Shown here: positions 1 through 64,000 of the stretch, piece after piece
How the letters are laid out: each line of letters opens with the position of its first letter
How positions within the stretch are numbered: the stretch's first letter is position 1
From: Candidatus Micrarchaeota archaeon
GTDB taxonomy: Archaea; Micrarchaeota; Micrarchaeia; Anstonellales; Bilamarchaeaceae
Assembly: GCA_043827025.1 (NCBI GenBank)
Contig: JBDRPL010000011.1
Coordinates: 1 to 64,000 of the forward strand
Direction of reading: 5' to 3'
DNA: 64,000 nt
Notes under the pieces: model-generated
What the model was told of the DNA's origin: nothing
Database searches by the model: none
The model's input: the letters and a program-made list of their open reading frames with translations, nothing else
Program-made: the position numbers and the translations under genes

Positions 1-20
1 TTGAACCTCCAAAGGAGCTT

Positions 21-1136
21 ATGAGCCAATATGTGAAAATCGACGGAAGCAAGGCAGTTCTTGGTTCGGATGCTGTTGATGTGCCTGTTCTTTACGTTGA
101 TCCGGCAACAAGGTTGATAACAACAGGTTTCTTTAATCCAGCAGAGGTTGGAAAAAGGGATGTTTATGTCGCCCAGGAAGTTGCAAGCGCCTTGCCAAAG
201 GAAGTGATCAAGCCAGAAGTTGTTTCAGTATGTTTGCCTGCAATACCTGCAGATCAAAAAGCAGGCTTCCAGCCACAAGGGCCAAATGATGTTGGGCCTT
301 CTGTGCACGTAGAAGTTTTACAACGAAATCAGTTGGATGCCATAGGTAATCATTATGCAGCCTTTGCTTCAGCATATGATGTCGCAACCGCTCTGCCAAA
401 AGCGCAGAGGCAGCAGTTTGTCGAGGCGACTACTGGCGAAGTCGTGCAAAGGGCGGTCCAAAACAATGATATGGCTGTTGTTTCGGCATATAATTTCTAT
501 CTTAAGAGAACTGAAGAGGCAATTGCTTCAGAATCCAAACAGCTTCCAGAAACTCCGATGTTACTTAGGCCTGAAAACACATTTGTAAAGGTAGCTGATC
601 CGGTAACAATCGAAAAGTTATTCTTGCGCAAAACAGATTCAATACCTGTTGTTTACTCAACTGACCCTAACAATCCAGATGATTCTCGTTTGGGTGAATA
701 CTCCATGGGCAGGAAATTGGAAAAAGGCGAGTCATTATACATACCTGCGGAATTGGCAAGAAGAGCTGGAATAAAATCCGATGCAACTTTGAAGACAGGG
801 CCACTGGCTAATATTAAAATGAATCTAGATGATGGGGTACGTGTTACTCAACGGCTGTATCAAGCAGCTGAGTATTATACAGAAGGAGCTAAATTTTTTG
901 ATTCTATGACGCCTGTTGGTGTTCCTAAATTAGGTGTTGATCTTGAAAAGCCCGTTTCACAGCAAGTGAAGGAAAGGATGATAAAAGAGAGTGCGATAGA
1001 TCCATTCTTGGCACGTTCGGATGCTGACATTCAATTGGCAACCAAACGTTTTGGTGAGTATGGTCTACAAGTCGATTATGCGCAAGGCAAAAAAATCAGC
1101 TTTGATCGTGTCAAGGATCCGCGTAAGAAGTCCTGA
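21..1136 (+). CDS. Hypothetical protein with apparent internal duplication
   Basis: 371-aa ORF; no family motif recognised; the two halves share motifs. Confidence 0.75.
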   Translation: MSQYVKIDGSKAVLGSDAVDVPVLYVDPATRLITTGFFNPAEVGKRDVYVAQEVASALPKEVIKPEVVSVCLPAIPADQKAGFQPQGPNDVGPSVHVEVLQRNQLDAIGNHYAAFASAYDVATALPKAQRQQFVEATTGEVVQRAVQNNDMAVVSAYNFYLKRTEEAIASESKQLPETPMLLRPENTFVKVADPVTIEKLFLRKTDSIPVVYSTDPNNPDDSRLGEYSMGRKLEKGESLYIPAELARRAGIKSDATLKTGPLANIKMNLDDGVRVTQRLYQAAEYYTEGAKFFDSMTPVGVPKLGVDLEKPVSQQVKERMIKESAIDPFLARSDADIQLATKRFGEYGLQVDYAQGKKISFDRVKDPRKKS

Positions 1137-1197
1137 CCTTTCATCTTTATACTTAACCATAACCATTTAATACTTTTATTTTAATCTTATTCAGTAT

Positions 1198-1536
1198 ATG
1201 GGCCTGTCAGATCTTTTCAAAGGCATATTCGGCAGAGGCGATAACTTTCATAAGGCCAAATGCCCTAGCTGTGGTGAATCTCTTTATTTCGACATGCATG
1301 ATAAGGAAGCCAGGTGCCCCAAGTGCGGTACTCATATCTATAGCATGTTCAAGAAAAGATGTCCGAAATGCAACGAAGCCAATGAGCTTAATGCAAAAGA
1401 ATGTGTGAAGTGCAGGTGTTATTTCGAGGATTCAGAAACAAGGAGCAGTAAGAAAAGCTATAGATGTCCGCTGTGCAAGTACAAGAGCGATTCCTTTATG
1501 GTAAGTTGCCCGGCTTGCGGTGCGAGGTTTGGATAA
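1198..1536 (+). CDS. Multi zinc-ribbon (double zinc ribbon-like) protein
   Basis: Six CxxC pairs (CPSC, CPKC, CPKC, CVKC, CPLC, CPAC). Confidence 0.85.
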   Translation: MGLSDLFKGIFGRGDNFHKAKCPSCGESLYFDMHDKEARCPKCGTHIYSMFKKRCPKCNEANELNAKECVKCRCYFEDSETRSSKKSYRCPLCKYKSDSFMVSCPACGARFG

Positions 1537-1538
1537 TT

Positions 1539-2105
1539 ATGACAGAAAAAATGATCACCCAGGAAAAGAAGGAGGAAAAATTAGAACAGAAGAAGAAGCG
1601 CGTCCTTCAGCTCTGGGATGAAGACCAGATCGAGGTCAAGAGGCTTGATTTGGAGGATGTGGAGGATACAGTCGTACTCCTGAAGAAATGCACCTTTGAG
1701 GTCACTGAAAAAGAAGTTGCGGGAATAATTTCATTCAATGTCAGTTTTGGATCTTATGTCAACAGGATGCTCATAGGTATAGGCCTTGCGTGGCCTACTC
1801 ATTTGGATATTGATTCCAAAACAATGACCAGCGGCGATCCGAATGCGCTTTATTTCGAGGATCCAGCGGTGATTCTTGCATACGAAGGCAGAGGTGTAAG
1901 AAGGATACTGCTTAAGGCAAGGGAAGAAGAAGCCAAACAGAGGTCATTCAAATACGCTATTTCCTACGTGTCAGAAGATATCCCAAAGGGAAGCATAGGT
2001 TCATATATAAAAGAAGGGGGCAGCCAATTAGAGAAGCTTTATATGTCTGAAGGATACAACTTCGTCAAGACGGATAATGGATTGCTTGCTCTAAAATCTT
2101 TGTAA
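1539..2105 (+). CDS. GNAT-family acetyltransferase
   Basis: YEGRGVRRILL motif A and LYMSEGY motif B; start moved to ATG 1539, just after the upstream stop. Confidence 0.7.
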   Translation: MTEKMITQEKKEEKLEQKKKRVLQLWDEDQIEVKRLDLEDVEDTVVLLKKCTFEVTEKEVAGIISFNVSFGSYVNRMLIGIGLAWPTHLDIDSKTMTSGDPNALYFEDPAVILAYEGRGVRRILLKAREEEAKQRSFKYAISYVSEDIPKGSIGSYIKEGGSQLEKLYMSEGYNFVKTDNGLLALKSL

Positions 2106-2145
2106 CTTGCTATAACTTTATATATTTTTTCTGATAAAACTTTGT

Positions 2146-3822
2146 ATGCAATCCTTGTTACGATATTCATTATTCTTACTTATAACTTTATCACTAGTAT
2201 CTGCTGCATGTTCCGGATACGCAGAATCAAAGATACCTGCTTTGATTTCCGAGTCAAAAGGAAATCTGATCAACATCTCTGTGCATTTGATTCCAGGAAA
2301 AGGAGATGTTTATCTGACAGTCAATCCTAACACAGGTGGTTCTACGCAGAATTCAGTCAGGGGCGCAGTTGAGCATGCATTCATACGTGCAGGGGTTTCA
2401 CAGGAAAATTGCGATGTGCTCATAAGGATTGACAATTCTGTTGCACAGTCTGTTGACGGCCCAAGCGGAGGCATTGCATTTTCTGTAATTACCTATGCAG
2501 CATTGAATGACCTTCCAGTCCGTGCAGATGCTGCAATAACCGGAGCTGTTGACAAGAATGGCAATATCTTTCCAGTGGGCGGCCTCTATGAAAAGGCAAA
2601 GGCAGCACTGTCAAACAATCTATCTTATTTCGTGACTCCGACGCTCAGCTTCCACGACCATATCCTTCTCCATCCTTTTCTATCAACCATACACATAGTT
2701 CAAATCGAAAACATGGATGAAGCAATTAGCTTCCTGGTGTATGGCAAGGAAGTTCTACAGAAAAATCTCACCTTTGGAAAGCGTGATCTGCCAAATATAT
2801 CTTCCTATGATGCAGGCATCCCTGAATTCAAGGCAGTTGCAGAAAGTATCATCTCAGTTGAAAAGAATTCGATTGACTCTATTCCTGATGATGGCGAGTT
2901 TAGCACTATTAAGGAATATTTGGATAACGAACTTATCTATCAGACATACCTAGTGCAGAAAGGATATCTGTTCACTGCTGCGAACGAAGCCTTTTTGACA
3001 TATATTGATGCATCCACCTTAGTTGATTTTAATAAAATCGGGCTTGACAAGAAGAAGGTGATGGTGAATCTCTGCCTTGACTCGATTCAAATCAGGTCAA
3101 AGAACATGAATAATTTCCAATATATCGTTGGTTCTGACCTTAGGAAATCCTGGGCCAGGAACAAGCTTGACATAATAAGTACAGGCGATCTCGAAAGCCT
3201 TGATGACAAATATTTCACATATAACCAGCTGATGTATGCAGATGCCTGGTGCCACGTATCCAAATCACTTGCATTAGTCGGTATGGAAATGGATGGGACT
3301 GCTGTTGATGAATCAGCTCTAAAGCCCATGGCAGAACAGTATCTTAGCCAAGCCAAGGCATTGAATTCGACAAATGCTGATTGGCGCGACCATATCTCTT
3401 CAGCGCAGATGCTTTTTGACGGCGGATTATATGGCGGTGCAATATTGGATTCTACATATGTAATTGCAATGAATGATGCTGAAATGCATTTGGTGTCTGG
3501 AGACAATAAACAGATATCAGAACTCGTTTCAATTATGAAGAAAGAGAAGCGTACTTCTCTTTGGGGCAAGGTCTACCAGTCTCAGGCAGTCTTTGTTTCA
3601 AATCATGATAACCAGAGCGCCTACACCCTTTTCCTGTATTCAAGATATCTTGACAACAGGACCCAACAGATGTTGTCTATATTTGATATGCAGAAGGGTT
3701 CTATGGCAAACGGACAGCAGGATTCCAAGCCGCGCTCTGAATTCTGTACCCCATCATTGGTTTTGATGCTCACTATCTTTATAGGAGGTATTTTTTATGC
3801 CAGTAACAATAAGCTATACTAA
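2146..3822 (+). CDS. Exported Lon/S16-type serine protease without ATPase domain
   Basis: Signal peptide; VDGPSGG catalytic Ser and GGLYEKAKAA catalytic Lys; C-terminal TM. Confidence 0.85.
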   Translation: MQSLLRYSLFLLITLSLVSAACSGYAESKIPALISESKGNLINISVHLIPGKGDVYLTVNPNTGGSTQNSVRGAVEHAFIRAGVSQENCDVLIRIDNSVAQSVDGPSGGIAFSVITYAALNDLPVRADAAITGAVDKNGNIFPVGGLYEKAKAALSNNLSYFVTPTLSFHDHILLHPFLSTIHIVQIENMDEAISFLVYGKEVLQKNLTFGKRDLPNISSYDAGIPEFKAVAESIISVEKNSIDSIPDDGEFSTIKEYLDNELIYQTYLVQKGYLFTAANEAFLTYIDASTLVDFNKIGLDKKKVMVNLCLDSIQIRSKNMNNFQYIVGSDLRKSWARNKLDIISTGDLESLDDKYFTYNQLMYADAWCHVSKSLALVGMEMDGTAVDESALKPMAEQYLSQAKALNSTNADWRDHISSAQMLFDGGLYGGAILDSTYVIAMNDAEMHLVSGDNKQISELVSIMKKEKRTSLWGKVYQSQAVFVSNHDNQSAYTLFLYSRYLDNRTQQMLSIFDMQKGSMANGQQDSKPRSEFCTPSLVLMLTIFIGGIFYASNNKLY

Positions 3823-4597
3823 GATCTCGGAGTTCCTGGAACTCGGCAAGACAAAGGCAGAATCGGAATTCAAGGAATCCTATTTCCTGCTTTCTTCCAA
3901 AAAGGAAGATGTGGCCAGAGTAAGGATTGAGTTGAAGAAAGTCACTGATAAGCTTGTTGAACTGGCCAAGATTTTAGAAAAGAACAGTATCCAGCTTGCA
4001 GTTCCAAACCAGAAACAGATCGAAGAACTCACCCGGAAAATAGGGGAGCATAAGTTTGACCAGATAGTTTCTGCAATGAAAACTAGGAATGGGGATCTGT
4101 ATGCGCTTCTTGAGGAAAAAGGCAGGCTGGTGGTTGCAAATTATAATGAACGTGACACCATTGCAAAGCTTTTGACACTTGCATATACCTTTTCTTCTGT
4201 AGAGCGTGCGGGTATAATCGCTGCATTGTATGATGGCCGCATTTCCACTGGTTTAAAACTGACTGTTCATATGGAACTGGTCCATCGCTTCTTTAATCGG
4301 CTTGGCATATCCTGCGTATTAAAGGACGATACTTTGTTTCCAGGTGCAGAGGGAGTCACAGAGACTCCTGTTACCATATATTCAAGAAGAGTATGGCTTC
4401 CGACTGACAATGCATTGAAAGTATTGGATATAAATAAAAAGTTGCAGGTGCTTTCAGCAAAGATACAGGTGCAGATGACACAGAACAATGTTGATCTTGA
4501 GATACAGCATGAATACCTGAAAGTATTGAAGGATCAGGATGTTCTTTTGGAGTATAATAAGCTGGAGGAGAGCTTTTTTGCTGAGAATAAGCTTTAA
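3797..4597 (+). CDS. Hypothetical coiled-coil protein
   Basis: 266-aa ORF overlapping the upstream stop. Confidence 0.7.
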   Translation: MPVTISYTKISEFLELGKTKAESEFKESYFLLSSKKEDVARVRIELKKVTDKLVELAKILEKNSIQLAVPNQKQIEELTRKIGEHKFDQIVSAMKTRNGDLYALLEEKGRLVVANYNERDTIAKLLTLAYTFSSVERAGIIAALYDGRISTGLKLTVHMELVHRFFNRLGISCVLKDDTLFPGAEGVTETPVTIYSRRVWLPTDNALKVLDINKKLQVLSAKIQVQMTQNNVDLEIQHEYLKVLKDQDVLLEYNKLEESFFAENKL

Positions 4598-4623
4598 CTT
4601 ATTTTTGTTTCATATCTTATGAT

Positions 4624-5046
4624 ATGGGTTCTTCTATCAGTGTAAAACTGATTTGGGAAATTAGCAAGTTTCCTATTTTGATAAGCTTGGTTTTGTTTGC
4701 TTTGTACTTGTTGTTTCCAGTTATTATTTATTCTTTGGTTCCTCAAGGTAACCTTCAGTATGGTCCTACAGATGATGTAAAGCCTTGCTTTTCTGACCTT
4801 TGTGGCAATACTCGGCCTTTGGTTATTTACTCTCTGTTATTCCTTGAACTTACACTGTTCCCATTCTTAGTTGCCAGAAAATCATCACAGGTGAAGGCAA
4901 CTATGATTGAAGTTGTAATTATAATGCTTATCAGCATGTTCTGGGCATGGCCATTGATTTTGAATAATTTGCCATTGGTTCTTGGTTTCTTATTGTTGCC
5001 TTCTTTGATCGCATTGGCTCTTTTGAAATTCTATTTCAAGAAATAG
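4624..5046 (+). CDS. Hypothetical membrane protein
   Basis: About four hydrophobic segments. Confidence 0.65.
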   Translation: MGSSISVKLIWEISKFPILISLVLFALYLLFPVIIYSLVPQGNLQYGPTDDVKPCFSDLCGNTRPLVIYSLLFLELTLFPFLVARKSSQVKATMIEVVIIMLISMFWAWPLILNNLPLVLGFLLLPSLIALALLKFYFKK

Positions 5047-5058
5047 TTTTCTTATTTC

Positions 5059-6624
5059 TTATATTTTCTTCCCCATATAAGGCCCAATCAATACGTATCC
5101 TTTCTTTTTGTAATATTCCCTGACTCCAACTCCGCTTATGATTATCATTTTCTTCTTTCCAAACTCTTTCCTTGCAATCCTTTCTGCTTCTTCTAGGAGT
5201 TTGGTGCCGATGCCAGTATGCTGTACCTTGACTTTCTTTTTGTCACATTCATCTATACCAACTTCTTGACCGTAAACATGCAACTCGCGTATTAATGCAG
5301 TTTCGCCATCAATTTCTTTCCTGAATTTACTCTTCGAATTTGGAATCCTCAATCGAATAAATCCAGCAAGCGCCCCTCCTTTGGTTTCATATGAAAGGAA
5401 TACTTCTTTTCCGCCACTTGCATTATAATCTGTCCTTTTCAGATCAAACTTTTCAGCTTTCTCAATCGCAGTTTTGAATCCAACCTCTCGGGACCGGATC
5501 TCGTTTGGAATTATTTTATTTTCCTTCATCTTCTGGTCAACCAATTCGCGAAGATTGCTTTTGGTCACACCTCCGCTTATCAGATTGGCTGGAATATCAC
5601 GTTGTATCCTCATGACCCGCACATATTCGGGAATATACCTATAAAACTCAGAAATTATCTCTGCAGCCTGTTCTGAAGTGTACGGCTTATACTTGCCATT
5701 TTTCATCATTTTATAGAGTTCAGTTCCTTCAATAACAAGAGTCGGATAGATCTTTAGCATATCCGGCTTGAATCGTCCATCCGCGAATAACCTCTTAATC
5801 ATTTCAATATCCTTTTTTCTATTTGATCCAGGAAGCCCGGGCATTATATGGTATGCAATTTTGAACCCACAATCCTTTAATTTTTGGGTAGTATCAACAA
5901 CATCCTTTACAGCGTGTCCACGATTTATTCTCTTGTAAATCGAATCATTCGGATGCTGTACGCCAAGTTCGATTCTGGTTACTCCATACTCAAGCAATTC
6001 GTCAACATACTCGGCACAGACATTCGGACGAGTTTCAATTGTTAGACCTATCATCCTATGTTTTGCCTTTTCATTTTTCTTTTTCGCATCCTGCAAAGTT
6101 TTGCTCTTCTTATTGTTCAGTGCATTGTAGATCGCCTTCACAAATTTTTCCTTGTATTCTTTTGGCATCTGAAGGAATGTGCCTCCCATGATGATTACTT
6201 CGCATTTGTCAGTATTATGCCCGCCAATCCTAAATTGCCCAAGCCTTGCCTTCGTCTGCCGATAGGGGTCAAAGTCATTGTCCCTTGCCCTTCGTGCAGC
6301 AGGTTCATAACCTGTGTAACTTTTGGCAGCCTTTCCTGTGAATGGGCAATAGATGCATTTCCATTTGCAGGAGTCTTCAGGCTTTATCATAACTGCAATC
6401 GGAGTGACTCCAGAAATTGTTCGGACTGGTTTCTTTAATATTATGTTAAGAAGCTTATCAGTCAGCTTTTCTTTTGGGAATCTTTCAAGTATCCGGGTAT
6501 TTTTCACTATGTGTGGAAGCGAGAATTTGGCAGAAGCCTCGCGCTTCAGCTTGTTCAGGTCCTTTTCACCGGAAATCAGCCTTTTTATTATATAATCTAC
6601 TGCTTTATCTTCCATTTGGACCAT
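5059..6624 (-). CDS. elp3: Elp3 radical SAM tRNA uridine(34) acetyltransferase
   Basis: VRTISGV, CKWKCIYCP, KSYTGYEP, IETRP, LKIYPTLV, RELHVYG, QHTGIG, ISGVGVREYY. Confidence 0.95.
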   Translation of the reverse strand: MVQMEDKAVDYIIKRLISGEKDLNKLKREASAKFSLPHIVKNTRILERFPKEKLTDKLLNIILKKPVRTISGVTPIAVMIKPEDSCKWKCIYCPFTGKAAKSYTGYEPAARRARDNDFDPYRQTKARLGQFRIGGHNTDKCEVIIMGGTFLQMPKEYKEKFVKAIYNALNNKKSKTLQDAKKKNEKAKHRMIGLTIETRPNVCAEYVDELLEYGVTRIELGVQHPNDSIYKRINRGHAVKDVVDTTQKLKDCGFKIAYHIMPGLPGSNRKKDIEMIKRLFADGRFKPDMLKIYPTLVIEGTELYKMMKNGKYKPYTSEQAAEIISEFYRYIPEYVRVMRIQRDIPANLISGGVTKSNLRELVDQKMKENKIIPNEIRSREVGFKTAIEKAEKFDLKRTDYNASGGKEVFLSYETKGGALAGFIRLRIPNSKSKFRKEIDGETALIRELHVYGQEVGIDECDKKKVKVQHTGIGTKLLEEAERIARKEFGKKKMIIISGVGVREYYKKKGYVLIGPYMGKKI

Positions 6625-6635
6625 TTGCCCTCATT

Positions 6636-7436
6636 TTATCTGAATAAGTTGGAAATAAATCCTGCAATTGAATAAATAACTCCTTCGAAAACGGGAGCAA
6701 GTATCAAACCGTTGTTGGTTGATTTGTAATCACCTATCAAATCAGATCTGACAGTGAGCCTGATGTCCTGTTCTTGGTGAATCGCGTTGCTTGCCACTGA
6801 CTCTACATTGATTTTTATGTTATGCCTTTCTTCATCCCTTTCAGTTATGGCGTATGTCAGCATTTCTGTGGATTTAGGCGCTACATATACGTTTCTTTCA
6901 TATTTGAACCTTTCAGTCCCTTCTGTCCATACTCTGAAAACATCGCCGGTAGTTCCTTTGTTATGGATTGTGATGGTGAAGTTCGATTGTTCGCCAGGCC
7001 TTGAGGTTTTTTCCAATGGTGAAACCTCTGCATTCATGACATCATGGATTATCTTGACCTTTGCAGTTATGGTTATGTTGTTTAATTTCTCAGCGTAGTT
7101 CTCATCCTCTATTGTGACTTTTGAGTAGTATTCGCCTTCGCTTGCATCCTTTGCAGCAGTTATCTTGACCTGAAGCGGGAATCCCAGATATTTCGAGTTT
7201 TCATAGCTCCAGCCTGGTGTTATAAACGTGACCTTTGCAAAATCATATCTTCCGCCTTCCTCATAAACGCCTCCTGTTGAGACTTCTGGGTGGAAGTAGA
7301 GTGTAATCGTTTGGCCTGGTCCTATTTCTCCAAGGTCAACAACATCCCCGTTTTGGACGTCCTTCTTTGTAGGTTCAAGCATGAGCACTGAAAACGCCAA
7401 ATTGAAAACTAACAACAGCAGCAATATTTTTTTCAT
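6636..7436 (-). CDS. Exported Ig-like domain protein
   Basis: Signal peptide; FTITIHNKGTTGDVF beta-sandwich pattern; C-terminal anchor. Confidence 0.65.
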   Translation of the reverse strand: MKKILLLLLVFNLAFSVLMLEPTKKDVQNGDVVDLGEIGPGQTITLYFHPEVSTGGVYEEGGRYDFAKVTFITPGWSYENSKYLGFPLQVKITAAKDASEGEYYSKVTIEDENYAEKLNNITITAKVKIIHDVMNAEVSPLEKTSRPGEQSNFTITIHNKGTTGDVFRVWTEGTERFKYERNVYVAPKSTEMLTYAITERDEERHNIKINVESVASNAIHQEQDIRLTVRSDLIGDYKSTNNGLILAPVFEGVIYSIAGFISNLFR

Positions 7437-7478
7437 GAATCTATTTCTACAATAAGGATTAAAAAATCTCGCCTGAAT

Positions 7479-7787
7479 GTGATAGCTATGACTTCTGGTT
7501 CTATTTCAGGCATGACTATTGCCCATATGGATAATCTATTGCAAAACCTGGAAATGCCAGAAGAGGTCAAAAATAGAATACGTTTTGTTTGTAATAAATG
7601 CCTTAAAGCTGGAATAATGTATAGGTCTGGCATTGAATCAGTTAATGGAGCAATCGTTTATTATGTTTGCAAATCCAATAAAGTGCCTATTGATATTGAT
7701 AAGTTGGCAGAACTGTCAAAAACAACAAAAAATAAGATAATTGCAATGGTTGACGGCCTGAAGGGGACTTTCTTGTCTTTCAGATGA
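7479..7787 (+). CDS. Stand-alone TFIIB/TFB cyclin-repeat-like protein
   Basis: AGIMYRSGIESVNGAIVYYVCK...IDIDKLAELSKTTKNKI resembles one TFB cyclin repeat with its HTH. Confidence 0.55.
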   Translation: MIAMTSGSISGMTIAHMDNLLQNLEMPEEVKNRIRFVCNKCLKAGIMYRSGIESVNGAIVYYVCKSNKVPIDIDKLAELSKTTKNKIIAMVDGLKGTFLSFR

Positions 7788-7804
7788 ATTTGAAAAGTGC
7801 ATTT

Positions 7805-9286
7805 TTACAAGAAAGCTTCAACATCCTTTTCTTTCTTGGTTTTCTCGTTTTCGTATTCTATGGCCTGTTCGTGCAAGGGTTTTCCTTTCTCTCTTTTAGT
7901 GGATTTCCTTTGCCTTATGCTTACGAAAACAGGATAGTTTACAGCTTCACCGACAAATATTGCTTCGCCAACCTTTAGAGAAGTTATATTCTTTAGCATC
8001 CTTGCATCTATTCCTTCTGAACTTTTTCCAATATGGTCCAGATCGTTCGGGTTAGTGACGCGCAGGATTATGTGAGTGTTGCATTGGGAAAGCGCAGTTG
8101 TGCTTAGATTCACAGGCCTTTGGGTAATTAAACAAAGTGAAGCACCGAACTTTCTTCCCTCCCTTGCAATAGTTTCAATCACTGCTCTAGAAATGGCTTC
8201 TGTTTTTTCTGCATTTTCCCTTGCGAAATTATGCGCCTCTTCCACAATAAGCACAAAAGGAGGTATCTTCCCCTTTTTCCTCATACTAAACAATTTCCTT
8301 GCGAAATATGAAACAATGATCTGCTTTTTCCTTAGATTGTCTAGGGTGCTGAAATCAAATATGGAAAGTCTTCCAGGCCTTATTTCATCTATAAGGGCTG
8401 GGTTCTCCTTGTCCTTTGACATTAATCTGAAACGTCCAATCTCTTTCAATGCCCTTATCAATGGTTTTTTTACTGAGTCGCCAGATGCTTCAGATGCCTC
8501 TATTTTTGCAATAAGTTCTTTCATTCCATAAATCTTCTCAGTTTTCTTTAGTTCAAGGATGCTGGACCTAAGGACTTGTTTCTGAGGATCAGATAATTTA
8601 ACCCATTCTTCAATACTTTCCGGCCTTATTTTTCTTAGTGGAATTGAGATCTGGCTTCCGTCAATAAGATTCGTCTTCTGCCCGTATTTTTCATCATATT
8701 TGAATCCATGGTATTCGCCATGTATGTCTATTACAACAACTGCAATTCTTCCTTCTTCTGGCTTTCGATCTAGAAGTTCTTCAATTAGTACTGAAGTAAG
8801 ATAGCTTTTTCCACTTCCGGACATGGCTAGTATTGCGAGATGTTTTTGGAATAATTTTGTCAAATCTATTCTTGCTTCTACGTCATGGTGCTGGATGTTC
8901 CCAAGCATCAAGCCATTTTCCCTGAACCCTAGAAACTTTCTAAGAAGGTCGTTCTTTGCGATTTGAACTTCAGAGCCTGGGTTTGGAGGTATTGAAGTTC
9001 TCAAGAATTTGCCATTGTCATAAATGCCAAGTATCTTCACTTGCGCAATGAGATGTTCCCAGGAGTCAACAGGGAATTTCTCGCTCATGTTATTATATTC
9101 CTTCACAACTTCTGCCTTTTCAAAATAGCGGTTAGCCCTTATTATTTCTGCGATATATCCGAAAAGTATTCCTTCCTCAGTATCAGTTTGGACATATTGC
9201 CCTTTCTTTGCCTTATCGTTTATGACAAATGAGAATTCGGACGTTGATGGAGATTCTTCAATTGAGATTATTGTCCCTAGCTTCAT
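7805..9286 (-). CDS. herA: HerA-family helicase/ATPase
   Basis: N-terminal HAS-barrel-like region; HLAILAMSGSGKS, DIHGEY, IVEEAHNF, REGRKFG, TQRP. Confidence 0.9.
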   Translation of the reverse strand: MKLGTIISIEESPSTSEFSFVINDKAKKGQYVQTDTEEGILFGYIAEIIRANRYFEKAEVVKEYNNMSEKFPVDSWEHLIAQVKILGIYDNGKFLRTSIPPNPGSEVQIAKNDLLRKFLGFRENGLMLGNIQHHDVEARIDLTKLFQKHLAILAMSGSGKSYLTSVLIEELLDRKPEEGRIAVVVIDIHGEYHGFKYDEKYGQKTNLIDGSQISIPLRKIRPESIEEWVKLSDPQKQVLRSSILELKKTEKIYGMKELIAKIEASEASGDSVKKPLIRALKEIGRFRLMSKDKENPALIDEIRPGRLSIFDFSTLDNLRKKQIIVSYFARKLFSMRKKGKIPPFVLIVEEAHNFARENAEKTEAISRAVIETIAREGRKFGASLCLITQRPVNLSTTALSQCNTHIILRVTNPNDLDHIGKSSEGIDARMLKNITSLKVGEAIFVGEAVNYPVFVSIRQRKSTKREKGKPLHEQAIEYENEKTKKEKDVEAFL

Positions 9287-9376
9287 AAATTATGATTAGC
9301 ACAAGAAGATTTTTTAGTGTGCTTGTTAAGGAAAGTATTTATTTGCTAATCAAGTAGATTGATCAGGTAGGTTACT

Positions 9377-9634
9377 ATGAAGCGTTATTGTCCAAAATGT
9401 AAAAAATGGAATGTTTTTGGAGAAGTTAATTTTGATGATTTGGTTCAAAAGCAAATGGAAAAAGAAGGGAGATCTGGAAGTGCAGAAGAATTGAGAGAAA
9501 AAGACATTAAATCCTTCAGTGACCTTATCAAAAAATATTGTGGTGAACAAAAAATAGTTTTAGCCACTCGTGTTTTTAAGCCAGATAATTGTGCTGAATG
9601 CGGAACCAAGCTTATAGAAAAAGAAAGGGATTAG
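9377..9634 (+). CDS. Small zinc-ribbon protein
   Basis: YCPKC ... CAECGTKL. Confidence 0.65.
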   Translation: MKRYCPKCKKWNVFGEVNFDDLVQKQMEKEGRSGSAEELREKDIKSFSDLIKKYCGEQKIVLATRVFKPDNCAECGTKLIEKERD

Positions 9635-9664
9635 TTTTATAGGTTTAAATGTTATATCTTTAGT

Positions 9665-10069
9665 ATGGAAGTTGAAAAGGCAAGCGATGTGCAGGACAGG
9701 GTCGAGGATGTGATACGCATTCTGGAATTCAACCACATCATAGATGCAAGAATAATCTGCATGCGCAGCCGCAAAGCAAAGGCTAGAGCTTATGCAAGGA
9801 TTTGGTCATTGCCAATGATCTGGAGAACTGCCCTTGAGATAAGCCCTTTTTATGTAATTGAAGTTTTGTCAGAACATTATGACAAGCTGGATGATGTTGA
9901 AAAGACAAAAACAATTATTCATGAACTAATGCATATTCCTAAGAAGTTTTCTGGTGGTTTGGTTCCGCATGTGAACAAAGGAAGGCATGTCAACCACAAA
10001 GAGGTTGATAAGCTATATCAAACTTATTTGGAAAAAACTCAGTCAAATGTAATCTCGTCCAATCTGTAG
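9665..10069 (+). CDS. Small zincin-like metallopeptidase
   Basis: IIHELMHIP (HExxH) plus a downstream His. Confidence 0.75.
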   Translation: MEVEKASDVQDRVEDVIRILEFNHIIDARIICMRSRKAKARAYARIWSLPMIWRTALEISPFYVIEVLSEHYDKLDDVEKTKTIIHELMHIPKKFSGGLVPHVNKGRHVNHKEVDKLYQTYLEKTQSNVISSNL

Positions 10070-10476
10070 AATCTTGGTCTGTTTTCTTCTTTATTGTATT
10101 GCACAATTACGAGCTGTTTTCTCAGACTTTTTGCAACCCTAAGGTCTTTCAACCCCGCCTCTTTTATGTCTTCCACTACTTTCATGACAAACATGGTTCT
10201 GTCTTCTCCAATGCGGATTCCTTTTTGATAAATTCGAATGTATTCTGAGTCTTTGCTGAACCTTGTGATGTACTTGTGGTCTCTTAGATATTTTATTATT
10301 TCATATTTGTCATCAGCAAGTTCATCTTTTTTCTTGAATTTTGCAAAAAGCTCATCTGCCTTTCCTTCAACCAATCCTTTATCCACAATATATTTGTATT
10401 CGAGAATATGCACTTCTTTTTCAAATCCAAGGTTTTCCAGATCTTTTTCGAGTTTTATGAACATGCTTCCACGCAC
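10039..10476 (-). CDS. tRNA splicing endonuclease-like subunit, probably structural
   Basis: KYEIIKYLRDHKY, RIYQKG and RVAKSLRKQLVI follow the EndA C-terminal pattern; the catalytic His position appears replaced (EDRT). Confidence 0.6.
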   Translation of the reverse strand: MRGSMFIKLEKDLENLGFEKEVHILEYKYIVDKGLVEGKADELFAKFKKKDELADDKYEIIKYLRDHKYITRFSKDSEYIRIYQKGIRIGEDRTMFVMKVVEDIKEAGLKDLRVAKSLRKQLVIVQYNKEENRPRFYRLDEITFD

Positions 10477-10525
10477 TATCCATTACCCGGAAGGCAATAA
10501 AAACATTCATATTGAATATGTGTTC

Positions 10526-11680
10526 ATGAAAATCACCAAGGACCTTTCACTTGCACCTTTGTTCACTTTTGATGTTTCAAAGGAAACTCCAATATTCAAT
10601 TGGTTTCACTATAAGGAAGGCTATTCACCTGGTTTGATTGACTACTGTTTGAAAGGAAGAGGCCATTCGGAAGTGGAAAAAATCCTCGATCCTTTCTGCG
10701 GAGTTGGGACAACGCTTCTAAGGTCAAAACAGCTTGGCGTTTCTTCAATTGGGGCTGATTCTTCGCCTTTGGCAGTCTTCGTTTCAAGGACAAAATGCGC
10801 TGATTATTCAGAAGAGGATGTTGATGCTGCAAATGGATTTATTGAGAAACTCGAATTAACTGCTGAGCCTACAATCAAATGGGACTTTGAATTGTTTTCA
10901 CCAAGGGCAGCCTTTCCAAGGTCGAATTATGATGCAATACTGAGCATACGCGAACAGATTGAGAATGCAGAGCTTCCTGTAGGTTCTGCGAATCTACTTT
11001 TGCTTGCTCTTCTTTCTATTCTTCCTCAATGCAGCATAATCAAGAAGGATGGCGGGGTTCTGAAGATTGACAAGAAGAAGAGTGCAATGCCTGCGAAAAA
11101 CACCTTCAGGAAAAGAGTAAAAGAAATGATTAGTGATTTGCAGAATGTTCCTGCTGTCGGCCCGATTCCTGAAGTTTATCTTGGAGACGCCAGGGAACTC
11201 AAAATGATCGAAAATGAATCAGTTGGGATTACAATAACCTCTCCGCCTTATCTGAACAATATCGACTATTCGAAAATTTATGGACTTGAGCTTAGTCTGC
11301 TTGCACTTGACAAATCAATTACGAAACAAACTCGCTCTGGCAGCCTTCGATCATTCATTACAAGCGACTCCCGGGTTGATGAGATGCCTCCAGAGGTTGG
11401 CGAGATTGGCGATAGAATCCCGATTATTGGAACTTATTTCTCGGATTTGGAAAAGTCAATGAAGGAAGTTTATAGAGTTCTGAAGCCTGGTGGAGAGTTT
11501 CACATGAATGTTACTAATTCAGTTATTCATAAAACTCATGTTCTTGTTGATGAAGTGCTTGCAGAGATTGGGGAAAGGCTTGGGTTTGAATCAGACGTAA
11601 TAATAGGTGCAGAAAGGATTGCAGATGTCAGACCGCACAAGGTAAAGACAAGGGAATCGATTGTTGTTATGAGGAAATAA
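10526..11680 (+). CDS. DNA amino-methyltransferase (m4C-type motif)
   Basis: DPFCGVGT (motif I), later ITSPPY (motif IV); NWFHYKEGYS; start set at ATG 10526. Confidence 0.85.
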   Translation: MKITKDLSLAPLFTFDVSKETPIFNWFHYKEGYSPGLIDYCLKGRGHSEVEKILDPFCGVGTTLLRSKQLGVSSIGADSSPLAVFVSRTKCADYSEEDVDAANGFIEKLELTAEPTIKWDFELFSPRAAFPRSNYDAILSIREQIENAELPVGSANLLLLALLSILPQCSIIKKDGGVLKIDKKKSAMPAKNTFRKRVKEMISDLQNVPAVGPIPEVYLGDARELKMIENESVGITITSPPYLNNIDYSKIYGLELSLLALDKSITKQTRSGSLRSFITSDSRVDEMPPEVGEIGDRIPIIGTYFSDLEKSMKEVYRVLKPGGEFHMNVTNSVIHKTHVLVDEVLAEIGERLGFESDVIIGAERIADVRPHKVKTRESIVVMRK

Positions 11681-11743
11681 TATTTAGTCTTATTTGCACA
11701 AGTATATTACCTTTTTATTTGTTAGTGAATATAGCTGTTTGTC

Positions 11744-14041
11744 ATGGTTGATGGCAAAAATGATTCTATTTTTGGATTAGTATGTATTGAGGATTCAAGT
11801 CCTGGGGTTAAAACAGTCGTTTTATCTCTTTCGCATGTTCAACGCGATTATTTTAATGCTGCAAGACTAGATTATGAATTTGGTGCTTTGTTTTCCAGGG
11901 AACAGGGTTTTTTCAAAAATTCATCGTTATCTGGCTTTGACATGATTGCTTATAAGGACGTTAATGACAAAAGATACGAGGTATGGTTGGTGCCTGGGGC
12001 GGATGAAATCCGCATTTCTGTTCAGGAAGCCTATGTTCCTCAGGTTCTGTCTTTCTTAGGGCTTGAGCAACAATCACCATCACCACAATCCTCAACTTCT
12101 GTTCTCCAAGAACTCGGAATCATAGAAGCCTATCGAACAGAGTTCCCGAATGGTGCCGTTGAATTCAGGTTTAGAATGGCAAATCCAATCACTCATGAGC
12201 ATGTCGCTAGACTGAATCGTGATTTTTTTCCTGAATTTAAGGAATATAAGTGGTTAACTCAAAAACAATCTGATCCAAGACATTATCTTAATCCTAATCT
12301 TGAAGTTGATGATAATCAATGGACAAGAACTATGGTCTATTCTTCTGGAAACATGCTTCTTTTACGTGGGCCGAAAGAGGTGACTGATAAGATTGAAGCA
12401 GCGCTTTCTGAAATCAATGTTGTTCGTGAGATGGCAACTGTCTTGAAATACAAATATGCTTTCAATTTGGACAATGTCTCGTCTGCACGTACCATTGCAC
12501 AACTGATATGCTCTGGTTTTGGCGATTTTGCAATGGAAGAATGCGATGAAATGGAAAGAGGCACATTGCATTCAACTGGAGCCAAGGACTATGATCAAAA
12601 GGATTACGCGGGCCACTTTGTTTTGTCAGATGGCTCAAGAATAGTTGTGCATGTGTGTTCCATTTCAGGCGAAGCCATTGTTAAGGGGCAGGTTGCAGCA
12701 ATTATTCGTTTCAATCAAACTGATGCGGCTCGAGAGTTTACTTCTAGTACTCAGCTTGGTCTTGCGCCTATGGAAGAAATGCTCCTTTCTGCAGGTAAAT
12801 GTGGTGTTAATCAATTCAGCATTCATGAAAAATCCGTTGATGAACAGACTCGAGCCACAAATTATGTTCTTATAAATTCACAAGGCGGAGCAAGACTGAC
12901 AGTTCAAGTTTATCCTGATGGAAAAACAGAATTAGGGGGTTATTCGGCTTCTGACATTGTTTGGTTCGGCGCACGTTTGAATGCAGAAGTAGATAAAGCA
13001 ATTGCTGCAAGGAAAGCTGCAGAGCAGGCACAGCCTAATCCAGCGACAAGATCTTCTGGTCCGACAGTGATTCATGAGAATATTGTTATTTTGGAAGTTG
13101 AAAGAGCACCTAGCAATGTAGATTTCAACTTACTTATTGATACTTTCTTTCCAAGGTTCTGCAGGTTGCCTGAAACTGAAGCTGGGAAGGTAAGCATAAG
13201 ACGATCCCTGCAAGGGGACGAGTTCGAGTCAATAACCATCTCCAGAAAGGGTACAAATTTGATTGTTCGAAAAAACAACCAATCTCCTTCATTCGATCAC
13301 TTTGTTCAAGAAAGAGCAGCAAAAGCCGAGGAGCTTCTGCGTGACAGGTTCAAGCAGGTTGAGGTTGTAATTGATTTGGGAAGAAAGCCTTTTGAAATTG
13401 ATCACAAGATATTGGCAAGGAGATTCTTTGCATGGTGTGAAGATGTTACGCCAACAATGAATGGGTTGTGGTTAAAAGCTGTTTCAGGCGCTCAAGAAAG
13501 CGTAAACACTCGTTCTCTTGACTATGGAATACGAGTAACAGGAAAACTTGAATATGTTTGGGATGTTTATGATAGGCAGAGGCGTGCAGCAAAACTTCTT
13601 ACAATAGAAAAACTTATGATTGATCTTGGAAAACAGCCACAGAAAGAGCACCTTGACAGGTTAAGAGAGGTTTGCCTTGGTGGTGCAGTTGTCGTTTCAA
13701 CTGATGCCATTCGCCAGCAGGTTGCCATTGGACCAGATAACGATCCAATAACTCTAGTTGCTCTGCCAGGCCAAACTAAAATATTTGTTGAAGGAAGGCT
13801 TGATTCGCTTTTAGAGCTAGGCATCATGGAAAAGGAAACCAAAAAAGTTGATGGAAAACCAAAATCAAGGTATGTTCCAACTGGAAGATTCAGATCCGGA
13901 GAAACTGCAGTAAGACAATTATCTGTTCCAAGAGTTGGAAGCGATGCTGTTGATCCAGGTGCAAGGCCGAAAGAAAAGAAACAAAAACAGGAATTCGGGG
14001 CTAAGAAAGCACAGCATGGAGCGAAGCTAAAACCTAGATGA
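11744..14041 (+). CDS. Large hypothetical protein of repeated alpha/beta units
   Basis: 765 aa; recurring units such as RLNRDFFPEF, LLIDTFFPRF, ILARRFF. Confidence 0.75.
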   Translation: MVDGKNDSIFGLVCIEDSSPGVKTVVLSLSHVQRDYFNAARLDYEFGALFSREQGFFKNSSLSGFDMIAYKDVNDKRYEVWLVPGADEIRISVQEAYVPQVLSFLGLEQQSPSPQSSTSVLQELGIIEAYRTEFPNGAVEFRFRMANPITHEHVARLNRDFFPEFKEYKWLTQKQSDPRHYLNPNLEVDDNQWTRTMVYSSGNMLLLRGPKEVTDKIEAALSEINVVREMATVLKYKYAFNLDNVSSARTIAQLICSGFGDFAMEECDEMERGTLHSTGAKDYDQKDYAGHFVLSDGSRIVVHVCSISGEAIVKGQVAAIIRFNQTDAAREFTSSTQLGLAPMEEMLLSAGKCGVNQFSIHEKSVDEQTRATNYVLINSQGGARLTVQVYPDGKTELGGYSASDIVWFGARLNAEVDKAIAARKAAEQAQPNPATRSSGPTVIHENIVILEVERAPSNVDFNLLIDTFFPRFCRLPETEAGKVSIRRSLQGDEFESITISRKGTNLIVRKNNQSPSFDHFVQERAAKAEELLRDRFKQVEVVIDLGRKPFEIDHKILARRFFAWCEDVTPTMNGLWLKAVSGAQESVNTRSLDYGIRVTGKLEYVWDVYDRQRRAAKLLTIEKLMIDLGKQPQKEHLDRLREVCLGGAVVVSTDAIRQQVAIGPDNDPITLVALPGQTKIFVEGRLDSLLELGIMEKETKKVDGKPKSRYVPTGRFRSGETAVRQLSVPRVGSDAVDPGARPKEKKQKQEFGAKKAQHGAKLKPR

Positions 14042-14050
14042 GGTTATAAT

Positions 14051-14340
14051 ATGGGTGTTGGACGCGAGGGTGACAATTGGTTTGATAGTAGCAGTAGGTG
14101 AGGGATTTCACGTCAAGCACAGAGATTTAGGCCTGTGGATGTGGGTTTTGGTTTCAATCAAATACGTCTTCAACCTCTGATTGATTTGTTCTTTCCTGGA
14201 TTCACTGCACGCGATCCGGTCCAAACAAATGATCGTTTTGATCATATGCGTGGAAGGCCATCAAGAGATGTTGCCAGAAACGAAGCTCCGAGGCAACGGC
14301 CAGGGCAGAGGTGGACAAGATAGATTCGTTGTTCAACGTA
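14051..14340 (+). pseudogene. Degenerate paralog of the repeat unit of 11744..14041
   Basis: ATG 14051, in-frame TGA 14099-14101, then LQPLIDLFFPGF; IICVEGH lies in another frame. Confidence 0.45.
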
Positions 14341-14410
14341 CCTCATTTGCTCACCTTTTTATTCCTTATTATATAGTATTTTTCTCTAATCTTTTAGGAG
14401 GTTTTAGAAA

Positions 14411-15640
14411 ATGGTATTTGAAAATGCGCAGAAACAATTGGACAAGGCGAAGAAGCACATTGAATTGGCACAGGAAACTGTTGCGACATTGGAACATCCA
14501 AAGGAAGCATTGCAATTCTCCATCCCTGTAAGAATGGATGATGGGAAATTGAAAATATTTCTGGGATATAGGGTAAGATATAATGATGTAAGGGGCCCAA
14601 CAAAAGGAGGTATCAGATATCATCCTGGAGTAACATTCGACGAAGTTAAGGCATTATCATTTTGGATGACAATCAAATGCGCAGTTATTGATATTCCTTA
14701 TGGCGGAGGAAAAGGCGGGATAACTGTTGATCCGCATAAATTATCAAAAGCGGAATTGGAAAGGCTGTCAAGAGGCTGGGTAAGAGGCGCTTATGACATT
14801 ATAGGTCCAGACAGAGATATTCCAGCACCTGATGTTTACACAACACCGCAGATAATGGCATGGATGATGGATGAATATTCAACCATTGCAAGAAAAGCTT
14901 CACCAGCAGTAATTACAGGAAAGCCATTGTCAATCGGCGGTTCATTGGGAAGGGCATATGCAACTGCATTGGGCGGTTATTATTCGGTGAAAGAAGCAGT
15001 CAAGAAATTGTCTGTTGGCAAAAGAGTTGTTATCCAAGGATTCGGAAATGCAGGTGCACACATGGCAAGATTGATGGCACAGGATGGTTTCAAATTGATT
15101 GCAACATCTGATTCTAAAGGTGGAGCACTATTTGAAGCGGGATTCGATTACAAGAAACTTGAAGAAGTAAAGGAAAAACAAGGCAGAGTTGACGCATATC
15201 AGGGTTGCAAAAAGATTTCAAACGATGAATTGCTTGAATTGGATTGCGATATTCTTGTTCTCGCAGCTTTGGAGAATCAAGTCACAGATAAGAACGCTTC
15301 AAAAGTAAAGGCAAAGATGATTGTAGAATTGGCAAATGGTCCAGTAACTCCAGAAGCAGACGACATCCTTCATAAGCACAACATATTCCTGATTCCAGAT
15401 GTTCTTGCAAATGCAGGCGGAGTATGCGTTTCATACTTTGAATGGGTGCAGAACAGGTATGGCTATTATTGGGCAGAGGATGAAGTGAACAAGAAACTCG
15501 AAGATAAAATGGTCAAGGAGTTCAATGCAGTCTATGCAATCTCGAAGCAAAAGAATGTCGAGATGAGGACTGCTGCCTATGTTCTTGCATTGGGAAGGAT
15601 AGACCAGGCAACAAAGGACATGGGGACGGCTTACAAGTGA
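14411..15640 (+). CDS. gdhA: Glutamate dehydrogenase
   Basis: [50 protein letters not shown]. Confidence 0.97.
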
Positions 15641-15691
15641 TCTTTTATATTTTGTTTTCTTTTTTTCCATTGCTCGTACAACGTAATATTT

Positions 15692-15719
15692 GAATATATT
15701 ACTCTAGAGTAATATGTTC
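15692..15719. repeat. 28-bp near-perfect palindrome
   Basis: gaatATATTACTCT|AGAGTAATATgttc; perfect 20-bp core at 15696-15715. Confidence 0.8.
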
Positions 15720-15815
15720 TGTGGTAATATAGTATTTATTGGTGAGTTTGGATGATTTCTGAACAGTAACTGCTTATAAGTAATTTTCTCCTGTTTTTGC
15801 TTCTTGTAGTCCACG

Positions 15816-15866
15816 GTTACATGTTATCGTAACAAATATTGCATTAATGTTACGTTTGAGTGTAAC
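15816..15866. promoter_or_regulatory. Two GTTAC-N8-GTAAC inverted-repeat sites upstream of the DGR target gene
   Basis: 15816-15833 and 15849-15866, 33 bp apart, followed by aagctttatt. Confidence 0.55.
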
Positions 15867-15984
15867 AAAGCTTTATTCTGGGATATCTCAGATGGAGATG
15901 TGTCAAACCATATATTTTTAAGGACATTGGCTCTTAATATCTACTAAAATTAGTATGATTAAAATAAATTTATGAGGTAAGATT

Positions 15985-16770
15985 ATGGCAGTTGTTCAAA
16001 CTCAAAAAAAGATTGTTGATTTGGGAGATGCACCTTATCTAAGGGCCAGAGAAATATCTGTACAAAGAGGCATGAAATTAGCAAGCAATGTCCTTCATGA
16101 TGATTATCTTGTTGGATCAAACAGATATCAAAAAGTAAGACGTGTTTATGCCGCTTGGGCAAGAGAATTATTGGTTTATCCAGAACAAAATGGTCAGTTT
16201 GTCAGGGGCAAAGACGTTGTTGATTCTCATAAAGATAATACAGGAAGAGAATGGGTTTTACCAGCAAGTGATGTTCCAGAACAAGCAATAGGCAGGCAAA
16301 AAGTAGGCTTGTTTGTTGATCCTGAAAATATAGAGGTTACTGATAAAAGAGTAGTGATTCATCCAGCTTCTGTTGTTGTTTTAGATTCATTTATCCAAAC
16401 ATTAGGAAATGGTGGAAAAGTAGATGAAGCAACAAGGATTCCATTAGAAGTTGCCCCTGAACTTTGGGAAAAACTTTCTGATTCAGAGAAGAGATGGCTG
16501 TTCAGAACCGCAGGCGTTGGTGTAAGGCCTCTAGTCCGCTACGTCTACGACATCAACAACAGGCGTGTCGTCGATGCGGGCAACAGGCCCGGCCTTGGTT
16601 ACGGGGTGGCAGCAGAGGCCACCGAAGGTGGCGCGCCGCGTGTAACCAGTACTTCTAAATTGGTAATCTCTGTACAAGAACCTGGAAAATTAACTCTTGT
16701 TTCACCCTCCGGTTCTGACGAACAAATTCAAGCTGCTTTGAGAGTTCTAAGGTCGCAGAATTTACTCTAG
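15985..16770 (+). CDS. DGR target (variable) protein
   Basis: 261 aa; VR encodes RPLVRYVYDINNRRVVDAGNRPGLGYGVA, followed by about 52 further residues. Confidence 0.92.
   Translation: MAVVQTQKKIVDLGDAPYLRAREISVQRGMKLASNVLHDDYLVGSNRYQKVRRVYAAWARELLVYPEQNGQFVRGKDVVDSHKDNTGREWVLPASDVPEQAIGRQKVGLFVDPENIEVTDKRVVIHPASVVVLDSFIQTLGNGGKVDEATRIPLEVAPELWEKLSDSEKRWLFRTAGVGVRPLVRYVYDINNRRVVDAGNRPGLGYGVAAEATEGGAPRVTSTSKLVISVQEPGKLTLVSPSGSDEQIQAALRVLRSQNLL
16526..16610 (+). repeat. DGR variable repeat (VR)
   Basis: Aligns to 17016-17053 plus 17102-17148; all 15 mismatches lie opposite TR adenines. Confidence 0.95.
16618..16632 (+). promoter_or_regulatory. Candidate DGR target-recognition hairpin 3' of VR
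   Basis: GCCACC-GAA-GGTGGC, 7 nt after the VR end, with no equivalent after TR. Confidence 0.8.
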
Positions 16771-16802
16771 TTTTTTAATCTCTTTTATTTACTTTATTAA
16801 TT

Positions 16803-17168
16803 CCTAGGTGCAAGCCTAGGCCACACACTCGTCTACAGCGCTGGTAGCTTAATAGCAGGCCAGACATGAATGAAAATCTTTAGAGATTTTCAGTATTTCG
16901 AAATCTAAAGATTTCTCAATGAAATTCAACAGCAACAGTGAGTAAGTTACCAACCGAAATCCTGAAGCTGTGGTGTCGGTACTTCGGTACCCTTTGAGTA
17001 GATGGGTTACCATTGGGCCTCTAGTCCGCAACGTCAACGACATCAACAACAGGAGTAATCTCTGGTTGCTTTTTCAAAATAACCAGTATTGCTGTGAAAG
17101 GCGTAACGTCAATGCGAACAACAGGCACGACAATGGTTACGAAATGACCTTACTGGCTTGCATTCTAG
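16803..17168 (+). ncRNA. Predicted structured DGR RNA (leader + TR + spacer)
   Basis: Hairpins at 16803-16820 (GCAA loop), 16871-16892, 16900-16915 and 16978-16991 (cUUCGg); tgcaagcc 16809-16816 is complementary to ggcttgca 17155-17162. Confidence 0.55.
17016..17148 (+). repeat. DGR template repeat (TR) interrupted by a 48-nt hairpin insert (17054-17101)
   Basis: AAY-rich (9 AAC/AAT codons in the aligned parts); two blocks colinear with VR, separated by sequence absent from VR. Confidence 0.95.
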
Positions 17169-17188
17169 TTTAATTTTCTTTTTATTCT

Positions 17189-18293
17189 ATGAACAATATG
17201 AAATCTTACCGGCATTTGTATTCCAAATTGTGTTCATACGAAAATCTTGAGCTTGCGTTCAAGTGTGCAAGGAAACGAAAAACCCTCAAACCATACGTTA
17301 TAGAATTTGGGTCTGATCTTGACAATAATCTAAAACGGCTGAAATGCGAACTAGAAAATTTTACTTACTCGCCCTTACCCCTAACGACTTTTATTGTGCG
17401 CGACCCTAAAACAAGAAAGATAAGTGCATCCCATTTCAGAGACAGGGTCGTACATCATGCATTATACAATGTCATAACTCAGATTTTTGAGAAAGATTTC
17501 ATTCATGATTCTTTTGCAAACCGGAAAGGCAAAGGAACTCATTCAGCAATAAAGCGATTTGAACAGTTTTTAGCACAAACCACACTCAACCATAAAAAAA
17601 CCATAGAGAGAGAGAGAGAGTCAAATTGGTTATGTACTAAAAGCTGACATACGCCATTATTTTGAAACAGTCGATCGCGAAATTTTATTGGGCATATTGA
17701 AACGCAAGTTAAAGGATACACATATTATCTGGCTTATAAGAAAAATATTGGACAACAACAAGACCGCTATGGTCGAAAAGGGTATGCCCATTGGAAATTT
17801 AACCTCTCAATTCTTTGCTAACGTTTATCTGAACGAACTCGACCAGTTTGTAAAGCACAAGCTGAAAGCCAAGTATTATATTCGTTATGTTGATGATTTT
17901 GTGGTTTTACACAGTGACAAGAACATTCTTGAAAAATGGAAGAATGAAATCGATGCATTTTTAAGATCAAATTTGGCTGTAGAACTGCACCCTGAAAAAT
18001 CAAGAATACTTTCATTACGAAGAGGGATAACATTTCTGGGTTTCAGAATCTTTTCGAAATATAAACTTCTCAAGAAAAGCAATGCAAGAAGAATATGGAA
18101 ACGTTTGGAAAGATTTAAGCAGAAATGCAATAAAGGAGAGATCACACGAGCTGAAGTCGTTCAAAGTTTGGAAGGTTGGCTTGCCTATGCTGAATTTGCG
18201 AATTCCTATAAATTCAGGAAAAGAGTTATCGTTAAATTCAATGAATTATTTGATACAAATAAAGAAAATTCAGAGAAGCTGAGCAAAGCTTAA
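17189..18293 (+). CDS. DGR reverse transcriptase, frameshifted at (AG)8 (phase-OFF allele or pseudogene)
   Basis: Part 1: PKTRKISASHFRDRVVHHAL, SFANRKGKGTH. Part 2, other frame from about 17622: GYVLKADIRHYFETVD, GMPIGNLTSQFFAN, YIRYVDDF, FLGFRI. Confidence 0.93.
17605..17620 (+). repeat. (AG)8 microsatellite at the RT frameshift
   Basis: ccat-(ag)8-tcaaatt. Confidence 0.95.
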
Positions 18294-18336
18294 ATACTCC
18301 CTATGCAGTAATTATACTAGAACATGCATGATGTCT

Positions 18337-18415
18337 ATGAAATCAGAGATTTCATGACACAAGAAAAATCTTCGATTTTTCTACGTGTTGTAGGATTGGT
18401 GATTACACCAAATCC
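18337..18415. repeat. Cluster of three short hairpins downstream of RT
   Basis: atgaaatc-aga-gatttcat, agaaaaatc-ttc-gatttttct, ttggtg-atta-caccaa. Confidence 0.7.
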
Positions 18416-18420
18416 AAGTA

Positions 18421-19422
18421 TTGGCGACCGGTCGTGGCCTATTTTTAATATTTCGAGATGGTTTTTTGGGCGTTCTTGAAGATTTTTCATCATGGTTTGT
18501 TTTCGATGTCCTTGGTATGCAAAAGGACAATCCTTTAGCAGAATCCCTGAATTTCTTCATCTATGACACTATCAAGATCTTTATCCTGCTTGCAGTGATG
18601 ATCTTTCTTGTATCTATACTAAGAACATTCATCACTCCTCAGAAGGTGAGAAAGTGGCTCGGAGGCAAAAGAGAGGGTGTGGGCAATGTCATTGCAGCTT
18701 TACTGGGTATCCCAACTCCATTCTGTTCCTGCTCAGCCGTTCCTTTGTTTATAGGATTCGTGGAAGCAGGCGTTCCTCTTGGAGTCACATTCTCATTTCT
18801 AATCGCTGCACCAATGATCAATGAAATTGCAGTGGTTCTTTTATTTGGATTATTCGGCTGGCATATCACTGCACTATATGTTCTTTCAGGTCTTTTCATT
18901 GCAATATTCGGAGGCATACTTATAGGCAGGCTGAAGCTTGAGAAACAAGTAGAACCATTTGTCTACAACGCAAACATAAAGAAGAAATCAACGAACTTCA
19001 AGAACTGGGACAAGAGAATAGAGTTTGCAAAGATACAGACTGCGAACCTGGTAAAAAAAGTAGGGCTTTACATAATCCTTGGTGTGGGAATAGGAGCGCT
19101 TATCCATGGGTTTGTGCCAGTTGGTTTCCTTGCAGACCTTGCAGGTCCGAATAATCCTCTTGCAGTTCCAATTGCAGTATTAATTGGAATTCCATTATAT
19201 TCGAATGCCGCAGGAACAATTCCAATAGTGGAATCATTGATGGCAAAAGGAATGGCAATAGGCACTGCATTAGCACTTATGATGAGCATCACAGCACTTA
19301 GCCTTCCAGAAATGATACTTCTAAGAAGAGTGTTAAAACCAAAGTTGCTGGTAATATTCATTGCAATCATAGCAATATGCATCACGCTGACTGGACTGTT
19401 GTTCAATCTAGTTATAGGATAA
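18421..19422 (+). CDS. ArsP/DUF318-type permease
   Basis: PFCSCSAVP, GVPLGVTFSFLIAAPMINE, ALSLPEMILL; true start possibly TTG 18466. Confidence 0.88.
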   Translation: MATGRGLFLIFRDGFLGVLEDFSSWFVFDVLGMQKDNPLAESLNFFIYDTIKIFILLAVMIFLVSILRTFITPQKVRKWLGGKREGVGNVIAALLGIPTPFCSCSAVPLFIGFVEAGVPLGVTFSFLIAAPMINEIAVVLLFGLFGWHITALYVLSGLFIAIFGGILIGRLKLEKQVEPFVYNANIKKKSTNFKNWDKRIEFAKIQTANLVKKVGLYIILGVGIGALIHGFVPVGFLADLAGPNNPLAVPIAVLIGIPLYSNAAGTIPIVESLMAKGMAIGTALALMMSITALSLPEMILLRRVLKPKLLVIFIAIIAICITLTGLLFNLVIG

Positions 19423-19512
19423 AACTAAGACAAAATAAGTTTTTGATAAAATAATTGTAAAATAAGAAAAATAAATTAAATAAATTAGTTATACTGATCT
19501 AAATTGGCTAAC

Positions 19513-19707
19513 CTAAAACTTTTTGTGTTTTGGATAGCAATCTTTACAATATACTGGTCTACCATCAATTGGCTTGAACGGTACCTGACACGCTTGACCG
19601 CAATCGCTGCAAGTTGCATCAGACATTTCTCTTGGACCAAAATTTCTGCGACCAAATCCGCCGCCTCTTCCTCTCCTATCTCCTTCATCATCCATCATAT
19701 ATTTCAC
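19513..19707 (-). CDS. CxxC-x17-CxxC zinc-binding protein with RG-rich N-terminus
   Basis: PREMSDATCSDCGQACQVPFKPIDGRPVYCKDCY. Confidence 0.9.
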   Translation of the reverse strand: MKYMMDDEGDRRGRGGGFGRRNFGPREMSDATCSDCGQACQVPFKPIDGRPVYCKDCYPKHKKF

Positions 19708-19895
19708 TACTTTTTTACATTTTTTATTTCGACCCAGATTTTCCTCTGGTCAAAACTGACAATTATACTGCTTGGAAGAGTTTATAATGCTATCCCTATG
19801 CTTTCCCTGCGGAAGAATCGAACCATGTTCGATAACTGCAACCACGGGTTGCTGAAGTAAAGGGTTTGAATGAAGGGGGCTCAGAAATAGTTATT

Positions 19896-20756
19896 TTATT
19901 TTTCCATTACGAAGGCGGTGCCCGCCCTCACCAAAAAGAATGTTCCAAGAATTCCAATTATTCCTGCAATCACTGTTGACAGATAAGCTCCGATCCCTAC
20001 CAATTGAATTGCATATTCTGGAACAGGCGCATTATATATTTGAGTTGCCTTTTCAAAGAATCCAAGGTTGATTGCAACACTGTCAAGGCCGTCAGGGTTT
20101 TGGGATGCGAATGGCGTCAAAATAGCAACTATGAAGATGGATGTGCCGACTGTTGCTGTTGCAAAATTCAGGGATGCAAACCGGGTCCTGTTGGCAAATA
20201 TATTATACGCAACAAGCGTGATCAAACCCTCTCCAATTCCGATTACGGCATGCACAGAAACCATTGCAACAAGCGCTGAAACAATTGGAACAGTTCCGCT
20301 TAATCCAAGTTCAATTGCACATGCTGTGGATGCAGCAACAACACTGAACCATGACGTAGCAACAATTGATTTAGTTTTTTCATAAACAACCCTTGCAGAA
20401 TAAACTCCAATAATTGCCATGTTGAATACATTTGCTCCAAGCGCAAGCGCTCCTCCGTCTCCGAAAACAAATGATTGCACCAGAAGTACACAGGCGATTA
20501 TGATTACTGCTGCATCAGCTCCAAAGATGAGGAAGGCAAGTGCTGCCCCTATAAGGTGGCCGCTTGTTCCGGAAGCAATAGGAAAATTTATCATCTGAGC
20601 AGCAAAGATAAGCGCTGCAAAGGAAGCGATTCGAATGGCCTTTTCTCTTGAAATATTTTTTCTCAGATTCCATAGGGCAAGAGAGACAACTGCACCTGAA
20701 ACAATTAGCATAAGAACGCAAATCCAACTGGTGATAAATCCATCCGGTGTGTGCAT
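19896..20756 (-). CDS. cbiM: ECF-type Ni/Co transporter S component CbiM/NikM fused to a PDGLE (NikN-like) domain
   Basis: MHTPDGF start, GTSGHLIG, FGDGG, ASQNPDGLD. Confidence 0.9.
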   Translation of the reverse strand: MHTPDGFITSWICVLMLIVSGAVVSLALWNLRKNISREKAIRIASFAALIFAAQMINFPIASGTSGHLIGAALAFLIFGADAAVIIIACVLLVQSFVFGDGGALALGANVFNMAIIGVYSARVVYEKTKSIVATSWFSVVAASTACAIELGLSGTVPIVSALVAMVSVHAVIGIGEGLITLVAYNIFANRTRFASLNFATATVGTSIFIVAILTPFASQNPDGLDSVAINLGFFEKATQIYNAPVPEYAIQLVGIGAYLSTVIAGIIGILGTFFLVRAGTAFVMEK

Positions 20757-20816
20757 GACAATCATAATCATTAATGATTTTAGATTAATAAACCTTTATT
20801 ATGAAAAAAGATATAT

Positions 20817-21266
20817 ATGGATTTTTTAGAACGATTGAAACAACTGGTAAAAGATAAAAAAGTGCTTGCTCTGGGAGTAGGAAACTCCATCAAATCAGAT
20901 GATGGAATAGGGGAATATATTTTAAAGAGGCTAAAAACCAAGAACAAAATATTTTGTGGTTCTGTTCCTGAAAATTTTATATTTAAGATTAAAGAAAATG
21001 AGCCGGATTTAGTTTTGATAATTGATGCAATGGATTTTCAAGGAAAGCCAGGGGAAGTGTTGTTGGCAAGTGCTATTGATACGAGGGCACCCAAAATATC
21101 AACCCATTCATTATCATTTGACATGTTTGATAAATTCCTTCCGGGAGTGGATCTCCATGTTTTGGGGATTCAGGCTAAAAATCTTGACTATGGGGATGAA
21201 ATAAGTAAAGAGGTTTTGGATTCTGCTGACCATTTGGTCCTGGAACTCAACAAAGTGCTTTTATAA
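20817..21266 (+). CDS. hycI: Hydrogenase maturation protease (HycI-like)
   Basis: LGVGNSIKSDDGIG, GSVPEN, IIDAMDF, STH. Confidence 0.9.
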   Translation: MDFLERLKQLVKDKKVLALGVGNSIKSDDGIGEYILKRLKTKNKIFCGSVPENFIFKIKENEPDLVLIIDAMDFQGKPGEVLLASAIDTRAPKISTHSLSFDMFDKFLPGVDLHVLGIQAKNLDYGDEISKEVLDSADHLVLELNKVLL

Positions 21267-21287
21267 CTTATCGTAGAGTGTTCTAGT

Positions 21288-21986
21288 ATGCTAAGGTCAT
21301 CAGTTTTATATCTCCTTTCAATTGCGATAATGATGGGGATATTATTCTTAAATCCTCAAATTCCTTCAGATTATGGAGTAGGGATGGTGGTTGTTTCGAT
21401 TTTGGCAATCATTTTACTAAGTGTTTTTGGCCTATTTGCCAAATCCTTAATGAATTACCTGGCCTGCTCGATTTTAATTCAATTGGCATATTTTTTCTTA
21501 GATCTCAGTACTGCAGTTTTAATTGGAAAATCACTATGGTTTGCAGTGATTCAATTCATAAACTTTGTAATTGTTGTGACTCCTTTTCTGCTATTTTTTT
21601 ATTTATTTCATAGAACCCTGAAGAAAAAGTTATTTATTGAATATGCAGGTTTATATAAAAAAAACCAACTGTTAGTTTTAGCATTATGCATTATCGCATT
21701 GTCATCAGGAGGTATGCCCGGATTTAATGTATTTGTAGGAGAATTTATGATTTATTCATCGCTTTTTGCGATCCATCCTTTCCTAACCTATTTTGCAGTT
21801 TTAGCTGGTTTGGTTTGTTTCTTTTTCTATTTTAGGATTTGCTATACTTTGCTCGTGGGTAACTCAAAACGAGTAGTCTATCATTCCTTGCCTATGAAAA
21901 TTGTGCTTGTATTATTTACAACCTTATCTGTTGTTTTAGGGGTAGTGCCTCAAATATTGTTTTATGTCTTGGAGTTTTACATATGA
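21288..21986 (+). CDS. Short antiporter-like (MrpD/NuoN-family) subunit of the group 4 hydrogenase
   Basis: LACSILIQLAY, YAGLYKKN, SSGGMPGFNVFVGEF; only 232 aa. Confidence 0.75.
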   Translation: MLRSSVLYLLSIAIMMGILFLNPQIPSDYGVGMVVVSILAIILLSVFGLFAKSLMNYLACSILIQLAYFFLDLSTAVLIGKSLWFAVIQFINFVIVVTPFLLFFYLFHRTLKKKLFIEYAGLYKKNQLLVLALCIIALSSGGMPGFNVFVGEFMIYSSLFAIHPFLTYFAVLAGLVCFFFYFRICYTLLVGNSKRVVYHSLPMKIVLVLFTTLSVVLGVVPQILFYVLEFYI

Positions 21987-22096
21987 AAAAGGATTTGTAT
22001 TTAGGTGGAGAAAAAGTGGATGAACCTATGGTGCCTCTAGACTTTACAGATTTTCTAATCTCCTTCGTAAGAAGCCTACTAGGTGGAAAAAAATGA
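21983..22096 (+). CDS. 37-aa microprotein in the hydrogenase operon
   Basis: MKKDLYLGGEKVDEPMVPLDFTDFLISFVRSLLGGKK; ATGA overlaps at both ends; below the ORF-track length cutoff. Confidence 0.6.
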   Translation: MKKDLYLGGEKVDEPMVPLDFTDFLISFVRSLLGGKK

Positions 22097-22497
22097 GCAA
22101 TCCTATCAAAAAATCCCCATGGATAAGTATTTTCAATGCTGGAGGGTGCAATGGATGTGTTATTGAATGTGTGGCTTGTACAAATCCAAAATTTGATGTT
22201 ACTAGGTTAGGGATTGAATTAAAAGCAAGTGCAAAACATGCGGATATCTTATTAGTTACTGGAATAGTTAACAAACATAATAAATCACGTTTGATTAATG
22301 TTTATGAGAGTATGGCGGAGCCAAGAAAAGTAATTGCAATTGGAACATGTGCAGTTTCAGGAGGGTTATATCACAATTCCCCGGCATTTGCAGGCCCATT
22401 GGATAAAGTCATTCCAGTTGATATCTATGTTCCGGGTTGTGCTCCCAGGCCTGAAGCAGTTATTGATGCAATAATAAGGGTGTTGGATGATGATTGA
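22093..22497 (+). CDS. Group 4 [NiFe]-hydrogenase small subunit (NuoB-like)
   Basis: GGCNGCVIE, ADILLVTG, GTCAVSGG, VPGCAPRPE. Confidence 0.92.
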   Translation: MSNPIKKSPWISIFNAGGCNGCVIECVACTNPKFDVTRLGIELKASAKHADILLVTGIVNKHNKSRLINVYESMAEPRKVIAIGTCAVSGGLYHNSPAFAGPLDKVIPVDIYVPGCAPRPEAVIDAIIRVLDDD

Positions 22498-22783
22498 TCC
22501 TATGAGTAAAATGACAGATATGCGTGCAGACAGGTTAGTTAGCATTACTTGTCTGAAGGATGGGGAGGATTTCAAGTTGATCTACCATTTTTCTTTGAAT
22601 GATGATCCTGATTTAATTGCCATAACCATAGATGTTTCAAAAGGAGAGAAGGTAAAAACAATAATCCCAAGATGGAACAATGCTTTATTTTTTGAAACTG
22701 AAGTAACTGAATTCTACGGGCTCAACTTTGAGGGGAATCCTGCTTGTGGGACGAGACTATTTTTACAGGAGGTTGAAAAATAA
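22487..22783 (+). CDS. Group 4 hydrogenase NuoC-like subunit
   Basis: LIYHF, NALFFETEVTEFYGLNFEGNP. Confidence 0.85.
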   Translation: MMIDPMSKMTDMRADRLVSITCLKDGEDFKLIYHFSLNDDPDLIAITIDVSKGEKVKTIIPRWNNALFFETEVTEFYGLNFEGNPACGTRLFLQEVEK

Positions 22784-23937
22784 TGCATGAATGTATTTTT
22801 CCTATCGGACCCCAGCATCCTGCTTTGAAAGAACCAATATACCTAAAACTGCATGTTGAAGGGACAACAGTTAAGCAAGCTGAGTTTAACTTGGGCTATG
22901 CCCATAGGGGAGTCGAAAGAATCTCTGAAGGTAAACTGTTGGATCCTGAATTGCACACTGTTCAAAGAACATGTGGCATATGTTCCCATTGCCATTCTTT
23001 AGCGTTTCTAAGGGCAGTTGAACCTGTTGCAGGCCTGACAATTCCTATGAAGGTAAAACTTCAAAGGGTCATGGTTGCAGAGCTGGAGAGGATCCATTCC
23101 CATTTATTGTGGGCAGGAGTTATGATGCATGAAATGGGATTAGAGACCCTATTCATGTATTTTTGGAGAGAAAGAGAGAATATCCTGGATGTCTTTGATG
23201 AATTGACTGGTGGGAGAGTTCACCATTCTATCAATTTAGTTGGAACAATGAAAAGAAGTTTTAACAAAGAAAATTTAGTGTTTGCCCAGGAAAAACTCAA
23301 TTCTATTATTGACAGGGTCAAAGAGCATCGTGAGGTATTGGAGAATCATGACGTGATTGTTAGTAGATCTAAGGGGATCGGCAAAATCTCAAAAAAGATG
23401 GCAGTTGATTTGGGGTTGGTGGGCCCAGTTGCAAGGGCCTCTGGTGTTGATTATGATGTGAGGGTAAATTCCCCATATGAAGCTTACACGGAAATCAAAG
23501 TAAAACCTGTTTTAAGAGTTGAAACAGATGCCTGGGCCAGGAGTCTGGCAAGGGCTGATGAAATTCTGGAATCAATCAAAATCATAGACAAGGCAATTGA
23601 TATGATTGATCCAAATGAGGAACTCCCTAAGAAACCCTCATTTTTTGCAAAAGAAGGGGTTGGTTTAGGCAGGGTTGAAGCACCAAGGGGAGAGAATTTT
23701 CATTATGTTAAAATTGAGAATAACAGGATATCCAGGATAAAGCTTAGAACGCCTACTTTAGCGAATCTTTGTGTTTATCCAAAGATTTTAGAGGATGTGG
23801 ACATAACAGACGTTCCGGTAATTGTGGCAAGTCTGGACCCGTGCATCTCTTGTATGGAAAGGGTTACGGTAATTAAGGATGGAAAGAAAGAAATTTGGAC
23901 AACTCATGAATTATCAGAGGCTAAAAAACATGATTGA
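22783..23937 (+). CDS. Group 4 [NiFe]-hydrogenase large subunit
   Basis: GPQHP, RTCGICSHCH (L1), DPCISCMER (L2) followed by a C-terminal extension. Confidence 0.93.
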   Translation: MHECIFPIGPQHPALKEPIYLKLHVEGTTVKQAEFNLGYAHRGVERISEGKLLDPELHTVQRTCGICSHCHSLAFLRAVEPVAGLTIPMKVKLQRVMVAELERIHSHLLWAGVMMHEMGLETLFMYFWRERENILDVFDELTGGRVHHSINLVGTMKRSFNKENLVFAQEKLNSIIDRVKEHREVLENHDVIVSRSKGIGKISKKMAVDLGLVGPVARASGVDYDVRVNSPYEAYTEIKVKPVLRVETDAWARSLARADEILESIKIIDKAIDMIDPNEELPKKPSFFAKEGVGLGRVEAPRGENFHYVKIENNRISRIKLRTPTLANLCVYPKILEDVDITDVPVIVASLDPCISCMERVTVIKDGKKEIWTTHELSEAKKHD

Positions 23938-24772
23938 GTTAGCTATAACCTTTATATTAATTTTCGTGGCCCTTCTTTTCGAAGGTGTTAGAAGAAAAAT
24001 AATTGCAAGGATGCAAAACAGGGTTGGACCCCCATTGCTTCAGCCATTCTATGATCTTCTAAAACTATTGACTAAAAAAGGAGTTCATGAACAAAATTTA
24101 ATCTTTAGTTTGGTCCCCTCTATCACTTTGGCCACTTCTTTAGTTATCCTGTTATTTGTTTCAGCATTATTTGTAAGCCAGTCATTTTTAGGATTTGACT
24201 ATAATTTTCTTTTAATTGGATATTTGTTTATACTTCAAGATACTTTCCTGATCTTTGGAGCAGTATCCAGTAGATCTCCATTTGCAGTTCATTCAAGTAT
24301 GAGGGAAATGTTAATCATGTTGGGTTATGAATTAGCATTCTTAATTCTTTTATCTTTATTTTTTATCAAGGCTTCAGTCTTTAATTTTGTCAGTTACCCA
24401 TTAGATTTGGCAATCTTACAACTTCCATTGGCCTCGATCCTGCTATTCTATGTCGGTTATGTGATCCTAAAGATAACTCCCTATGACGTAGTCAATGCAG
24501 ATGCTGAAATCTCGGGTGGATTCTTAACTGAATATTATGGAAAAGATTTAGCAATCTTGGAGTTGGCAGAATTTATCAAGAATTTCTGTTTCTACATAAT
24601 CTTTGCATTTTTAGTATTTGGAAAAAGTTATTTCTTGCCTGCATCTTTAGGCATATTAGTACTTTACGAACTTATGAGGGCCACGACTCCCAGGTACTCC
24701 ACATTTAGAGCAGCGAAGACCTTTGCACTTATTTTGCTTTTAGCATTTGTTGATCTATTCCTGGTGATTTAA
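23930..24772 (+). CDS. Group 4 hydrogenase NuoH-like membrane subunit
   Basis: RKIIARMQNRVGPPLLQPFYDLLKL, PYD..ADAEISGGFLTEY; start set at ATG 23930. Confidence 0.9.
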   Translation: MIELAITFILIFVALLFEGVRRKIIARMQNRVGPPLLQPFYDLLKLLTKKGVHEQNLIFSLVPSITLATSLVILLFVSALFVSQSFLGFDYNFLLIGYLFILQDTFLIFGAVSSRSPFAVHSSMREMLIMLGYELAFLILLSLFFIKASVFNFVSYPLDLAILQLPLASILLFYVGYVILKITPYDVVNADAEISGGFLTEYYGKDLAILELAEFIKNFCFYIIFAFLVFGKSYFLPASLGILVLYELMRATTPRYSTFRAAKTFALILLLAFVDLFLVI

Positions 24773-25101
24773 TGACATTATCCTTTGTTAAGTCTGTGTT
24801 GAAAAATTTTGTTTCCAAACCATTTACGAAAGATTATCCCAAGAAAACTCCTGAAATCTCAAAAAATTATCGTGGTAAGTTGTATTTGGACAGGGCAAAC
24901 TGCATAAAATGTAGGTTGTGCGTTATTAACTGCCCTACAAATGCTCTAACATTCAATGAAGAAAAAAAGAGGGTAGAATTTGATAGGGGTTTGTGTATTC
25001 TTTGTGGTATGTGCCATCATATATGTCCTAAGAATTGTTTTACTTTTACTAATCAACACAAAGTTTCAGAAAAGAAAAAGAAAAATTTTATTCAGAAGTA
25101 G
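24772..25101 (+). CDS. Group 4 hydrogenase NuoI-like 2[4Fe-4S] subunit
   Basis: CIKCRLCVINCP and CILCGMCHHICP. Confidence 0.92.
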   Translation: MTLSFVKSVLKNFVSKPFTKDYPKKTPEISKNYRGKLYLDRANCIKCRLCVINCPTNALTFNEEKKRVEFDRGLCILCGMCHHICPKNCFTFTNQHKVSEKKKKNFIQK

Positions 25102-25148
25102 TTTATTTGAGTTAAAATGTTGCTTGGTTAATAAAATATTGGTGTGCT

Positions 25149-25547
25149 ATGAAAAAAATCCTTGTTTTCGGCAATGAACTGGTGAAAAGCGATTCGCTTG
25201 CGTTAATGGTTGCAAGGGAACTCGGTAAAAGTGGCAAACTCAAAGACATAGAGTTCAAGGAATTGGATGCAGTGGAAGAGATACAGAACGAGGGAAAGGA
25301 CCTTGTCATTTTGGATGTGGTTCAGGGAATAAAGAAATTGACAATCATTACTGACTTCGACCAGTTGAAAAGCAGCCAAATCTATACTCTGCATGATTTT
25401 GATCTTGGGATGAACCTCAAACTCCTCAAGAAGTTGGGTCACATAGACAAAATGAAAATAATCGGAATCCCGATGGGTTGGAAAAAAGAGAAAGCAGTAA
25501 AGGAAGTAAGATCTGCAATCAAACAACTGTGGTCAATTGTACTATAG
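25149..25547 (+). CDS. Second hydrogenase maturation protease-like protein
   Basis: VFGNELVKSD, VILD, TLHDF; converges on the group 3b large-subunit gene. Confidence 0.7.
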   Translation: MKKILVFGNELVKSDSLALMVARELGKSGKLKDIEFKELDAVEEIQNEGKDLVILDVVQGIKKLTIITDFDQLKSSQIYTLHDFDLGMNLKLLKKLGHIDKMKIIGIPMGWKKEKAVKEVRSAIKQLWSIVL

Positions 25548-26840
25548 CCAATTCAATTTCAGGAAATGGGTGGCACAGCTCATGCATGGATCGTAAGCTC
25601 TAACCAGTTTTTCAACTTCGTATTTTATCTTTTCCTTTGGCATGCCTTCATCTAGTTTCTGCTGGACCATGCTGCCAATGTTCTTTTCCATGTTTACCTG
25701 GTTTTGTGCAGTGGGTATGACAAGCTCTGCATTCTTTACCTTACCTTCGTCATCTACGCGCAGATGGTAATAAAGAGTGCCACGGGGCGCTTCAATGACT
25801 CCAACACCCTCGCGTTTCCATCCTAATTTCAATTCAGGCCTTGGCTCTGCCTTTAGCTCAAGCCTTTCTATTATTTCAATAGAGCGATCGATGCAATTCA
25901 CTATTTCTATCGCCTGGGCAAGATTATTGTGGAAGATGTTGTTGGAAGGAAAGACCTTCAGGGATTCACTGCATGATTTTTTGGTGTCAGGATGTATGCT
26001 TGAGCCATTGAGATTTACTCGTGCAAGCGCTCCGACAAGATAGGGCCTTCCTTTGTATTTGAAGCCTGCTGCCTGCGAATATGGGATGACTCTTTCGCTA
26101 AGGTAATTGATGTACACCTCTTCAGCTATGCAATAGTGGTCTGTGGAGCATATTCCGTCTCCAAGATAAGCGAAGTCCTTGTTCTTTATAGCTATGAATT
26201 CCGCATTGTTTTCTATGAATTCGAAATCGCACTTGTGGAATATGTCAACGAATTCAAGCGCCCCATTCCGTATCTTCTGCAATTCAGGAACCATTGCCTT
26301 CAGTTCTTCCTTAGTCGGCGTTTTGATGAATCCTCCGGGTACCGGAAAGGGGGCATGCACTGGTTTCCCGCCAACAAGGGTGTCAAGTTTGTTGCCAACT
26401 GATTTTATGTCAAATGCTTCATGCAACAATTCATGTTCTTTTCCGTCATCTGCAAATTCAAGCACAGAATCCTTTCCAAATATGTCCGGAAGGCAGAAAA
26501 GAAAGAGGTGCATTGCATGGTCCCTGATATTCAGCCCATAAAGCATGAGGTTCCTCAAATCCATTGTCTGTTGCGAGGGAACGTGCTCATAAATTTCTTC
26601 AACAGTTTCAATGCAAGCGGTAAGGTGCGCAGTGCTGCAGGTCCCACATATCCTTGAAACCAGCCGATGAGTCATCAGAGAGGGTTTTCCACGCACTGCA
26701 CGCGTGAAAAATCGCTTGTTCTCGGTTATCTTGAGTTCAACGTTCTTGACTTTGTGGTCTTTAACCTTTATGTCAAGGTCTGCATGGCCTTCTATTTTGC
26801 TCATGTTCTCAAGGCTAATGTCAAAATCCAGACTGTGCAT
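25542..26840 (-). CDS. Group 3b-type [NiFe]-hydrogenase large (alpha) subunit
   Basis: KIEGH, SRICGTCSTAH, EAPRGTLYYH, RAYDPCMSCATH plus a short tail. Confidence 0.9.
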   Translation of the reverse strand: MHSLDFDISLENMSKIEGHADLDIKVKDHKVKNVELKITENKRFFTRAVRGKPSLMTHRLVSRICGTCSTAHLTACIETVEEIYEHVPSQQTMDLRNLMLYGLNIRDHAMHLFLFCLPDIFGKDSVLEFADDGKEHELLHEAFDIKSVGNKLDTLVGGKPVHAPFPVPGGFIKTPTKEELKAMVPELQKIRNGALEFVDIFHKCDFEFIENNAEFIAIKNKDFAYLGDGICSTDHYCIAEEVYINYLSERVIPYSQAAGFKYKGRPYLVGALARVNLNGSSIHPDTKKSCSESLKVFPSNNIFHNNLAQAIEIVNCIDRSIEIIERLELKAEPRPELKLGWKREGVGVIEAPRGTLYYHLRVDDEGKVKNAELVIPTAQNQVNMEKNIGSMVQQKLDEGMPKEKIKYEVEKLVRAYDPCMSCATHFLKLNWL

Positions 26841-27323
26841 TCAACTCACTGCTCCGAATTCTTTCAAATATTTGCCAAGTACATTTAGAAATATGTTGGT
26901 ATCCATCGGACATCCCGGAACCTTGTCATCCACCTTCACAATCTGGTCAAGAGGAAGGACTTTCTCCCAAAGATGGAATTTCTTTATCGTAGGCGCTATC
27001 TCTTTCTTCAGTGCATCGTCAAAATTATTCCTATGGCCTGAAGGCATACCAGTGCAGGCGCATGCCCCTATGGCAACCACATATTTGGCAAGATTCCTTA
27101 TCTTCTTCAGTTCATCCGCTTCCTTGTCAGTGGAAATTGCGCCTTCTATGAATGCAACGTCGAAAGGACCCATTTCATTCTTCGATTTCAGCATCTTGCA
27201 ATGCTTGAACTCTATCAATTTTTTCCATTCAAAATAATTCTCATTCATAAGCTCGATGAATAGGATGGAGCTGTCTTCGCAGCAGGTGAATGTGAACCAG
27301 CCTATGACCAGCTTTTTCATCAA
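26841..27323 (-). CDS. Group 3 hydrogenase small (delta) subunit, short form
   Basis: FTCCED, FIEGAI, GACACTG, VPGCP; ends at 160 aa. Confidence 0.85.
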   Translation of the reverse strand: MMKKLVIGWFTFTCCEDSSILFIELMNENYFEWKKLIEFKHCKMLKSKNEMGPFDVAFIEGAISTDKEADELKKIRNLAKYVVAIGACACTGMPSGHRNNFDDALKKEIAPTIKKFHLWEKVLPLDQIVKVDDKVPGCPMDTNIFLNVLGKYLKEFGAVS

Positions 27324-27350
27324 GTATCACTTGCACGAAAAAGATTAATG

Positions 27351-27635
27351 TTATTGAACGCTCATCTTTCCGAATTTACCAAGAGTCAATTGCTTGGTGC
27401 CTTTCCATTCATTGACATAGCCATTCTCTATGGAAATCTTATCGCCTACCTTCACAGTGTCTATTGCTTCGTTCCAGAGCGCAATGTCTATCTGTCCGCT
27501 TTCATCCTTCAATGTAATATTGGCAACCTTGAGGATTCTTCCATATTTGTTTATCTCTCGGACTTCGCCCACTGCAATGACTTCTGCATTTAGGCTTACA
27601 TTTCCGGTTCCAGGATTCAATTCGCTTATTTTCAT
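27351..27635 (-). CDS. Single OB-fold ssDNA-binding protein (SSB/RPA)
   Basis: MKISEL, LKDESGQIDIALWNE, IENGYVNEWKG. Confidence 0.88.
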   Translation of the reverse strand: MKISELNPGTGNVSLNAEVIAVGEVREINKYGRILKVANITLKDESGQIDIALWNEAIDTVKVGDKISIENGYVNEWKGTKQLTLGKFGKMSVQ

Positions 27636-27723
27636 TTGTATCACTTCAGCTAGCATATGCACTGTTACTTTTATAATACATCTATAATCAGCTTTATTAA
27701 TTTTCCTTCCAAATATTCAAATC

Positions 27724-28650
27724 ATGAACAGGGGAACATCTTTTGCATTGCTAGTCGCATTGATCAGTGGAATTTCTGTTTTTGTCAATTCATTCGGAGT
27801 CTCGTTGAGTGATCCGTTTGTATATGCAACCCTGAAAAATTCCCTGGTTGCAGTATTTTTGGTCTCAGGCATTCTTCTTTTTGGAAAGCTTGACGAAATC
27901 AAGAAATTGAACAGAAAGCAATTCGGCCAATTGGCGCTCATAGGATTGATTGGAGGAGGCATTCCTTTTCTATTGTTCTTCTATGGCCTTTCGCTTGGCA
28001 TGGCTTCTATCTCCTCATTCATCTTCAGGTCATTGTTCGTTTTTGCAGCCATTGCCTCGCTTGTCATCCTCAGGGAAAAAATAAGCAAGAGTTTTGTGTT
28101 GGGCGCAGCGATAATATTTGCAGGCAATTTCCTTCTTATAAAAGAAAGCTTGGGTTTTGGCCTTGGACAGTTGCTTGTGCTTGGTGCAACGATCCTTTGG
28201 GCAATTGAATATTCCTATTCAAAGAAAGTCATGGCAACTATTTCTCCAAATACATCTCCAATTTCGCCGAATGCAGTAGCTTTTGGAAGGATGTTCTTCG
28301 GTTCATTGTTCCTATTGGGATTCCTTGCATTCACAGGAAAATTCCAGATGGTTTTCGAGGTATCTCAGACAGCATTGCTCTGGACAGTGGTGGCATCAGG
28401 CTTCCTCTTGTCATATGTTTTCTTTTGGTATAATTCCCTGAAGCATATCTCTGTTTCAAGAGCAACCTCTATCCTTGTACTTGGAGGTCCGATAACTGCC
28501 CTACTGAATTTCGTTTTCATTGGTAAGGCAGTTGCCCTAGGTGAAGCGATAAGCCTGTTGATCATAGTGATAGGTGTGATTGTTGCAATCTGGTCATCAG
28601 CCATATTAAGGTTTTTCTGTCCGATAGAAAAAACAAGCCTTTCAACCTAG
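27724..28650 (+). CDS. EamA/DMT-family transporter
   Basis: About ten TMs in two repeats; PFLLFFYGL, ILREKI. Confidence 0.88.
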   Translation: MNRGTSFALLVALISGISVFVNSFGVSLSDPFVYATLKNSLVAVFLVSGILLFGKLDEIKKLNRKQFGQLALIGLIGGGIPFLLFFYGLSLGMASISSFIFRSLFVFAAIASLVILREKISKSFVLGAAIIFAGNFLLIKESLGFGLGQLLVLGATILWAIEYSYSKKVMATISPNTSPISPNAVAFGRMFFGSLFLLGFLAFTGKFQMVFEVSQTALLWTVVASGFLLSYVFFWYNSLKHISVSRATSILVLGGPITALLNFVFIGKAVALGEAISLLIIVIGVIVAIWSSAILRFFCPIEKTSLST

Positions 28651-28872
28651 GTGCCGTATATGTATAAGAAACGTCTAGCTTTTGATTATCTGTTTGTGGC
28701 TTTAGTTCTTTTCATATTATTGCTTTCTCTCCTATCCATTGAGCTTATTTTCTTAAAAGAAGGGCATTCAAAGTATTCTATCACAAATGGCGTTCCTAAA
28801 CAGATTCAACCTGTTCCGCCATCAGTTCCCCAGGACTCGGAGGTCCGACTTGATGGGTTTGTTGTAAGGTGA
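28651..28872 (+). CDS. Small single-TM protein
   Basis: Fills the gap between co-oriented genes; one TM. Confidence 0.5.
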   Translation: MPYMYKKRLAFDYLFVALVLFILLLSLLSIELIFLKEGHSKYSITNGVPKQIQPVPPSVPQDSEVRLDGFVVR

Positions 28873-28876
28873 GGTA

Positions 28877-29593
28877 ATGGATTCAGGAATAGACCTTCAG
28901 GCAAGATATTCCCATCCTCCAAATTTTTTGAGCTATTGCGGCCCAAGAGCCTTTGGCGCAGTCTACGATTTATACAAGACAAGCCAGATAGAAATCTGGG
29001 ACTTAAAGAAGGAACTTGAAAAATTTACAATTCCAATGGCCTATCTCCGACTGATTGCAGATTCCAATGGAAAAGAGCCTTTTGACTATGATGTAGTGGA
29101 ATCCTTCTGGATAGGGAACAGCTTGCTTGAGAAAGTGGGCAATGATAAAATCAAGGAACTGATACTGCACGATTTGACAAAGGCAGGCCTGAAAAAAAAC
29201 AAAGCAGAAGAACTGGCACGGAATCTTCCAAAATCTATTTTTCCAAATCACCTTTTTCATGTCCTTTATGTCCAATTTGTCACTGAGAAAGTGAAGAAAC
29301 ATCTCGGCAACTTTGATAATTGCCATATTGGCTGGGGAAAGGTGAAATGGGCAAGCGAGAAGTATGTGGGCCTGGAATATTTTCCATTGTGCATGAAGGC
29401 TGGGCAGTATTTCATTGGAAAAGGCTCCAAGAAAGTCCTGAAAGGCTTTGTGAAGAATCCATTGGTAGGCGATTTCGTTTCAGTTCATTGGGGCACAGCG
29501 ATCCAGAAAATCACAGAGAGACAGGTGAGAAACCTGCAATACTACACCAATTGGAACTTGAAACAGATAAACTCGATTGAATTGAAACCTTAA
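28877..29593 (+). CDS. DUF6390-like protein
   Basis: ARYSHPPNFLSYCGP, VVESFWIGN, HLFHVL, CHIGWG, GDFVSVHW. Confidence 0.7.
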   Translation: MDSGIDLQARYSHPPNFLSYCGPRAFGAVYDLYKTSQIEIWDLKKELEKFTIPMAYLRLIADSNGKEPFDYDVVESFWIGNSLLEKVGNDKIKELILHDLTKAGLKKNKAEELARNLPKSIFPNHLFHVLYVQFVTEKVKKHLGNFDNCHIGWGKVKWASEKYVGLEYFPLCMKAGQYFIGKGSKKVLKGFVKNPLVGDFVSVHWGTAIQKITERQVRNLQYYTNWNLKQINSIELKP

Positions 29594-30051
29594 TCCGAGA
29601 AGTATGCCTTGCCGTTTGGAAGGCGTATCTTTTTGCCAGTGGCTTTTTCAAGGTCACGTAGCATGTTTCTATCAAATCCGTCAAACAAAACATCGAAAAT
29701 TCTAAATTTATCAGAATCCGTTGTAATCCAAAGTACTGGGTTAAAGTCAGGTCCGGAATGCAGTGTAATCTTTTTGATGTTTTTTATGCTTATCCATTTA
29801 CTGCCCAATGTTTGCATTTTTATTTCATTATTTTTTATTTCAATGACTTTGATGTTGCCATTTCCATTCCATATGAAATATGCTGCAATTGTACATATTG
29901 CAAGTAATATTATCCCAATTGCAGACAGGCCAGCCCTTTCCTGTGAGGCGTCAAAAAGGGCTATGATCGTGATCAATAACGGCATCGTTACAAGCGCAGC
30001 GCATATACAGAGGTACAACAATGGACATATCTTTCTTTTGTACGTTTTCAT
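29590..30051 (-). CDS. Hypothetical membrane protein (two TMs plus small soluble domain)
   Basis: 153-aa ORF. Confidence 0.65.
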   Translation of the reverse strand: MKTYKRKICPLLYLCICAALVTMPLLITIIALFDASQERAGLSAIGIILLAICTIAAYFIWNGNGNIKVIEIKNNEIKMQTLGSKWISIKNIKKITLHSGPDFNPVLWITTDSDKFRIFDVLFDGFDRNMLRDLEKATGKKIRLPNGKAYFSD

Positions 30052-30139
30052 GAATTATATTCCTTACGTGTGCTTAAAAAAGTATTGCAAACCAACCATT
30101 TATAAAAATTGCACTATATAATTCTGTGAAATCCCCTAC

Positions 30140-30523
30140 ATGGTGACTACTATGAGCGATATAGCGAAAAAGATGAAATTCAGAGATCCTCCTTCAATAA
30201 ACTGGGTTGCTGCAAAGGAATTATTATTCCCAAGAGTAGAGAAAGCTCTTAGGGCCAAATATGCGAATAGTGATTTCGAAGTTGTCGATATCGTAGGAGA
30301 TGGATATCCTGATCCTGACAAGGTTTTGATCCTTGATATGACGAGCGGCTGGGGTGTCTACTACAACAATATCATGAAATTACATCCTATAGTAAAATTG
30401 AATGTGGGCGGAGAGAAAAAAAGAATAAAGATTCCAGGAATAATAAACGCAGTGCTTACTTATGACGAAAGAAAGAAAGAATGGGGTTGCACTGCGTTTG
30501 AGATCCTTGATTTGAAAAACTAG
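30140..30523 (+). CDS. Hypothetical protein
   Basis: 127-aa ORF preceded by TTTATAAA at about 30099-30106. Confidence 0.65.
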   Translation: MVTTMSDIAKKMKFRDPPSINWVAAKELLFPRVEKALRAKYANSDFEVVDIVGDGYPDPDKVLILDMTSGWGVYYNNIMKLHPIVKLNVGGEKKRIKIPGIINAVLTYDERKKEWGCTAFEILDLKN

Positions 30524-30527
30524 GAAG

Positions 30528-31874
30528 TCAATAAGCCTCCAGGAAATTCTTAACCTCCCATTTTGTCACTTCCATCATGTAATCATTCCATTCGCTTTTT
30601 TTGCCTTCACGGTATTTTGTGAATATGTGCTCCCCTAGCGTTCTTTTCATCAGCTCGTCCTTTTTCAAGCATTCAAGCGCCTCTCCCAGTGAGCAAGGCA
30701 ATGTTTTTATGCCTCGTTTTGCATAACCTTCCTCATCAAGCAGATATAGGTTTTCTTCAACTGGATCTGGCGGAATGAGCTTCTGTTCTATCCCTTCCAT
30801 TCCTGCTGCAAGCATTGTGGAGAATACGAGATAGATGTTAGATGACGGGTCAGGACACCTCAATTCGACCCTTGCAGAGTTTTTCCTTCCCTTAACTATC
30901 CTTGGGATCCTTATCAATGCACTTCTGTTTGTGGTGGCCCAGCATATGTAAACTGGCGCTTCATAGCCTGGCACAAGCCTCTTGTATGAATTTACAAGCG
31001 GAGACAATATCGCAGACATTCCCTGGACGTGCTTCATCTGGCCTGCGACAAAATTCCTTGCAGTTTCTGATAGGTTATATTTGTCATTTTCGTCATAGAA
31101 TATGTTCTGCCCATCTTTGAAAAGGCTTTGGTGCACATGCATTCCCGAGCCATTGATCCCGCGTATGGGCTTTGGCATGAATGTTGCCATCAATCCGTGT
31201 TTCTTTGCAATTGCCTTGACAACGAATTTGAATGTGGCTGCATTGTCAGCTGTTTTAACTGCCTTGTCGTACTTGAAGTCTATCTCATGCTGGCTGTTTG
31301 CCACCTCATGATGTGCTGCCTCTACATTCATGCCGAATTTCTGCAATGCAATTGTTATGTCTTTCCTTACTTCATAGGCTTCGTCCATGTTTAAATCGAA
31401 ATATCCTCCCACGTCGTGGTGCACTGTTCCAAGAACATTGCCATTCTCTTTTTTGAACAGGAAGAACTCGAATTCAGGGCCAGTGTAATATTCATAGCCT
31501 GCATTCCTTGCCTTTTCAACTGTTTGTTTGAGGATGTGTCTTGGATCACCTGCAAAAGGGTTTCCGTCTGGGGAATAGACATCGCATATCAGCCTTGCAG
31601 TGTTTCCCTGGTTGGAGTCCAGCCATGGAATTACTGCATAGGTTTCAGGATCAGGTTTCAGGTACATGTCGCTTTCGTGTATCCTTGCAAAACCCTCTAT
31701 GGAAGAGCCGTCGAACCAGGTTCCATTGTCAAGCGATTCACCCAGATGCACAGCCGGAATAGTCGCATTTTTTACTATGCCCAGGATATCTACGAATTGC
31801 AGATTTACAAATTTCACCCCGTCCTTTTCCACTTTTTCCAGTACTTCTTCTTTAGTTGCCATTCGTTTCACCAA
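30528..31874 (-). CDS. glnA: Glutamine synthetase type I
   Basis: FDGSSIEGF, HHEVA, FMPKP, NGSGMHVHQS, NSYKRLVPGYEAP, ELRCPDP. Confidence 0.97.
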   Translation of the reverse strand: MVKRMATKEEVLEKVEKDGVKFVNLQFVDILGIVKNATIPAVHLGESLDNGTWFDGSSIEGFARIHESDMYLKPDPETYAVIPWLDSNQGNTARLICDVYSPDGNPFAGDPRHILKQTVEKARNAGYEYYTGPEFEFFLFKKENGNVLGTVHHDVGGYFDLNMDEAYEVRKDITIALQKFGMNVEAAHHEVANSQHEIDFKYDKAVKTADNAATFKFVVKAIAKKHGLMATFMPKPIRGINGSGMHVHQSLFKDGQNIFYDENDKYNLSETARNFVAGQMKHVQGMSAILSPLVNSYKRLVPGYEAPVYICWATTNRSALIRIPRIVKGRKNSARVELRCPDPSSNIYLVFSTMLAAGMEGIEQKLIPPDPVEENLYLLDEEGYAKRGIKTLPCSLGEALECLKKDELMKRTLGEHIFTKYREGKKSEWNDYMMEVTKWEVKNFLEAY

Positions 31875-31985
31875 ACTAGAACTTGTTTTGTACCAAACTC
31901 GCTTGTTTTATATATAAATATTTTCAGTGTTTTTCAGAACAAATGACCACAAAATATATAAAATTTATGCACATATGTTTGGAAT

Positions 31986-32459
31986 ATGGCAAGAAAAACA
32001 GAACACACTAAACACGCGATGGATGCAGTTGACCTTGAAATAATAAGAGAGCTGAAGTTGGATTCGAGAAGGAGTTTCCGCGAGCTTTCCTCAGTAATTT
32101 GTTTGAGCCCTGCAGCGCTCATCGAAAGGGTGAAAAAGCTCGAGGATGCTGAAATCATTTTGGGTTATTCTGCAAGGGTCGACCATTATGTCATGGGATA
32201 TGATTTCATGGGACTTGTGCAGATAAGCATTGCAAAAGGAGCGCTGCTTGAGGTGCAGGAGAAAATATCAAAACTTAGGGGTGTTGCAGCAGTCTATGAT
32301 CTCACAGGAGAGTATGATTCAGTTGCCCTTGTCCTGTGCAAAAGCAGGGTAGAAATGAGCAACCTGATAAAGAGCATAAACAAGATTCCGGAGGTCAGCA
32401 AAACAAATACGAGCATGATACTGAATGTTGTAAAGAGGATGGACGAGTTTCAGATTTGA
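31986..32459 (+). CDS. Lrp/AsnC-family regulator, divergent from glnA
   Basis: MDAVDLEIIRELKLDSRRSF HTH; YDLTGEYD. Confidence 0.92.
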   Translation: MARKTEHTKHAMDAVDLEIIRELKLDSRRSFRELSSVICLSPAALIERVKKLEDAEIILGYSARVDHYVMGYDFMGLVQISIAKGALLEVQEKISKLRGVAAVYDLTGEYDSVALVLCKSRVEMSNLIKSINKIPEVSKTNTSMILNVVKRMDEFQI

Positions 32460-32462
32460 TTT

Positions 32463-33878
32463 TCATTCTTGGTTTATAAAAAGCACTCCTCTCTTAGTTG
32501 CACTGCAAGCAGCTGCAGTGAAGTTTCCTTTGAATAATGTAAGCTCTCCTATTTTTTCCTGGGTTGAGTTTGCCTTAAGCCTTTCATGGTTTACATATGC
32601 TTCCATGTAACCTAATTTTGATTCGTGGGCGAGTCTTGAAAAGTGGTCAACCCCTGTGACTGTGGGCTGGTGCACTTGTTCATTAGTTAGTTTCTCTGTA
32701 ACAAAAGCCATGTTCTTCAAAAGCGTAATCGGCAATGTCTCATCGCTTCCTGAAGATGTTGCTTCAGGAGGGACTATTAAGATATAAGGCACTCCTTGTG
32801 CGTCCAATGCAAGCAGATCCTTGAATCCGTTTTCTGCATCCCTTTTGTATGATGCAGCTGAACCGTATGATGCAAGTAATGGGGTATTTACTGTTACTGC
32901 GCCAACCACATTTCTAGAAACAGCTAAAACAGATTCCTCTTTTACATTTTCAGGGTACGCATTATTGGCGATTCTATCCATGTGAGACCTTCGTACCTGC
33001 AAAAGGAATAGTTTTGATCCCCTTATTGCAAATTCTATGTCTACTGGTGATGAATTGAAATGCCTTTCCAATATTAATGATAAGGTATATAGTGGATTGG
33101 TGAATCTTTTCAGAAATGTTTCAACTGCATGATTTAGGCTCGGGAATCCAAGCAGTTCTGCCAGTCTTTTGATTCCAATCCTTTCCTTATCCATTGTCTC
33201 AGTGCTTAGTACTTCACCGAACTCCTGCTGTATTTTTATGGCTGGCATATCTTTTCTTGCAAGATGGCCTTTTTGCACTACTATTATATTAGGGCTGCAC
33301 TTTTCAACAGCAACTGTGCCAAGGCCAAGAACCATTGACATTGTAAATGTGTTGTCTCCGTTTACTGAGGATGTATCTACCACTCCGCTGAATACTGGTC
33401 CGACATAGCCCCCTTCAATCTTGTTTCCAATTACTGATTGAAGCATAACTGCCATTCCACCTTCCAGACCATTGCTAGCCAGGTATGTTGTGGCATGTAG
33501 GCTATTACCGCTTCTTGCAACTCTTTGAATTGCAGATGCCAATGCATGTATATCTCCGTTATTTCTTATAAATAGCGTATCAAATACTCCTGCGCAACTG
33601 TGCGCGCCATCTTCAGAAAAACCTGATGACCTGACTGCAATAAAATCTCCGTCCAATTTTACGTGCTTTACTACCTGGGAAAGTTCATAAATATCCGGAG
33701 CCATGTCTCTGATGACGTCACTGGCAAGAATGGTTGTCTTAGGTATCTTTGCAATATCTACGCCTTGAAGCGTATGTGCAACTCCCCAAGTATGGCTTCC
33801 TTTTCCACCTAATTCCCCTTTGCCGATGGTAATCACTGAGCCTACTTGGGCCTTTCGATATCTTAAGGATTTCATCAT
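32463..33878 (-). CDS. PEP synthase/PPDK-like ATP-grasp protein with divergent His domain
   Basis: GGKG, AVRSSGFSEDG..SCAGVFDT, DIEFAI..LFLLQVR; C-terminal DHFSRLAHE. Confidence 0.75.
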   Translation of the reverse strand: MMKSLRYRKAQVGSVITIGKGELGGKGSHTWGVAHTLQGVDIAKIPKTTILASDVIRDMAPDIYELSQVVKHVKLDGDFIAVRSSGFSEDGAHSCAGVFDTLFIRNNGDIHALASAIQRVARSGNSLHATTYLASNGLEGGMAVMLQSVIGNKIEGGYVGPVFSGVVDTSSVNGDNTFTMSMVLGLGTVAVEKCSPNIIVVQKGHLARKDMPAIKIQQEFGEVLSTETMDKERIGIKRLAELLGFPSLNHAVETFLKRFTNPLYTLSLILERHFNSSPVDIEFAIRGSKLFLLQVRRSHMDRIANNAYPENVKEESVLAVSRNVVGAVTVNTPLLASYGSAASYKRDAENGFKDLLALDAQGVPYILIVPPEATSSGSDETLPITLLKNMAFVTEKLTNEQVHQPTVTGVDHFSRLAHESKLGYMEAYVNHERLKANSTQEKIGELTLFKGNFTAAACSATKRGVLFINQE

Positions 33879-33947
33879 TAATCGTTATGCCTGACCCTAT
33901 TTATAAATATTCTCTTTTTTCCATATTTAACAACTAACAACATTCTT

Positions 33948-35942
33948 TTATTCCTGTTTCTGTATATCTCTTAGTTGCTTTGCAGTTAATCCTCCGACCT
34001 TTGGAATTAGCATTTTAATCAGTGATGTCGGAATGAATCCTCCGTTTTCTGAGACTATCACCTGCAGTTCCATGTCTTTTTCCAATACTGCCAGGGCTCC
34101 CAAATCCACCTCATTTTTCACATCTCTTACGTCTTTTACTTTTTCAACCATGTTCAGTTCAATGCCCATGTCCACGAGTGCATCCACTAACAATCTATTT
34201 TGAGGCACTGTGTGTAAGGCTGTTTTTTGTTGCTCTCCAATTCTTATGCGGATCTTCAACTGTGCCAATTCCCTGACAGTTACTTTTCCGGGTCTTGTTT
34301 TGGTCATCATAGAAACTAATGACCTATATGTTTCTGCAAACCGTCTTGTTAGCTCTCCAGCTCCTTTGTAAATAGCATGGGCTGCACCTCCTCTTTCAGA
34401 AAATTCATGCATCGGGCGTGATCTAATTATCCATTCGAATGGGGCGAATAAAGTTGGATCATATGCTCTTGTGTCTATATGTAGTGATCTGTACTCATTT
34501 GCCTTTGGTCCCTTTCTTCGGACTACGTCATGCAATGATTTCTTCCCCGCCTTTTTTGAGTTTTCAATTGGTGGATTAATATAATCAGTTACTTCAGTAC
34601 GATATTCTCTCCTGTGTATCCCTCTTTTTGCAAGTGCTCTTTCTATGCATTTCGGCAATATCTGATTGTTTATTTTGTTTGCAGCTCTGACCAAGGATTC
34701 TTTTGTAGTGCTTCCATTGAAGCTATCTATGATGATTCTGCCTGCCGCAAAATCGCTTCCGTTTTGTTGGTCTTTGTTGTATTCGTCGATATTTCCGAAT
34801 AAATACCTACAGTGTTTGTTGTCTATCATTACGCTTGTTGTTTTTCCTTGCTGGTCAATCACACTCAAAACGAGTATAGTTCCTTCCACCTTTATGGATG
34901 TAGTGTGTCCATCAACTGAAAATTCAATACCTTCACAAGCATTTTCCTTCACGTCCCTTATGAATGGATTTTTTACATTAAGTGATATCATTTCTTTTGG
35001 GATGCCTGCTAATTCTAGCATCTTCAAACATCTTTCCTCGTACCTTTTCTTTATCTTTACGCCCAGGCTTCCGAATCCCTTGCCTTCCTCTCGCGGTTCC
35101 ACCTCTGCGGCTATCCCGTGTTTCCTGAGTTCGAGTTTCAATTCTGCACTCATTTCTCTAATGATTGCATTGCTTGCCTCCACTTCGCGGGATATCCTTC
35201 CCATTTCTCCCTCTACATAATTCCATATGTCCGGAAAGCAGTGAAGCATTGCAAAGTTTTTCATCCCCTTCACAAGAGATGGAAATCCAAGCAAGTCCCC
35301 TAGGTTGGCGTAAAGTCCCATCACTGATTCCGCAGTGTTTCTTTCCATATTTATCCATTCTATTATTTCAGGCACCTGGATTTCTGAAGATTCTGATGTG
35401 GTTACTGATGCAGGCAGATTATGCTCCCATAGTCTTGAGACGAAAGCAAGCCTTGCAAGCAATGCAACAGGAGGCCTATCTCCGTTTTGGGGTGTAAGCA
35501 CTTGTGCATAACTCTCGGCATCATACCCCTCCTGACAGTCAAGCGTCCTTAGTGTATCGTATGCGCCAAGTTCTCTTGCGAAACTGCTAAGGTATTCTGG
35601 GTCATATCCATTTCCATCGTTTAACGGATTTCCAAGCAGAGTCCATGGCACTAATCCTGGTTCTTTGCACATGCTCCAGCTGAGAATGTCAAGAAGAAGA
35701 AGGTTTCCTCTGTCTCCTTTTCTGTTTGCTTCTTCAATTATTGCTTCTGGGGTTATGAGATTTGATCTAATTCCTTCTTCAAGACAGTCTCTGCAATACT
35801 GTAAGTGTCCTTTTGCAAAAGTAGCTACCGCTCCGTCGCTATAGTGGCTAAGGATGTAGTTATAGGCCCTTTGGAATCTGTCTTCTATTATTCGCATTCC
35901 TCTGGCCCGATTTTTGCCATTGTCAGTAGTATAAATTCCCAC
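33948..35942 (-). CDS. RelA/SpoT-like nucleotidyltransferase ((p)ppGpp synthetase-like) with TGS-like tail
   Basis: KGFGSLGVKI, DFAAGRII, DYINPP, PKANEYRSLHI, FEWIIRSRPMHEFSERGGAAHAIYK. Confidence 0.8.
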   Translation of the reverse strand: MGIYTTDNGKNRARGMRIIEDRFQRAYNYILSHYSDGAVATFAKGHLQYCRDCLEEGIRSNLITPEAIIEEANRKGDRGNLLLLDILSWSMCKEPGLVPWTLLGNPLNDGNGYDPEYLSSFARELGAYDTLRTLDCQEGYDAESYAQVLTPQNGDRPPVALLARLAFVSRLWEHNLPASVTTSESSEIQVPEIIEWINMERNTAESVMGLYANLGDLLGFPSLVKGMKNFAMLHCFPDIWNYVEGEMGRISREVEASNAIIREMSAELKLELRKHGIAAEVEPREEGKGFGSLGVKIKKRYEERCLKMLELAGIPKEMISLNVKNPFIRDVKENACEGIEFSVDGHTTSIKVEGTILVLSVIDQQGKTTSVMIDNKHCRYLFGNIDEYNKDQQNGSDFAAGRIIIDSFNGSTTKESLVRAANKINNQILPKCIERALAKRGIHRREYRTEVTDYINPPIENSKKAGKKSLHDVVRRKGPKANEYRSLHIDTRAYDPTLFAPFEWIIRSRPMHEFSERGGAAHAIYKGAGELTRRFAETYRSLVSMMTKTRPGKVTVRELAQLKIRIRIGEQQKTALHTVPQNRLLVDALVDMGIELNMVEKVKDVRDVKNEVDLGALAVLEKDMELQVIVSENGGFIPTSLIKMLIPKVGGLTAKQLRDIQKQE

Positions 35943-35992
35943 GTTATTAACTTGTTAGAAATACTATTTAAATGTGTGTCTCATTGGACGTA

Positions 35993-36307
35993 TCAGTCGT
36001 TTCTAGGATCTGCCTCTCCCTTGTCGAATCTTTCAAATATCTTTTTGTCACGATCTTCTTCTTTTTCAGGTTTTACATCTATGATTTTCCCTTTCTTGCC
36101 GATCTTCTCCTTATTTGCTTTTTTTGCCTTTGTTTCTTTTGGGGGACTTTCGTTTTTGGGCGGGATGTTCTGCCAGTAGCTGTACTTTGCGTTTCTTCCG
36201 CCTATCAGCCACAGGACTATGAATAAGACTATGCCAATTACGCAAACAGTTCCACAAACATCCCTTAATGCAATAAATACATCATTCAAAAATCCTAGCA
36301 CGTCCAT
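35993..36307 (-). CDS. Small single-TM protein with charged tail
   Basis: 104-aa ORF overlapping the fni stop. Confidence 0.6.
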   Translation of the reverse strand: MDVLGFLNDVFIALRDVCGTVCVIGIVLFIVLWLIGGRNAKYSYWQNIPPKNESPPKETKAKKANKEKIGKKGKIIDVKPEKEEDRDKKIFERFDKGEADPRND

Positions 36308-37286
36308 ATCTTATCAACCTTGCGTTCTTCAATTCCAGGCAATTGGATGAGCCTGTCAGCAAACATACGATCTTCATCTGCCTTTCCCATGTTCCGATCA
36401 ATTCATCAAGTTTTTTCTTTTTTTGTGCTTTCAGGAATGGATATGCTGCACCTGCCAGTTCTGCATTTAGCGCAATTGCCTTTGCAACATCTATCCCACT
36501 CCTTATTCCGCCAGAAGCAATCAATGGGAGTATGTCTCTGCACATGTCTATAGAGTCAACTGTTGCGTTGCCCCATTCTTCAAAACCTTCAACCGCCTTT
36601 CCCCTGTCATATTCCACTTTGCTCCAGGAAGTTCCTCCTGCGCCTGAAACATCAACATATGCAACTCCTGCATCCTTCAATTTCACTGCAACATCAGTGC
36701 TTATCCCTGCACCTGTTTCTTTTACGATTATCGGAACATTGAGTTCCTGGCAGGCTTTTGTTATTGCAGTCAGTACTCCTCTAAAATCCCTGTCTCCTTC
36801 TGGCTGGATTATCTCCTGCAATGGGTTAAGGTGAATGGCCAATGCATCTGCATCAACATCTTCAATCATCTTCTTTACTCTGGCCATCGGGTATTTTTTC
36901 AGTTGCACTCCACCTATATTCGCCACCAGCGGAATGGATGGGGCATATTTTCTTACATTGTATGTCTTTGCCAATTTCTTGTCTTCAATCATTGCACGCT
37001 GGGAACCAAGGCCCATTGGAATTTTATGCTTTTCAGCTGCAATCGCCAAGTCCTTATTTATCTTCTCCGCATCCTTGTAGCCGCCAGTCATCCCAAGTAT
37101 CATGAACGGATATTTTATCTTTTTTCCCAGGAAACTTGAGGACAGATCTATGGAGTCGAAATCAAGCTCAGGAAGTGAATTGTGCACGAATCTCACGCTT
37201 TGGAATCCTGGAGATACTTCATACTGGTATTTGCTGTTCAACGTAAGTTCGACATGGTCTTTTTTCCTGCTTTCTGTTTTCTTCAT
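36282..37286 (-). CDS. fni: Type 2 isopentenyl-diphosphate isomerase
   Basis: RKKDHV, MTGG, GSQR, HLNPLQE, KETGAG, GAGGTSW. Confidence 0.95.
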   Translation of the reverse strand: MKKTESRKKDHVELTLNSKYQYEVSPGFQSVRFVHNSLPELDFDSIDLSSSFLGKKIKYPFMILGMTGGYKDAEKINKDLAIAAEKHKIPMGLGSQRAMIEDKKLAKTYNVRKYAPSIPLVANIGGVQLKKYPMARVKKMIEDVDADALAIHLNPLQEIIQPEGDRDFRGVLTAITKACQELNVPIIVKETGAGISTDVAVKLKDAGVAYVDVSGAGGTSWSKVEYDRGKAVEGFEEWGNATVDSIDMCRDILPLIASGGIRSGIDVAKAIALNAELAGAAYPFLKAQKKKKLDELIGTWERQMKIVCLLTGSSNCLELKNARLIRYGRARIFE

Positions 37287-37399
37287 AATTAGGACTTGAG
37301 AAATCAAGTATTTAAATGCTCGGTTCCGAATCGCAGAGGGAGATGCCTTCCTTCAGTTAATCACAGGTTAGGGTGTTTCAATTAGACGAAGCTCATTTC

Positions 37400-38128
37400 C
37401 TACCTAGCAAGCGGATACTTCTCCATGTACATCTGCGTCTGCAATATCAGCAGATATGGAAGCACAAAAAGCGAATTCACGAGTAGCACAAGATATGCTG
37501 AAAAGTTTGGCAGGATCAAATCGAAGATTAGTTTGACCAATGACAGAACCACGAATCCGATTATCGCCCAGACGATTATCATCTGCGGTTTTTTCATAGC
37601 GTGGTTCGATGACCTGACAATTGCGTTGAATATGTTTGATTCATCTATTACAATCGCAGGAGCGATATAGAAGAACAGGAATGAAATTATGCCGACGGCT
37701 ATAGGGTAGATGAGTGTGTTGAATGGCTTGTCGAACAAAAGGAGTTGTATTGCGAATATCAACAGTTCAAGTATTACCAGGGCCAGGAATACTTTGACAG
37801 TATAGCGCCCCATGTTTTTTATCATTTGGGAAGGGATGGGAACCGATGTCCTTTTTGATTTGATTATCAGATTTATGTTTACAACTGCTTCTGCGATTAT
37901 GAATAATGAAATCAGATACACAAAAAGGGTTACAGCTATGTCTACAAGTGACAATTCAGGGATACTTTCAGTCCTGACATAAATTCCTCCGAGCGACATA
38001 TAGGTTGGCAGTGCTACGAAAAGGGGTATTATTGCCGCCATTAGGAACAATACTGAGAAAATTGTTACTATGCTGATGTTTTTTCTGTAGAATTTCCACG
38101 AGTAATTGAATAACCTTTCAAGTTCCAT
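37400..38128 (-). CDS. Hypothetical membrane protein
   Basis: About six TMs. Confidence 0.75.
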   Translation of the reverse strand: MELERLFNYSWKFYRKNISIVTIFSVLFLMAAIIPLFVALPTYMSLGGIYVRTESIPELSLVDIAVTLFVYLISLFIIAEAVVNINLIIKSKRTSVPIPSQMIKNMGRYTVKVFLALVILELLIFAIQLLLFDKPFNTLIYPIAVGIISFLFFYIAPAIVIDESNIFNAIVRSSNHAMKKPQMIIVWAIIGFVVLSLVKLIFDLILPNFSAYLVLLVNSLFVLPYLLILQTQMYMEKYPLAR

Positions 38129-38187
38129 GCTTTATGTTAGGAAGGCTAATTTTTTAAATCTAGATTAGGATTAATATACTGTTATTT

Positions 38188-38871
38188 ATGGCACAGGTTA
38201 AGCGATATCGGTTGGATTCAGTTAAAGAAACAAGTTGCATTGCCATATTTGAATTTTCTCCTATTGATGGAAAGACGTTGGATTTCAAGCCAGGGCAATT
38301 CGTCATGCTTCATAAGGACGGAATCAAGAGGGCGTATTCACTGGCTTCATCCCCTAGCTCAGAAAAGCTTCGGTTTGGCATAAAGTTCATCGGCGGCCAG
38401 ATGACAAACAAGCTTGCTGCAATGAAACCGGGAGATGAAATCGGTGTGGAAGGGCCATATGGCCATTTTGCATATGCTCAGCAGAAGAAATGTGTCTTTG
38501 TGGCAGGTGGTTCAGCACTGATCCCGTTTATCAGTATGCTGAAATACATTGACGAACAAAAAATCAAGGGCGAATTCTATCTTTTTTATAGTTCAAAAAG
38601 CCAGAATGACATCTGTTTCCGTGATTTTCTTAGCTCTTTGTCAAAAAAGGGCATACATTGCATACTGACATTGACGCGTGAAACTCCTGCAAGATGGAAA
38701 GGCGAGATAGGAAGGATAAACGAAGATATGATAAGGAAATATGTGAAAACGCCTTCAGCATTCTCCTGGTATGTCTGTGGTCCTGGTGGTTTGGTATCTT
38801 CCATTAGGGAACTTGCTTCTTCGCTGGAAGTCAAAGATTTCAAATTCGAAGGCTGGGGCATTGATTTATAA
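38188..38871 (+). CDS. FNR-family FAD/NAD(P)-binding oxidoreductase
   Basis: FKPGQF, RAYSLAS, EGPYGHF, VAGGS, YVCGP. Confidence 0.9.
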   Translation: MAQVKRYRLDSVKETSCIAIFEFSPIDGKTLDFKPGQFVMLHKDGIKRAYSLASSPSSEKLRFGIKFIGGQMTNKLAAMKPGDEIGVEGPYGHFAYAQQKKCVFVAGGSALIPFISMLKYIDEQKIKGEFYLFYSSKSQNDICFRDFLSSLSKKGIHCILTLTRETPARWKGEIGRINEDMIRKYVKTPSAFSWYVCGPGGLVSSIRELASSLEVKDFKFEGWGIDL

Positions 38872-38895
38872 ACCCTTTTTTACATAATTTATCAC

Positions 38896-39144
38896 ATGGT
38901 TCAGATAACAGGAATATCCCAGTTGATCAATTTCATAAAGAATTCAGTATCCACTTATGAGATAGTGGCAGCATTGGACAGTCTTTCTCAGGCTAATCTC
39001 AGCCATGGAGATGTTCGTTATCTGCTTCCTGTAATATACAATCTCCAGAGTGATTTAAACTTTGCTTATGTTGATAAGAACGAGATTGTTGAAAAAATAA
39101 ATCAGACTTATTTTAGATTGGCTTCAAGAATTGGCTGTAATTAG
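38896..39144 (+). CDS. Hypothetical protein
   Basis: 82-aa ORF after a TTTATAAA box. Confidence 0.55.
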   Translation: MVQITGISQLINFIKNSVSTYEIVAALDSLSQANLSHGDVRYLLPVIYNLQSDLNFAYVDKNEIVEKINQTYFRLASRIGCN

Positions 39145-39232
39145 TTAAGTTGTAATTTATCAACCATGTTGTTGTTTTAAGTGGTAGAAGAATGTTTTTA
39201 TACCTATTCTTCCATATAATCATTCCGAGAGA

Positions 39233-40390
39233 ATGAGATTTACGTTTTATCATATGGCTAAGGACCCTGCTTCCAAGTCACAGTTAAGGCCTTCGGTCAA
39301 CAGGCCAAGGGCAGTTAGGCCTAATCTTTTGATGAAGCATTATCTCGGACCTGCCAAACATAAGATGAGGGACGTACTTGGTGTTTTCTCATCCCATTAT
39401 CCACATTTGGACCTTAGGCCAATAGTTGATGCTTATCGTTTTGCAAGATATTTACATGATGGCCAAAAAAGGCTAACCGGCGATCCATATATTGTACATC
39501 CTGTCGATGTTGCATACCGCATTGCAAGGGCTGGTGCAGGCAGAGCTCTTATTGCCTCAGGCCTTTTGCATGATGTGATAGAGGATTGTGGGGTTACCTA
39601 TTTTGATCTGGCTAATCTTTTTGGCAGGCGTGTGGCAGAACTTGTTTGCAAAGTCACCAAACCCAAATACGTAAGCAGCACCTGGGTTTTTGCTGATGAG
39701 CCTAGATTTTACTTAAGAAAGGACAAGTATACTGATGAGTTATATTCCCAGAGGGCAGACGTCTATTTTTCAAATCTTCTGCAAGATTTCAATGCAATGC
39801 TGCTCAAAGTCATGGACAGCCTCTCGAACCTTAATGAAATGGAAACAATGCCTGCATATAAGAGAGACCGGAATGTAAGGACCATGATTGAGCAAATATT
39901 ATGGATGGTCCCAAGGATCTTAGGTCCCGAGGCTTACTATGAAACTGTCTTTGAATTAAAGAGATGGGGTTTTGAAATCCCGGAACATTTGCTTCCAAAA
40001 GATCCGGAAAGCTCTATTGTGGTTTTGCCTTCAAGAGCAGATGTTGGAATCGAATTGTTTGCTGCAATGCCCCCTCCGAATGCAGATTATCTTAGTGTTT
40101 ATCTCCCAGGCAGGCGCAACATTATTTTTGAAATTGGTTTTCCATCAAGTATTGTAGGTGAAAGGCCTTCAGATAAGCTTATGCGTTTGGTTGCAAGAAT
40201 ATTTGAAAGAAGTGTTGTGACACAGACGGTGAGCCTTGTATCTCCCGAGGTAGCTGCGCACGAAACTTTGCTTGGGATACGGCTTGCAAGCCCTGCTGAA
40301 GCAGAAACAATAATCAATTGTGCTACAGAGATTTATGGCGAAGTCATGGCCCCTCACTCCCATTATACGCTAGGTAAGCAAAATAGGTAA
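39233..40390 (+). CDS. SpoT/Mesh1-like HD-domain hydrolase with unknown C-terminal domain
   Basis: HDGQKRLTGDPYIVHP, LLHDVIED, LKVMDSLSN. Confidence 0.85.
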   Translation: MRFTFYHMAKDPASKSQLRPSVNRPRAVRPNLLMKHYLGPAKHKMRDVLGVFSSHYPHLDLRPIVDAYRFARYLHDGQKRLTGDPYIVHPVDVAYRIARAGAGRALIASGLLHDVIEDCGVTYFDLANLFGRRVAELVCKVTKPKYVSSTWVFADEPRFYLRKDKYTDELYSQRADVYFSNLLQDFNAMLLKVMDSLSNLNEMETMPAYKRDRNVRTMIEQILWMVPRILGPEAYYETVFELKRWGFEIPEHLLPKDPESSIVVLPSRADVGIELFAAMPPPNADYLSVYLPGRRNIIFEIGFPSSIVGERPSDKLMRLVARIFERSVVTQTVSLVSPEVAAHETLLGIRLASPAEAETIINCATEIYGEVMAPHSHYTLGKQNR

Positions 40391-40456
40391 AATTTAAAAA
40401 TCGATTCATTCAATATTTGACTCTTAACAATGTTATTACTTTAGGGGGTAATTTTT

Positions 40457-40930
40457 ATGGCAGAAAAAACAATAGACGTAATGGTATCAGGCGGAAAAGC
40501 AACTCCAGGCCCACCTTTGGGCCCTACTCTTGCTCCAATGGGAGTGAATGTTTCACAAGTGGTTGCAAAGATCAACGAGGCTACAAAGGACTTCAATGGC
40601 ATGAATGTGCCTGTTAAAGTCATACTTGATCTTTCGACAAAGGCATTCAGGATTGAAGTTGGTTCTCCTCCTGTTGCAGAGCTTCTGAAGAAGGAAGCTA
40701 AGATAGAGAAGGGAAGCGGAACCAAGGATGCAGTGGCAGGCAATCTTTCAGTAGAACAGGTTGTTTCAGTTGCAAAGAGAAACAGGAAGTCACTTGGTAA
40801 ATCTCTCAAGGACAGTGTCAATGAAGTATTGGGCACCTGTGTAAGCCTTAACATGACTGTCAATGGTTCGCCTGCAAGGCAGATCATCCAGGAAGTCAAG
40901 GAAGGAAAACACGATTCTGTTATCAATTGA
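40457..40930 (+). CDS. rpl11: Ribosomal protein uL11
   Basis: GGKATPGPPLGPTLAP, GTCVSL. Confidence 0.96.
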   Translation: MAEKTIDVMVSGGKATPGPPLGPTLAPMGVNVSQVVAKINEATKDFNGMNVPVKVILDLSTKAFRIEVGSPPVAELLKKEAKIEKGSGTKDAVAGNLSVEQVVSVAKRNRKSLGKSLKDSVNEVLGTCVSLNMTVNGSPARQIIQEVKEGKHDSVIN

Positions 40931-41013
40931 GCATTTCTTTTTCTTATTCTTTCTACTTTTGTCTTTCTTTTCCTAGCTATAATCTATTTAAACCTGAATG
41001 TAGAATCATCCTC

Positions 41014-42645
41014 ATGAACTCAAAGATTTTATTTCTGTTGCTTGTATTATCTGCATCTGTTTTTGCGACCCATGCCGCGTGGGATTATTTGTCTGATGAT
41101 TCGATCAAGTACCTCATGCCGTACAATCAGAACTTTGTGGCTGTCGGAAATAAAGGCAATGTTTATTCTATTCAGCTTGATAATGGCAAGAAGCTGTGGC
41201 AGGTTTCAACTTCAGCTGATCTTGTGGAGCCAAAGGTTTTCCAGGGAGACATTCTCGTAGCGAGTTCTGACGGGGTTTTTAGGCGCATCAGCAAGAGCGG
41301 AAATGTCGTGTGGACAACAAATGCAATGCAAAATGATAAGAGTTTTGTTGTTTTTGGGATTGAAACTTCGCAGGACTATGCTTTTGCAACAACGAACCAG
41401 GGCGTCCTGAGGCTGACTGGAAATGGAAATGCATCTTTGGTTTATGCAAGAAATGTTTCTGTTGCAACCCCTCCTGCAATCTTGAATGATCAGATAATCT
41501 TTGGAGCGGATGATACACTTATCGTACTGAGGAACCAGAATGTTGTGAAATGGACAAAGAAAGTGGATACGTTTTGGACATCACGGCCTGTAATCTGGAA
41601 CAATAATATTTACATTGGTGCGTTAGACGATACTCTTCATGTTATTGGCATTAATGACCAGTATGAGTCATGGACCTATGAAACAAGGGGATGGATACTT
41701 ACAGATGCTCTTCTTGGAGATAACATTTATCTGACTAGCAATGACGGCGTGCTTTATTCATTGGACTATAGTGGGAAATTGAAATGGTCCTCAATAACTG
41801 GAGAGGGCATAAGAACAAATCCCCACCTTGGTTTTGTTTCTTCGAAAAAAGTTGTTTTTGTTGGCAGTGATTACCTTTATGCAATCAGTGTTGTGAGTGG
41901 CCAGATACTTTGGATTTACGCCCCTAAGGCGAAAATCAATGATTTCATTTACCTGGAATCAGGCAATGTAAGATATGTCCTTGTTGCTATGGATGACAAG
42001 AAGCTTTCGGCATTCAAGGTGGAAAGGACTTGTACGATCGAATATCCTCTTAAGATGGATGTCCTTGGGCAGAAAGAGGTCAAGGCAAGGGGCAGTGTCA
42101 TTTCCAACTACGGGAATGTGCGAGTCAACCTTAATGTGAATGGAGGAGCTTTGCCTGATGCCACGATCAGCGGAGACGAGTGGGAATTCAATCTAGATCC
42201 TGCGAATCTCAGATCAGGCGTCAATTCAATTTCATGTACTGTAAGCGATTTGGCAGGAGAGGAGACAATAGACGAGGTGTTCATAAAACGCGATACGACT
42301 TTGCCCAAGGGGCGATTCGTTGTCAGCGCCCCGACAAAAGCATTGGTTGACCAGAAGGTCACGATTTTCGTTTCAGATTACGATGACAAATCCGCAGTTC
42401 AGGATTTCAATGTGAAATTCGGTGCGCTAAACAATATATATTCTAAAAATTTCACATTATCCTTCCCAAGCGAAGAACAGAATTCGCTGACCATCTCCAA
42501 AACAGGGTATCAGGATTATGTCTTTACAATTGAAGTGCTTTCTCAGAGCAATCCGCAGTCAGCTCTTCTTCCAATAGGGGTCGGAATCATTGTCCTGATA
42601 TTGCTTTATGTGATTGTTACCCGGTTTGTTTTCAAGAAGAAATAA
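41014..42645 (+). CDS. Surface PQQ-like beta-propeller protein with Ig-like domains and C-terminal TM
   Basis: Signal peptide from ATG 41014; repeated G.lYal..sGk..W units. Confidence 0.85.
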   Translation: MNSKILFLLLVLSASVFATHAAWDYLSDDSIKYLMPYNQNFVAVGNKGNVYSIQLDNGKKLWQVSTSADLVEPKVFQGDILVASSDGVFRRISKSGNVVWTTNAMQNDKSFVVFGIETSQDYAFATTNQGVLRLTGNGNASLVYARNVSVATPPAILNDQIIFGADDTLIVLRNQNVVKWTKKVDTFWTSRPVIWNNNIYIGALDDTLHVIGINDQYESWTYETRGWILTDALLGDNIYLTSNDGVLYSLDYSGKLKWSSITGEGIRTNPHLGFVSSKKVVFVGSDYLYAISVVSGQILWIYAPKAKINDFIYLESGNVRYVLVAMDDKKLSAFKVERTCTIEYPLKMDVLGQKEVKARGSVISNYGNVRVNLNVNGGALPDATISGDEWEFNLDPANLRSGVNSISCTVSDLAGEETIDEVFIKRDTTLPKGRFVVSAPTKALVDQKVTIFVSDYDDKSAVQDFNVKFGALNNIYSKNFTLSFPSEEQNSLTISKTGYQDYVFTIEVLSQSNPQSALLPIGVGIIVLILLYVIVTRFVFKKK

Positions 42646-42659
42646 GTCATCATTCTTTT

Positions 42660-44411
42660 TTATTTTACCGTAACACTTTTTGCAAGATTCCTTGGCTTGT
42701 CAACATCCCTTCCCAGAAGAACTGCTGAATGATATGCAATAAGCTGCAATGGTATCGCTTCAAGCAATGGATAGAAGATGTCGTTCTCTAGTTTCGGAAG
42801 CTTTATCCAGATGTCGAATGAAGGGTGTTGTTTGTCGCTCATTCCTATGAGGAATGATTCCCTTGCCCTTGTCTCAAGCCCATTGTTTATGCTGTCACTA
42901 TAAGTATAATCTGTTGGGCAAAGCAACAATACAGGAGTTCCTTTTTCTATGAGTGCCAGTGTCCCATGCTTTAATTCACCAGATGGCATGCCTTCTGCAT
43001 GTATGTAACTTATCTCTTTAAGCTTCAGTGCGCCTTCAAGTGCCATGGCAAGATTCACTCCCTTTCCCAGCATGTAAACGTGCTGCTTGGTTTTCAGGTA
43101 CTCTGCCACCTCCTTTGCTTTCTCATCAAAATAAACCATGTTGTCTTCAAGTATTTTTATTATTCCTTCAAGTTCAGGTGAGATTCCTTTCATTTCAAAA
43201 GCAATTTGATAGAATGCCATCACCTGGTTGGTGAATGCCTTGGTGGATGCCACTGCTATTTCAGGGCCGCAGTTGGTATTGAAAACAATCTTGCTTTCCC
43301 TTGCAAGTGTGCTTGAAGGCACGTTGACTATGCTGAGTATATCAAGGCCTCTTTTCTTTGCTTTTCTTACGCATTCCAGCACATCCGCAGTTTCTCCGCT
43401 TTGGGATACTGCAAGTATTAAAGTGCCCGCGTCCAGGTCGTCTATGAAATTGGTGAATTCATGCGCCATCATGACTTCCAGCTGGTATTTTGCAATTCTG
43501 TTGAGCAGGTGCTTGCCTATTATTGCAGCATGCCTTGCAGTTCCGCATGCAATTGCAATGACCTTTCTTCCTTTCATTTCTCCTGCCATTTTTTTGGCAA
43601 CATCCAAATCTATGGCCTTTCTCATGACTTTTGGTTGTTCCATTATTTCCTTAAGCATGTAATGGGGATGGCCTTTCAATTCGGATTCCTCGCTTTTCCA
43701 GCTTATTTCCTTTGGCTTTCGGTCTACTTTTTTGTTGTCCAGATAATTAAAGAATTCAAAATTTATGGTGCCATTCCTTTTAGCATATGCTATGTCCCCT
43801 TCTTCAAGGAATATAGCTTCATTAGTATATTCAAGGAATGCAAGAGGGTCGCTTGCGAAGATGGCCCTGTCCTTGCCCACTCCTACTATTATCGGGCACT
43901 CATGCTTTATGGCAACCATTTCGTTCGTGTTGTTTTTGTCTATGGCCACTATGCCGAAAGCGCCCTTTAGTTTCATGGCGACTTTCTTTGCCTTTTCCAG
44001 CAGGTTTCCATGCTCTTCTTCGAACATGTGGGCTATGACTTCTGTGTCTGTCTCTGACCTGAATTTATGCCCTTTTTCCATGAGCTGGTTTTTTATCTCA
44101 AGGTAATTCTCTATTATTCCATTATGGATTATTGCTATTTCATTTTTGCAGTCTGTGTGCGGATGCGCGTTTTGATCAGTGACCCCCCCATGAGTGGCCC
44201 ATCTTGTGTGGCCTATGCCTATGATAGTTTTTTCTTTCATGGACTGTTGGGTTATCCTGCCTGATTTTTTCTCCAGTTTGAGACTGTCATTGATGAATGC
44301 ATAGCCCCAACTGTCATATCCCCTGTATTCCATCTTTTTCAGTGCCGAGACTATCTCGGAGATGGTTTCTTCAGATCTATTTGTTTTTAATATTCCAATA
44401 ATTCCGCACAT
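42660..44411 (-). CDS. glmS: Glutamine--fructose-6-phosphate aminotransferase
   Basis: MCGI, EYRGYDS, GHTRWATHG, SQSGETAD, PRNLAKSVT. Confidence 0.97.
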   Translation of the reverse strand: MCGIIGILKTNRSEETISEIVSALKKMEYRGYDSWGYAFINDSLKLEKKSGRITQQSMKEKTIIGIGHTRWATHGGVTDQNAHPHTDCKNEIAIIHNGIIENYLEIKNQLMEKGHKFRSETDTEVIAHMFEEEHGNLLEKAKKVAMKLKGAFGIVAIDKNNTNEMVAIKHECPIIVGVGKDRAIFASDPLAFLEYTNEAIFLEEGDIAYAKRNGTINFEFFNYLDNKKVDRKPKEISWKSEESELKGHPHYMLKEIMEQPKVMRKAIDLDVAKKMAGEMKGRKVIAIACGTARHAAIIGKHLLNRIAKYQLEVMMAHEFTNFIDDLDAGTLILAVSQSGETADVLECVRKAKKRGLDILSIVNVPSSTLARESKIVFNTNCGPEIAVASTKAFTNQVMAFYQIAFEMKGISPELEGIIKILEDNMVYFDEKAKEVAEYLKTKQHVYMLGKGVNLAMALEGALKLKEISYIHAEGMPSGELKHGTLALIEKGTPVLLLCPTDYTYSDSINNGLETRARESFLIGMSDKQHPSFDIWIKLPKLENDIFYPLLEAIPLQLIAYHSAVLLGRDVDKPRNLAKSVTVK

Positions 44412-44514
44412 GTTATCAGCTTATGAGTAGTAAACGAAAGCCTTTTTAATTCTATTATATAAATATTTTTAATACTACTATAAAATAATTTATACTATGT
44501 TGGATGCGCTGTGA

Positions 44515-45429
44515 ATGTGTTGTGTTGGTGAACCTATGCGTTTGGTGAATGATGAAAACAAATCGATGGAGTGCCTTGAGGTCAATTCCAAAGCATTGGG
44601 GGTTCTATCAGAGGAAAGGCTGAAGGTGCTCAAGCTGCTTTCCGAAGGCCCGAAATATCCTGCGGAGATAGCGCGGGCAATGGGCGTTGAGATACAATCT
44701 ATTTATTATCATGTCCGGCTTCTTGAAAAATCAAAGCTGATACGGTTTCTTGAATATGAGGAAAGGGGAGGAGCTGCTGCCAAGAAATATTGCCTGGCAT
44801 CAAATGCGCTTTCTATAGTAATAAAAGACAATTGGAAGGGATTTGTAGGAAAGAGCCATAGAGTTCCCGGACTTATTTTGCCATTCATAAGGAATGGATT
44901 CTTCAATGGAAAAATAATTATGGGTTCGCCTGATCCTCATGGCAAATACCGTGCCAGGGGGAGCGAGTTTTCCATGATGGAATTGACTATGTTGCTTGGG
45001 CAGTACTGCACATTTGCACCTCCGCTTTACCTTTTGGATACTTTGGTCACTGAAAAGGATAGGAGGTCTAATCTAATACTTGCAGGAGGGCCTAAGGTAA
45101 ATACTCTTGTCGGTGAGATAAACAAGAGCCTGCCGATTCGTTTCGAGAAGGACTCCTTCACGATCTACAGTTCGCTTTCGAAAAAGAAATATGGGGAGAA
45201 TGTCGGAGTTGTAGAGCTAATATCTAATCCTTTTTCCAGGAACAGCAAGGTTCTCCTTATCGGAGGGCTGAATTATGCAGGCACAAGGTCTGCAGTGCTT
45301 TCCATTCTTACAAAAATGAACGAGCTTGAGAAGGGCAACAAATACGACAGCAAAGTAATGGCAAAAGTAGTCCAGGGCTATGACGAAAAAGGCAGCGGGA
45401 TGGTTGATACTGTGGAAATACTGGAATGA
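44515..45429 (+). CDS. ArsR-type HTH regulator with C-terminal alpha/beta domain
   Basis: RLKVLKLL...PAEIARAM...IYYHVRLLEKSKLI; NLILAGGPKVN; divergent from glmS. Confidence 0.8.
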   Translation: MCCVGEPMRLVNDENKSMECLEVNSKALGVLSEERLKVLKLLSEGPKYPAEIARAMGVEIQSIYYHVRLLEKSKLIRFLEYEERGGAAAKKYCLASNALSIVIKDNWKGFVGKSHRVPGLILPFIRNGFFNGKIIMGSPDPHGKYRARGSEFSMMELTMLLGQYCTFAPPLYLLDTLVTEKDRRSNLILAGGPKVNTLVGEINKSLPIRFEKDSFTIYSSLSKKKYGENVGVVELISNPFSRNSKVLLIGGLNYAGTRSAVLSILTKMNELEKGNKYDSKVMAKVVQGYDEKGSGMVDTVEILE

Positions 45430-45433
45430 TTGT

Positions 45434-46126
45434 TTAATCCTCATTCTCTTCCTTTTCTATAACATTGTCCTTCTCTGCTTCCTTTCTTTTCTTCCTTCTT
45501 CCCATGTCCTTCTCCAATCTCACAGCAAAAGTAGTTCTGTATATCCTATGGCCATCCTTTATGCCAAATAATTTTTTGGTTGAGTGGTACTTCAGTTTCA
45601 TGATGGAGAGTATTTTGAAGCTTTCCCTAGTGTTTCCAGAATATACGTCAACTCCTTCCTTGATATTCTCGACATTGCTCACGAAGCTGTATTTTTGTAT
45701 CATGTCAACTATCTTTTTCGCATACCTTTCCACAAGGCCCTTGTCTCCGCGGAGTTGTATTATCGCTTCGAAGTAGCCGCCATGCACACGGCCGCAGTCG
45801 CTGCACAGTTTCTTATTGTATTTTATGTCAACATCTTTTTCGAGTATTCGCTGGCCTGCCACAGTATCTATAGTGAAAGTCAGCTTATTTTCTATGAATT
45901 TGACCTCTGAGAAATCTCCCTTGCATTTGCTCTTTATGTATTCGCTGAATTCCTGAGGATTCTGCTTCCGCCATTGGCCCTGCAGTTTTATCCTTCCGCA
46001 GTCTATGCATATGTCGAATTCAAAATTCTTCGTATATTTGACTTTGAATTCGAAGCAGTCTATGCAGAATGCATTTATGAACTCCTTCTGGTCGCTTCTC
46101 GCGCCACATTTCGGACAAATTATCAT
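45434..46126 (-). CDS. nmd3: NMD3-family protein
   Basis: Four CxxC pairs; GGYFEAIIQLR. Confidence 0.9.
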   Translation of the reverse strand: MIICPKCGARSDQKEFINAFCIDCFEFKVKYTKNFEFDICIDCGRIKLQGQWRKQNPQEFSEYIKSKCKGDFSEVKFIENKLTFTIDTVAGQRILEKDVDIKYNKKLCSDCGRVHGGYFEAIIQLRGDKGLVERYAKKIVDMIQKYSFVSNVENIKEGVDVYSGNTRESFKILSIMKLKYHSTKKLFGIKDGHRIYRTTFAVRLEKDMGRRKKRKEAEKDNVIEKEENED

Positions 46127-46210
46127 TATCTGACACCTATATAGGCAAAGCCATAAAAACCTAAAATTAAATATATTCTCATATCGTATGTATTAAAAGT
46201 TGATGGGAAA

Positions 46211-47974
46211 ATGGGAAACATAAAAAAAGTAGTCGGGCTTACTGATTATTTCGTATCCTTGCCGCCTGTGAAATATTTCGTCATTTCAATAATATTGCTA
46301 GGCATTATCTTTGGAGTTGTCATAAATTTCGGAAAATATGAGGGGGTTCACCTTTTGGTGAGCGGCGCTTTGAACGGCCTCACTCTCTTTTCGCTTCCTG
46401 CACTCCTCACTGCAATCTCAGTGAAGCTGATGATCAGGAAGGTGCCTTTCAAGCAGATTGCAGCCACGACCTTTATCTGCGAAGTGATATATTCTGTTTT
46501 CTATGTGATTGGCACATTCCTTTTCAGATATAATGAAGAATATTCACAGCTCGCCATTTTGCTTGGCGCAGGCCTTGTTTTTGTTTTATGGTATGTAGTA
46601 GGCAGGCTGATATTTGTCTTCAAATACCGTTCAATTCTTTTCGCAATGGTGCAATTGCTTTTCCAGATACTTGCCATCTTTCTTACAAGCAGCCTTTTGT
46701 ATTTCGGGGATTTGCAAACTTCGATATCTAAATTTTACATTGCATCATTCGTCCTTTTGGGCGCCATATATATCTTCTTTTTCATCATAAACGCGCCAAT
46801 GAAACGGAACTTCGGGGTTTCAAGCACTGACGCAATTTCATTTTTTGCAGGACAATGGCTTTACCAGGAGAAAGGACTGGAAGATGCATTTGAAAAAGTA
46901 GGTGAATCAGCAAAGACCCTTTTCACTTTGCTTTCATTCAAACGCAAGAATGATCAGATACTTTTCGTGACGCCATATGTGCACTACGGTCCCTTTGGTA
47001 ATCTTGGCGGAAGCGAATTCTCCTACCTTCTTTCAGATTATCTTTCCAAGAAATACCATTCCAAGGCATTTGTTTTCCATGGCACTGTCACTCATGACCT
47101 TAACCCAGTGGCGTCTGATGAGTTCGGAAAGATAGTTGATGTATGCAACGAAGTGATGGCTGGTGCGAAATATTCTGACGCAAAAGTTTCCCTTTCTCTT
47201 GGAAAATCAAAGGAATGCTTTGCAGAATCCCTGATAATAAACGATTGTGCGTTCATTGGCCTCAGCAGGGCGCCTGAAGTAACTGAAGATGTCAATTTTG
47301 GAGTCGGAGTTTCCCTCATGGCCGAGGCTGAAAAGTATGTTCCTCTTGCATTTGTCATTGACCAGCACAATGCTGAGACTGGCGAAGTCACAAGCTTTGA
47401 ACCCGGAAGCCATATTGCATATAATTACATGAAAGCCACAGTGGATTCGCTTTCAGGAAAGAGAGAATCAAAGCCATTATCTATCGGAGTCGCGGAACGC
47501 CTGTTTGAGCACCACAAAATCGGAGGGGCGGGCGTGAAGGTGGCAATATTCTCGACAGATCCGGAATATGTTCTTGTTTATTTTGACTGCAATGGCGTCA
47601 CCCCTGAGTTCAGGGAGCGCCTGATAGCACAGGTTGTTTTACTTGGAAAGAAGGACAAGAAGAACTGGCACGTTGGAATCTACACTACTGACACGCATGA
47701 GATAAATAATGTCAAGGGCGTTCTGAATCCATTAAGGGAAGATGATGCCTCTGTCCAGATTGTCAAGGAGCTTTGCAGGGATGCCATGAAAGATATGCAG
47801 CCTGCGAAAGTCTATGCTGCCAAGAGATGGTTCGATATAGATGTCCTAGGCGCGAAGCAGTCCATAGAAATAGTCTCGACAGTCAATTCCATAGTTGCAG
47901 TTGCAAAGATACTGGCGCCTCTCATTCTCATCGGCAGCCTTGTGGCGATAATGCTTCTGCTTGGATTCGTATGA
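46211..47974 (+). CDS. DUF2070-family membrane protein
   Basis: N-terminal TMs; VHYGPFGNLGGS, HGTVTHDLNP, DQHN, TTDTH. Confidence 0.85.
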   Translation: MGNIKKVVGLTDYFVSLPPVKYFVISIILLGIIFGVVINFGKYEGVHLLVSGALNGLTLFSLPALLTAISVKLMIRKVPFKQIAATTFICEVIYSVFYVIGTFLFRYNEEYSQLAILLGAGLVFVLWYVVGRLIFVFKYRSILFAMVQLLFQILAIFLTSSLLYFGDLQTSISKFYIASFVLLGAIYIFFFIINAPMKRNFGVSSTDAISFFAGQWLYQEKGLEDAFEKVGESAKTLFTLLSFKRKNDQILFVTPYVHYGPFGNLGGSEFSYLLSDYLSKKYHSKAFVFHGTVTHDLNPVASDEFGKIVDVCNEVMAGAKYSDAKVSLSLGKSKECFAESLIINDCAFIGLSRAPEVTEDVNFGVGVSLMAEAEKYVPLAFVIDQHNAETGEVTSFEPGSHIAYNYMKATVDSLSGKRESKPLSIGVAERLFEHHKIGGAGVKVAIFSTDPEYVLVYFDCNGVTPEFRERLIAQVVLLGKKDKKNWHVGIYTTDTHEINNVKGVLNPLREDDASVQIVKELCRDAMKDMQPAKVYAAKRWFDIDVLGAKQSIEIVSTVNSIVAVAKILAPLILIGSLVAIMLLLGFV

Positions 47975-48006
47975 TTTCAGCCCAAGACAAACCACGCATG
48001 ACACTG

Positions 48007-48846
48007 TTAAGCCCCCATCATCATTCTTAGCATGTCTCTGATTCCTGGTGCGAATCCCATTATTATGATTGCAAGTGCAATGAAGTTCTTGAAGTCTATC
48101 GAGTCTTCATTTTCTTTCGACAGGACGTAAGCAAATATTCCTGCAACTGCGACCTTCAGAAGATAGAATGGGAAGCAGGTTCCGAACATCGTGCAGATGG
48201 AGTCACCGACAAAATGCTGTTCTGAATAAGTTATGCCCATTGCTGGCCCGAAGATATTTATCGTGAAGAAAGTTGCAGCTCCGTCAAGGGCATGGCCTGC
48301 GACCATGAGCATGGCAAGCGGCTCCTTGAAATATCTCCATGCAAGATATGCTGGAATTGCTGCCATTATTAAGATTGGAACTGCGTATCCGGCGAATTGC
48401 ATGAATGGTACAAGCATCAAAAAAAAAGGCAGCCATAGCGCAAGGCCGACATACCCAAGATATTCCTGTCGCTTGAGCATCCTTAACACTCCCATTGTTA
48501 CAAACAAGATGGCTGCTATTAGGATATAAATCCCAGGGCTGATGGTGAAATAATTGTAATCGAAGATATGCGAATCAAGCATTGCCTGGTGTATTGGCGT
48601 TACCCCTGTGAATACTCCGTTGTCTATTGAATCAGTAACAACACGCAACGTTGATCCAAGTAGTACAAAGGGAAGTACTCCATAAACAAATTTTTTGTCT
48701 ATCCTTATGTTCTTGGCCTTGAATACCTGCCATATTATATATAGCGCTGCAAGTGCAATGACTGCATAGGTAAGGGTATTTACAGGATTATATCCTGTTT
48801 TGTCGATCATAGGGTCTAGAAAGTATTGTTGTATGATGTCAGCCAT
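48007..48846 (-). CDS. DUF63-family membrane protein
   Basis: GYNPVNTLTY, GHALDGAAT, YSEQH, GFAPGIRD. Confidence 0.85.
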   Translation of the reverse strand: MADIIQQYFLDPMIDKTGYNPVNTLTYAVIALAALYIIWQVFKAKNIRIDKKFVYGVLPFVLLGSTLRVVTDSIDNGVFTGVTPIHQAMLDSHIFDYNYFTISPGIYILIAAILFVTMGVLRMLKRQEYLGYVGLALWLPFFLMLVPFMQFAGYAVPILIMAAIPAYLAWRYFKEPLAMLMVAGHALDGAATFFTINIFGPAMGITYSEQHFVGDSICTMFGTCFPFYLLKVAVAGIFAYVLSKENEDSIDFKNFIALAIIIMGFAPGIRDMLRMMMGA

Positions 48847-48928
48847 GGTATATTGACTTTGGTGAATGTTTATAAGATTATAAGTTCAATTTGATAGTAT
48901 TCTCTAATATGTTTAAGAAGGTCAAAGT

Positions 48929-49243
48929 ATGGGAAGAACTAATGACAAATCATTCCTGAAGCGCACTACTGCGGAATCCATAGATTATCTCTTGGAAGTG
49001 GCAGGGAAAAACTTCGAAAAACACCCTGACCGCACTAAAAGATATGTGCGCATGGCCTGGGATCTTGTTAAAAAATACAAAATAAGGCTCAGTCCGGAAC
49101 AGAAAATTAAATTCTGCAGAAAATGCCTGTCCTTCCTTGCCTTGGAAAAAAACGCAAAAATCACCTTTGATAGTAAAAACAATAGCCTGTACGTCCAATG
49201 CACAAACTGCAATCACAGGCGCAGAATGGTCTTGCAAATCTGA
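48929..49243 (+). CDS. rnp4: RNase P protein subunit Rpp21
   Basis: RYVRMA, KIRL, FCRKC, CTNCNHRRR. Confidence 0.88.
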   Translation: MGRTNDKSFLKRTTAESIDYLLEVAGKNFEKHPDRTKRYVRMAWDLVKKYKIRLSPEQKIKFCRKCLSFLALEKNAKITFDSKNNSLYVQCTNCNHRRRMVLQI

Positions 49244-49277
49244 AAGTATTTAAAACCGTATCCTCTTAGTTTTCTTC

Positions 49278-50273
49278 ATGTTATCAGAGAGTTCATTGCC
49301 ACTGCTTAAAAAAGATTTGGAGAGACTTGAGTCTGAAATCGAAAAGTCCCTACCGTCCAAACCAGAAAAGGTCTATGAAATGCTTGTCCCTTATATAAGA
49401 AGGGGCGGAAAGAGGATAAGGCCTGTACTTTCAATATTGACTTGCCTTGCCTTTGGAGGCGCATCAAAAGATGTGCTGAAACCAGCGCTCATCATCGAGT
49501 TGTTCCATAATTTTACTCTTATTCATGATGATATTGAGGACAATTCGCTTATGAGGCGCGGAGAGCCTACATTGCACATCATATATGGAGTTCCAATTGC
49601 ACTTAATTCAGGAGATGCTCTTTACACTGCCATATGGCAGAACATCGTAGACCTTTCGCTTCCTGCGAATGAATTTCTTGAGCTTCAGAAGATGTATGTT
49701 TCCACATTTAGGGGCGTGGTTGAAGGCCAGGGGATAGAGCTTAGCTGGTATAATGACTGCAGGTTTGACATTTCAGAAGAGGATTATTTTTCTATGATAA
49801 CCGGAAAAACTGCTTGTTTGATAGGGCTGTCTTGCAAGGTCGGTGCATTTGTTGCAAAATGCGACAAGAAAATGCAGGACAATATGAAAAAATTCGGGGA
49901 GTATTTGGGCATCGCATTCCAGATACAGGATGATGTGCTTAATCTTGTAGGGGATGTAAAGAAATACAAGAAGGAAATAGGCGGAGACATCACCGAAGGA
50001 AAAAGGACGCTCATGGTGATACATGCTTTGAAGCGGGCCAATGCTTCGGATAAGGAATTCCTTGTCTCATGCCTGAAGAATCATGAGGTGGATGAGAAGA
50101 ACATAAAAAAATGCATCGACGTGCTTGTCAAACACAGGTCTATAGAATATGCAAAGGAAAAAGCAGTGATGTTCGTCAAAAAAGCCAGAGATTGCCTTGA
50201 TTCTGTTCCGGAATCTGTTTTCCGTGAAGAGCTTGGCAAGATGTGCGAATTTATCGTTTCGAGGGAAAGCTGA
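49278..50273 (+). CDS. Polyprenyl (geranylgeranyl-type) diphosphate synthase
   Basis: GGKRIRP, FTLIHDDIED..RRG, FQIQDD. Confidence 0.93.
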   Translation: MLSESSLPLLKKDLERLESEIEKSLPSKPEKVYEMLVPYIRRGGKRIRPVLSILTCLAFGGASKDVLKPALIIELFHNFTLIHDDIEDNSLMRRGEPTLHIIYGVPIALNSGDALYTAIWQNIVDLSLPANEFLELQKMYVSTFRGVVEGQGIELSWYNDCRFDISEEDYFSMITGKTACLIGLSCKVGAFVAKCDKKMQDNMKKFGEYLGIAFQIQDDVLNLVGDVKKYKKEIGGDITEGKRTLMVIHALKRANASDKEFLVSCLKNHEVDEKNIKKCIDVLVKHRSIEYAKEKAVMFVKKARDCLDSVPESVFREELGKMCEFIVSRES

Positions 50274-50312
50274 AGCGATATCAATATAAAGATTATATGA
50301 AAAGATGATTAT

Positions 50313-52415
50313 ATGTTATCCTTCAGGTTTGTATCGGTGCTTATCTTATGCATGTGTTTGGTCTATTCATTTAATCCGCAGGATTATCTTTATCCCGGGG
50401 AGAGCAGGACCAATATACTAAAGGAAAATTTCACCCAAGGGAATTCATTGTATTCCATAGTTGTCATGTCAGGAAAGCCTGCATTTTTGCTTAAAGACGG
50501 AGAATTGGTGCAGGACGATACAACCATAAAACAAGTAACTAAGATTTATTCAGCTTCCTTTTTTCCAAGCGACGAGGAAATAGCTTCCCTCAGGAATGCG
50601 ATTGTCGCATATAACGACAGTCGTAACAATGGATATGGCACTAATAAAGGACGCGAGGAAAATGAGTGCAGGAAAGTCCTTCTTATTGATGGCGGGGTCA
50701 AAATCGGCGCTGGAAGTGTCTACTGTAAGGATGAAGAGAGCTGCGATTTTGCTTCTAAGATACTTTTCAGTGCGTATCAGCAATGGATTGGCTGGGGAGG
50801 TTTTGGAGATGCCTATGATGATCTCACTGCATTTGCGCTTCCAAGCAACAATATGGATATTTTGATGAATGATTTGATTGGGAAGATGAATTCGATAACA
50901 ACAGAGAATGCGTATAGCACTGTTAAACATGTAAGAGATTCCATTCCGACTGCCAAGGGATATGAGTTGCAGATAGAATCAACCAAATTCAGGACTCCGA
51001 GGCAGGAGGATAATGCTGATAAGCAGGCTTGTTATCTGAAATGCTATGCGATGTGCCCTCCTTTGGATTTGGATGCATATTATCTTTCAGAAGCAGAAAA
51101 TGAATCCATCGCTCTTTTATCAAAAATAGAAGTATATAATGTCAAAGCCAACCTTCCTGAAGCTCTTGCTCAGGAGACAAAGGCGCGTTTTGCTTATATC
51201 GAAGGCGAGGAAAAGGCTGCCATCTACATAAGGCAATTTGGCCCTATGAGAGACAGTGCGAATCAAATACTTAATGAGAGCCAGTATACATTGAGCTTGA
51301 TTTCTGACCCTGGATTGGGGTTAAAGGCCAACAGGATGTCAGAACTCCTGACTAACATAAACATGAGCTTCAAGAACAGGAACTTCACAACAATGGATAT
51401 GGATTTGGATGAACTTGAGCGAGTGACCATCTCACTCAATGAATTAGTTCCTATTGTAAGAAAACTTTATGATGATACTGTGGCTTTGAAGGATGAAACA
51501 AATCTTGCCATACTGAATCTCCAGGGAAAAGATCTTTCTGATAATTCGAAACAGAGACTCGTCCAGCTTAAAACACTTACAGATTCAACTACACAACTCT
51601 TCAGGCCAGGCCTTTCTTCAAGCGTCTATCAGAACATGTCTTTGCAATATAGTTTGATATTCAACCAATCAAACGAGATTCTTGATGAATATAATTTGCA
51701 GCCTGTTTCATTCACAACCTTGAAATTCAGGGCATTTGCAAGGCGCGTCAATGACGGTTTCGCATCACTTTCCTCATCTACGAACTCCATCAACAATTCG
51801 GAAGTGAAGAATCAGTCACTTCCTGTGATCGGCGGTTTCTCTGCCCTTTCGTTCCTTTCCATAGTTGCATTGTTGTTATTTGTTTTCCTTGTATTGTTCT
51901 CTGGAATGAAGAATTCCGGCAGCTTGGCAAAAATAGGATTGGCATTTGTTTTTTTCGCACTTGTTATAGTGGTGCTTGTGTTTTCCGTTTTTCTTTATCT
52001 GAACATGGAGAACGCAGCCTTCAGCGCAAATATCGACGAATTTAGGTATTATGTCCAAAAGAGCAATCATATAGTCGTCCTTATGAATACGAGCGGAATT
52101 TCACAGGATGTGCGTTCCAGCATGGCTGAATGTTCTGTTGCCATTGCAAGAAATCTCGAGCAAGCCAATAGGTCTGTGGATGTGTTTTCGCTTGAAGGCG
52201 ATTCATGCAGTGTGGTTTACAGCACAAATTCCACTGTCCAGTCTGCTACGCCTTCTTTCTGCGAACAGAAAATAAATGAAAATCCATCATTTATCCTTAG
52301 TTATTCAAGCAGCACTAAGGACCCAATGTTTTTAACCTCTTATGAGAATAAAGCTTACTTATATGGGGATTCGGCGTACTATGGCGCCTGCATAATAAAA
52401 TCAGCTTTTAATTGA
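50313..52415 (+). CDS. Large exported/membrane protein
   Basis: Signal peptide, helical region, two TMs, Cys-containing C-terminal domain. Confidence 0.8.
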   Translation: MLSFRFVSVLILCMCLVYSFNPQDYLYPGESRTNILKENFTQGNSLYSIVVMSGKPAFLLKDGELVQDDTTIKQVTKIYSASFFPSDEEIASLRNAIVAYNDSRNNGYGTNKGREENECRKVLLIDGGVKIGAGSVYCKDEESCDFASKILFSAYQQWIGWGGFGDAYDDLTAFALPSNNMDILMNDLIGKMNSITTENAYSTVKHVRDSIPTAKGYELQIESTKFRTPRQEDNADKQACYLKCYAMCPPLDLDAYYLSEAENESIALLSKIEVYNVKANLPEALAQETKARFAYIEGEEKAAIYIRQFGPMRDSANQILNESQYTLSLISDPGLGLKANRMSELLTNINMSFKNRNFTTMDMDLDELERVTISLNELVPIVRKLYDDTVALKDETNLAILNLQGKDLSDNSKQRLVQLKTLTDSTTQLFRPGLSSSVYQNMSLQYSLIFNQSNEILDEYNLQPVSFTTLKFRAFARRVNDGFASLSSSTNSINNSEVKNQSLPVIGGFSALSFLSIVALLLFVFLVLFSGMKNSGSLAKIGLAFVFFALVIVVLVFSVFLYLNMENAAFSANIDEFRYYVQKSNHIVVLMNTSGISQDVRSSMAECSVAIARNLEQANRSVDVFSLEGDSCSVVYSTNSTVQSATPSFCEQKINENPSFILSYSSSTKDPMFLTSYENKAYLYGDSAYYGACIIKSAFN

Positions 52416-52870
52416 ATGGTGATTTGATGAATAAGAATGATTACGTTACATTATTTTTAGTGGTGGTCTTGGCATTGTTGGTTGCTTTGGCATATCTTAA
52501 AATGGAGGCTGAAACACCTGTTGCACCGGATGTTTTTGCAGAAACCCTTTCTGCTTCAGATACTGTCTTCCTGGTTCAGGATATTCGTGGTGCTGTTGAG
52601 CCTGCGCGTACAAATATAATGCAGTGCGGAGTTGATTTTGCAGGCAGCCCACGGTTTGTGGACAAGAAGCTCGTGATCTTCGCATTCGAAGGTAATGACT
52701 GTTACTTCCTTGAAGGGATTGGAACAGTTGACAATTGCCTTTCCCAGATCAAGGATTTTCCAATGATTCACATAAAGCAGGGCAATATGACTCAGAATGT
52801 TTTCTATAAGACAAAAGCAGTTGTCAATGTTGGAGCAGAGTACAATAAGAATGATTGCTCGATAAGATGA
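52412..52870 (+). CDS. Membrane-anchored protein paralogous to the C-terminal domain of 50313..52415
   Basis: Shared four-Cys pattern and VF.FEG..C motif. Confidence 0.75.
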   Translation: MNGDLMNKNDYVTLFLVVVLALLVALAYLKMEAETPVAPDVFAETLSASDTVFLVQDIRGAVEPARTNIMQCGVDFAGSPRFVDKKLVIFAFEGNDCYFLEGIGTVDNCLSQIKDFPMIHIKQGNMTQNVFYKTKAVVNVGAEYNKNDCSIR

Positions 52871-52895
52871 ATAAATTAGTTGCTCTATTGAACCT

Positions 52896-54104
52896 TTATT
52901 GCAGCCTGTATCTCAGGAATGCGCCTATTCCTGCGAATCCCACAAGGAACTGAGCACCTTCTGCCGTGTCATTAGAGATTACTGTGACTTCGATATTCAT
53001 TTCTTTGGCAAGCTCGATTATGTCTTCTATGAGCGGAACATCCTCTCCCTTTTTCGCCATGTTGGCTTCACATTTGCTGCACTGAATTGATGAGGGGAGA
53101 GTGTCCTTGCTTACCTTATAATTCTCAGCTCCGCATGAAGAGCAGGTATATTTGGCCACATTGTATTCCAAAACTTCTGAGACAAGGACTTTGTCTGCCT
53201 GCTTGCTAAGTATCGCTTCGCGCACTTGTTTCTCCCCATATGTTGCGAGCCCGCCCCTTACCACTTCTTTTATGAATTGGTCAACTATTTTCTTTTCCTT
53301 GATTGCTTCCTGCTCTGCAAGTATATCCTCGCTCTTTGCCAGGACTTCACGCACGCCGTATTCATCTGTGTATCCGGTATCAACGCAACCCAATACCTTC
53401 AATTGATAGTTGTAAGTCTGGGATTTCATGAAAAAGTCTTTGGTCGGCCCTGGGCCTCCGACTATGACTCCTTTGACATTGTTTAGGAAGTATCGGTCCA
53501 TTGCCTCTCCTACCCTGACGTAATATTTTTCTATGCTTTCTTCAATGAGCCGTTCGTACCTTCTGGCCGATTGCCCTCCTGCATTGTGCTTTGCATGTGC
53601 CATGGAATTCAATCTATGCAATATTTGGACATTGGTTCCTTTTACGATTGCAATTGTTGCTTCCCTTCCATCCAATACAACTATTCCGTAGGAATCTTTC
53701 TTTGTTATCATTTCCTCCAGAGGACCAAGGAAGAATTTGCTATCGCACCTGTAGGTCCCTATGTTCAGCTTTTGGATAGGTTCTATGGAAAATAGCTCTA
53801 TGTCTGTTTTTGAAGGGTTGTCTGACGTATTTCCTGAAAAAATGGCAATGCCGTTTTCAGGGGGCTTTTTGTAGACCTTAAGGTGATGGATTATCCTTTC
53901 AAGAGCATCTATTACATTGGTTTTGGTCTGCTTGGATTTTATGTTGCTTGCCTGGCTCATTTCCTCTCTTAGTTTGTTCGACATCTCATGTATCTGCGAG
54001 CCTGCAGGTATGTAAACCGAAATGAGCTGGGTGCCGCTGCCCTGGAATTTGGACAGTCTCTTCAGCGCTTTCCTGAACCCATATTCTTTTTCCGAATCAG
54101 TCAT
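52896..54104 (-). CDS. prf1: Peptide chain release factor aRF1
   Basis: ASNIKS, YRCDSKF, GGQSARR, C-terminal CxxC pairs. Confidence 0.96.
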   Translation of the reverse strand: MTDSEKEYGFRKALKRLSKFQGSGTQLISVYIPAGSQIHEMSNKLREEMSQASNIKSKQTKTNVIDALERIIHHLKVYKKPPENGIAIFSGNTSDNPSKTDIELFSIEPIQKLNIGTYRCDSKFFLGPLEEMITKKDSYGIVVLDGREATIAIVKGTNVQILHRLNSMAHAKHNAGGQSARRYERLIEESIEKYYVRVGEAMDRYFLNNVKGVIVGGPGPTKDFFMKSQTYNYQLKVLGCVDTGYTDEYGVREVLAKSEDILAEQEAIKEKKIVDQFIKEVVRGGLATYGEKQVREAILSKQADKVLVSEVLEYNVAKYTCSSCGAENYKVSKDTLPSSIQCSKCEANMAKKGEDVPLIEDIIELAKEMNIEVTVISNDTAEGAQFLVGFAGIGAFLRYRLQ

Positions 54105-54115
54105 CTATTTCACTT

Positions 54116-54694
54116 TTATTCCAATATGTGGACTTTTCCTGTAGCAAGAGAATATTTCATACCAACTATTTTTAATTTCCCTTCCTTTTCCAGATGCTGG
54201 ATTATGGTTGAGCAGTGCCTCATGTTTTCAATGCTCTTCCGGACATTGCATTCTATGCATTCTTCTATTTCTTCATGCTGTTCTTTGCCTTCGCCTTCTT
54301 TGTGAGTGTGGATTGAAGGCTGGATTTTTGTGATGATTGCAGAGATGTTACCGCCTGCTTCTCCGCCGTGGTATGTGGCAGTGACTGCACCGCACTTTTC
54401 ATGGCCCAATACGATCAGCAAAGGAGTGTGTAAATGTTCTGTACCATATTCTATGCTTCCAAGAGCAACAGGGTCGCATACGTTTCCTGCTGTCCTTACT
54501 ATGAACAGTTCGCCAATGCCTGCATCGAATATGAATTCAGGTACTACTCTCGAATCGCTGCAGGATAGGATTGTTACAAACGGCTTTTGACCATTGAGCA
54601 CTGTCTTTCTCTGTTCATCGAAGTTCTTCGGATTGTTTTTTCCATTCACGAATCTTTTGTTCCCTTCCATCATTTTTTCAAGTGCCTTTTCCAT
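54116..54694 (-). CDS. Beta-class carbonic anhydrase
   Basis: CSDSRV, RTAGN, LGHEKCGAV. Confidence 0.94.
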   Translation of the reverse strand: MEKALEKMMEGNKRFVNGKNNPKNFDEQRKTVLNGQKPFVTILSCSDSRVVPEFIFDAGIGELFIVRTAGNVCDPVALGSIEYGTEHLHTPLLIVLGHEKCGAVTATYHGGEAGGNISAIITKIQPSIHTHKEGEGKEQHEEIEECIECNVRKSIENMRHCSTIIQHLEKEGKLKIVGMKYSLATGKVHILE

Positions 54695-54715
54695 ATCCTC
54701 ACCTAATTATAATCA

Positions 54716-55786
54716 TCATAAATCCTTTATTTCATCATTCTTTTGGACTTCTTTGGGTGTTTCTTCCGAACTCTCTTTTTTTGCTTCTTCGTTTCCATTT
54801 TTCTTTTTTTTCTTAGAATAGAAATAGATCGCAAGAAATACTGCGTCGAACAGGAAAAAGAGTGCAACTGCCGTCAATATGAACGAGCCGTTGATCTCCC
54901 AGTCAACTGTGCTTTCGAGATTGCCTGGCTCTACGTATTTGTGGTTCACGAAGAATGTCGGGGTTCCCCTTATGTTTGATGAAAGGCCCTCCTGTTCCAG
55001 TTTTGCTATTTTTTCTTCCACATCTCTTGAATTCATACAGCCATTGAATTCTGTTTCATTCAGATTGAGTTGTTTTGCATATTCCAGCAGTTTAGCTGCG
55101 TTTGCCTGGAATTCCTGCTGATGATTGAAAAGAACTTCCCTGTATTCCCAGTACTTGTCCTGTTCGTAGGCACATATGGAAGCCATTGCAGCTTTTCTGG
55201 AATTCGAGTGTGTTTCTATTGGCAATACTTTGTAGACATACCTTACGTCCTCAGGGTAGTTTTGAAGTATCTTTTGGACAGTCGGTTCAACTCCTTTTGT
55301 ATACGGGCAGCTGAAGCACCCGAATTCGATTATCTCTACTTTCGCATCCTTTGGTCCGAAGACAATGCCTTCTTCGGTATTTGGACATATCGGGTTTCCT
55401 GTTGGTCCGGTCACAGTTGTCCCATTTGATCCAGTAAGTACTTGGTAAGGGCAGAAACCCGTGGGGTTGGCAGGGTCACATGTCCCATAGAGTATGAAAT
55501 TATAGAATCCTACCAATACGTATGCAAGGCTCACTAAACTTATTATCAAAAATATCAATGATAACAGTTCAAAGTGCTTGTTCACGAAATTCGCAACTGG
55601 CGGCGACCTGTCCAATATGGGTGCAAGCACTCCTGCCTTTATCTTCTTGTCTAATCCCACGTCACAGGGCCTGAATGTTATCTTGAGAAAAACGCACCTG
55701 AATGCCTCTTTTGCGAGCTGCCGGTATTTTGCCGAGAATATTCCAAGCACTGCAAACACTATGAGTGCAATAAAACACGCTACCAT
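54716..55786 (-). CDS. Membrane-anchored DsbA/thioredoxin-fold protein
   Basis: FGCFSCPYT, GTPTFFVN, N- and C-terminal TMs. Confidence 0.85.
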   Translation of the reverse strand: MVACFIALIVFAVLGIFSAKYRQLAKEAFRCVFLKITFRPCDVGLDKKIKAGVLAPILDRSPPVANFVNKHFELLSLIFLIISLVSLAYVLVGFYNFILYGTCDPANPTGFCPYQVLTGSNGTTVTGPTGNPICPNTEEGIVFGPKDAKVEIIEFGCFSCPYTKGVEPTVQKILQNYPEDVRYVYKVLPIETHSNSRKAAMASICAYEQDKYWEYREVLFNHQQEFQANAAKLLEYAKQLNLNETEFNGCMNSRDVEEKIAKLEQEGLSSNIRGTPTFFVNHKYVEPGNLESTVDWEINGSFILTAVALFFLFDAVFLAIYFYSKKKKKNGNEEAKKESSEETPKEVQKNDEIKDL

Positions 55787-55922
55787 AATGATAATGTTAT
55801 TTGTTCGTTTTTAAATACTTTTCCTCCGTAGTCTTTGCATGCCAAAGAAGCAGCGAAGTCGAGGCTCATTATCAAAGAGATAAAAAATTTGGTTGAATTG
55901 TGCGGGAAATCAGCAGGATAAT

Positions 55923-56630
55923 TTAAACCAACTTTAGTTTCTCAACGCCCCATTTTTCGAATTCCTCTTCAATCGCCTTTCCGATTGCTTCGCCTGGGTT
56001 TTCATTCTTGTATATTGTAGGAAGAAGGTCAAGAGCATTGCTCAACGAATAATAGTTGACTCCTTTTTCCTTTATTGCCTGTTGAACGCCTTTCCTGTCA
56101 TCTCTCAGTTCCATTCTGTTTGTCAGGCCAAATGCTGCGACTATTTCAACACCAAGCTCCTTGAGCTGGTCAATAGTAGTAAGAAGAGAGCTGCCTGTTG
56201 TTGTGACGTCTTCCAATATTATTACCTTTCCCCTAGGTTCCCCTACGAAATATTTGTCTTTTGGAGCTCCATGCTCTTTTGGTTTACCGCGACCCATTGG
56301 GATAACATGGCTTCCTTTGCTTAAATTTGAAGATGATTTTGCAAATTTGTATTGGGTGATCACGCCAAGCTTTGACGCGCCTTCAGGCACTCCATAAAAA
56401 CAGTCCGGCTTTGCAAGTCCAAGATCATTTGTGAATGCAATCACAAAATCTGTGAGTTTATCCAGCAGATATGCATCCTCGCTTGCATTCCTCCAATTCA
56501 CGTACCAGTTCGACATCCTTCCTGATTTGAGCTTGATTGGTTCCTTGAAGAAACCCACAATCTTGTTTTCAATTACAAATTTATTGAATTCATCTTGATT
56601 AAATGCACATTTGGTTGTCATATGAAACAC
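55923..56630 (-). CDS. pyrE: Orotate phosphoribosyltransferase
   Basis: LKSGRMSNWYVN, KEHG, ILEDVTTTGSS. Confidence 0.85.
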   Translation of the reverse strand: MFHMTTKCAFNQDEFNKFVIENKIVGFFKEPIKLKSGRMSNWYVNWRNASEDAYLLDKLTDFVIAFTNDLGLAKPDCFYGVPEGASKLGVITQYKFAKSSSNLSKGSHVIPMGRGKPKEHGAPKDKYFVGEPRGKVIILEDVTTTGSSLLTTIDQLKELGVEIVAAFGLTNRMELRDDRKGVQQAIKEKGVNYYSLSNALDLLPTIYKNENPGEAIGKAIEEEFEKWGVEKLKLV

Positions 56631-56641
56631 ACTTCTCGTTA

Positions 56642-57493
56642 TTATTTGCTAAACCTTTTAACTCCTGCGTCAACAAGAGCCTTGTCCAATACTTTCCTTA
56701 GATTCGGAGAAAGTTCCTCTTTCTTGGAAAGAAAGAACGTGAGGCGTTCCATATCGCCGTTATTGGCACATATATTCATGCATTCGATCATTGCTGCTTC
56801 CACAAGAGGCTTTTCAGATGGTTTTGCAGCAGTGTATCTGTCAAACAGCTGTTTCACTTCCCGTCCAGTTGCAAGGCTTCGCAATTCGTAACTGTCCACG
56901 CCTTCGCTTTCCTTCAACAGTTTGATGACTTCCGTATTTCCACTGTCATTTGCATATGCGACAGCAGTTTTTCCAGCATTTGTTTTTATGTTCGCATTTG
57001 CCTTGTATTTCAGCAATAGCTTTACTGTTTCTACCTTTCCTTCGGTTGCAGCAAGCATGAGCGCTGTTCGTCCGCGTTCGTCCTGCATATTGGCATCTGC
57101 TCCTTTCTCCAGAAGCAGTTTGATGATCTCAGGCACATTCTCGCCTCTTGCCGCTTCCATCAAAGCAGTTGCCTTGTATTCGTCAATTGCATTTACATTC
57201 GCTCCTTTTGCAAGGGCATCTTTCACTTGTTCAATCTTGCCTGTATTTGCGTTTCTTATGAGTTGCATGTCAGCAGGATTTATCTGGGCAGTTTTGCTGT
57301 TCCTTGCCTTTTCAATCTCCTTCTTCAAGAATTCTGATAATTCCTTGTTTCCTGCAATAGCCGCAGCCATCCAGGCTTCAGCACCATATTTATCTTTCGT
57401 CAGCACATCTGCTCCTTTTGCCAAGGCTTCTTTGGCCGCATCCATGTCTCCTTTTTCAACAGCTTCTATAAATTTTTTGTCAATTTCTTGCAT
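56642..57493 (-). CDS. Ankyrin repeat protein
   Basis: Repeated G.TALM.AA..G..e.VklLL..GAd.N. Confidence 0.93.
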   Translation of the reverse strand: MQEIDKKFIEAVEKGDMDAAKEALAKGADVLTKDKYGAEAWMAAAIAGNKELSEFLKKEIEKARNSKTAQINPADMQLIRNANTGKIEQVKDALAKGANVNAIDEYKATALMEAARGENVPEIIKLLLEKGADANMQDERGRTALMLAATEGKVETVKLLLKYKANANIKTNAGKTAVAYANDSGNTEVIKLLKESEGVDSYELRSLATGREVKQLFDRYTAAKPSEKPLVEAAMIECMNICANNGDMERLTFFLSKKEELSPNLRKVLDKALVDAGVKRFSK

Positions 57494-57740
57494 AGTACCT
57501 ACCGAAACAGCTTATGCAGCCAAAGTTAAAATATATCTCTTTGTTATTACTGTTCATGGTTACTTCCCCAACATTAAGAAAGGAATATTGCAGCATATGC
57601 AAAAAGGAATTCAGTACAATGCCTCCGAATAGTACAGGTGGGTTTGTTGAGTTCAAGGAAACAAAGGCATTTGTTAGCAGAAGCAATTAAAATGCTTCGA
57701 GAGAAGAAATAAATGACGAAGTATAGATTGAGGTATCAAC

Positions 57741-59216
57741 ATGGGATTTAATAATGCTAACTTAAAGAAGCCTGATTTGAAAAGAATATCTGACGTTATA
57801 TGGGAAATCGACCCTTCCTTTAAAGAAGGAATGAGGGTTCCAGCAAGGCTTTACGCAACTGATAAGCTTATCAATCACATGGATTTGTCCGTTTTCGATC
57901 AAATAACAAACGTTGCAACTTTACCAGGAATACAGAAGTATGCATATTGTATGCCCGATGGCCATTCAGGATATGGATTTCCAATAGGCGGATTGGCTGC
58001 AATGGATATTAATGACGGAGGAGTCATCAGCCCTGGCGGAATTGGTTTTGATATAAATTGCGGAATGCGGCTTTTAACCACAAATCTTACGTTGAATGAT
58101 GTGAAGCCTAAGTTAAAGGAATTGGTCAATAGTTTCTTTGATAGAGTTCCTACTGGAGTGGGATGCACAGGATTTGTAAAAATCGATAAAACCGAGTTCA
58201 AGAAATCTATTGAGCAGGGTGCCAAATGGGCAGTTGAAAAAGGCTATGGCTGGGCTGAAGACCTAGAAAGAACAGAAGCCAATGGCTGTGATGAGGGTGC
58301 AGATGCAAAGACTGTCAGCGAAACTGCGATCAAAAGGGGCTTCAACCAGATTGGTACTTTAGGCTCTGGTAATCATTATCTTGAAGTCCAGCATGTAAAA
58401 GAAGAAAATATCTTTGACAAGCAACTTGCAAAGAAATGGGGCATTTTCCCTGATCAAATAGTGGTGATGTTTCACTGCGGAAGCAGAGGCTTTGGACACC
58501 AGGTTGCAACTGATTACTTACAATCATTCTTGTCAGTCATGGAAAGCAAATTCAAGATCAACATACTTGATCGCGAGCTTGCATGCGCACCTTTTGATTC
58601 AAAAGAGGGGCAGGATTATTTCTCTGCAATGAAATGTGCTGTGAATATGGCATTTGCAAATAGGCAGACAATTGCGCATCGAATAAGGGAAGTGTTCGCA
58701 AAAGTATTCAATACTGATGCTGAGAAATTGGGAATGCACCAAGTTTATGATATTGCTCACAATAGGGCTTCATTGGAAAAACATAAGATAGATGGGCAGA
58801 TGAAGGAACTGCTTGTGCACAGGAAAGGTGCAACAGCTGCATTTGGCCCTGGCCATGAATCCATTTGCGGACCTTACAAACAAGATGGCCAGCCAGTAAT
58901 AATCGGCGGTTCAATGGAAACAGGTTCATACTTGCTTGCAGGGGTTGCATCAGGTGAATCAACTTTCTTCACAACTGCCCATGGCGCAGGAAGAACAATG
59001 AGCCGGGCAGAGGCCAAGAGAAAGTGGAATGGCACACAGTTGCAGAAGGATCTTGAGAACAAGGGCATTTACATAAAGACAGCTTCATACGCAGGGCTTG
59101 CAGAAGAAGCAGGCGGAGCATACAAAGAGATCGACGATGTCATAGAAGCAACAGCTTTGGCAGGGATCTCAAAGAAGGTTGTGAAGCTGGTTCCAATTGG
59201 GAATATTAAGGGATGA
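57741..59216 (+). CDS. rtcB: RNA-splicing ligase RtcB
   Basis: MPDGHSGYGFPIG, DINCG, GSGNHYLE, HCGSRG, HRKGAT, HGAGR. Confidence 0.97.
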   Translation: MGFNNANLKKPDLKRISDVIWEIDPSFKEGMRVPARLYATDKLINHMDLSVFDQITNVATLPGIQKYAYCMPDGHSGYGFPIGGLAAMDINDGGVISPGGIGFDINCGMRLLTTNLTLNDVKPKLKELVNSFFDRVPTGVGCTGFVKIDKTEFKKSIEQGAKWAVEKGYGWAEDLERTEANGCDEGADAKTVSETAIKRGFNQIGTLGSGNHYLEVQHVKEENIFDKQLAKKWGIFPDQIVVMFHCGSRGFGHQVATDYLQSFLSVMESKFKINILDRELACAPFDSKEGQDYFSAMKCAVNMAFANRQTIAHRIREVFAKVFNTDAEKLGMHQVYDIAHNRASLEKHKIDGQMKELLVHRKGATAAFGPGHESICGPYKQDGQPVIIGGSMETGSYLLAGVASGESTFFTTAHGAGRTMSRAEAKRKWNGTQLQKDLENKGIYIKTASYAGLAEEAGGAYKEIDDVIEATALAGISKKVVKLVPIGNIKG

Positions 59217-59270
59217 ATTCTTTCTTGCTGTTTGGTTAGATATATAAATTCATCTTCCTTTATTTTATCT

Positions 59271-59642
59271 ATGCAAGAGGAATCACGCCTATGGCTGAAA
59301 CAAGCTGAAGAAGATCTGAATACTGCAGAAGCAATTATGAAATCCTCGAAATTTTACGCCTCTGTTTTCTTTGCACAACAGGCTGCTGAAAAAGCGCTCA
59401 AGGCAGTTTACATTAAGAAATTCAATGATTTGGCAAAGGTTCACGATTTGGTTTTCCTTGGTCGGAAAGTTGGTTTATCTCCTGAAATTTTGGAAGGCTG
59501 CGTTTATCTTAATCGTGCATATATCGAATCGCGCTATCCTGGAGATTTGAAAACGCCTTCAGAGAAATTTTCCAAATCAGAAGCATCAAAAGGTATTGAT
59601 ATTGCTAAAGAGGTATTGGTATGGGTAAAAAAAATACTTTAA
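59271..59642 (+). CDS. HEPN-domain protein
   Basis: WLKQAEEDL, QQAAEKALKA, HDL, YIESRYP; start set at ATG 59271. Confidence 0.9.
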   Translation: MQEESRLWLKQAEEDLNTAEAIMKSSKFYASVFFAQQAAEKALKAVYIKKFNDLAKVHDLVFLGRKVGLSPEILEGCVYLNRAYIESRYPGDLKTPSEKFSKSEASKGIDIAKEVLVWVKKIL

Positions 59643-59938
59643 TCCAAAAACTGAAGCTTTTCAAGAGTGCGCTTTCCAGCACCATGTCAGTGGAAAAACT
59701 GCTTTTTTTTGGGAGTAGGACCGAAGGAAAAGCGAAAAAATGGAGTGATGTTGATTTGATCATAGTTTCTCCAAATTTTAGAAAGAAAAGGCCTATGGAA
59801 CGAGGGCTCAAACTGTATGCCAAATGGAATATCGATTATCCTGTTGATTTTTTATGCTATACTCCTGAAGAATTCGAGAAGGCGAGCAAAAAAGTCGGAA
59901 TCATCTCTCACGCCCTGAAGTATGGAGTTGCCATCTAA
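59621..59938 (+). CDS. Minimal nucleotidyltransferase (MNT)
   Basis: FGSRTEG...SDVDL, YTPEEF. Confidence 0.9.
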   Translation: MGKKNTLIQKLKLFKSALSSTMSVEKLLFFGSRTEGKAKKWSDVDLIIVSPNFRKKRPMERGLKLYAKWNIDYPVDFLCYTPEEFEKASKKVGIISHALKYGVAI

Positions 59939-59940
59939 CT

Positions 59941-60387
59941 ATGGGCCTACCAAGAAGCTATAAATTCATAGACGAAATAACTTACGCAGATGTTGCATTC
60001 GAGGCAAATGGAATCAGTTTGGAAGAGTTGTTTACTGCCTGCGGTGAGGCAACAATTCGGACAATGGTAGAAAATCCTGAATCAATAGCCAAGAAGAAGA
60101 AAGTTTCAGTCAAGATTGAATCTGATACTTTGGAAAAGCTCCTCTACAATTTCCTAGACAAAATCCTTTTCTATAAGGATGCAGATTCTTTGGTATTCAA
60201 GTCATTCGAAATCAGGATTGTTGAAAAGGGAAACAAGAAATCGCTGTCTGTAATCATGAAAGGCGAGAAAATAGACATAAAGAAACACCATACCCTAGTA
60301 GACGTGAAAGCCGTCAGCTATCATAATTTCAAGCTGGAAAAAACAAAAGAAGGGATATGGAAGGCCTTTGTGATTCTTGACGTTTAA
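59941..60387 (+). CDS. Archease
   Basis: ADVAFEA.G..LEELF, VKAVSYH, C-terminal LDV. Confidence 0.93.
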   Translation: MGLPRSYKFIDEITYADVAFEANGISLEELFTACGEATIRTMVENPESIAKKKKVSVKIESDTLEKLLYNFLDKILFYKDADSLVFKSFEIRIVEKGNKKSLSVIMKGEKIDIKKHHTLVDVKAVSYHNFKLEKTKEGIWKAFVILDV

Positions 60388-60440
60388 TTTTTTTTAGCCC
60401 TATAGAAAGTATTTTTAAGCTCACCTCTGTAATCTACTCG

Positions 60441-61640
60441 ATGTCATCGAAGATTGCATTAGTGCTTTTGCTATTTTCAACAACTATTTTTGCTGCACCT
60501 TTGCCATTGCAAGACATCTCAGGTATTCTTTTTCCAGCCTCCATTGTCTTTACTGCTATAATGCTTGGCCTTGCATATATGCTCAGCGGAATGCTTGAGA
60601 ATCCACAGCTTGCAGGATGGGTCAAGATAGAAGTCAAGGAAGTCATAGCATCAGGAATAATAGTCCTTCTTGCCTTTATTCTCATAACAGGTTCCAAGCC
60701 ATTCGTTGGTGTTTTTACAGGACATGGGGATTATGTTGTTGCGATAAATGAGCGCGTTGACAAGTATATGTCAAACATGCAGGGCTCTTTTGATGATCTG
60801 ATAAAAGCGAATCATTATCTCACCTTGATGGCAGGGTATTATTACAGCACAGGGCCAAACTTTTTCTATTTCAGTTATTCATATACGGCAAGCCCGCTTA
60901 ATGGAGTCGGGCCTGTCTTATATTCATTATCACAGGCATCCGGAGGGCTTTCAAATGGCATGTTGGCTCTCAAGGTAATAGGCACCCTTGTAGTTTTCTT
61001 TTCATCAATTGCTACAACGCTCATGTTTGGTGTTTTTGCGCTTTGCATTTTTCCATTCACCCGAAGAATAGGCGTAACTCTGATTGCGCTTCTGATAGGT
61101 GCTTCAGTCATCTTTCCAATTGCAACATTGATTGTCTTTGATCTGCAGGATAATGCATTCACACCTAATGCAGATAGCCCTGCAAATATCTTGGCGCCTA
61201 GAATTTCGAATTGGGATGGTATTGAATTTTCTCTTCCTTGGGGGTTGAGCATACTCTGCAGCAAAGAATTTGAAGTTATGAAAGGACTCGTCTCTTTGAC
61301 AGAAGTTGTTTGGGGCATTGTTACTTGTATTCCATTCATTCCATATGGTTTTTATGCGTGTTATCAGGCAGTTACTGCAGCATGGTTCCCTGCTGCCCAG
61401 ATGGTAGTTTCAAACACCCTGAGTGTAGCCCTGCTTTCGTTTGGAGACACATTAACTGATTTCAATGCATCAGATATTCTGGGAGTATTAAGGCCATTCC
61501 TGGAAGGCATCAACAATCTCATGGTATTGATTTATGTGGATATGATATTGATTGCGATAATAACCATAGTTGCAACAAAGAGCGTTTCACAGGCGCTTGG
61601 CGGAGAATTCTATCTCTCAACATTGGAGAGGCTGGTCTGA
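60441..61640 (+). CDS. Polytopic membrane protein, CedA/VirB6-like paralog 1
   Basis: GLAYMLSG...P.L.GWVKIE; FPFTRRIGVTLIALLIG...IFP. Confidence 0.6.
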   Translation: MSSKIALVLLLFSTTIFAAPLPLQDISGILFPASIVFTAIMLGLAYMLSGMLENPQLAGWVKIEVKEVIASGIIVLLAFILITGSKPFVGVFTGHGDYVVAINERVDKYMSNMQGSFDDLIKANHYLTLMAGYYYSTGPNFFYFSYSYTASPLNGVGPVLYSLSQASGGLSNGMLALKVIGTLVVFFSSIATTLMFGVFALCIFPFTRRIGVTLIALLIGASVIFPIATLIVFDLQDNAFTPNADSPANILAPRISNWDGIEFSLPWGLSILCSKEFEVMKGLVSLTEVVWGIVTCIPFIPYGFYACYQAVTAAWFPAAQMVVSNTLSVALLSFGDTLTDFNASDILGVLRPFLEGINNLMVLIYVDMILIAIITIVATKSVSQALGGEFYLSTLERLV

Positions 61641-61641
61641 C

Positions 61642-62655
61642 ATGAAAACGAAACTTCTGCTCACACTCCTGTTTATGCTTTCTTTCTCCTACGCTGAGTC
61701 ACTTTCATGCTCATTGAATGCCATTGAGGCATTTCAATCAGGTGATATTGCAAGCTACGGCTTGATTGCAGTGATAATGCTTAATGTTGTGCTGATTGCG
61801 CTTGCGTATATGGCAGGCGAGGCATTCCATCTCCCTGAAGCTGCAATGTTTGCAAAGGACGAAAAGTTCCACCTTTTCTTCTCTATAATCCTGTTGTTAT
61901 GCTTCAATGCAATTTTATTTTTTTCATGTTCTGTTGCCCAGGGCTTTGTGGATTTTTCAATTGGCGCTGCACAAACTGCAAATCTAAATGTTGCCAGTCT
62001 GGGTGGGGCCAACATGGCTGATGCTGCGGCGAACGCACTCCTTTCCATTCAGCAGCAGGGCTACGCGATGCTAAATTATGTGGAAAAGAAAAGCATAGAT
62101 TACAAGATAGATTCTGCCTGGCTTTTCAGCAACACTTTGCCATTGCAGGGAACAGTTGCCACAGGTACTGATGCATACCGCAGGATATATGCAAACCAGC
62201 TTGATTCAATAATAGGAACTTTTCTTCTGCCTTCTATAACCATGATTGAACTCCAGCGCCTTTTCCTGATATTCATTAACCAGTATACAATACCTCTCTT
62301 GCTTCCGCTTGCATTCCTCTTTAGGATATTCATACCTACGAGGCACATGGGAAACCTTTTACTTGCTCTTTCAGTAGGCTTGGCAGTAGTGTTGCCAATG
62401 TTTTATCTAGTGAATCTTTCGATGATTGCGAATGTGCATAGTGCTGCGGCTTGCACAGCGCCTTCACTAGCAGCAGGAGTACCAACAGTTGCACAAGTTA
62501 TTGGTGATACTGTGAATGGGCCTTGTACAAGTGTTTCGAGTTTCTGGAATCTAGGGAAGCTTATTGCCCAGGCATTCTTCTTGCCTAACCTGACATTGGC
62601 GATATTCGTGACTTTCCTTTCTTCGGCGAATAAAGCATTGAGCGTGATTGGATGA
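61642..62655 (+). CDS. Polytopic membrane protein, CedA/VirB6-like paralog 2
   Basis: ALAYMAGEAFHLP..AMFAKDE; RIFIPTRHMGNLLLALSVG..VVLP; start ATG 61642. Confidence 0.6.
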   Translation: MKTKLLLTLLFMLSFSYAESLSCSLNAIEAFQSGDIASYGLIAVIMLNVVLIALAYMAGEAFHLPEAAMFAKDEKFHLFFSIILLLCFNAILFFSCSVAQGFVDFSIGAAQTANLNVASLGGANMADAAANALLSIQQQGYAMLNYVEKKSIDYKIDSAWLFSNTLPLQGTVATGTDAYRRIYANQLDSIIGTFLLPSITMIELQRLFLIFINQYTIPLLLPLAFLFRIFIPTRHMGNLLLALSVGLAVVLPMFYLVNLSMIANVHSAAACTAPSLAAGVPTVAQVIGDTVNGPCTSVSSFWNLGKLIAQAFFLPNLTLAIFVTFLSSANKALSVIG

Positions 62656-64000
62656 AACGAACTATATTGTTTATATTGCTGTTGCTTTTCGCAACCCTTA
62701 CATTTGCAGATGCAGTGCCTGCTGATCCCGGAAATATGGTCACTGTCACAACCACTGCGCAGAGCTCTGGATTCGAATTCGCCAACAGCTGGATGCAGAT
62801 TGCGCTGATATTGATAATGTTGATGCTCATCCTTGCATCAATTGCATTCATGTTCGGCAAAGCATTTAATCTTCCTAGCTTACTTGCATTTGCAAGGGTT
62901 GAAATAGTCCAGATCCTCACCAATGCACTTATCATTGTTTTCATATTTGCCATCATAACCTTTGTAGATGTCCTGATGGTGGGCTTAGTAAATGATAGTG
63001 GCCTGCCAGGAGTGACATGCGATGCGGATCAGTATTGTATTGGCGTGGTTGCAACTGCATATACTAATGACCTGGTGGATCTTATTGATTCAGACATCAA
63101 TTCAGATCTTGGCAAAAGCATCACTGCAGGAGCAGCTTCTGCAGAAAGCTCTGGCCTGAGCTGCCATAAATTGTTTGACCCTTGGTGGATTCCATGCTAT
63201 GGCTTCATGAGCGTTGGCTGGGCTACTGAAAGATATAAGTCAATGGATGTTGATAGGTATGCAATTGACCTTGAATACTACAATTCATATTTATCTTCGC
63301 TTCTTGCGCAGAAGTTTTTTGTGGAGAGGGTAATCCCTGCATTTGCACCATTCATCCTTTTCCTAGGCATAATCACGCGTTCATTCTTTGCCACAAGAAA
63401 ACTTGGCGGACTTTTGATAGCGATAGCATTAGGTGTGATGTTTGTTTTTCCGTTGATGTTTGTCTTCAATTGGATGAGCCTTAATATAATGTTGTATGGC
63501 GATAAGGCGATAGGCGGAAGCGAATCCAACTGTCCGTTGGAATGCCAGAAGGCGTTCCCTATTGCATATGATATCAATGATCCAGACAATCCAAAAATAT
63601 TCTATACGAAGGCAGAGTTGAGGTCTGGATTGGTGCAAGAAGGAGTTCCTGCGGACCAGTTAGAGCTAAAACTTGAGAACCTTATTGCAGGCCAGGAAGG
63701 CAATGAGAATATTGGCACAATCACTTCGTGCAATGCAACTTTCTATGCAAGCTGTCCACAGCTATGCAGGCAGCTTCCTTTGCCAACAGGTGCTTCATGT
63801 TGGGGTAATCTTGAAAGCGAAAAAGGTTGCAGTGCATATCCTGAAGAATGCAAGCTCAAGCAGATAATCGAAGATCCTGTTCCCGAGAAAGTGGAGTTGT
63901 GTGCAAGGGAAGGCGAAGCCAATCCCACATCAAGCTTCTGCAAGACTATTCTTCCCATGAAAAGCGATTGCGATATCGGGACTGCAAGATTTGTTTATAT
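62652..64000 (+). CDS. Polytopic membrane protein, paralog 3, with Cys-rich extension (runs off the window end)
   Basis: Translated by hand: MKRTILF..., IAFMFGKAFNLPSLLAFARVE, RSFFATRKLGGLLIAIALGVMFVFP, then CPLEC and CPQLC; absent from the ORF track. Confidence 0.7.
   Translation, partial: MKRTILFILLLLFATLTFADAVPADPGNMVTVTTTAQSSGFEFANSWMQIALILIMLMLILASIAFMFGKAFNLPSLLAFARVEIVQILTNALIIVFIFAIITFVDVLMVGLVNDSGLPGVTCDADQYCIGVVATAYTNDLVDLIDSDINSDLGKSITAGAASAESSGLSCHKLFDPWWIPCYGFMSVGWATERYKSMDVDRYAIDLEYYNSYLSSLLAQKFFVERVIPAFAPFILFLGIITRSFFATRKLGGLLIAIALGVMFVFPLMFVFNWMSLNIMLYGDKAIGGSESNCPLECQKAFPIAYDINDPDNPKIFYTKAELRSGLVQEGVPADQLELKLENLIAGQEGNENIGTITSCNATFYASCPQLCRQLPLPTGASCWGNLESEKGCSAYPEECKLKQIIEDPVPEKVELCAREGEANPTSSFCKTILPMKSDCDIGTARFVY

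Follow-up and report, generated by a model that had tools for sequence, protein, structure and literature searches.

Diversity-generating retroelements (DGRs) are understood as copying a colinear template. According to the description of the canonical systems, with Bordetella phage BPP-1 as the example (PMC5758913), they comprise a reverse transcriptase (RT), a template repeat (TR) and a variable repeat (VR). The two repeats differ at adenines only, the VR is situated close to the 3' part of the target gene, and a G+C-rich stem-loop follows it. Their TR is colinear with the VR apart from slips: small TR/VR length differences beside AAC repeats were reported for 25 of 372 DGRs by Wu et al. 2018 (PMC5758913), who ascribed such indels beside AAC to slippage. 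Compact archaeal DGRs are described from the ultrasmall groundwater archaea of the DPANN (Paul et al. 2015, PMC4372165; Paul et al. 2017). Naorem et al. 2017 (PMC5703328) engineered the BPP-1 TR to carry a td group I intron, an artificial, self-splicing insert of about 400 nt. It does not appear in the cDNA because RNA processing precedes reverse transcription.

Outside the DGR field, two processes are known to take a hairpin out of an RNA or of its copy. The bulge-helix-bulge introns of Micrarchaeota are removed by an ε2 endonuclease and a ligase, and the ARMAN-2 ε2 enzyme was found to cleave strict as well as relaxed motifs (PMC3239211; PMC12397907); the known substrates are tRNA, rRNA and a few mRNAs. 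At the level of the cDNA, deletions caused by RT template switching are known to have a characteristic layout, in which short direct repeats stand at the base of a hairpin (PMC2923612). Such RT "pseudo-introns" (Houseley and Tollervey 2010, PMC2923612), whose cDNA is without the hairpin and one repeat, are presented there as in-vitro artefacts that concern commercial RTs and a fraction of the molecules.

Here, we describe a DGR of a Micrarchaeota archaeon that shares the hallmarks of the canonical systems and the compactness of the DPANN ones, whose tiny size and groundwater habitat its host also has, but in which a conserved structured module of 45-48 nt interrupts the TR. It also differs from the canonical systems in having no Avd beside the RT and an RT-16 RNA 5' of the TR. 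Unlike the td insert, the module is natural and has no ribozyme match. It shares with the ε2 introns a host enzyme and ligase, an initial long hairpin and a candidate relaxed HBh'-like register, whereas no register combines canonical cut geometry with the observed junction, and the RNA concerned is a retroelement template. It shares with the pseudo-introns the hairpin with short repeats at its base and the loss of the hairpin and one repeat, but here as a conserved, near-obligatory step with 3 nt of homology. A natural, conserved and active template is thus edited or jumped each time, and either mechanism bears on how an RT handles its template. Among the titles and abstracts listed in our searches of the DGR literature, we found no description of a natural interrupted TR, nor any link of a DGR with bulge-helix-bulge motifs or of RT-16 with a DGR.

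An interrupted template repeat in an active DGR

The stretch that we analysed, called the window hereafter, is 64,000 nucleotides long and belongs to a genome assembly of 36 contigs. The locus is an active DGR of a Micrarchaeota archaeon, in which the target gene with its VR, the RT-16 RNA, the TR and the RT follow one another in this order (Table 1). Judging from its RVT_1 match (63.7 bits, on the C-terminal part, 17628-18290) and from the presence of the motifs RKGKGTH and GYVLKADI, the adjacent RT is of the DGR type. The G+C-rich hairpin that follows the VR occupies what we take to be the place of the IMH-associated stem-loop of DGRs (the BPP-1 element). No Avd gene lies in the cassette, there being no ORF between the target, the TR and the RT, and the sole Avd-like gene of the genome (PF05635, 58.7 bits) is far away from it, at G000:C25:57572-57877 on the minus strand. 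The Avd accessory gene is not universal among DGRs. Besides RT-16, no other RNA family was found by Rfam in 16700-17300 (E<=1), and Blast and regular-expression searches of the 1.33-Mb, 91.6%-complete genome gave no second copy of the TR, the VR or the hairpin.

Table 1. Coordinates, in the window, of the DGR locus, of the RtcB gene and of the candidate splice registers discussed in the text
Feature	Position	Strand	Basis or remark
DGR target gene, 261 aa	15985..16770	+	ORF; no Pfam match
VR	16526..16608	+	mismatches to TR all at TR adenines; hairpin-less junction 16560/16561
G+C-rich hairpin directly 3' of VR	16606..16645	+	-19.6 kcal/mol, z -2.64
RT-16 RNA motif (Rfam RF03019)	16803..17015	+	62.3 bits, gathering score 50; ends one base before TR
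TR 5' block	17016..17053	+	last bases AAC AAC AGG; 5' AGG at 17051-17053
TR-only insert	17054..17101	+	hairpin core 17054-17098 (AGU...GUGAA) and 3' AGG at 17099-17101
TR 3' block	17102..17146	+	TR/VR alignment; 17 adenines
DGR reverse transcriptase, two frames	17189..18293	+	frames 17189-17647 and 17628-18293; RVT_1
(AG)8 simple repeat at RT frame break	17605..17620	+	most related RT genes have a repeat or homopolymer tract here
RtcB RNA ligase (host splicing ligase)	57900..59213	+	PF01139, 554.5 bits; 494-aa open frame
Candidate register W	cuts 17053/54 and 17098/99		removes 45 nt; H 3/4, h' 5, h 1; product AGG AGG, 1/8 VRs
Candidate register Y	cuts 17054/55 and 17097/98		removes 43 nt; H 4/4, h' 4, h 0; frameshift, 0/8 VRs
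Candidate register X	cuts 17050/51 and 17098/99		removes 48 nt; H 3/4, h' 1-mismatch-4, h 2; junction of 7/8 VRs

The alignment of the TR (17016-17148) with the VR (16526-16610) comprises 85 aligned positions and a single gap, of 48 nt, which is found in the TR only. A sequence-only reading of this DNA had claimed that an insert of 48 nt, bounded by AGG, is absent from the VR, and both direct reading and alignment confirm it: the TR is not colinear with the VR, unlike what is expected of a standard DGR. Because AGG flanks the insert on both sides, the placement of the gap is ambiguous and slides from 17051-17098 to 17054-17101. The adenine-specific changes that had been seen on both sides of the insert are also borne out, as the 15 mismatches are all at TR adenines, 2 of them 5' of the insert (17030 and 17036) and 13 of them 3'. 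In the 5' block, 2 of the 12 adenines are changed in the VR of the window and 4 more sites differ in a second allele, described below; in the 3' block, 12-13 of the 17 adenines are changed in the VR of the window. In the VR frame, the insert makes 16 codons (SNLWLLFQNNQYCCER) without a stop, and inspection upheld the claim that none of them can be converted to a stop by an A-to-N change. At all 8 loci where we found the hairpin, the insert is stop-free and measures 45 or 48 nt, a multiple of 3; this in-frame, stop-free character hints at a leaky bypass.

Conservation of the hairpin and rewriting of the VR across it

A homologous hairpin at the same TR position, which a gapped TR/VR survey of related DGRs had been suggested to look for, is present in 8 distinct Micrarchaeota DGR loci: our own (L025), L010, L017, L022, L032, L039, L040 and L052. 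L040 (PCSG01000276.1), a contig with a Micrarchaeota-type DGR, is filed in a MAG that bears the label Desulfobacterales, probably through faulty binning. The TR context is common to the 8 loci (...C AAC AAC AGG, hairpin, AGG C(GU/AG) AAC GUC...), and the hairpin proper, from AGU to GUGAA, is 42 or 45 nt long. In the alignment of the 8 sequences, 93.8% of the 96 cells of the 12-pair hairpin are paired, against 15-72% in slid controls, and 4 of the 12 pairs show compensatory double changes, for instance at the foot of the upper stem, where U-A replaces C-G in 3 sequences. The covariation score was reached by none of 500 shuffles, a count that overstates the case since the 8 sequences are related. 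Chance is excluded, because the same element recurs in 8 distinct loci with compensatory changes.

The insert folds as the sequence-only reading had claimed, but a slightly different register of the lower stem fits the relatives better. In the fold preferred by RNAalifold, the lower stem is displaced by 3 nt and includes the last four bases of the exon, ACAG (17049-17052); apart from one G·G, this stem is paired throughout the 8 sequences. The module is specific to the transcribed strand: owing to G-U pairs, the plus strand folds better than its complement (-13.2 vs -8.6 kcal/mol), a bias that agrees with selection acting on the TR transcript; the window hairpin taken alone shows a modest gain over shuffles (z -1.5). 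Both AGG copies are invariant in the 8 loci, and so are 18 hairpin-proximal bases (AGGAGU...UGCUGUGAA), while the loop, the upper stem and the coding flanks of the TR vary. Neither a kink-turn, whose C-stem fails, nor a hammerhead core was found when searched by hand. In the minimum-energy folds of several loci (17023-17116 in the window), the TR 5' block CGCAACGU pairs with the 3' block ACGU...UGCG, so that the hairpin is predicted to form the apex of a larger TR stem-loop.

As for the distribution of the element, 30 of 151 related genomes, our own included, contain RT-16, and in the related RT-16 loci the TR lies directly 3' of RT-16 and the VR about 350-500 nt upstream. A motif of the 3' half of the insert is present downstream of RT-16 in 5 of the 30 loci. 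An exact-pattern scan of species-representative genomes returned 11 stretches, of which 6 are the element in its TR context and 5 are unrelated, and a metagenome scan returned 9 stretches, 4 real and 5 unrelated. A looser gapped pattern was run on 401 genomes that sample the class; it picked up the element in 5, all belonging to the family of the window. These are the same 5 genomes, and no more divergent hairpins came with them. No TR insert longer than 9 nt was found in 13 further RT-16 loci from other families. The insert is older than the split of at least 4 genera. The RT tree was built from C-terminal parts (26 rows, without L018, L032 and L039, which are too short, and without the loci that have no readable motif). 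In it, the hairpin loci are inside one 11-row clade (support 85/95) where at least 3 state changes are needed: L017, L025 and L022 are grouped (100/99), L010 is sister to the hairpin-less L007 (91/73), and L052 is sister to the hairpin-less L004 (97/85). The tree suggests that the hairpin module is easily gained or, more likely, lost, while the RT is visibly unchanged. Close relatives with a contiguous TR, which the sequence-only reading had envisaged, do exist; the one-off inactivating event that it had coupled with them is contradicted by the 8 loci. DGR finders that require an ungapped TR/VR alignment will overlook or misidentify such elements.

In 7 of the 8 loci, the hairpin plus exactly one AGG is absent from the VR. 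This is the whole of the loss in L025, L022 (both strains) and L039, and one or two further codons are lacking in L010, L017, L040 and L052. The VR of L032 retains AGG AGG, and one codon further upstream is missing. We also considered a simple stem bypass and rejected it: excising exactly the paired region takes 47 nt and mismatches the VR, except ambiguously in L022. Besides the alignment of the window, there are 8 VR alignments of hairpin loci, each with 0-2 non-adenine mismatches, for a total of 9 (8 sequences and L046), and all VRs sit in open target genes; L049 has no VR in its flank.

The rewriting of the VR can be followed between close strains and within a sample. L043 and L046 were obtained from different collections, and 3004 of their 3018 positions are identical, the whole hairpin-bearing TR included. 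The VR accounts for 13 of the 14 differences, with 6 upstream and 7 downstream of a junction that both share. In the Logan contigs of the run that is probably from the source sample (X1), two VR alleles appear as a bubble over 16478-16625: one is that of the window (depth 10), and the other (depth 6.3) departs from it at 12 positions, without a gap. At 11 of these 12, the position is templated by a TR adenine, 4 before and 7 after the junction. Both TR blocks are therefore still being written into the VR across a reproducible junction. In the same run, two records (4 and 6) point to a second Micrarchaeon with a hairpin-bearing DGR of the L022 type, at a depth of about 31.7 vs 10-19.

None of the 10 VR alleles carries the insert, and its signature (QYCC or CCER) is found in none of the 64 homologues of the target protein (E<=1e-5), whose source names are all Candidatus Micrarchaeota. 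Looser insert patterns gave 3 matches in these homologues, none of which was judged to be the insert; one reads as ordinary VR content, and the other 2 were judged by protein position only. The proposal that optional copying adds a loop of 16 aa is left unsupported by these counts, and the VR alleles or remote targets with the 48 nt that had been sought appear neither in the genome nor among the 10 VR alleles. Since the module is absent from all VRs seen and the VR is rewritten from both blocks, its removal comes after transcription. It follows that the hairpin is bypassed every time, after transcription and before or during cDNA synthesis. The element is real, conserved and functional.

Copy-choice by the RT or processing of the template RNA

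A jump of the RT via AGG and splicing of the RNA had both been among the hypotheses that the sequence-only reading listed without preference, and both survive. The explanation that we favour over splicing, tentatively and at somewhat less than an even chance, is a copy-choice jump in which the RT passes from one AGG repeat to the other across the base of the hairpin. The RT would copy the 3' block up to the 3' AGG and halt short of the folded hairpin; the end of the nascent cDNA (the complement of AGG) would re-pair with the 5' AGG, held adjacent by the stem; and synthesis would resume into the 5' block, this intramolecular jump deleting the hairpin and one AGG. The direct repeats are present in 8/8 loci, the hairpin and one AGG are lost in 7/8 VRs, and the covarying base of the hairpin abuts both repeats, which brings donor and acceptor together. 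The loss of a hairpin together with one of the short repeats at its base is classically the mark that RTs leave when they switch template within a molecule, and it matches 7 of the 8 loci. The RT family also often skips repeated AAC codons, in the same forward direction as the proposed jump: among the insert-less loci with a good TR/VR alignment (n=28), AAC-run codons (3-9 nt) are TR-only in 11 (L006, L007, L013, L020, L021, L023, L031, L055, L056, L063 and L065) and VR-only in 2 (L008 and L026), a strong bias that mostly leaves the VR as the shorter copy. Because such losses occur in insert-less loci as well, the extra codon losses are not specific to the hairpin loci. The jump has, however, several weak points. 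The stability of the hairpin is no more than moderate (-13.2 kcal/mol, z -1.5), the template must be left 3-5 nt ahead of the stem, and the homology is just 3 bases, one of them a mutable A, which is little for a near-obligatory and always precise jump. A mere obstacle does not account for the invariance of AGGAGU and UGCUGUGAA, and the 5' and 3' blocks diversify about equally, with no visible barrier at the hairpin. Furthermore, the VR of L032 keeps AGG AGG, and sister RTs (L010/L007 and L052/L004) serve TRs with and without the hairpin, which a host-supplied removal fits at least as well. The host also has many introns, RtcB and a splicing endonuclease of broad specificity. Several of these difficulties would disappear with a bound protein, of which there is no sign; the hairpin's own role may be that of a binding site or of a brake on cDNA synthesis. 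If the jump is true, DGR RTs would be capable of programmed discontinuous synthesis.

Splicing is the rival that we take most seriously, as a possibility about which we remain rather doubtful: the TR RNA would be cut by the host ε2-type endonuclease at a relaxed bulge-helix-bulge and rejoined by RtcB, and the RT would copy a colinear template. The host is well equipped for it, since its endonuclease (392 aa) is a full-length homologue of the ARMAN-2 ε2 enzyme (4fz2, E 1.3e-131) and RtcB (554.5 bits) is encoded in the same window as the DGR. Its tRNA introns are 21-99 nt long and begin with long hairpins, and their motifs are often relaxed, with 3/4 pairs in the H helix and one outer helix missing in a geometric score, a standard that register W attains (H 3/4, h' 5 bp). 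The engineered td-intron experiment indicates that spliced TR RNA is competent as a DGR template (PMC5703328), the patchy presence of the module among sister RTs resembles intron gain and loss, and its removal is efficient, both blocks being equally diversified. The difficulty is that no register satisfies both the geometry and the junction, and that no strict hBHBh' motif is found at the insert, W, Y and X being relaxed only. The W product, AGG AGG, is seen in 1/8 VRs only, and its conversion by slippage would be unusual, as both codons are kept in 5/5 VRs of the loci whose insert-less TR reads AGG AGG at this site (L008, L013, L016, L027 and L063). Y, which has the best geometry, takes out 43 nt and breaks the frame, and X is the least stable (-2.4 vs -11.7 kcal/mol for the consensus fold of the window sequence; score 6). 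All three lie 3.5-9 kcal/mol above the consensus fold, in which the 5' junction is inside a helix, and splicing leaves the conserved direct repeat of 3 nt without a role. Unrelated, chance site pairs in the same 106 nt reach scores of 7-8 and so equal W and Y, which means that the element does not stand out as a bulge-helix-bulge intron. These points weaken splicing, but the permissiveness of the ε2 enzyme keeps it in play. In its fullest form, which we consider unlikely, the hairpin would be a genuine archaeal intron in a retroelement template, matured by the host endonuclease and RtcB. Owing to the triplet repeat AAC AAC AGG AGU at the end of the 5' exon, the central helix could adopt two registers 3 nt apart, and the resulting alternative 5' splice sites would give templates with one or two AGG codons, which would add codon-length diversity to point diversity (L032 vs the other seven). 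If splicing is true, the template RNA would be open to host RNA processing, and tRNA splicing would be tied to targeted hypermutation.

Some other RNA- or RNP-level process is improbable by our estimate: a protein sitting as a roadblock on AGGAGU...UGCUGUGAA, or cleavage next to each AGG by some other endonuclease and subsequent ligation. The 18 invariant hairpin-proximal bases, which fit neither a bare obstacle nor a structure-only enzyme, are in its favour, but it requires an unobserved extra component, and neither a candidate protein nor a known motif came to light (with E<=1, Rfam gave RT-16 only in 16700-17300; kink-turn and hammerhead were searched by hand). Readings that deny any bypass fare far worse. 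The hairpin could be a late, tolerated insertion at which the cDNA stops, so that only the 3' block is diversified and the 5' differences are relics, or the VR could have suffered a deletion; the low rate of change in the 5' block of the window (2/12 adenines, against 12-13/17 in the 3' block) speaks for it. L043 and L046, however, differ at 6 sites of the 5' block with an identical TR and flanks that are 99.5% identical, the two X1 alleles differ there at 4 sites, every difference in the 5' block falls on a TR adenine, and the insert is older than the divergence of at least 4 genera. A late insertion or a VR deletion, as a one-off inactivation, had been among the hypotheses of the sequence-only reading; with 8 loci in at least 4 genera and both blocks rewriting the VR, we reject it as highly unlikely. 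An assembly artefact in the window has in its favour that the X1 contigs end at 17053 and restart at 17106, none of them spanning 17054-17105, but such breaks are expected from 31-mers common to the TR of the co-occurring relative (records 4 and 6), and the same element is present in independent assemblies of other samples. Because relatives carry the element, we regard misassembly as very unlikely indeed, to the point of being negligible, and even when the relic and the artefact are put together only a slight probability falls to them. The jump of the RT between the AGG repeats thus stays our favoured reading.

Host tRNA introns, the RT-16 RNA and the RT linker

In the 91.6%-complete genome, Rfam gave only 13 tRNA matches (G000 contigs C2, C5, C6, C10, C25, C26, C30 and C32). 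Most of the detected tRNAs have introns of 21-99 nt with several hairpins, and many tRNA genes are probably too disrupted to be detected. The window also contains, at 10039-10476 on the minus strand, an ORF of 145 aa with a weak, sub-threshold match to tRNA-intron endonucleases (21.4 bits).

RT-16, an orphan of Rfam, appears in the present DGR family as a structured RNA directly 5' of the TR. Only RT-10 is assigned to a DGR in the relevant part of the paper that defined the RT motifs (PMC5737381). No RNA run was listed as containing 16450-17250 of the window. Two metatranscriptome runs from the same study yielded no sequence of the TR, and a contig of one of them (X15) contains 33 nt of the 5' hairpin of a relative's RT-16.

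Finally, the linker of the RT between motifs 1 and 2 holds a simple tract in most related DGRs, namely (GA)5-11, G8-G22 or C9-C12, and the RT motifs are in different frames across this tract in 20 of 29 loci, with a shift of +1 in some and of -1 in others. The sequence-only reading had alluded to a frameshift in the RT, and the RT of the window does read in two frames across (AG)8. This is a simple-repeat tract conserved in most related RTs and not a sign of decay; it looks like a conserved phase-variable or slippage switch on the RT.

Follow-up and report, generated by a model that had tools for sequence, protein, structure and literature searches.

An (AG)8 tract in the RT gene of a Micrarchaeota DGR as a candidate phase-variable switch

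Introduction

Simple-sequence contingency loci, such as the poly-G/C loci of Campylobacter and Neisseria and the type III methyltransferase phasevarions, carry a repeat within coding sequence that sets the reading frame, occur with both in-frame and out-of-frame lengths, and are built from G/C or dinucleotide units. To our knowledge, repeat-driven phase variation has been little studied in archaea. PMC3711429 describes how slippage of these repeats at replication turns genes on and off, and names poly-C/G and longer units for phase variation.

The closest described relatives of the element analysed here are the DGRs of Nanoarchaeota (PMC4372165; 5IOO) and of Bordetella phage BPP-1, which have a C-type-lectin target, adenine-specific differences between template repeat (TR) and variable repeat (VR), an RT with (I/L)GxxxSQ and YxDD motifs, and a hairpin with a 3-nt loop after the VR. 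For the nanoarchaeal elements, this trinucleotide-loop hairpin is named in a figure legend of PMC4372165, the main text of which makes no mention of frameshift, slippage, purine tract, phase variation or stop codon. In Bacteroides, DGR activity is held low in many hosts and bursts between quiet periods are expected (bioRxiv 10.1101/2024.11.15.621889); the main text of that work states that DGR signals and regulatory mechanisms "await discovery" and mentions neither frameshift nor slippage.

Here, we analysed a DGR in a 64,000-nt stretch of DNA from a Candidatus Micrarchaeota archaeon (hereafter the window), in which the RT frame is interrupted at an (AG)8 tract. The locus resembles simple-sequence contingency loci in all traits listed above. 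Unlike in those loci, the switched gene would be a mutator, so that a stochastic switch would gate a second, targeted mutagenesis; moreover, the host is an uncultured DPANN archaeon, the tract lies mid-gene in an enzyme loop and is known here from sequence alone, and the unit type changes between DPANN lineages while the site is kept. With the DGRs of Nanoarchaeota and BPP-1 the element shares the C-type-lectin target (here predicted), the adenine-specific differences, the RT motifs and the hairpin, but it differs from them in that no Avd was found, the RT is interrupted at the repeat, the TR has a 48-nt insert and about 55 codons follow the VR. As in Bacteroides, activity would be mostly low, whereas control there is by transcript level. 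In the literature searched, including the main texts of PMC5758913, PMC4372165, PMC8144416, PMC11661182, PMC8867640, PMC8632793, PMC3711429 and bioRxiv 2024.11.15.621889, we found no description of repeat-gated DGR RTs. By that literature, repeat-length control of a DGR RT, here in the OFF state, would be a new variation on simple-sequence contingency loci. Paul et al. (2017; Nat Microbiol 2:17045), who treated the DGRs of CPR and DPANN, reportedly may mention purine tracts in RT genes, and priority is uncertain.

Results

The (AG)8 tract and the reading frames of the RT gene

Table 1 Features of the DGR in the window
Feature	Position	Strand	Remarks
Target gene	15985..16770	+	261 aa; predicted C-type-lectin fold, residues about 3-216; short C-terminal extension
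Variable repeat (VR)	16526..16603	+	Inside target gene; from TR/VR comparison
GC-rich hairpin, 6 bp, GAA loop	16618..16632	+	Just 3' of VR; DNA fold; candidate target-recognition hairpin
Rfam RT-16 RNA motif	16803..17015	+	62.3 bits (gathering score 50), E 9.8e-9; directly upstream of TR
Template repeat (TR)	17016..17141	+	AAC-rich; segments 17016-17056 and 17099-17141 flank an insert
48-nt hairpin insert in TR	17051..17098	+	Missing from VR; relaxed bulge-helix-bulge (tRNA-type intron) shape fits
5' part of DGR RT gene	17189..17647	+	152 aa as assembled; ends 8 codons past tract
(AG)8 tract	17605..17620	+	Variable loop of RT, directly before GYVLKADI motif; out-of-frame length
3' part of RT gene, +1 frame	17607..18293	+	KAD, IGNLTSQ and YVDD motifs; stop-free; Pfam RVT_1, E 2.2e-17

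The tract (Table 1) consists of exactly eight AG units, flanked by CCAT on the 5' side and TCAA on the 3' side. Translation from the ATG at 17189 passes through it and ends after 152 aa in ...KKTIERERESNWLCTKS-stop, and the +1 frame has a TAG at 17604-17606, after which it is open (RERESQIGYVLKADIRHYF...GMPIGNLTSQ...RYVDD...) up to 18293. GxxxSQ is a mark of DGR RTs, and the DGR-type motifs KADI, IGNLTSQ and YVDD are present, divided between two frames as assembled; the 5' part matches TIGR04416 at positions 26-120 with a score below the cut-off. Neither half contains a stop. Had the frame shifted before the tract, say in the A7 run (17594-17600), the TAG at 17604-17606 would be read in frame; a break there was therefore ruled out, and the shift must lie in the tract or just behind it. 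Counted from the same ATG, 3, 6, 9 and 12 AG units give an RT of 364, 366, 368 and 370 aa, respectively, and all other unit numbers within 3-13 lead to a stop at 147-154 aa. These translations confirm the original prediction that (AG)8 splits the RT frame, that the TAG places the shift in or just after the tract, and that both halves are stop-free with intact motifs; the RT of ~367 aa expected from (AG)6 or (AG)9 was correct, give or take one residue. The window RT has no ATG, GTG or TTG in the stretch from the upstream TAG to the KAD aspartate, for which reason a separate C-terminal RT chain by restart was rejected for the window.

Under an order-2 Markov model, 0.0003 (AG)8 or (CT)8 runs are expected by chance in the 1.33-Mb genome. 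The tract is the longest AG/CT run of the genome; the next in length, an (AG)7, occupies the corresponding site in another copy of the RT, on contig C7. Elsewhere, the genome has two AT runs of 16 and 18 nt, namely (AT)8 at C25:17069-17084 and (AT)9 at G000:C14:4480-4497; like an A17 run (C20:39124-39140), they lie near ORF ends and are possible further contingency sites.

The element around the RT gene

TR and VR differ only at TR adenines (3/3 and 9/9, together 12/12, over 41 and 43 nt, the 48-nt TR insert set aside). The target protein has no Pfam or NCBIfam match; it was modelled with a pLDDT of 90.7 from a 64-sequence alignment (38 for the single-sequence fold). The model is structurally most similar to 5IOO, a variable protein of a nanoarchaeal DGR (Z 7.8, rmsd 3.7, 152 residues aligned), which ties with further C-type lectins, and the top rows were nearly all C-type lectin folds (5VF4, TaqVP, Z 7.2), a Z under 8 being middling. 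By its RT, its TR/VR pair and the predicted fold of its target, the element is a member of the DGR family. With a predicted C-type-lectin-fold target, adenine-only TR/VR differences and an RT-16 RNA, the DGR surrounding the tract looks intact.

Searches for Avd (NF033474 and PF22296) found neither family in the window's own genome, which is 91.6% complete. Among the 61 RT-bearing genomes of the phylum, PF22296 was over the cut-off in 0/61 and weak in two, and the control genomes likewise gave no positive over the cut-off. Some DGRs lack avd (PMC8632793), and the DGRs of these 61 genomes may run without it or with an unrecognised partner. With no Avd found, it is the TR/VR patterns by themselves that speak for activity of these RTs. 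A promoter and terminator scan, which uses a bacterial consensus, remained at chance level.

Further pieces of DGR-related sequence were seen in the genome: at about 40232-40326 of G000:C9 a deleted target-gene remnant, its first 66 nt joined to sequence just past the VR, and at about 7130-7750 of G000:C8 an intact-looking target paralog (36% identity), whose VR-equivalent region has no TR match. Downstream in the window, at 21288-26840, a cluster of ORFs resembles, by eye, subunits of membrane-bound and soluble NiFe hydrogenases and maturation proteases.

The insert in the template repeat

Owing to the flanking AGG(A/C)GT, the boundaries of the TR hairpin insert are defined only to within 6 nt. 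The insert, which the VR lacks, occurs in five genomes, that of the window and those of L001 (4412-4483, +), L007 (2625-2696, -), L008 (2654-2728, -) and L067 (973-1047, -), with paired changes in the inner stem among relatives. A bulge-helix-bulge has two 3-nt bulges around a 4-bp helix and is cut after the second bulge base. Register A of this shape, which has three standard pairs and one A-G and was chosen to fit the junction, would leave exactly the VR junction, and 94% of its cells are paired in the five sequences, with the central pairs invariant. Register B, with four standard pairs, would excise 43 nt and does not match the VR junction. On its own, the insert hairpin folds only modestly better than shuffled sequences (z -1.74).

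The tRNA splicing endonuclease family is present in the genome, with its main match on contig C6. At 10039-10476 (-) of the window, a 145-aa ORF weakly matches the catalytic family of tRNA intron endonucleases (E 2.9e-4, under the cut-off). As an alternative to an intron, the insert could stem from template jumping of the RT between the flanking AGG words. It does not look like decay, since the TR and VR halves still match in OFF loci that carry the insert.

The tract in other assemblies and in the second RT copy

Five public runs were available, all of them as contigs and none of them from RNA, X1 being the run with 95% of the words. One X1 contig (record 7) spans 17592-18458 with zero differences over 867 nt, including (AG)8 and both flanks; contigs drop rare alleles. 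This second assembly makes a slip of the assembler less likely; X1 is possibly the source sample, in which case it is not independent of library errors. As for the assembly error that (AG)9 in all reads would reveal, the single X1 contig that spans the tract reads (AG)8. Sequencing depth in X1 was 5.7 for the tract contig and 9.4 for the contig with the 5' part of the RT, compared with 15-19 for the flanking contigs and 18 for the C7-type copy. The two RT contigs cover 17227-18458, a stretch that starts beyond the VR. Given this lower depth, the window's RT arrangement may belong to a minority strain or to part of the population, contig depth being a poor measure. Also in X1, another sequence joins the window at 18429; this joining sequence was not found in the sequence of the genome. 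Runs X2 and X3 contain only a small share, and the tract of the window strain was not recovered from them; the RNA run X4 yielded only two short pieces of other RTs.

The second RT copy of the genome (L072, G000:C7:47943-48755) lies at a contig end and is out of frame with (AG)7 at the same site. It has lost about 80 codons including YxDD. Against a background of 77% identity to the window RT, it matches that copy perfectly over 93 nt (17164-17256) and again over 31 nt that run into the tract (17588-17618), which suggests recent recombination or gene conversion between the two.

Repeats at the same site in related RT genes

The RT 3' half, a query that detects split and whole genes alike, had matches at 75 places in 63 of the phylum's 401 genomes, a patchy distribution. 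After six short fragments had been left out, 69 places were taken in, and further loci were added from other searches. The resulting 87 loci comprised 77 with both RT halves (10 had no usable half), which after removal of nine duplicates left 68 distinct genes: 66 from the phylum genome search, one Micrarchaeota duplicate pair counted once, and one metagenome contig. A scan of metagenomes for the pattern returned four stretches, of which one was a chance match (L073), two were near-copies of known loci and one was a new OFF gene (L075). The only other genome of the genus (74% complete) has no match.

With thresholds of at least seven G/C, eight A/T or five dinucleotide units, which were set after the linkers had been seen, 50 of the 68 genes have a repeat in the linker between the RT halves (poly-G in 31, AG in 12, poly-C in six, AC in one). 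There were no repeats in the 64,482 nt of these genes outside the linker, which accounts for 4,771 nt. Tract lengths among relatives range from G7 to G22 and from (AG)5 to (AG)12. Whereas all 18 repeat-free linkers are in frame (three belong to distant RTs of 33-44% identity), 45 of the 50 linkers with a repeat are out of frame (Fisher p 2.6e-12; kin are not independent and the p value is a guide only), 26 needing +1 and 19 needing -1 (balance p 0.37). In-frame lengths make up 5/50, fewer than the one third that lengths drawn at random would give (p 1.3e-4, again a guide only). In 45/45 OFF genes, no stop interrupts the 5' frame up to and across the repeat, nor the 3' frame from the repeat end onwards, so that the length of the repeat alone decides the state of the linker. 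The repeat-free in-frame linkers are 18 to 87 nt long, indicating that the loop tolerates length. The comparison of tract lengths among homologous RTs that the original prediction had proposed as a check thus gave repeats at the site in 50 of 68 genes, in four unit types and out of frame in both directions in 45 of 50.

No in-frame allele was found among the eight AG-tract genes of the window's own family (L001, L005, L007, L009, L035, L067, L072 and L075), which are all OFF. The near-identical sequences L007/L074 (99.6%) and L067/L076 (99.9%) do not differ in tract length, and each pair may be one sample. Among the OFF genes, further lesions are a clear internal stop in 2/45 (L014 and L030), a stop at the very end of L042, and the large deletion in the C7 copy. 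Of the five in-frame tract genes, one (L064) is interrupted by a linker stop and another (L051) is missing the RYxDD motif. A TR/VR pair, defined by at least 70% of differences at adenine, was found for 33 of 45 OFF loci and 14 of 23 ON loci; seven of the 12 OFF loci missed had less than 500 nt of upstream DNA. MutS and NucS families had no match in the window's genome (91.6% complete).

Sister pairs and selection

A quick tree of 57 of the 68 genes, in which 22 of 54 inner branches are open, requires 18 changes among the four classes. L052 with (AG)9 OFF and L054 with (AG)10 ON, both from one genome, form a sister pair of opposite state, and L023 (G10, ON) is sister to L028 (G8, OFF), both with 100% SH-aLRT. 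In L058 and L029 the run is G11 and the genes are OFF, whereas L024 is in frame at that place with the interrupted run G5-T-G4; some in-frame linkers classed as repeat-free (L024, L020 and L015) look like interrupted runs, as if locked ON. ON and OFF lengths thus both exist among relatives, with shifts in both directions, the comparisons being between species or paralogs.

In the four pairs with a dS under 1.6, two of them OFF/OFF, dN/dS was 0.055-0.106, and the window RT compared with L001 gave a dN of 0.114 and a dS of 1.73 (dN/dS about 0.07). The tract is also shared by OFF/OFF pairs whose dS is saturating, and in these dN/dS stays near 0.1. Judged by these substitution rates, both RT halves are under purifying selection; dN/dS between species averages long times and is silent on this copy today. 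Relaxed selection on the RT, named beforehand as an outcome that would count against a switch, is at odds with a dN/dS of about 0.1.

Repeats in a second archaeal phylum

Of 151 genomes in the phylum to which the Pacearchaeota locus L003 belongs, 36 gave a match. Among the best 30 loci of this phylum, 29 were usable; 28 were repeat-free and in frame, and one had a G10 and was out of frame. In this second-phylum control, frameshifts therefore follow repeats and not the assembly method. A second repeat site was seen there in the loop immediately preceding GMPxGN; L097, L100 and L109 are in frame at this site and L003 and L117 out of frame. The same device thus appears at two sites of the RT gene. 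L088 has a G9 just upstream of the RT match. In L088, L093, L094, L096, L106 and L111, open frames of 550-620 codons surround the RT match and are possibly N-terminal fusions.

Discussion

On balance, we consider it probable that the tract is a simple-sequence contingency switch, acting by slipped-strand phase variation, in a DPANN (Micrarchaeota-type) DGR RT that usually rests OFF. A candidate phase-variable switch had been proposed from the window, as an inference; repeats at the site in 50 of 68 genes, the excess of OFF lengths in both directions and purifying selection lend support to that proposal. The tract sits in a length-tolerant loop, for which reason the in-frame lengths (AG)6 and (AG)9 give the full enzyme of 366-368 aa; other lengths give a fragment of 147-154 aa without any catalytic aspartate. 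Slipped-strand mispairing at replication, presumably in the DNA rather than the RNA and within the population, would occasionally add or remove one unit, and with no match to MutS or NucS, slips would be more likely to persist. If ON alleles give active enzyme, the rare ON cell would make RT and rewrite the adenines of the VR, and a later slip would turn the gene OFF again with the new target variant fixed. OFF would be the usual resting state, with ON short-lived or selected against, the probable reason being that ongoing mutagenesis harms an already functional target.

Among the alternatives, slippage in transcription rather than replication is the one that fares best. Here, the repeat would act as a dimmer: RNA polymerase slips on a repeat that remains out of frame in the DNA, and each cell makes a little full-length RT. 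This predicts nearly the same genome pattern as slippage in DNA, accounting equally for the OFF excess, for both directions, for purifying selection and for fresh-looking TR/VR pairs, and it also explains why DNA length variants were not seen in X1 or in the near-identical pairs. Sites of transcriptional slippage are often homopolymers of eight or more, according to a passage of PMC3711429. Against it, DNA lengths vary widely between relatives (G7-G22, (AG)5-(AG)12), and in a genome with no MutS or NucS match such tracts should slip in DNA anyway, so that both mechanisms can coexist. The repeats are, moreover, runs of G, C, AG and AC and not the A/T runs that are typical of transcriptional slippage. 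We therefore regard it as unlikely, if a serious contender.

More doubtful still is a one-way decay, in which chance repeats in a tolerant loop are the commonest first kill of a dispensable RT and the window copy is a young pseudogene. The patchiness of DGRs in the phylum (63/401 genomes), the DGR debris in the genome (the C7 RT copy with its large deletion and the deleted target remnant on C9) and the lack of an ON allele among the eight AG genes of the family would all fit. Decay is difficult to reconcile, however, with the finding that 50 of 68 genes have a long repeat at a single site, in four unit types, and that no other part of the gene has any, with 45/45 OFF linkers that could be mended by repeat length alone, with a clear extra internal stop in only two of the 45, and with OFF/OFF pairs at saturating dS that share the tract at a dN/dS near 0.1.

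Programmed ribosomal frameshifting, or an RT of two chains made by translation restart, is very improbable. Both would explain a break at a conserved place, and 30 of the 45 OFF genes have some ATG, GTG or TTG in the 3' frame before the KAD aspartate. A programmed frameshift is contradicted by directions that are about equal (26 vs 19) and by a motif that is not conserved (G, C, AG or AC), and two chains by the window gene, which has no start codon there, and by an ATG in only 8/45 genes and at no fixed place. Least credible of all is an assembly or sequencing artefact, with true alleles in frame and repeats miscounted: these are MAG sequences, repeats are error-prone, L012 contains Ns and its linker is doubled, and the RT contigs have low depth in X1 (5.7-9.4 vs 15-19 in the flanks), which is perhaps the source sample, but the separate X1 assembly likewise reads (AG)8 between the two flanks and is identical over 867 nt, errors on true ON alleles would leave more than one third in frame (observed, 10%), 16 of 17 other genome runs of at least seven G/C or of (AG)5, albeit shorter ones, lie in frames open for at least 35 codons on both sides, and the position of the repeats at one site would be left unexplained.

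Returning to slipped-strand switching, we tentatively extend it, at a confidence a little short of even, to a heritable mutator switch in Micrarchaeota and related ultrasmall prokaryotes, in which unstable repeats of varied units would have been placed repeatedly in two or more tolerant loops of the RT, selection would keep most cells OFF, and targeted evolution would proceed in rare bursts in a subpopulation. In the window's lineage, the template RNA would also require splicing by the tRNA endonuclease of the host, and the RT would act without Avd. About two thirds of the RT genes examined (45/68) appear as two ORFs, and surveys that need a whole RT would therefore miss them or call them pseudogenes. 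For the limits that cells set on DGR mutagenesis, which the 2024 Bacteroides preprint treats as an open matter, a repeat-length switch in the RT offers a concrete and countable mechanism; if true, it would be phase variation of a mutator, and in archaea.
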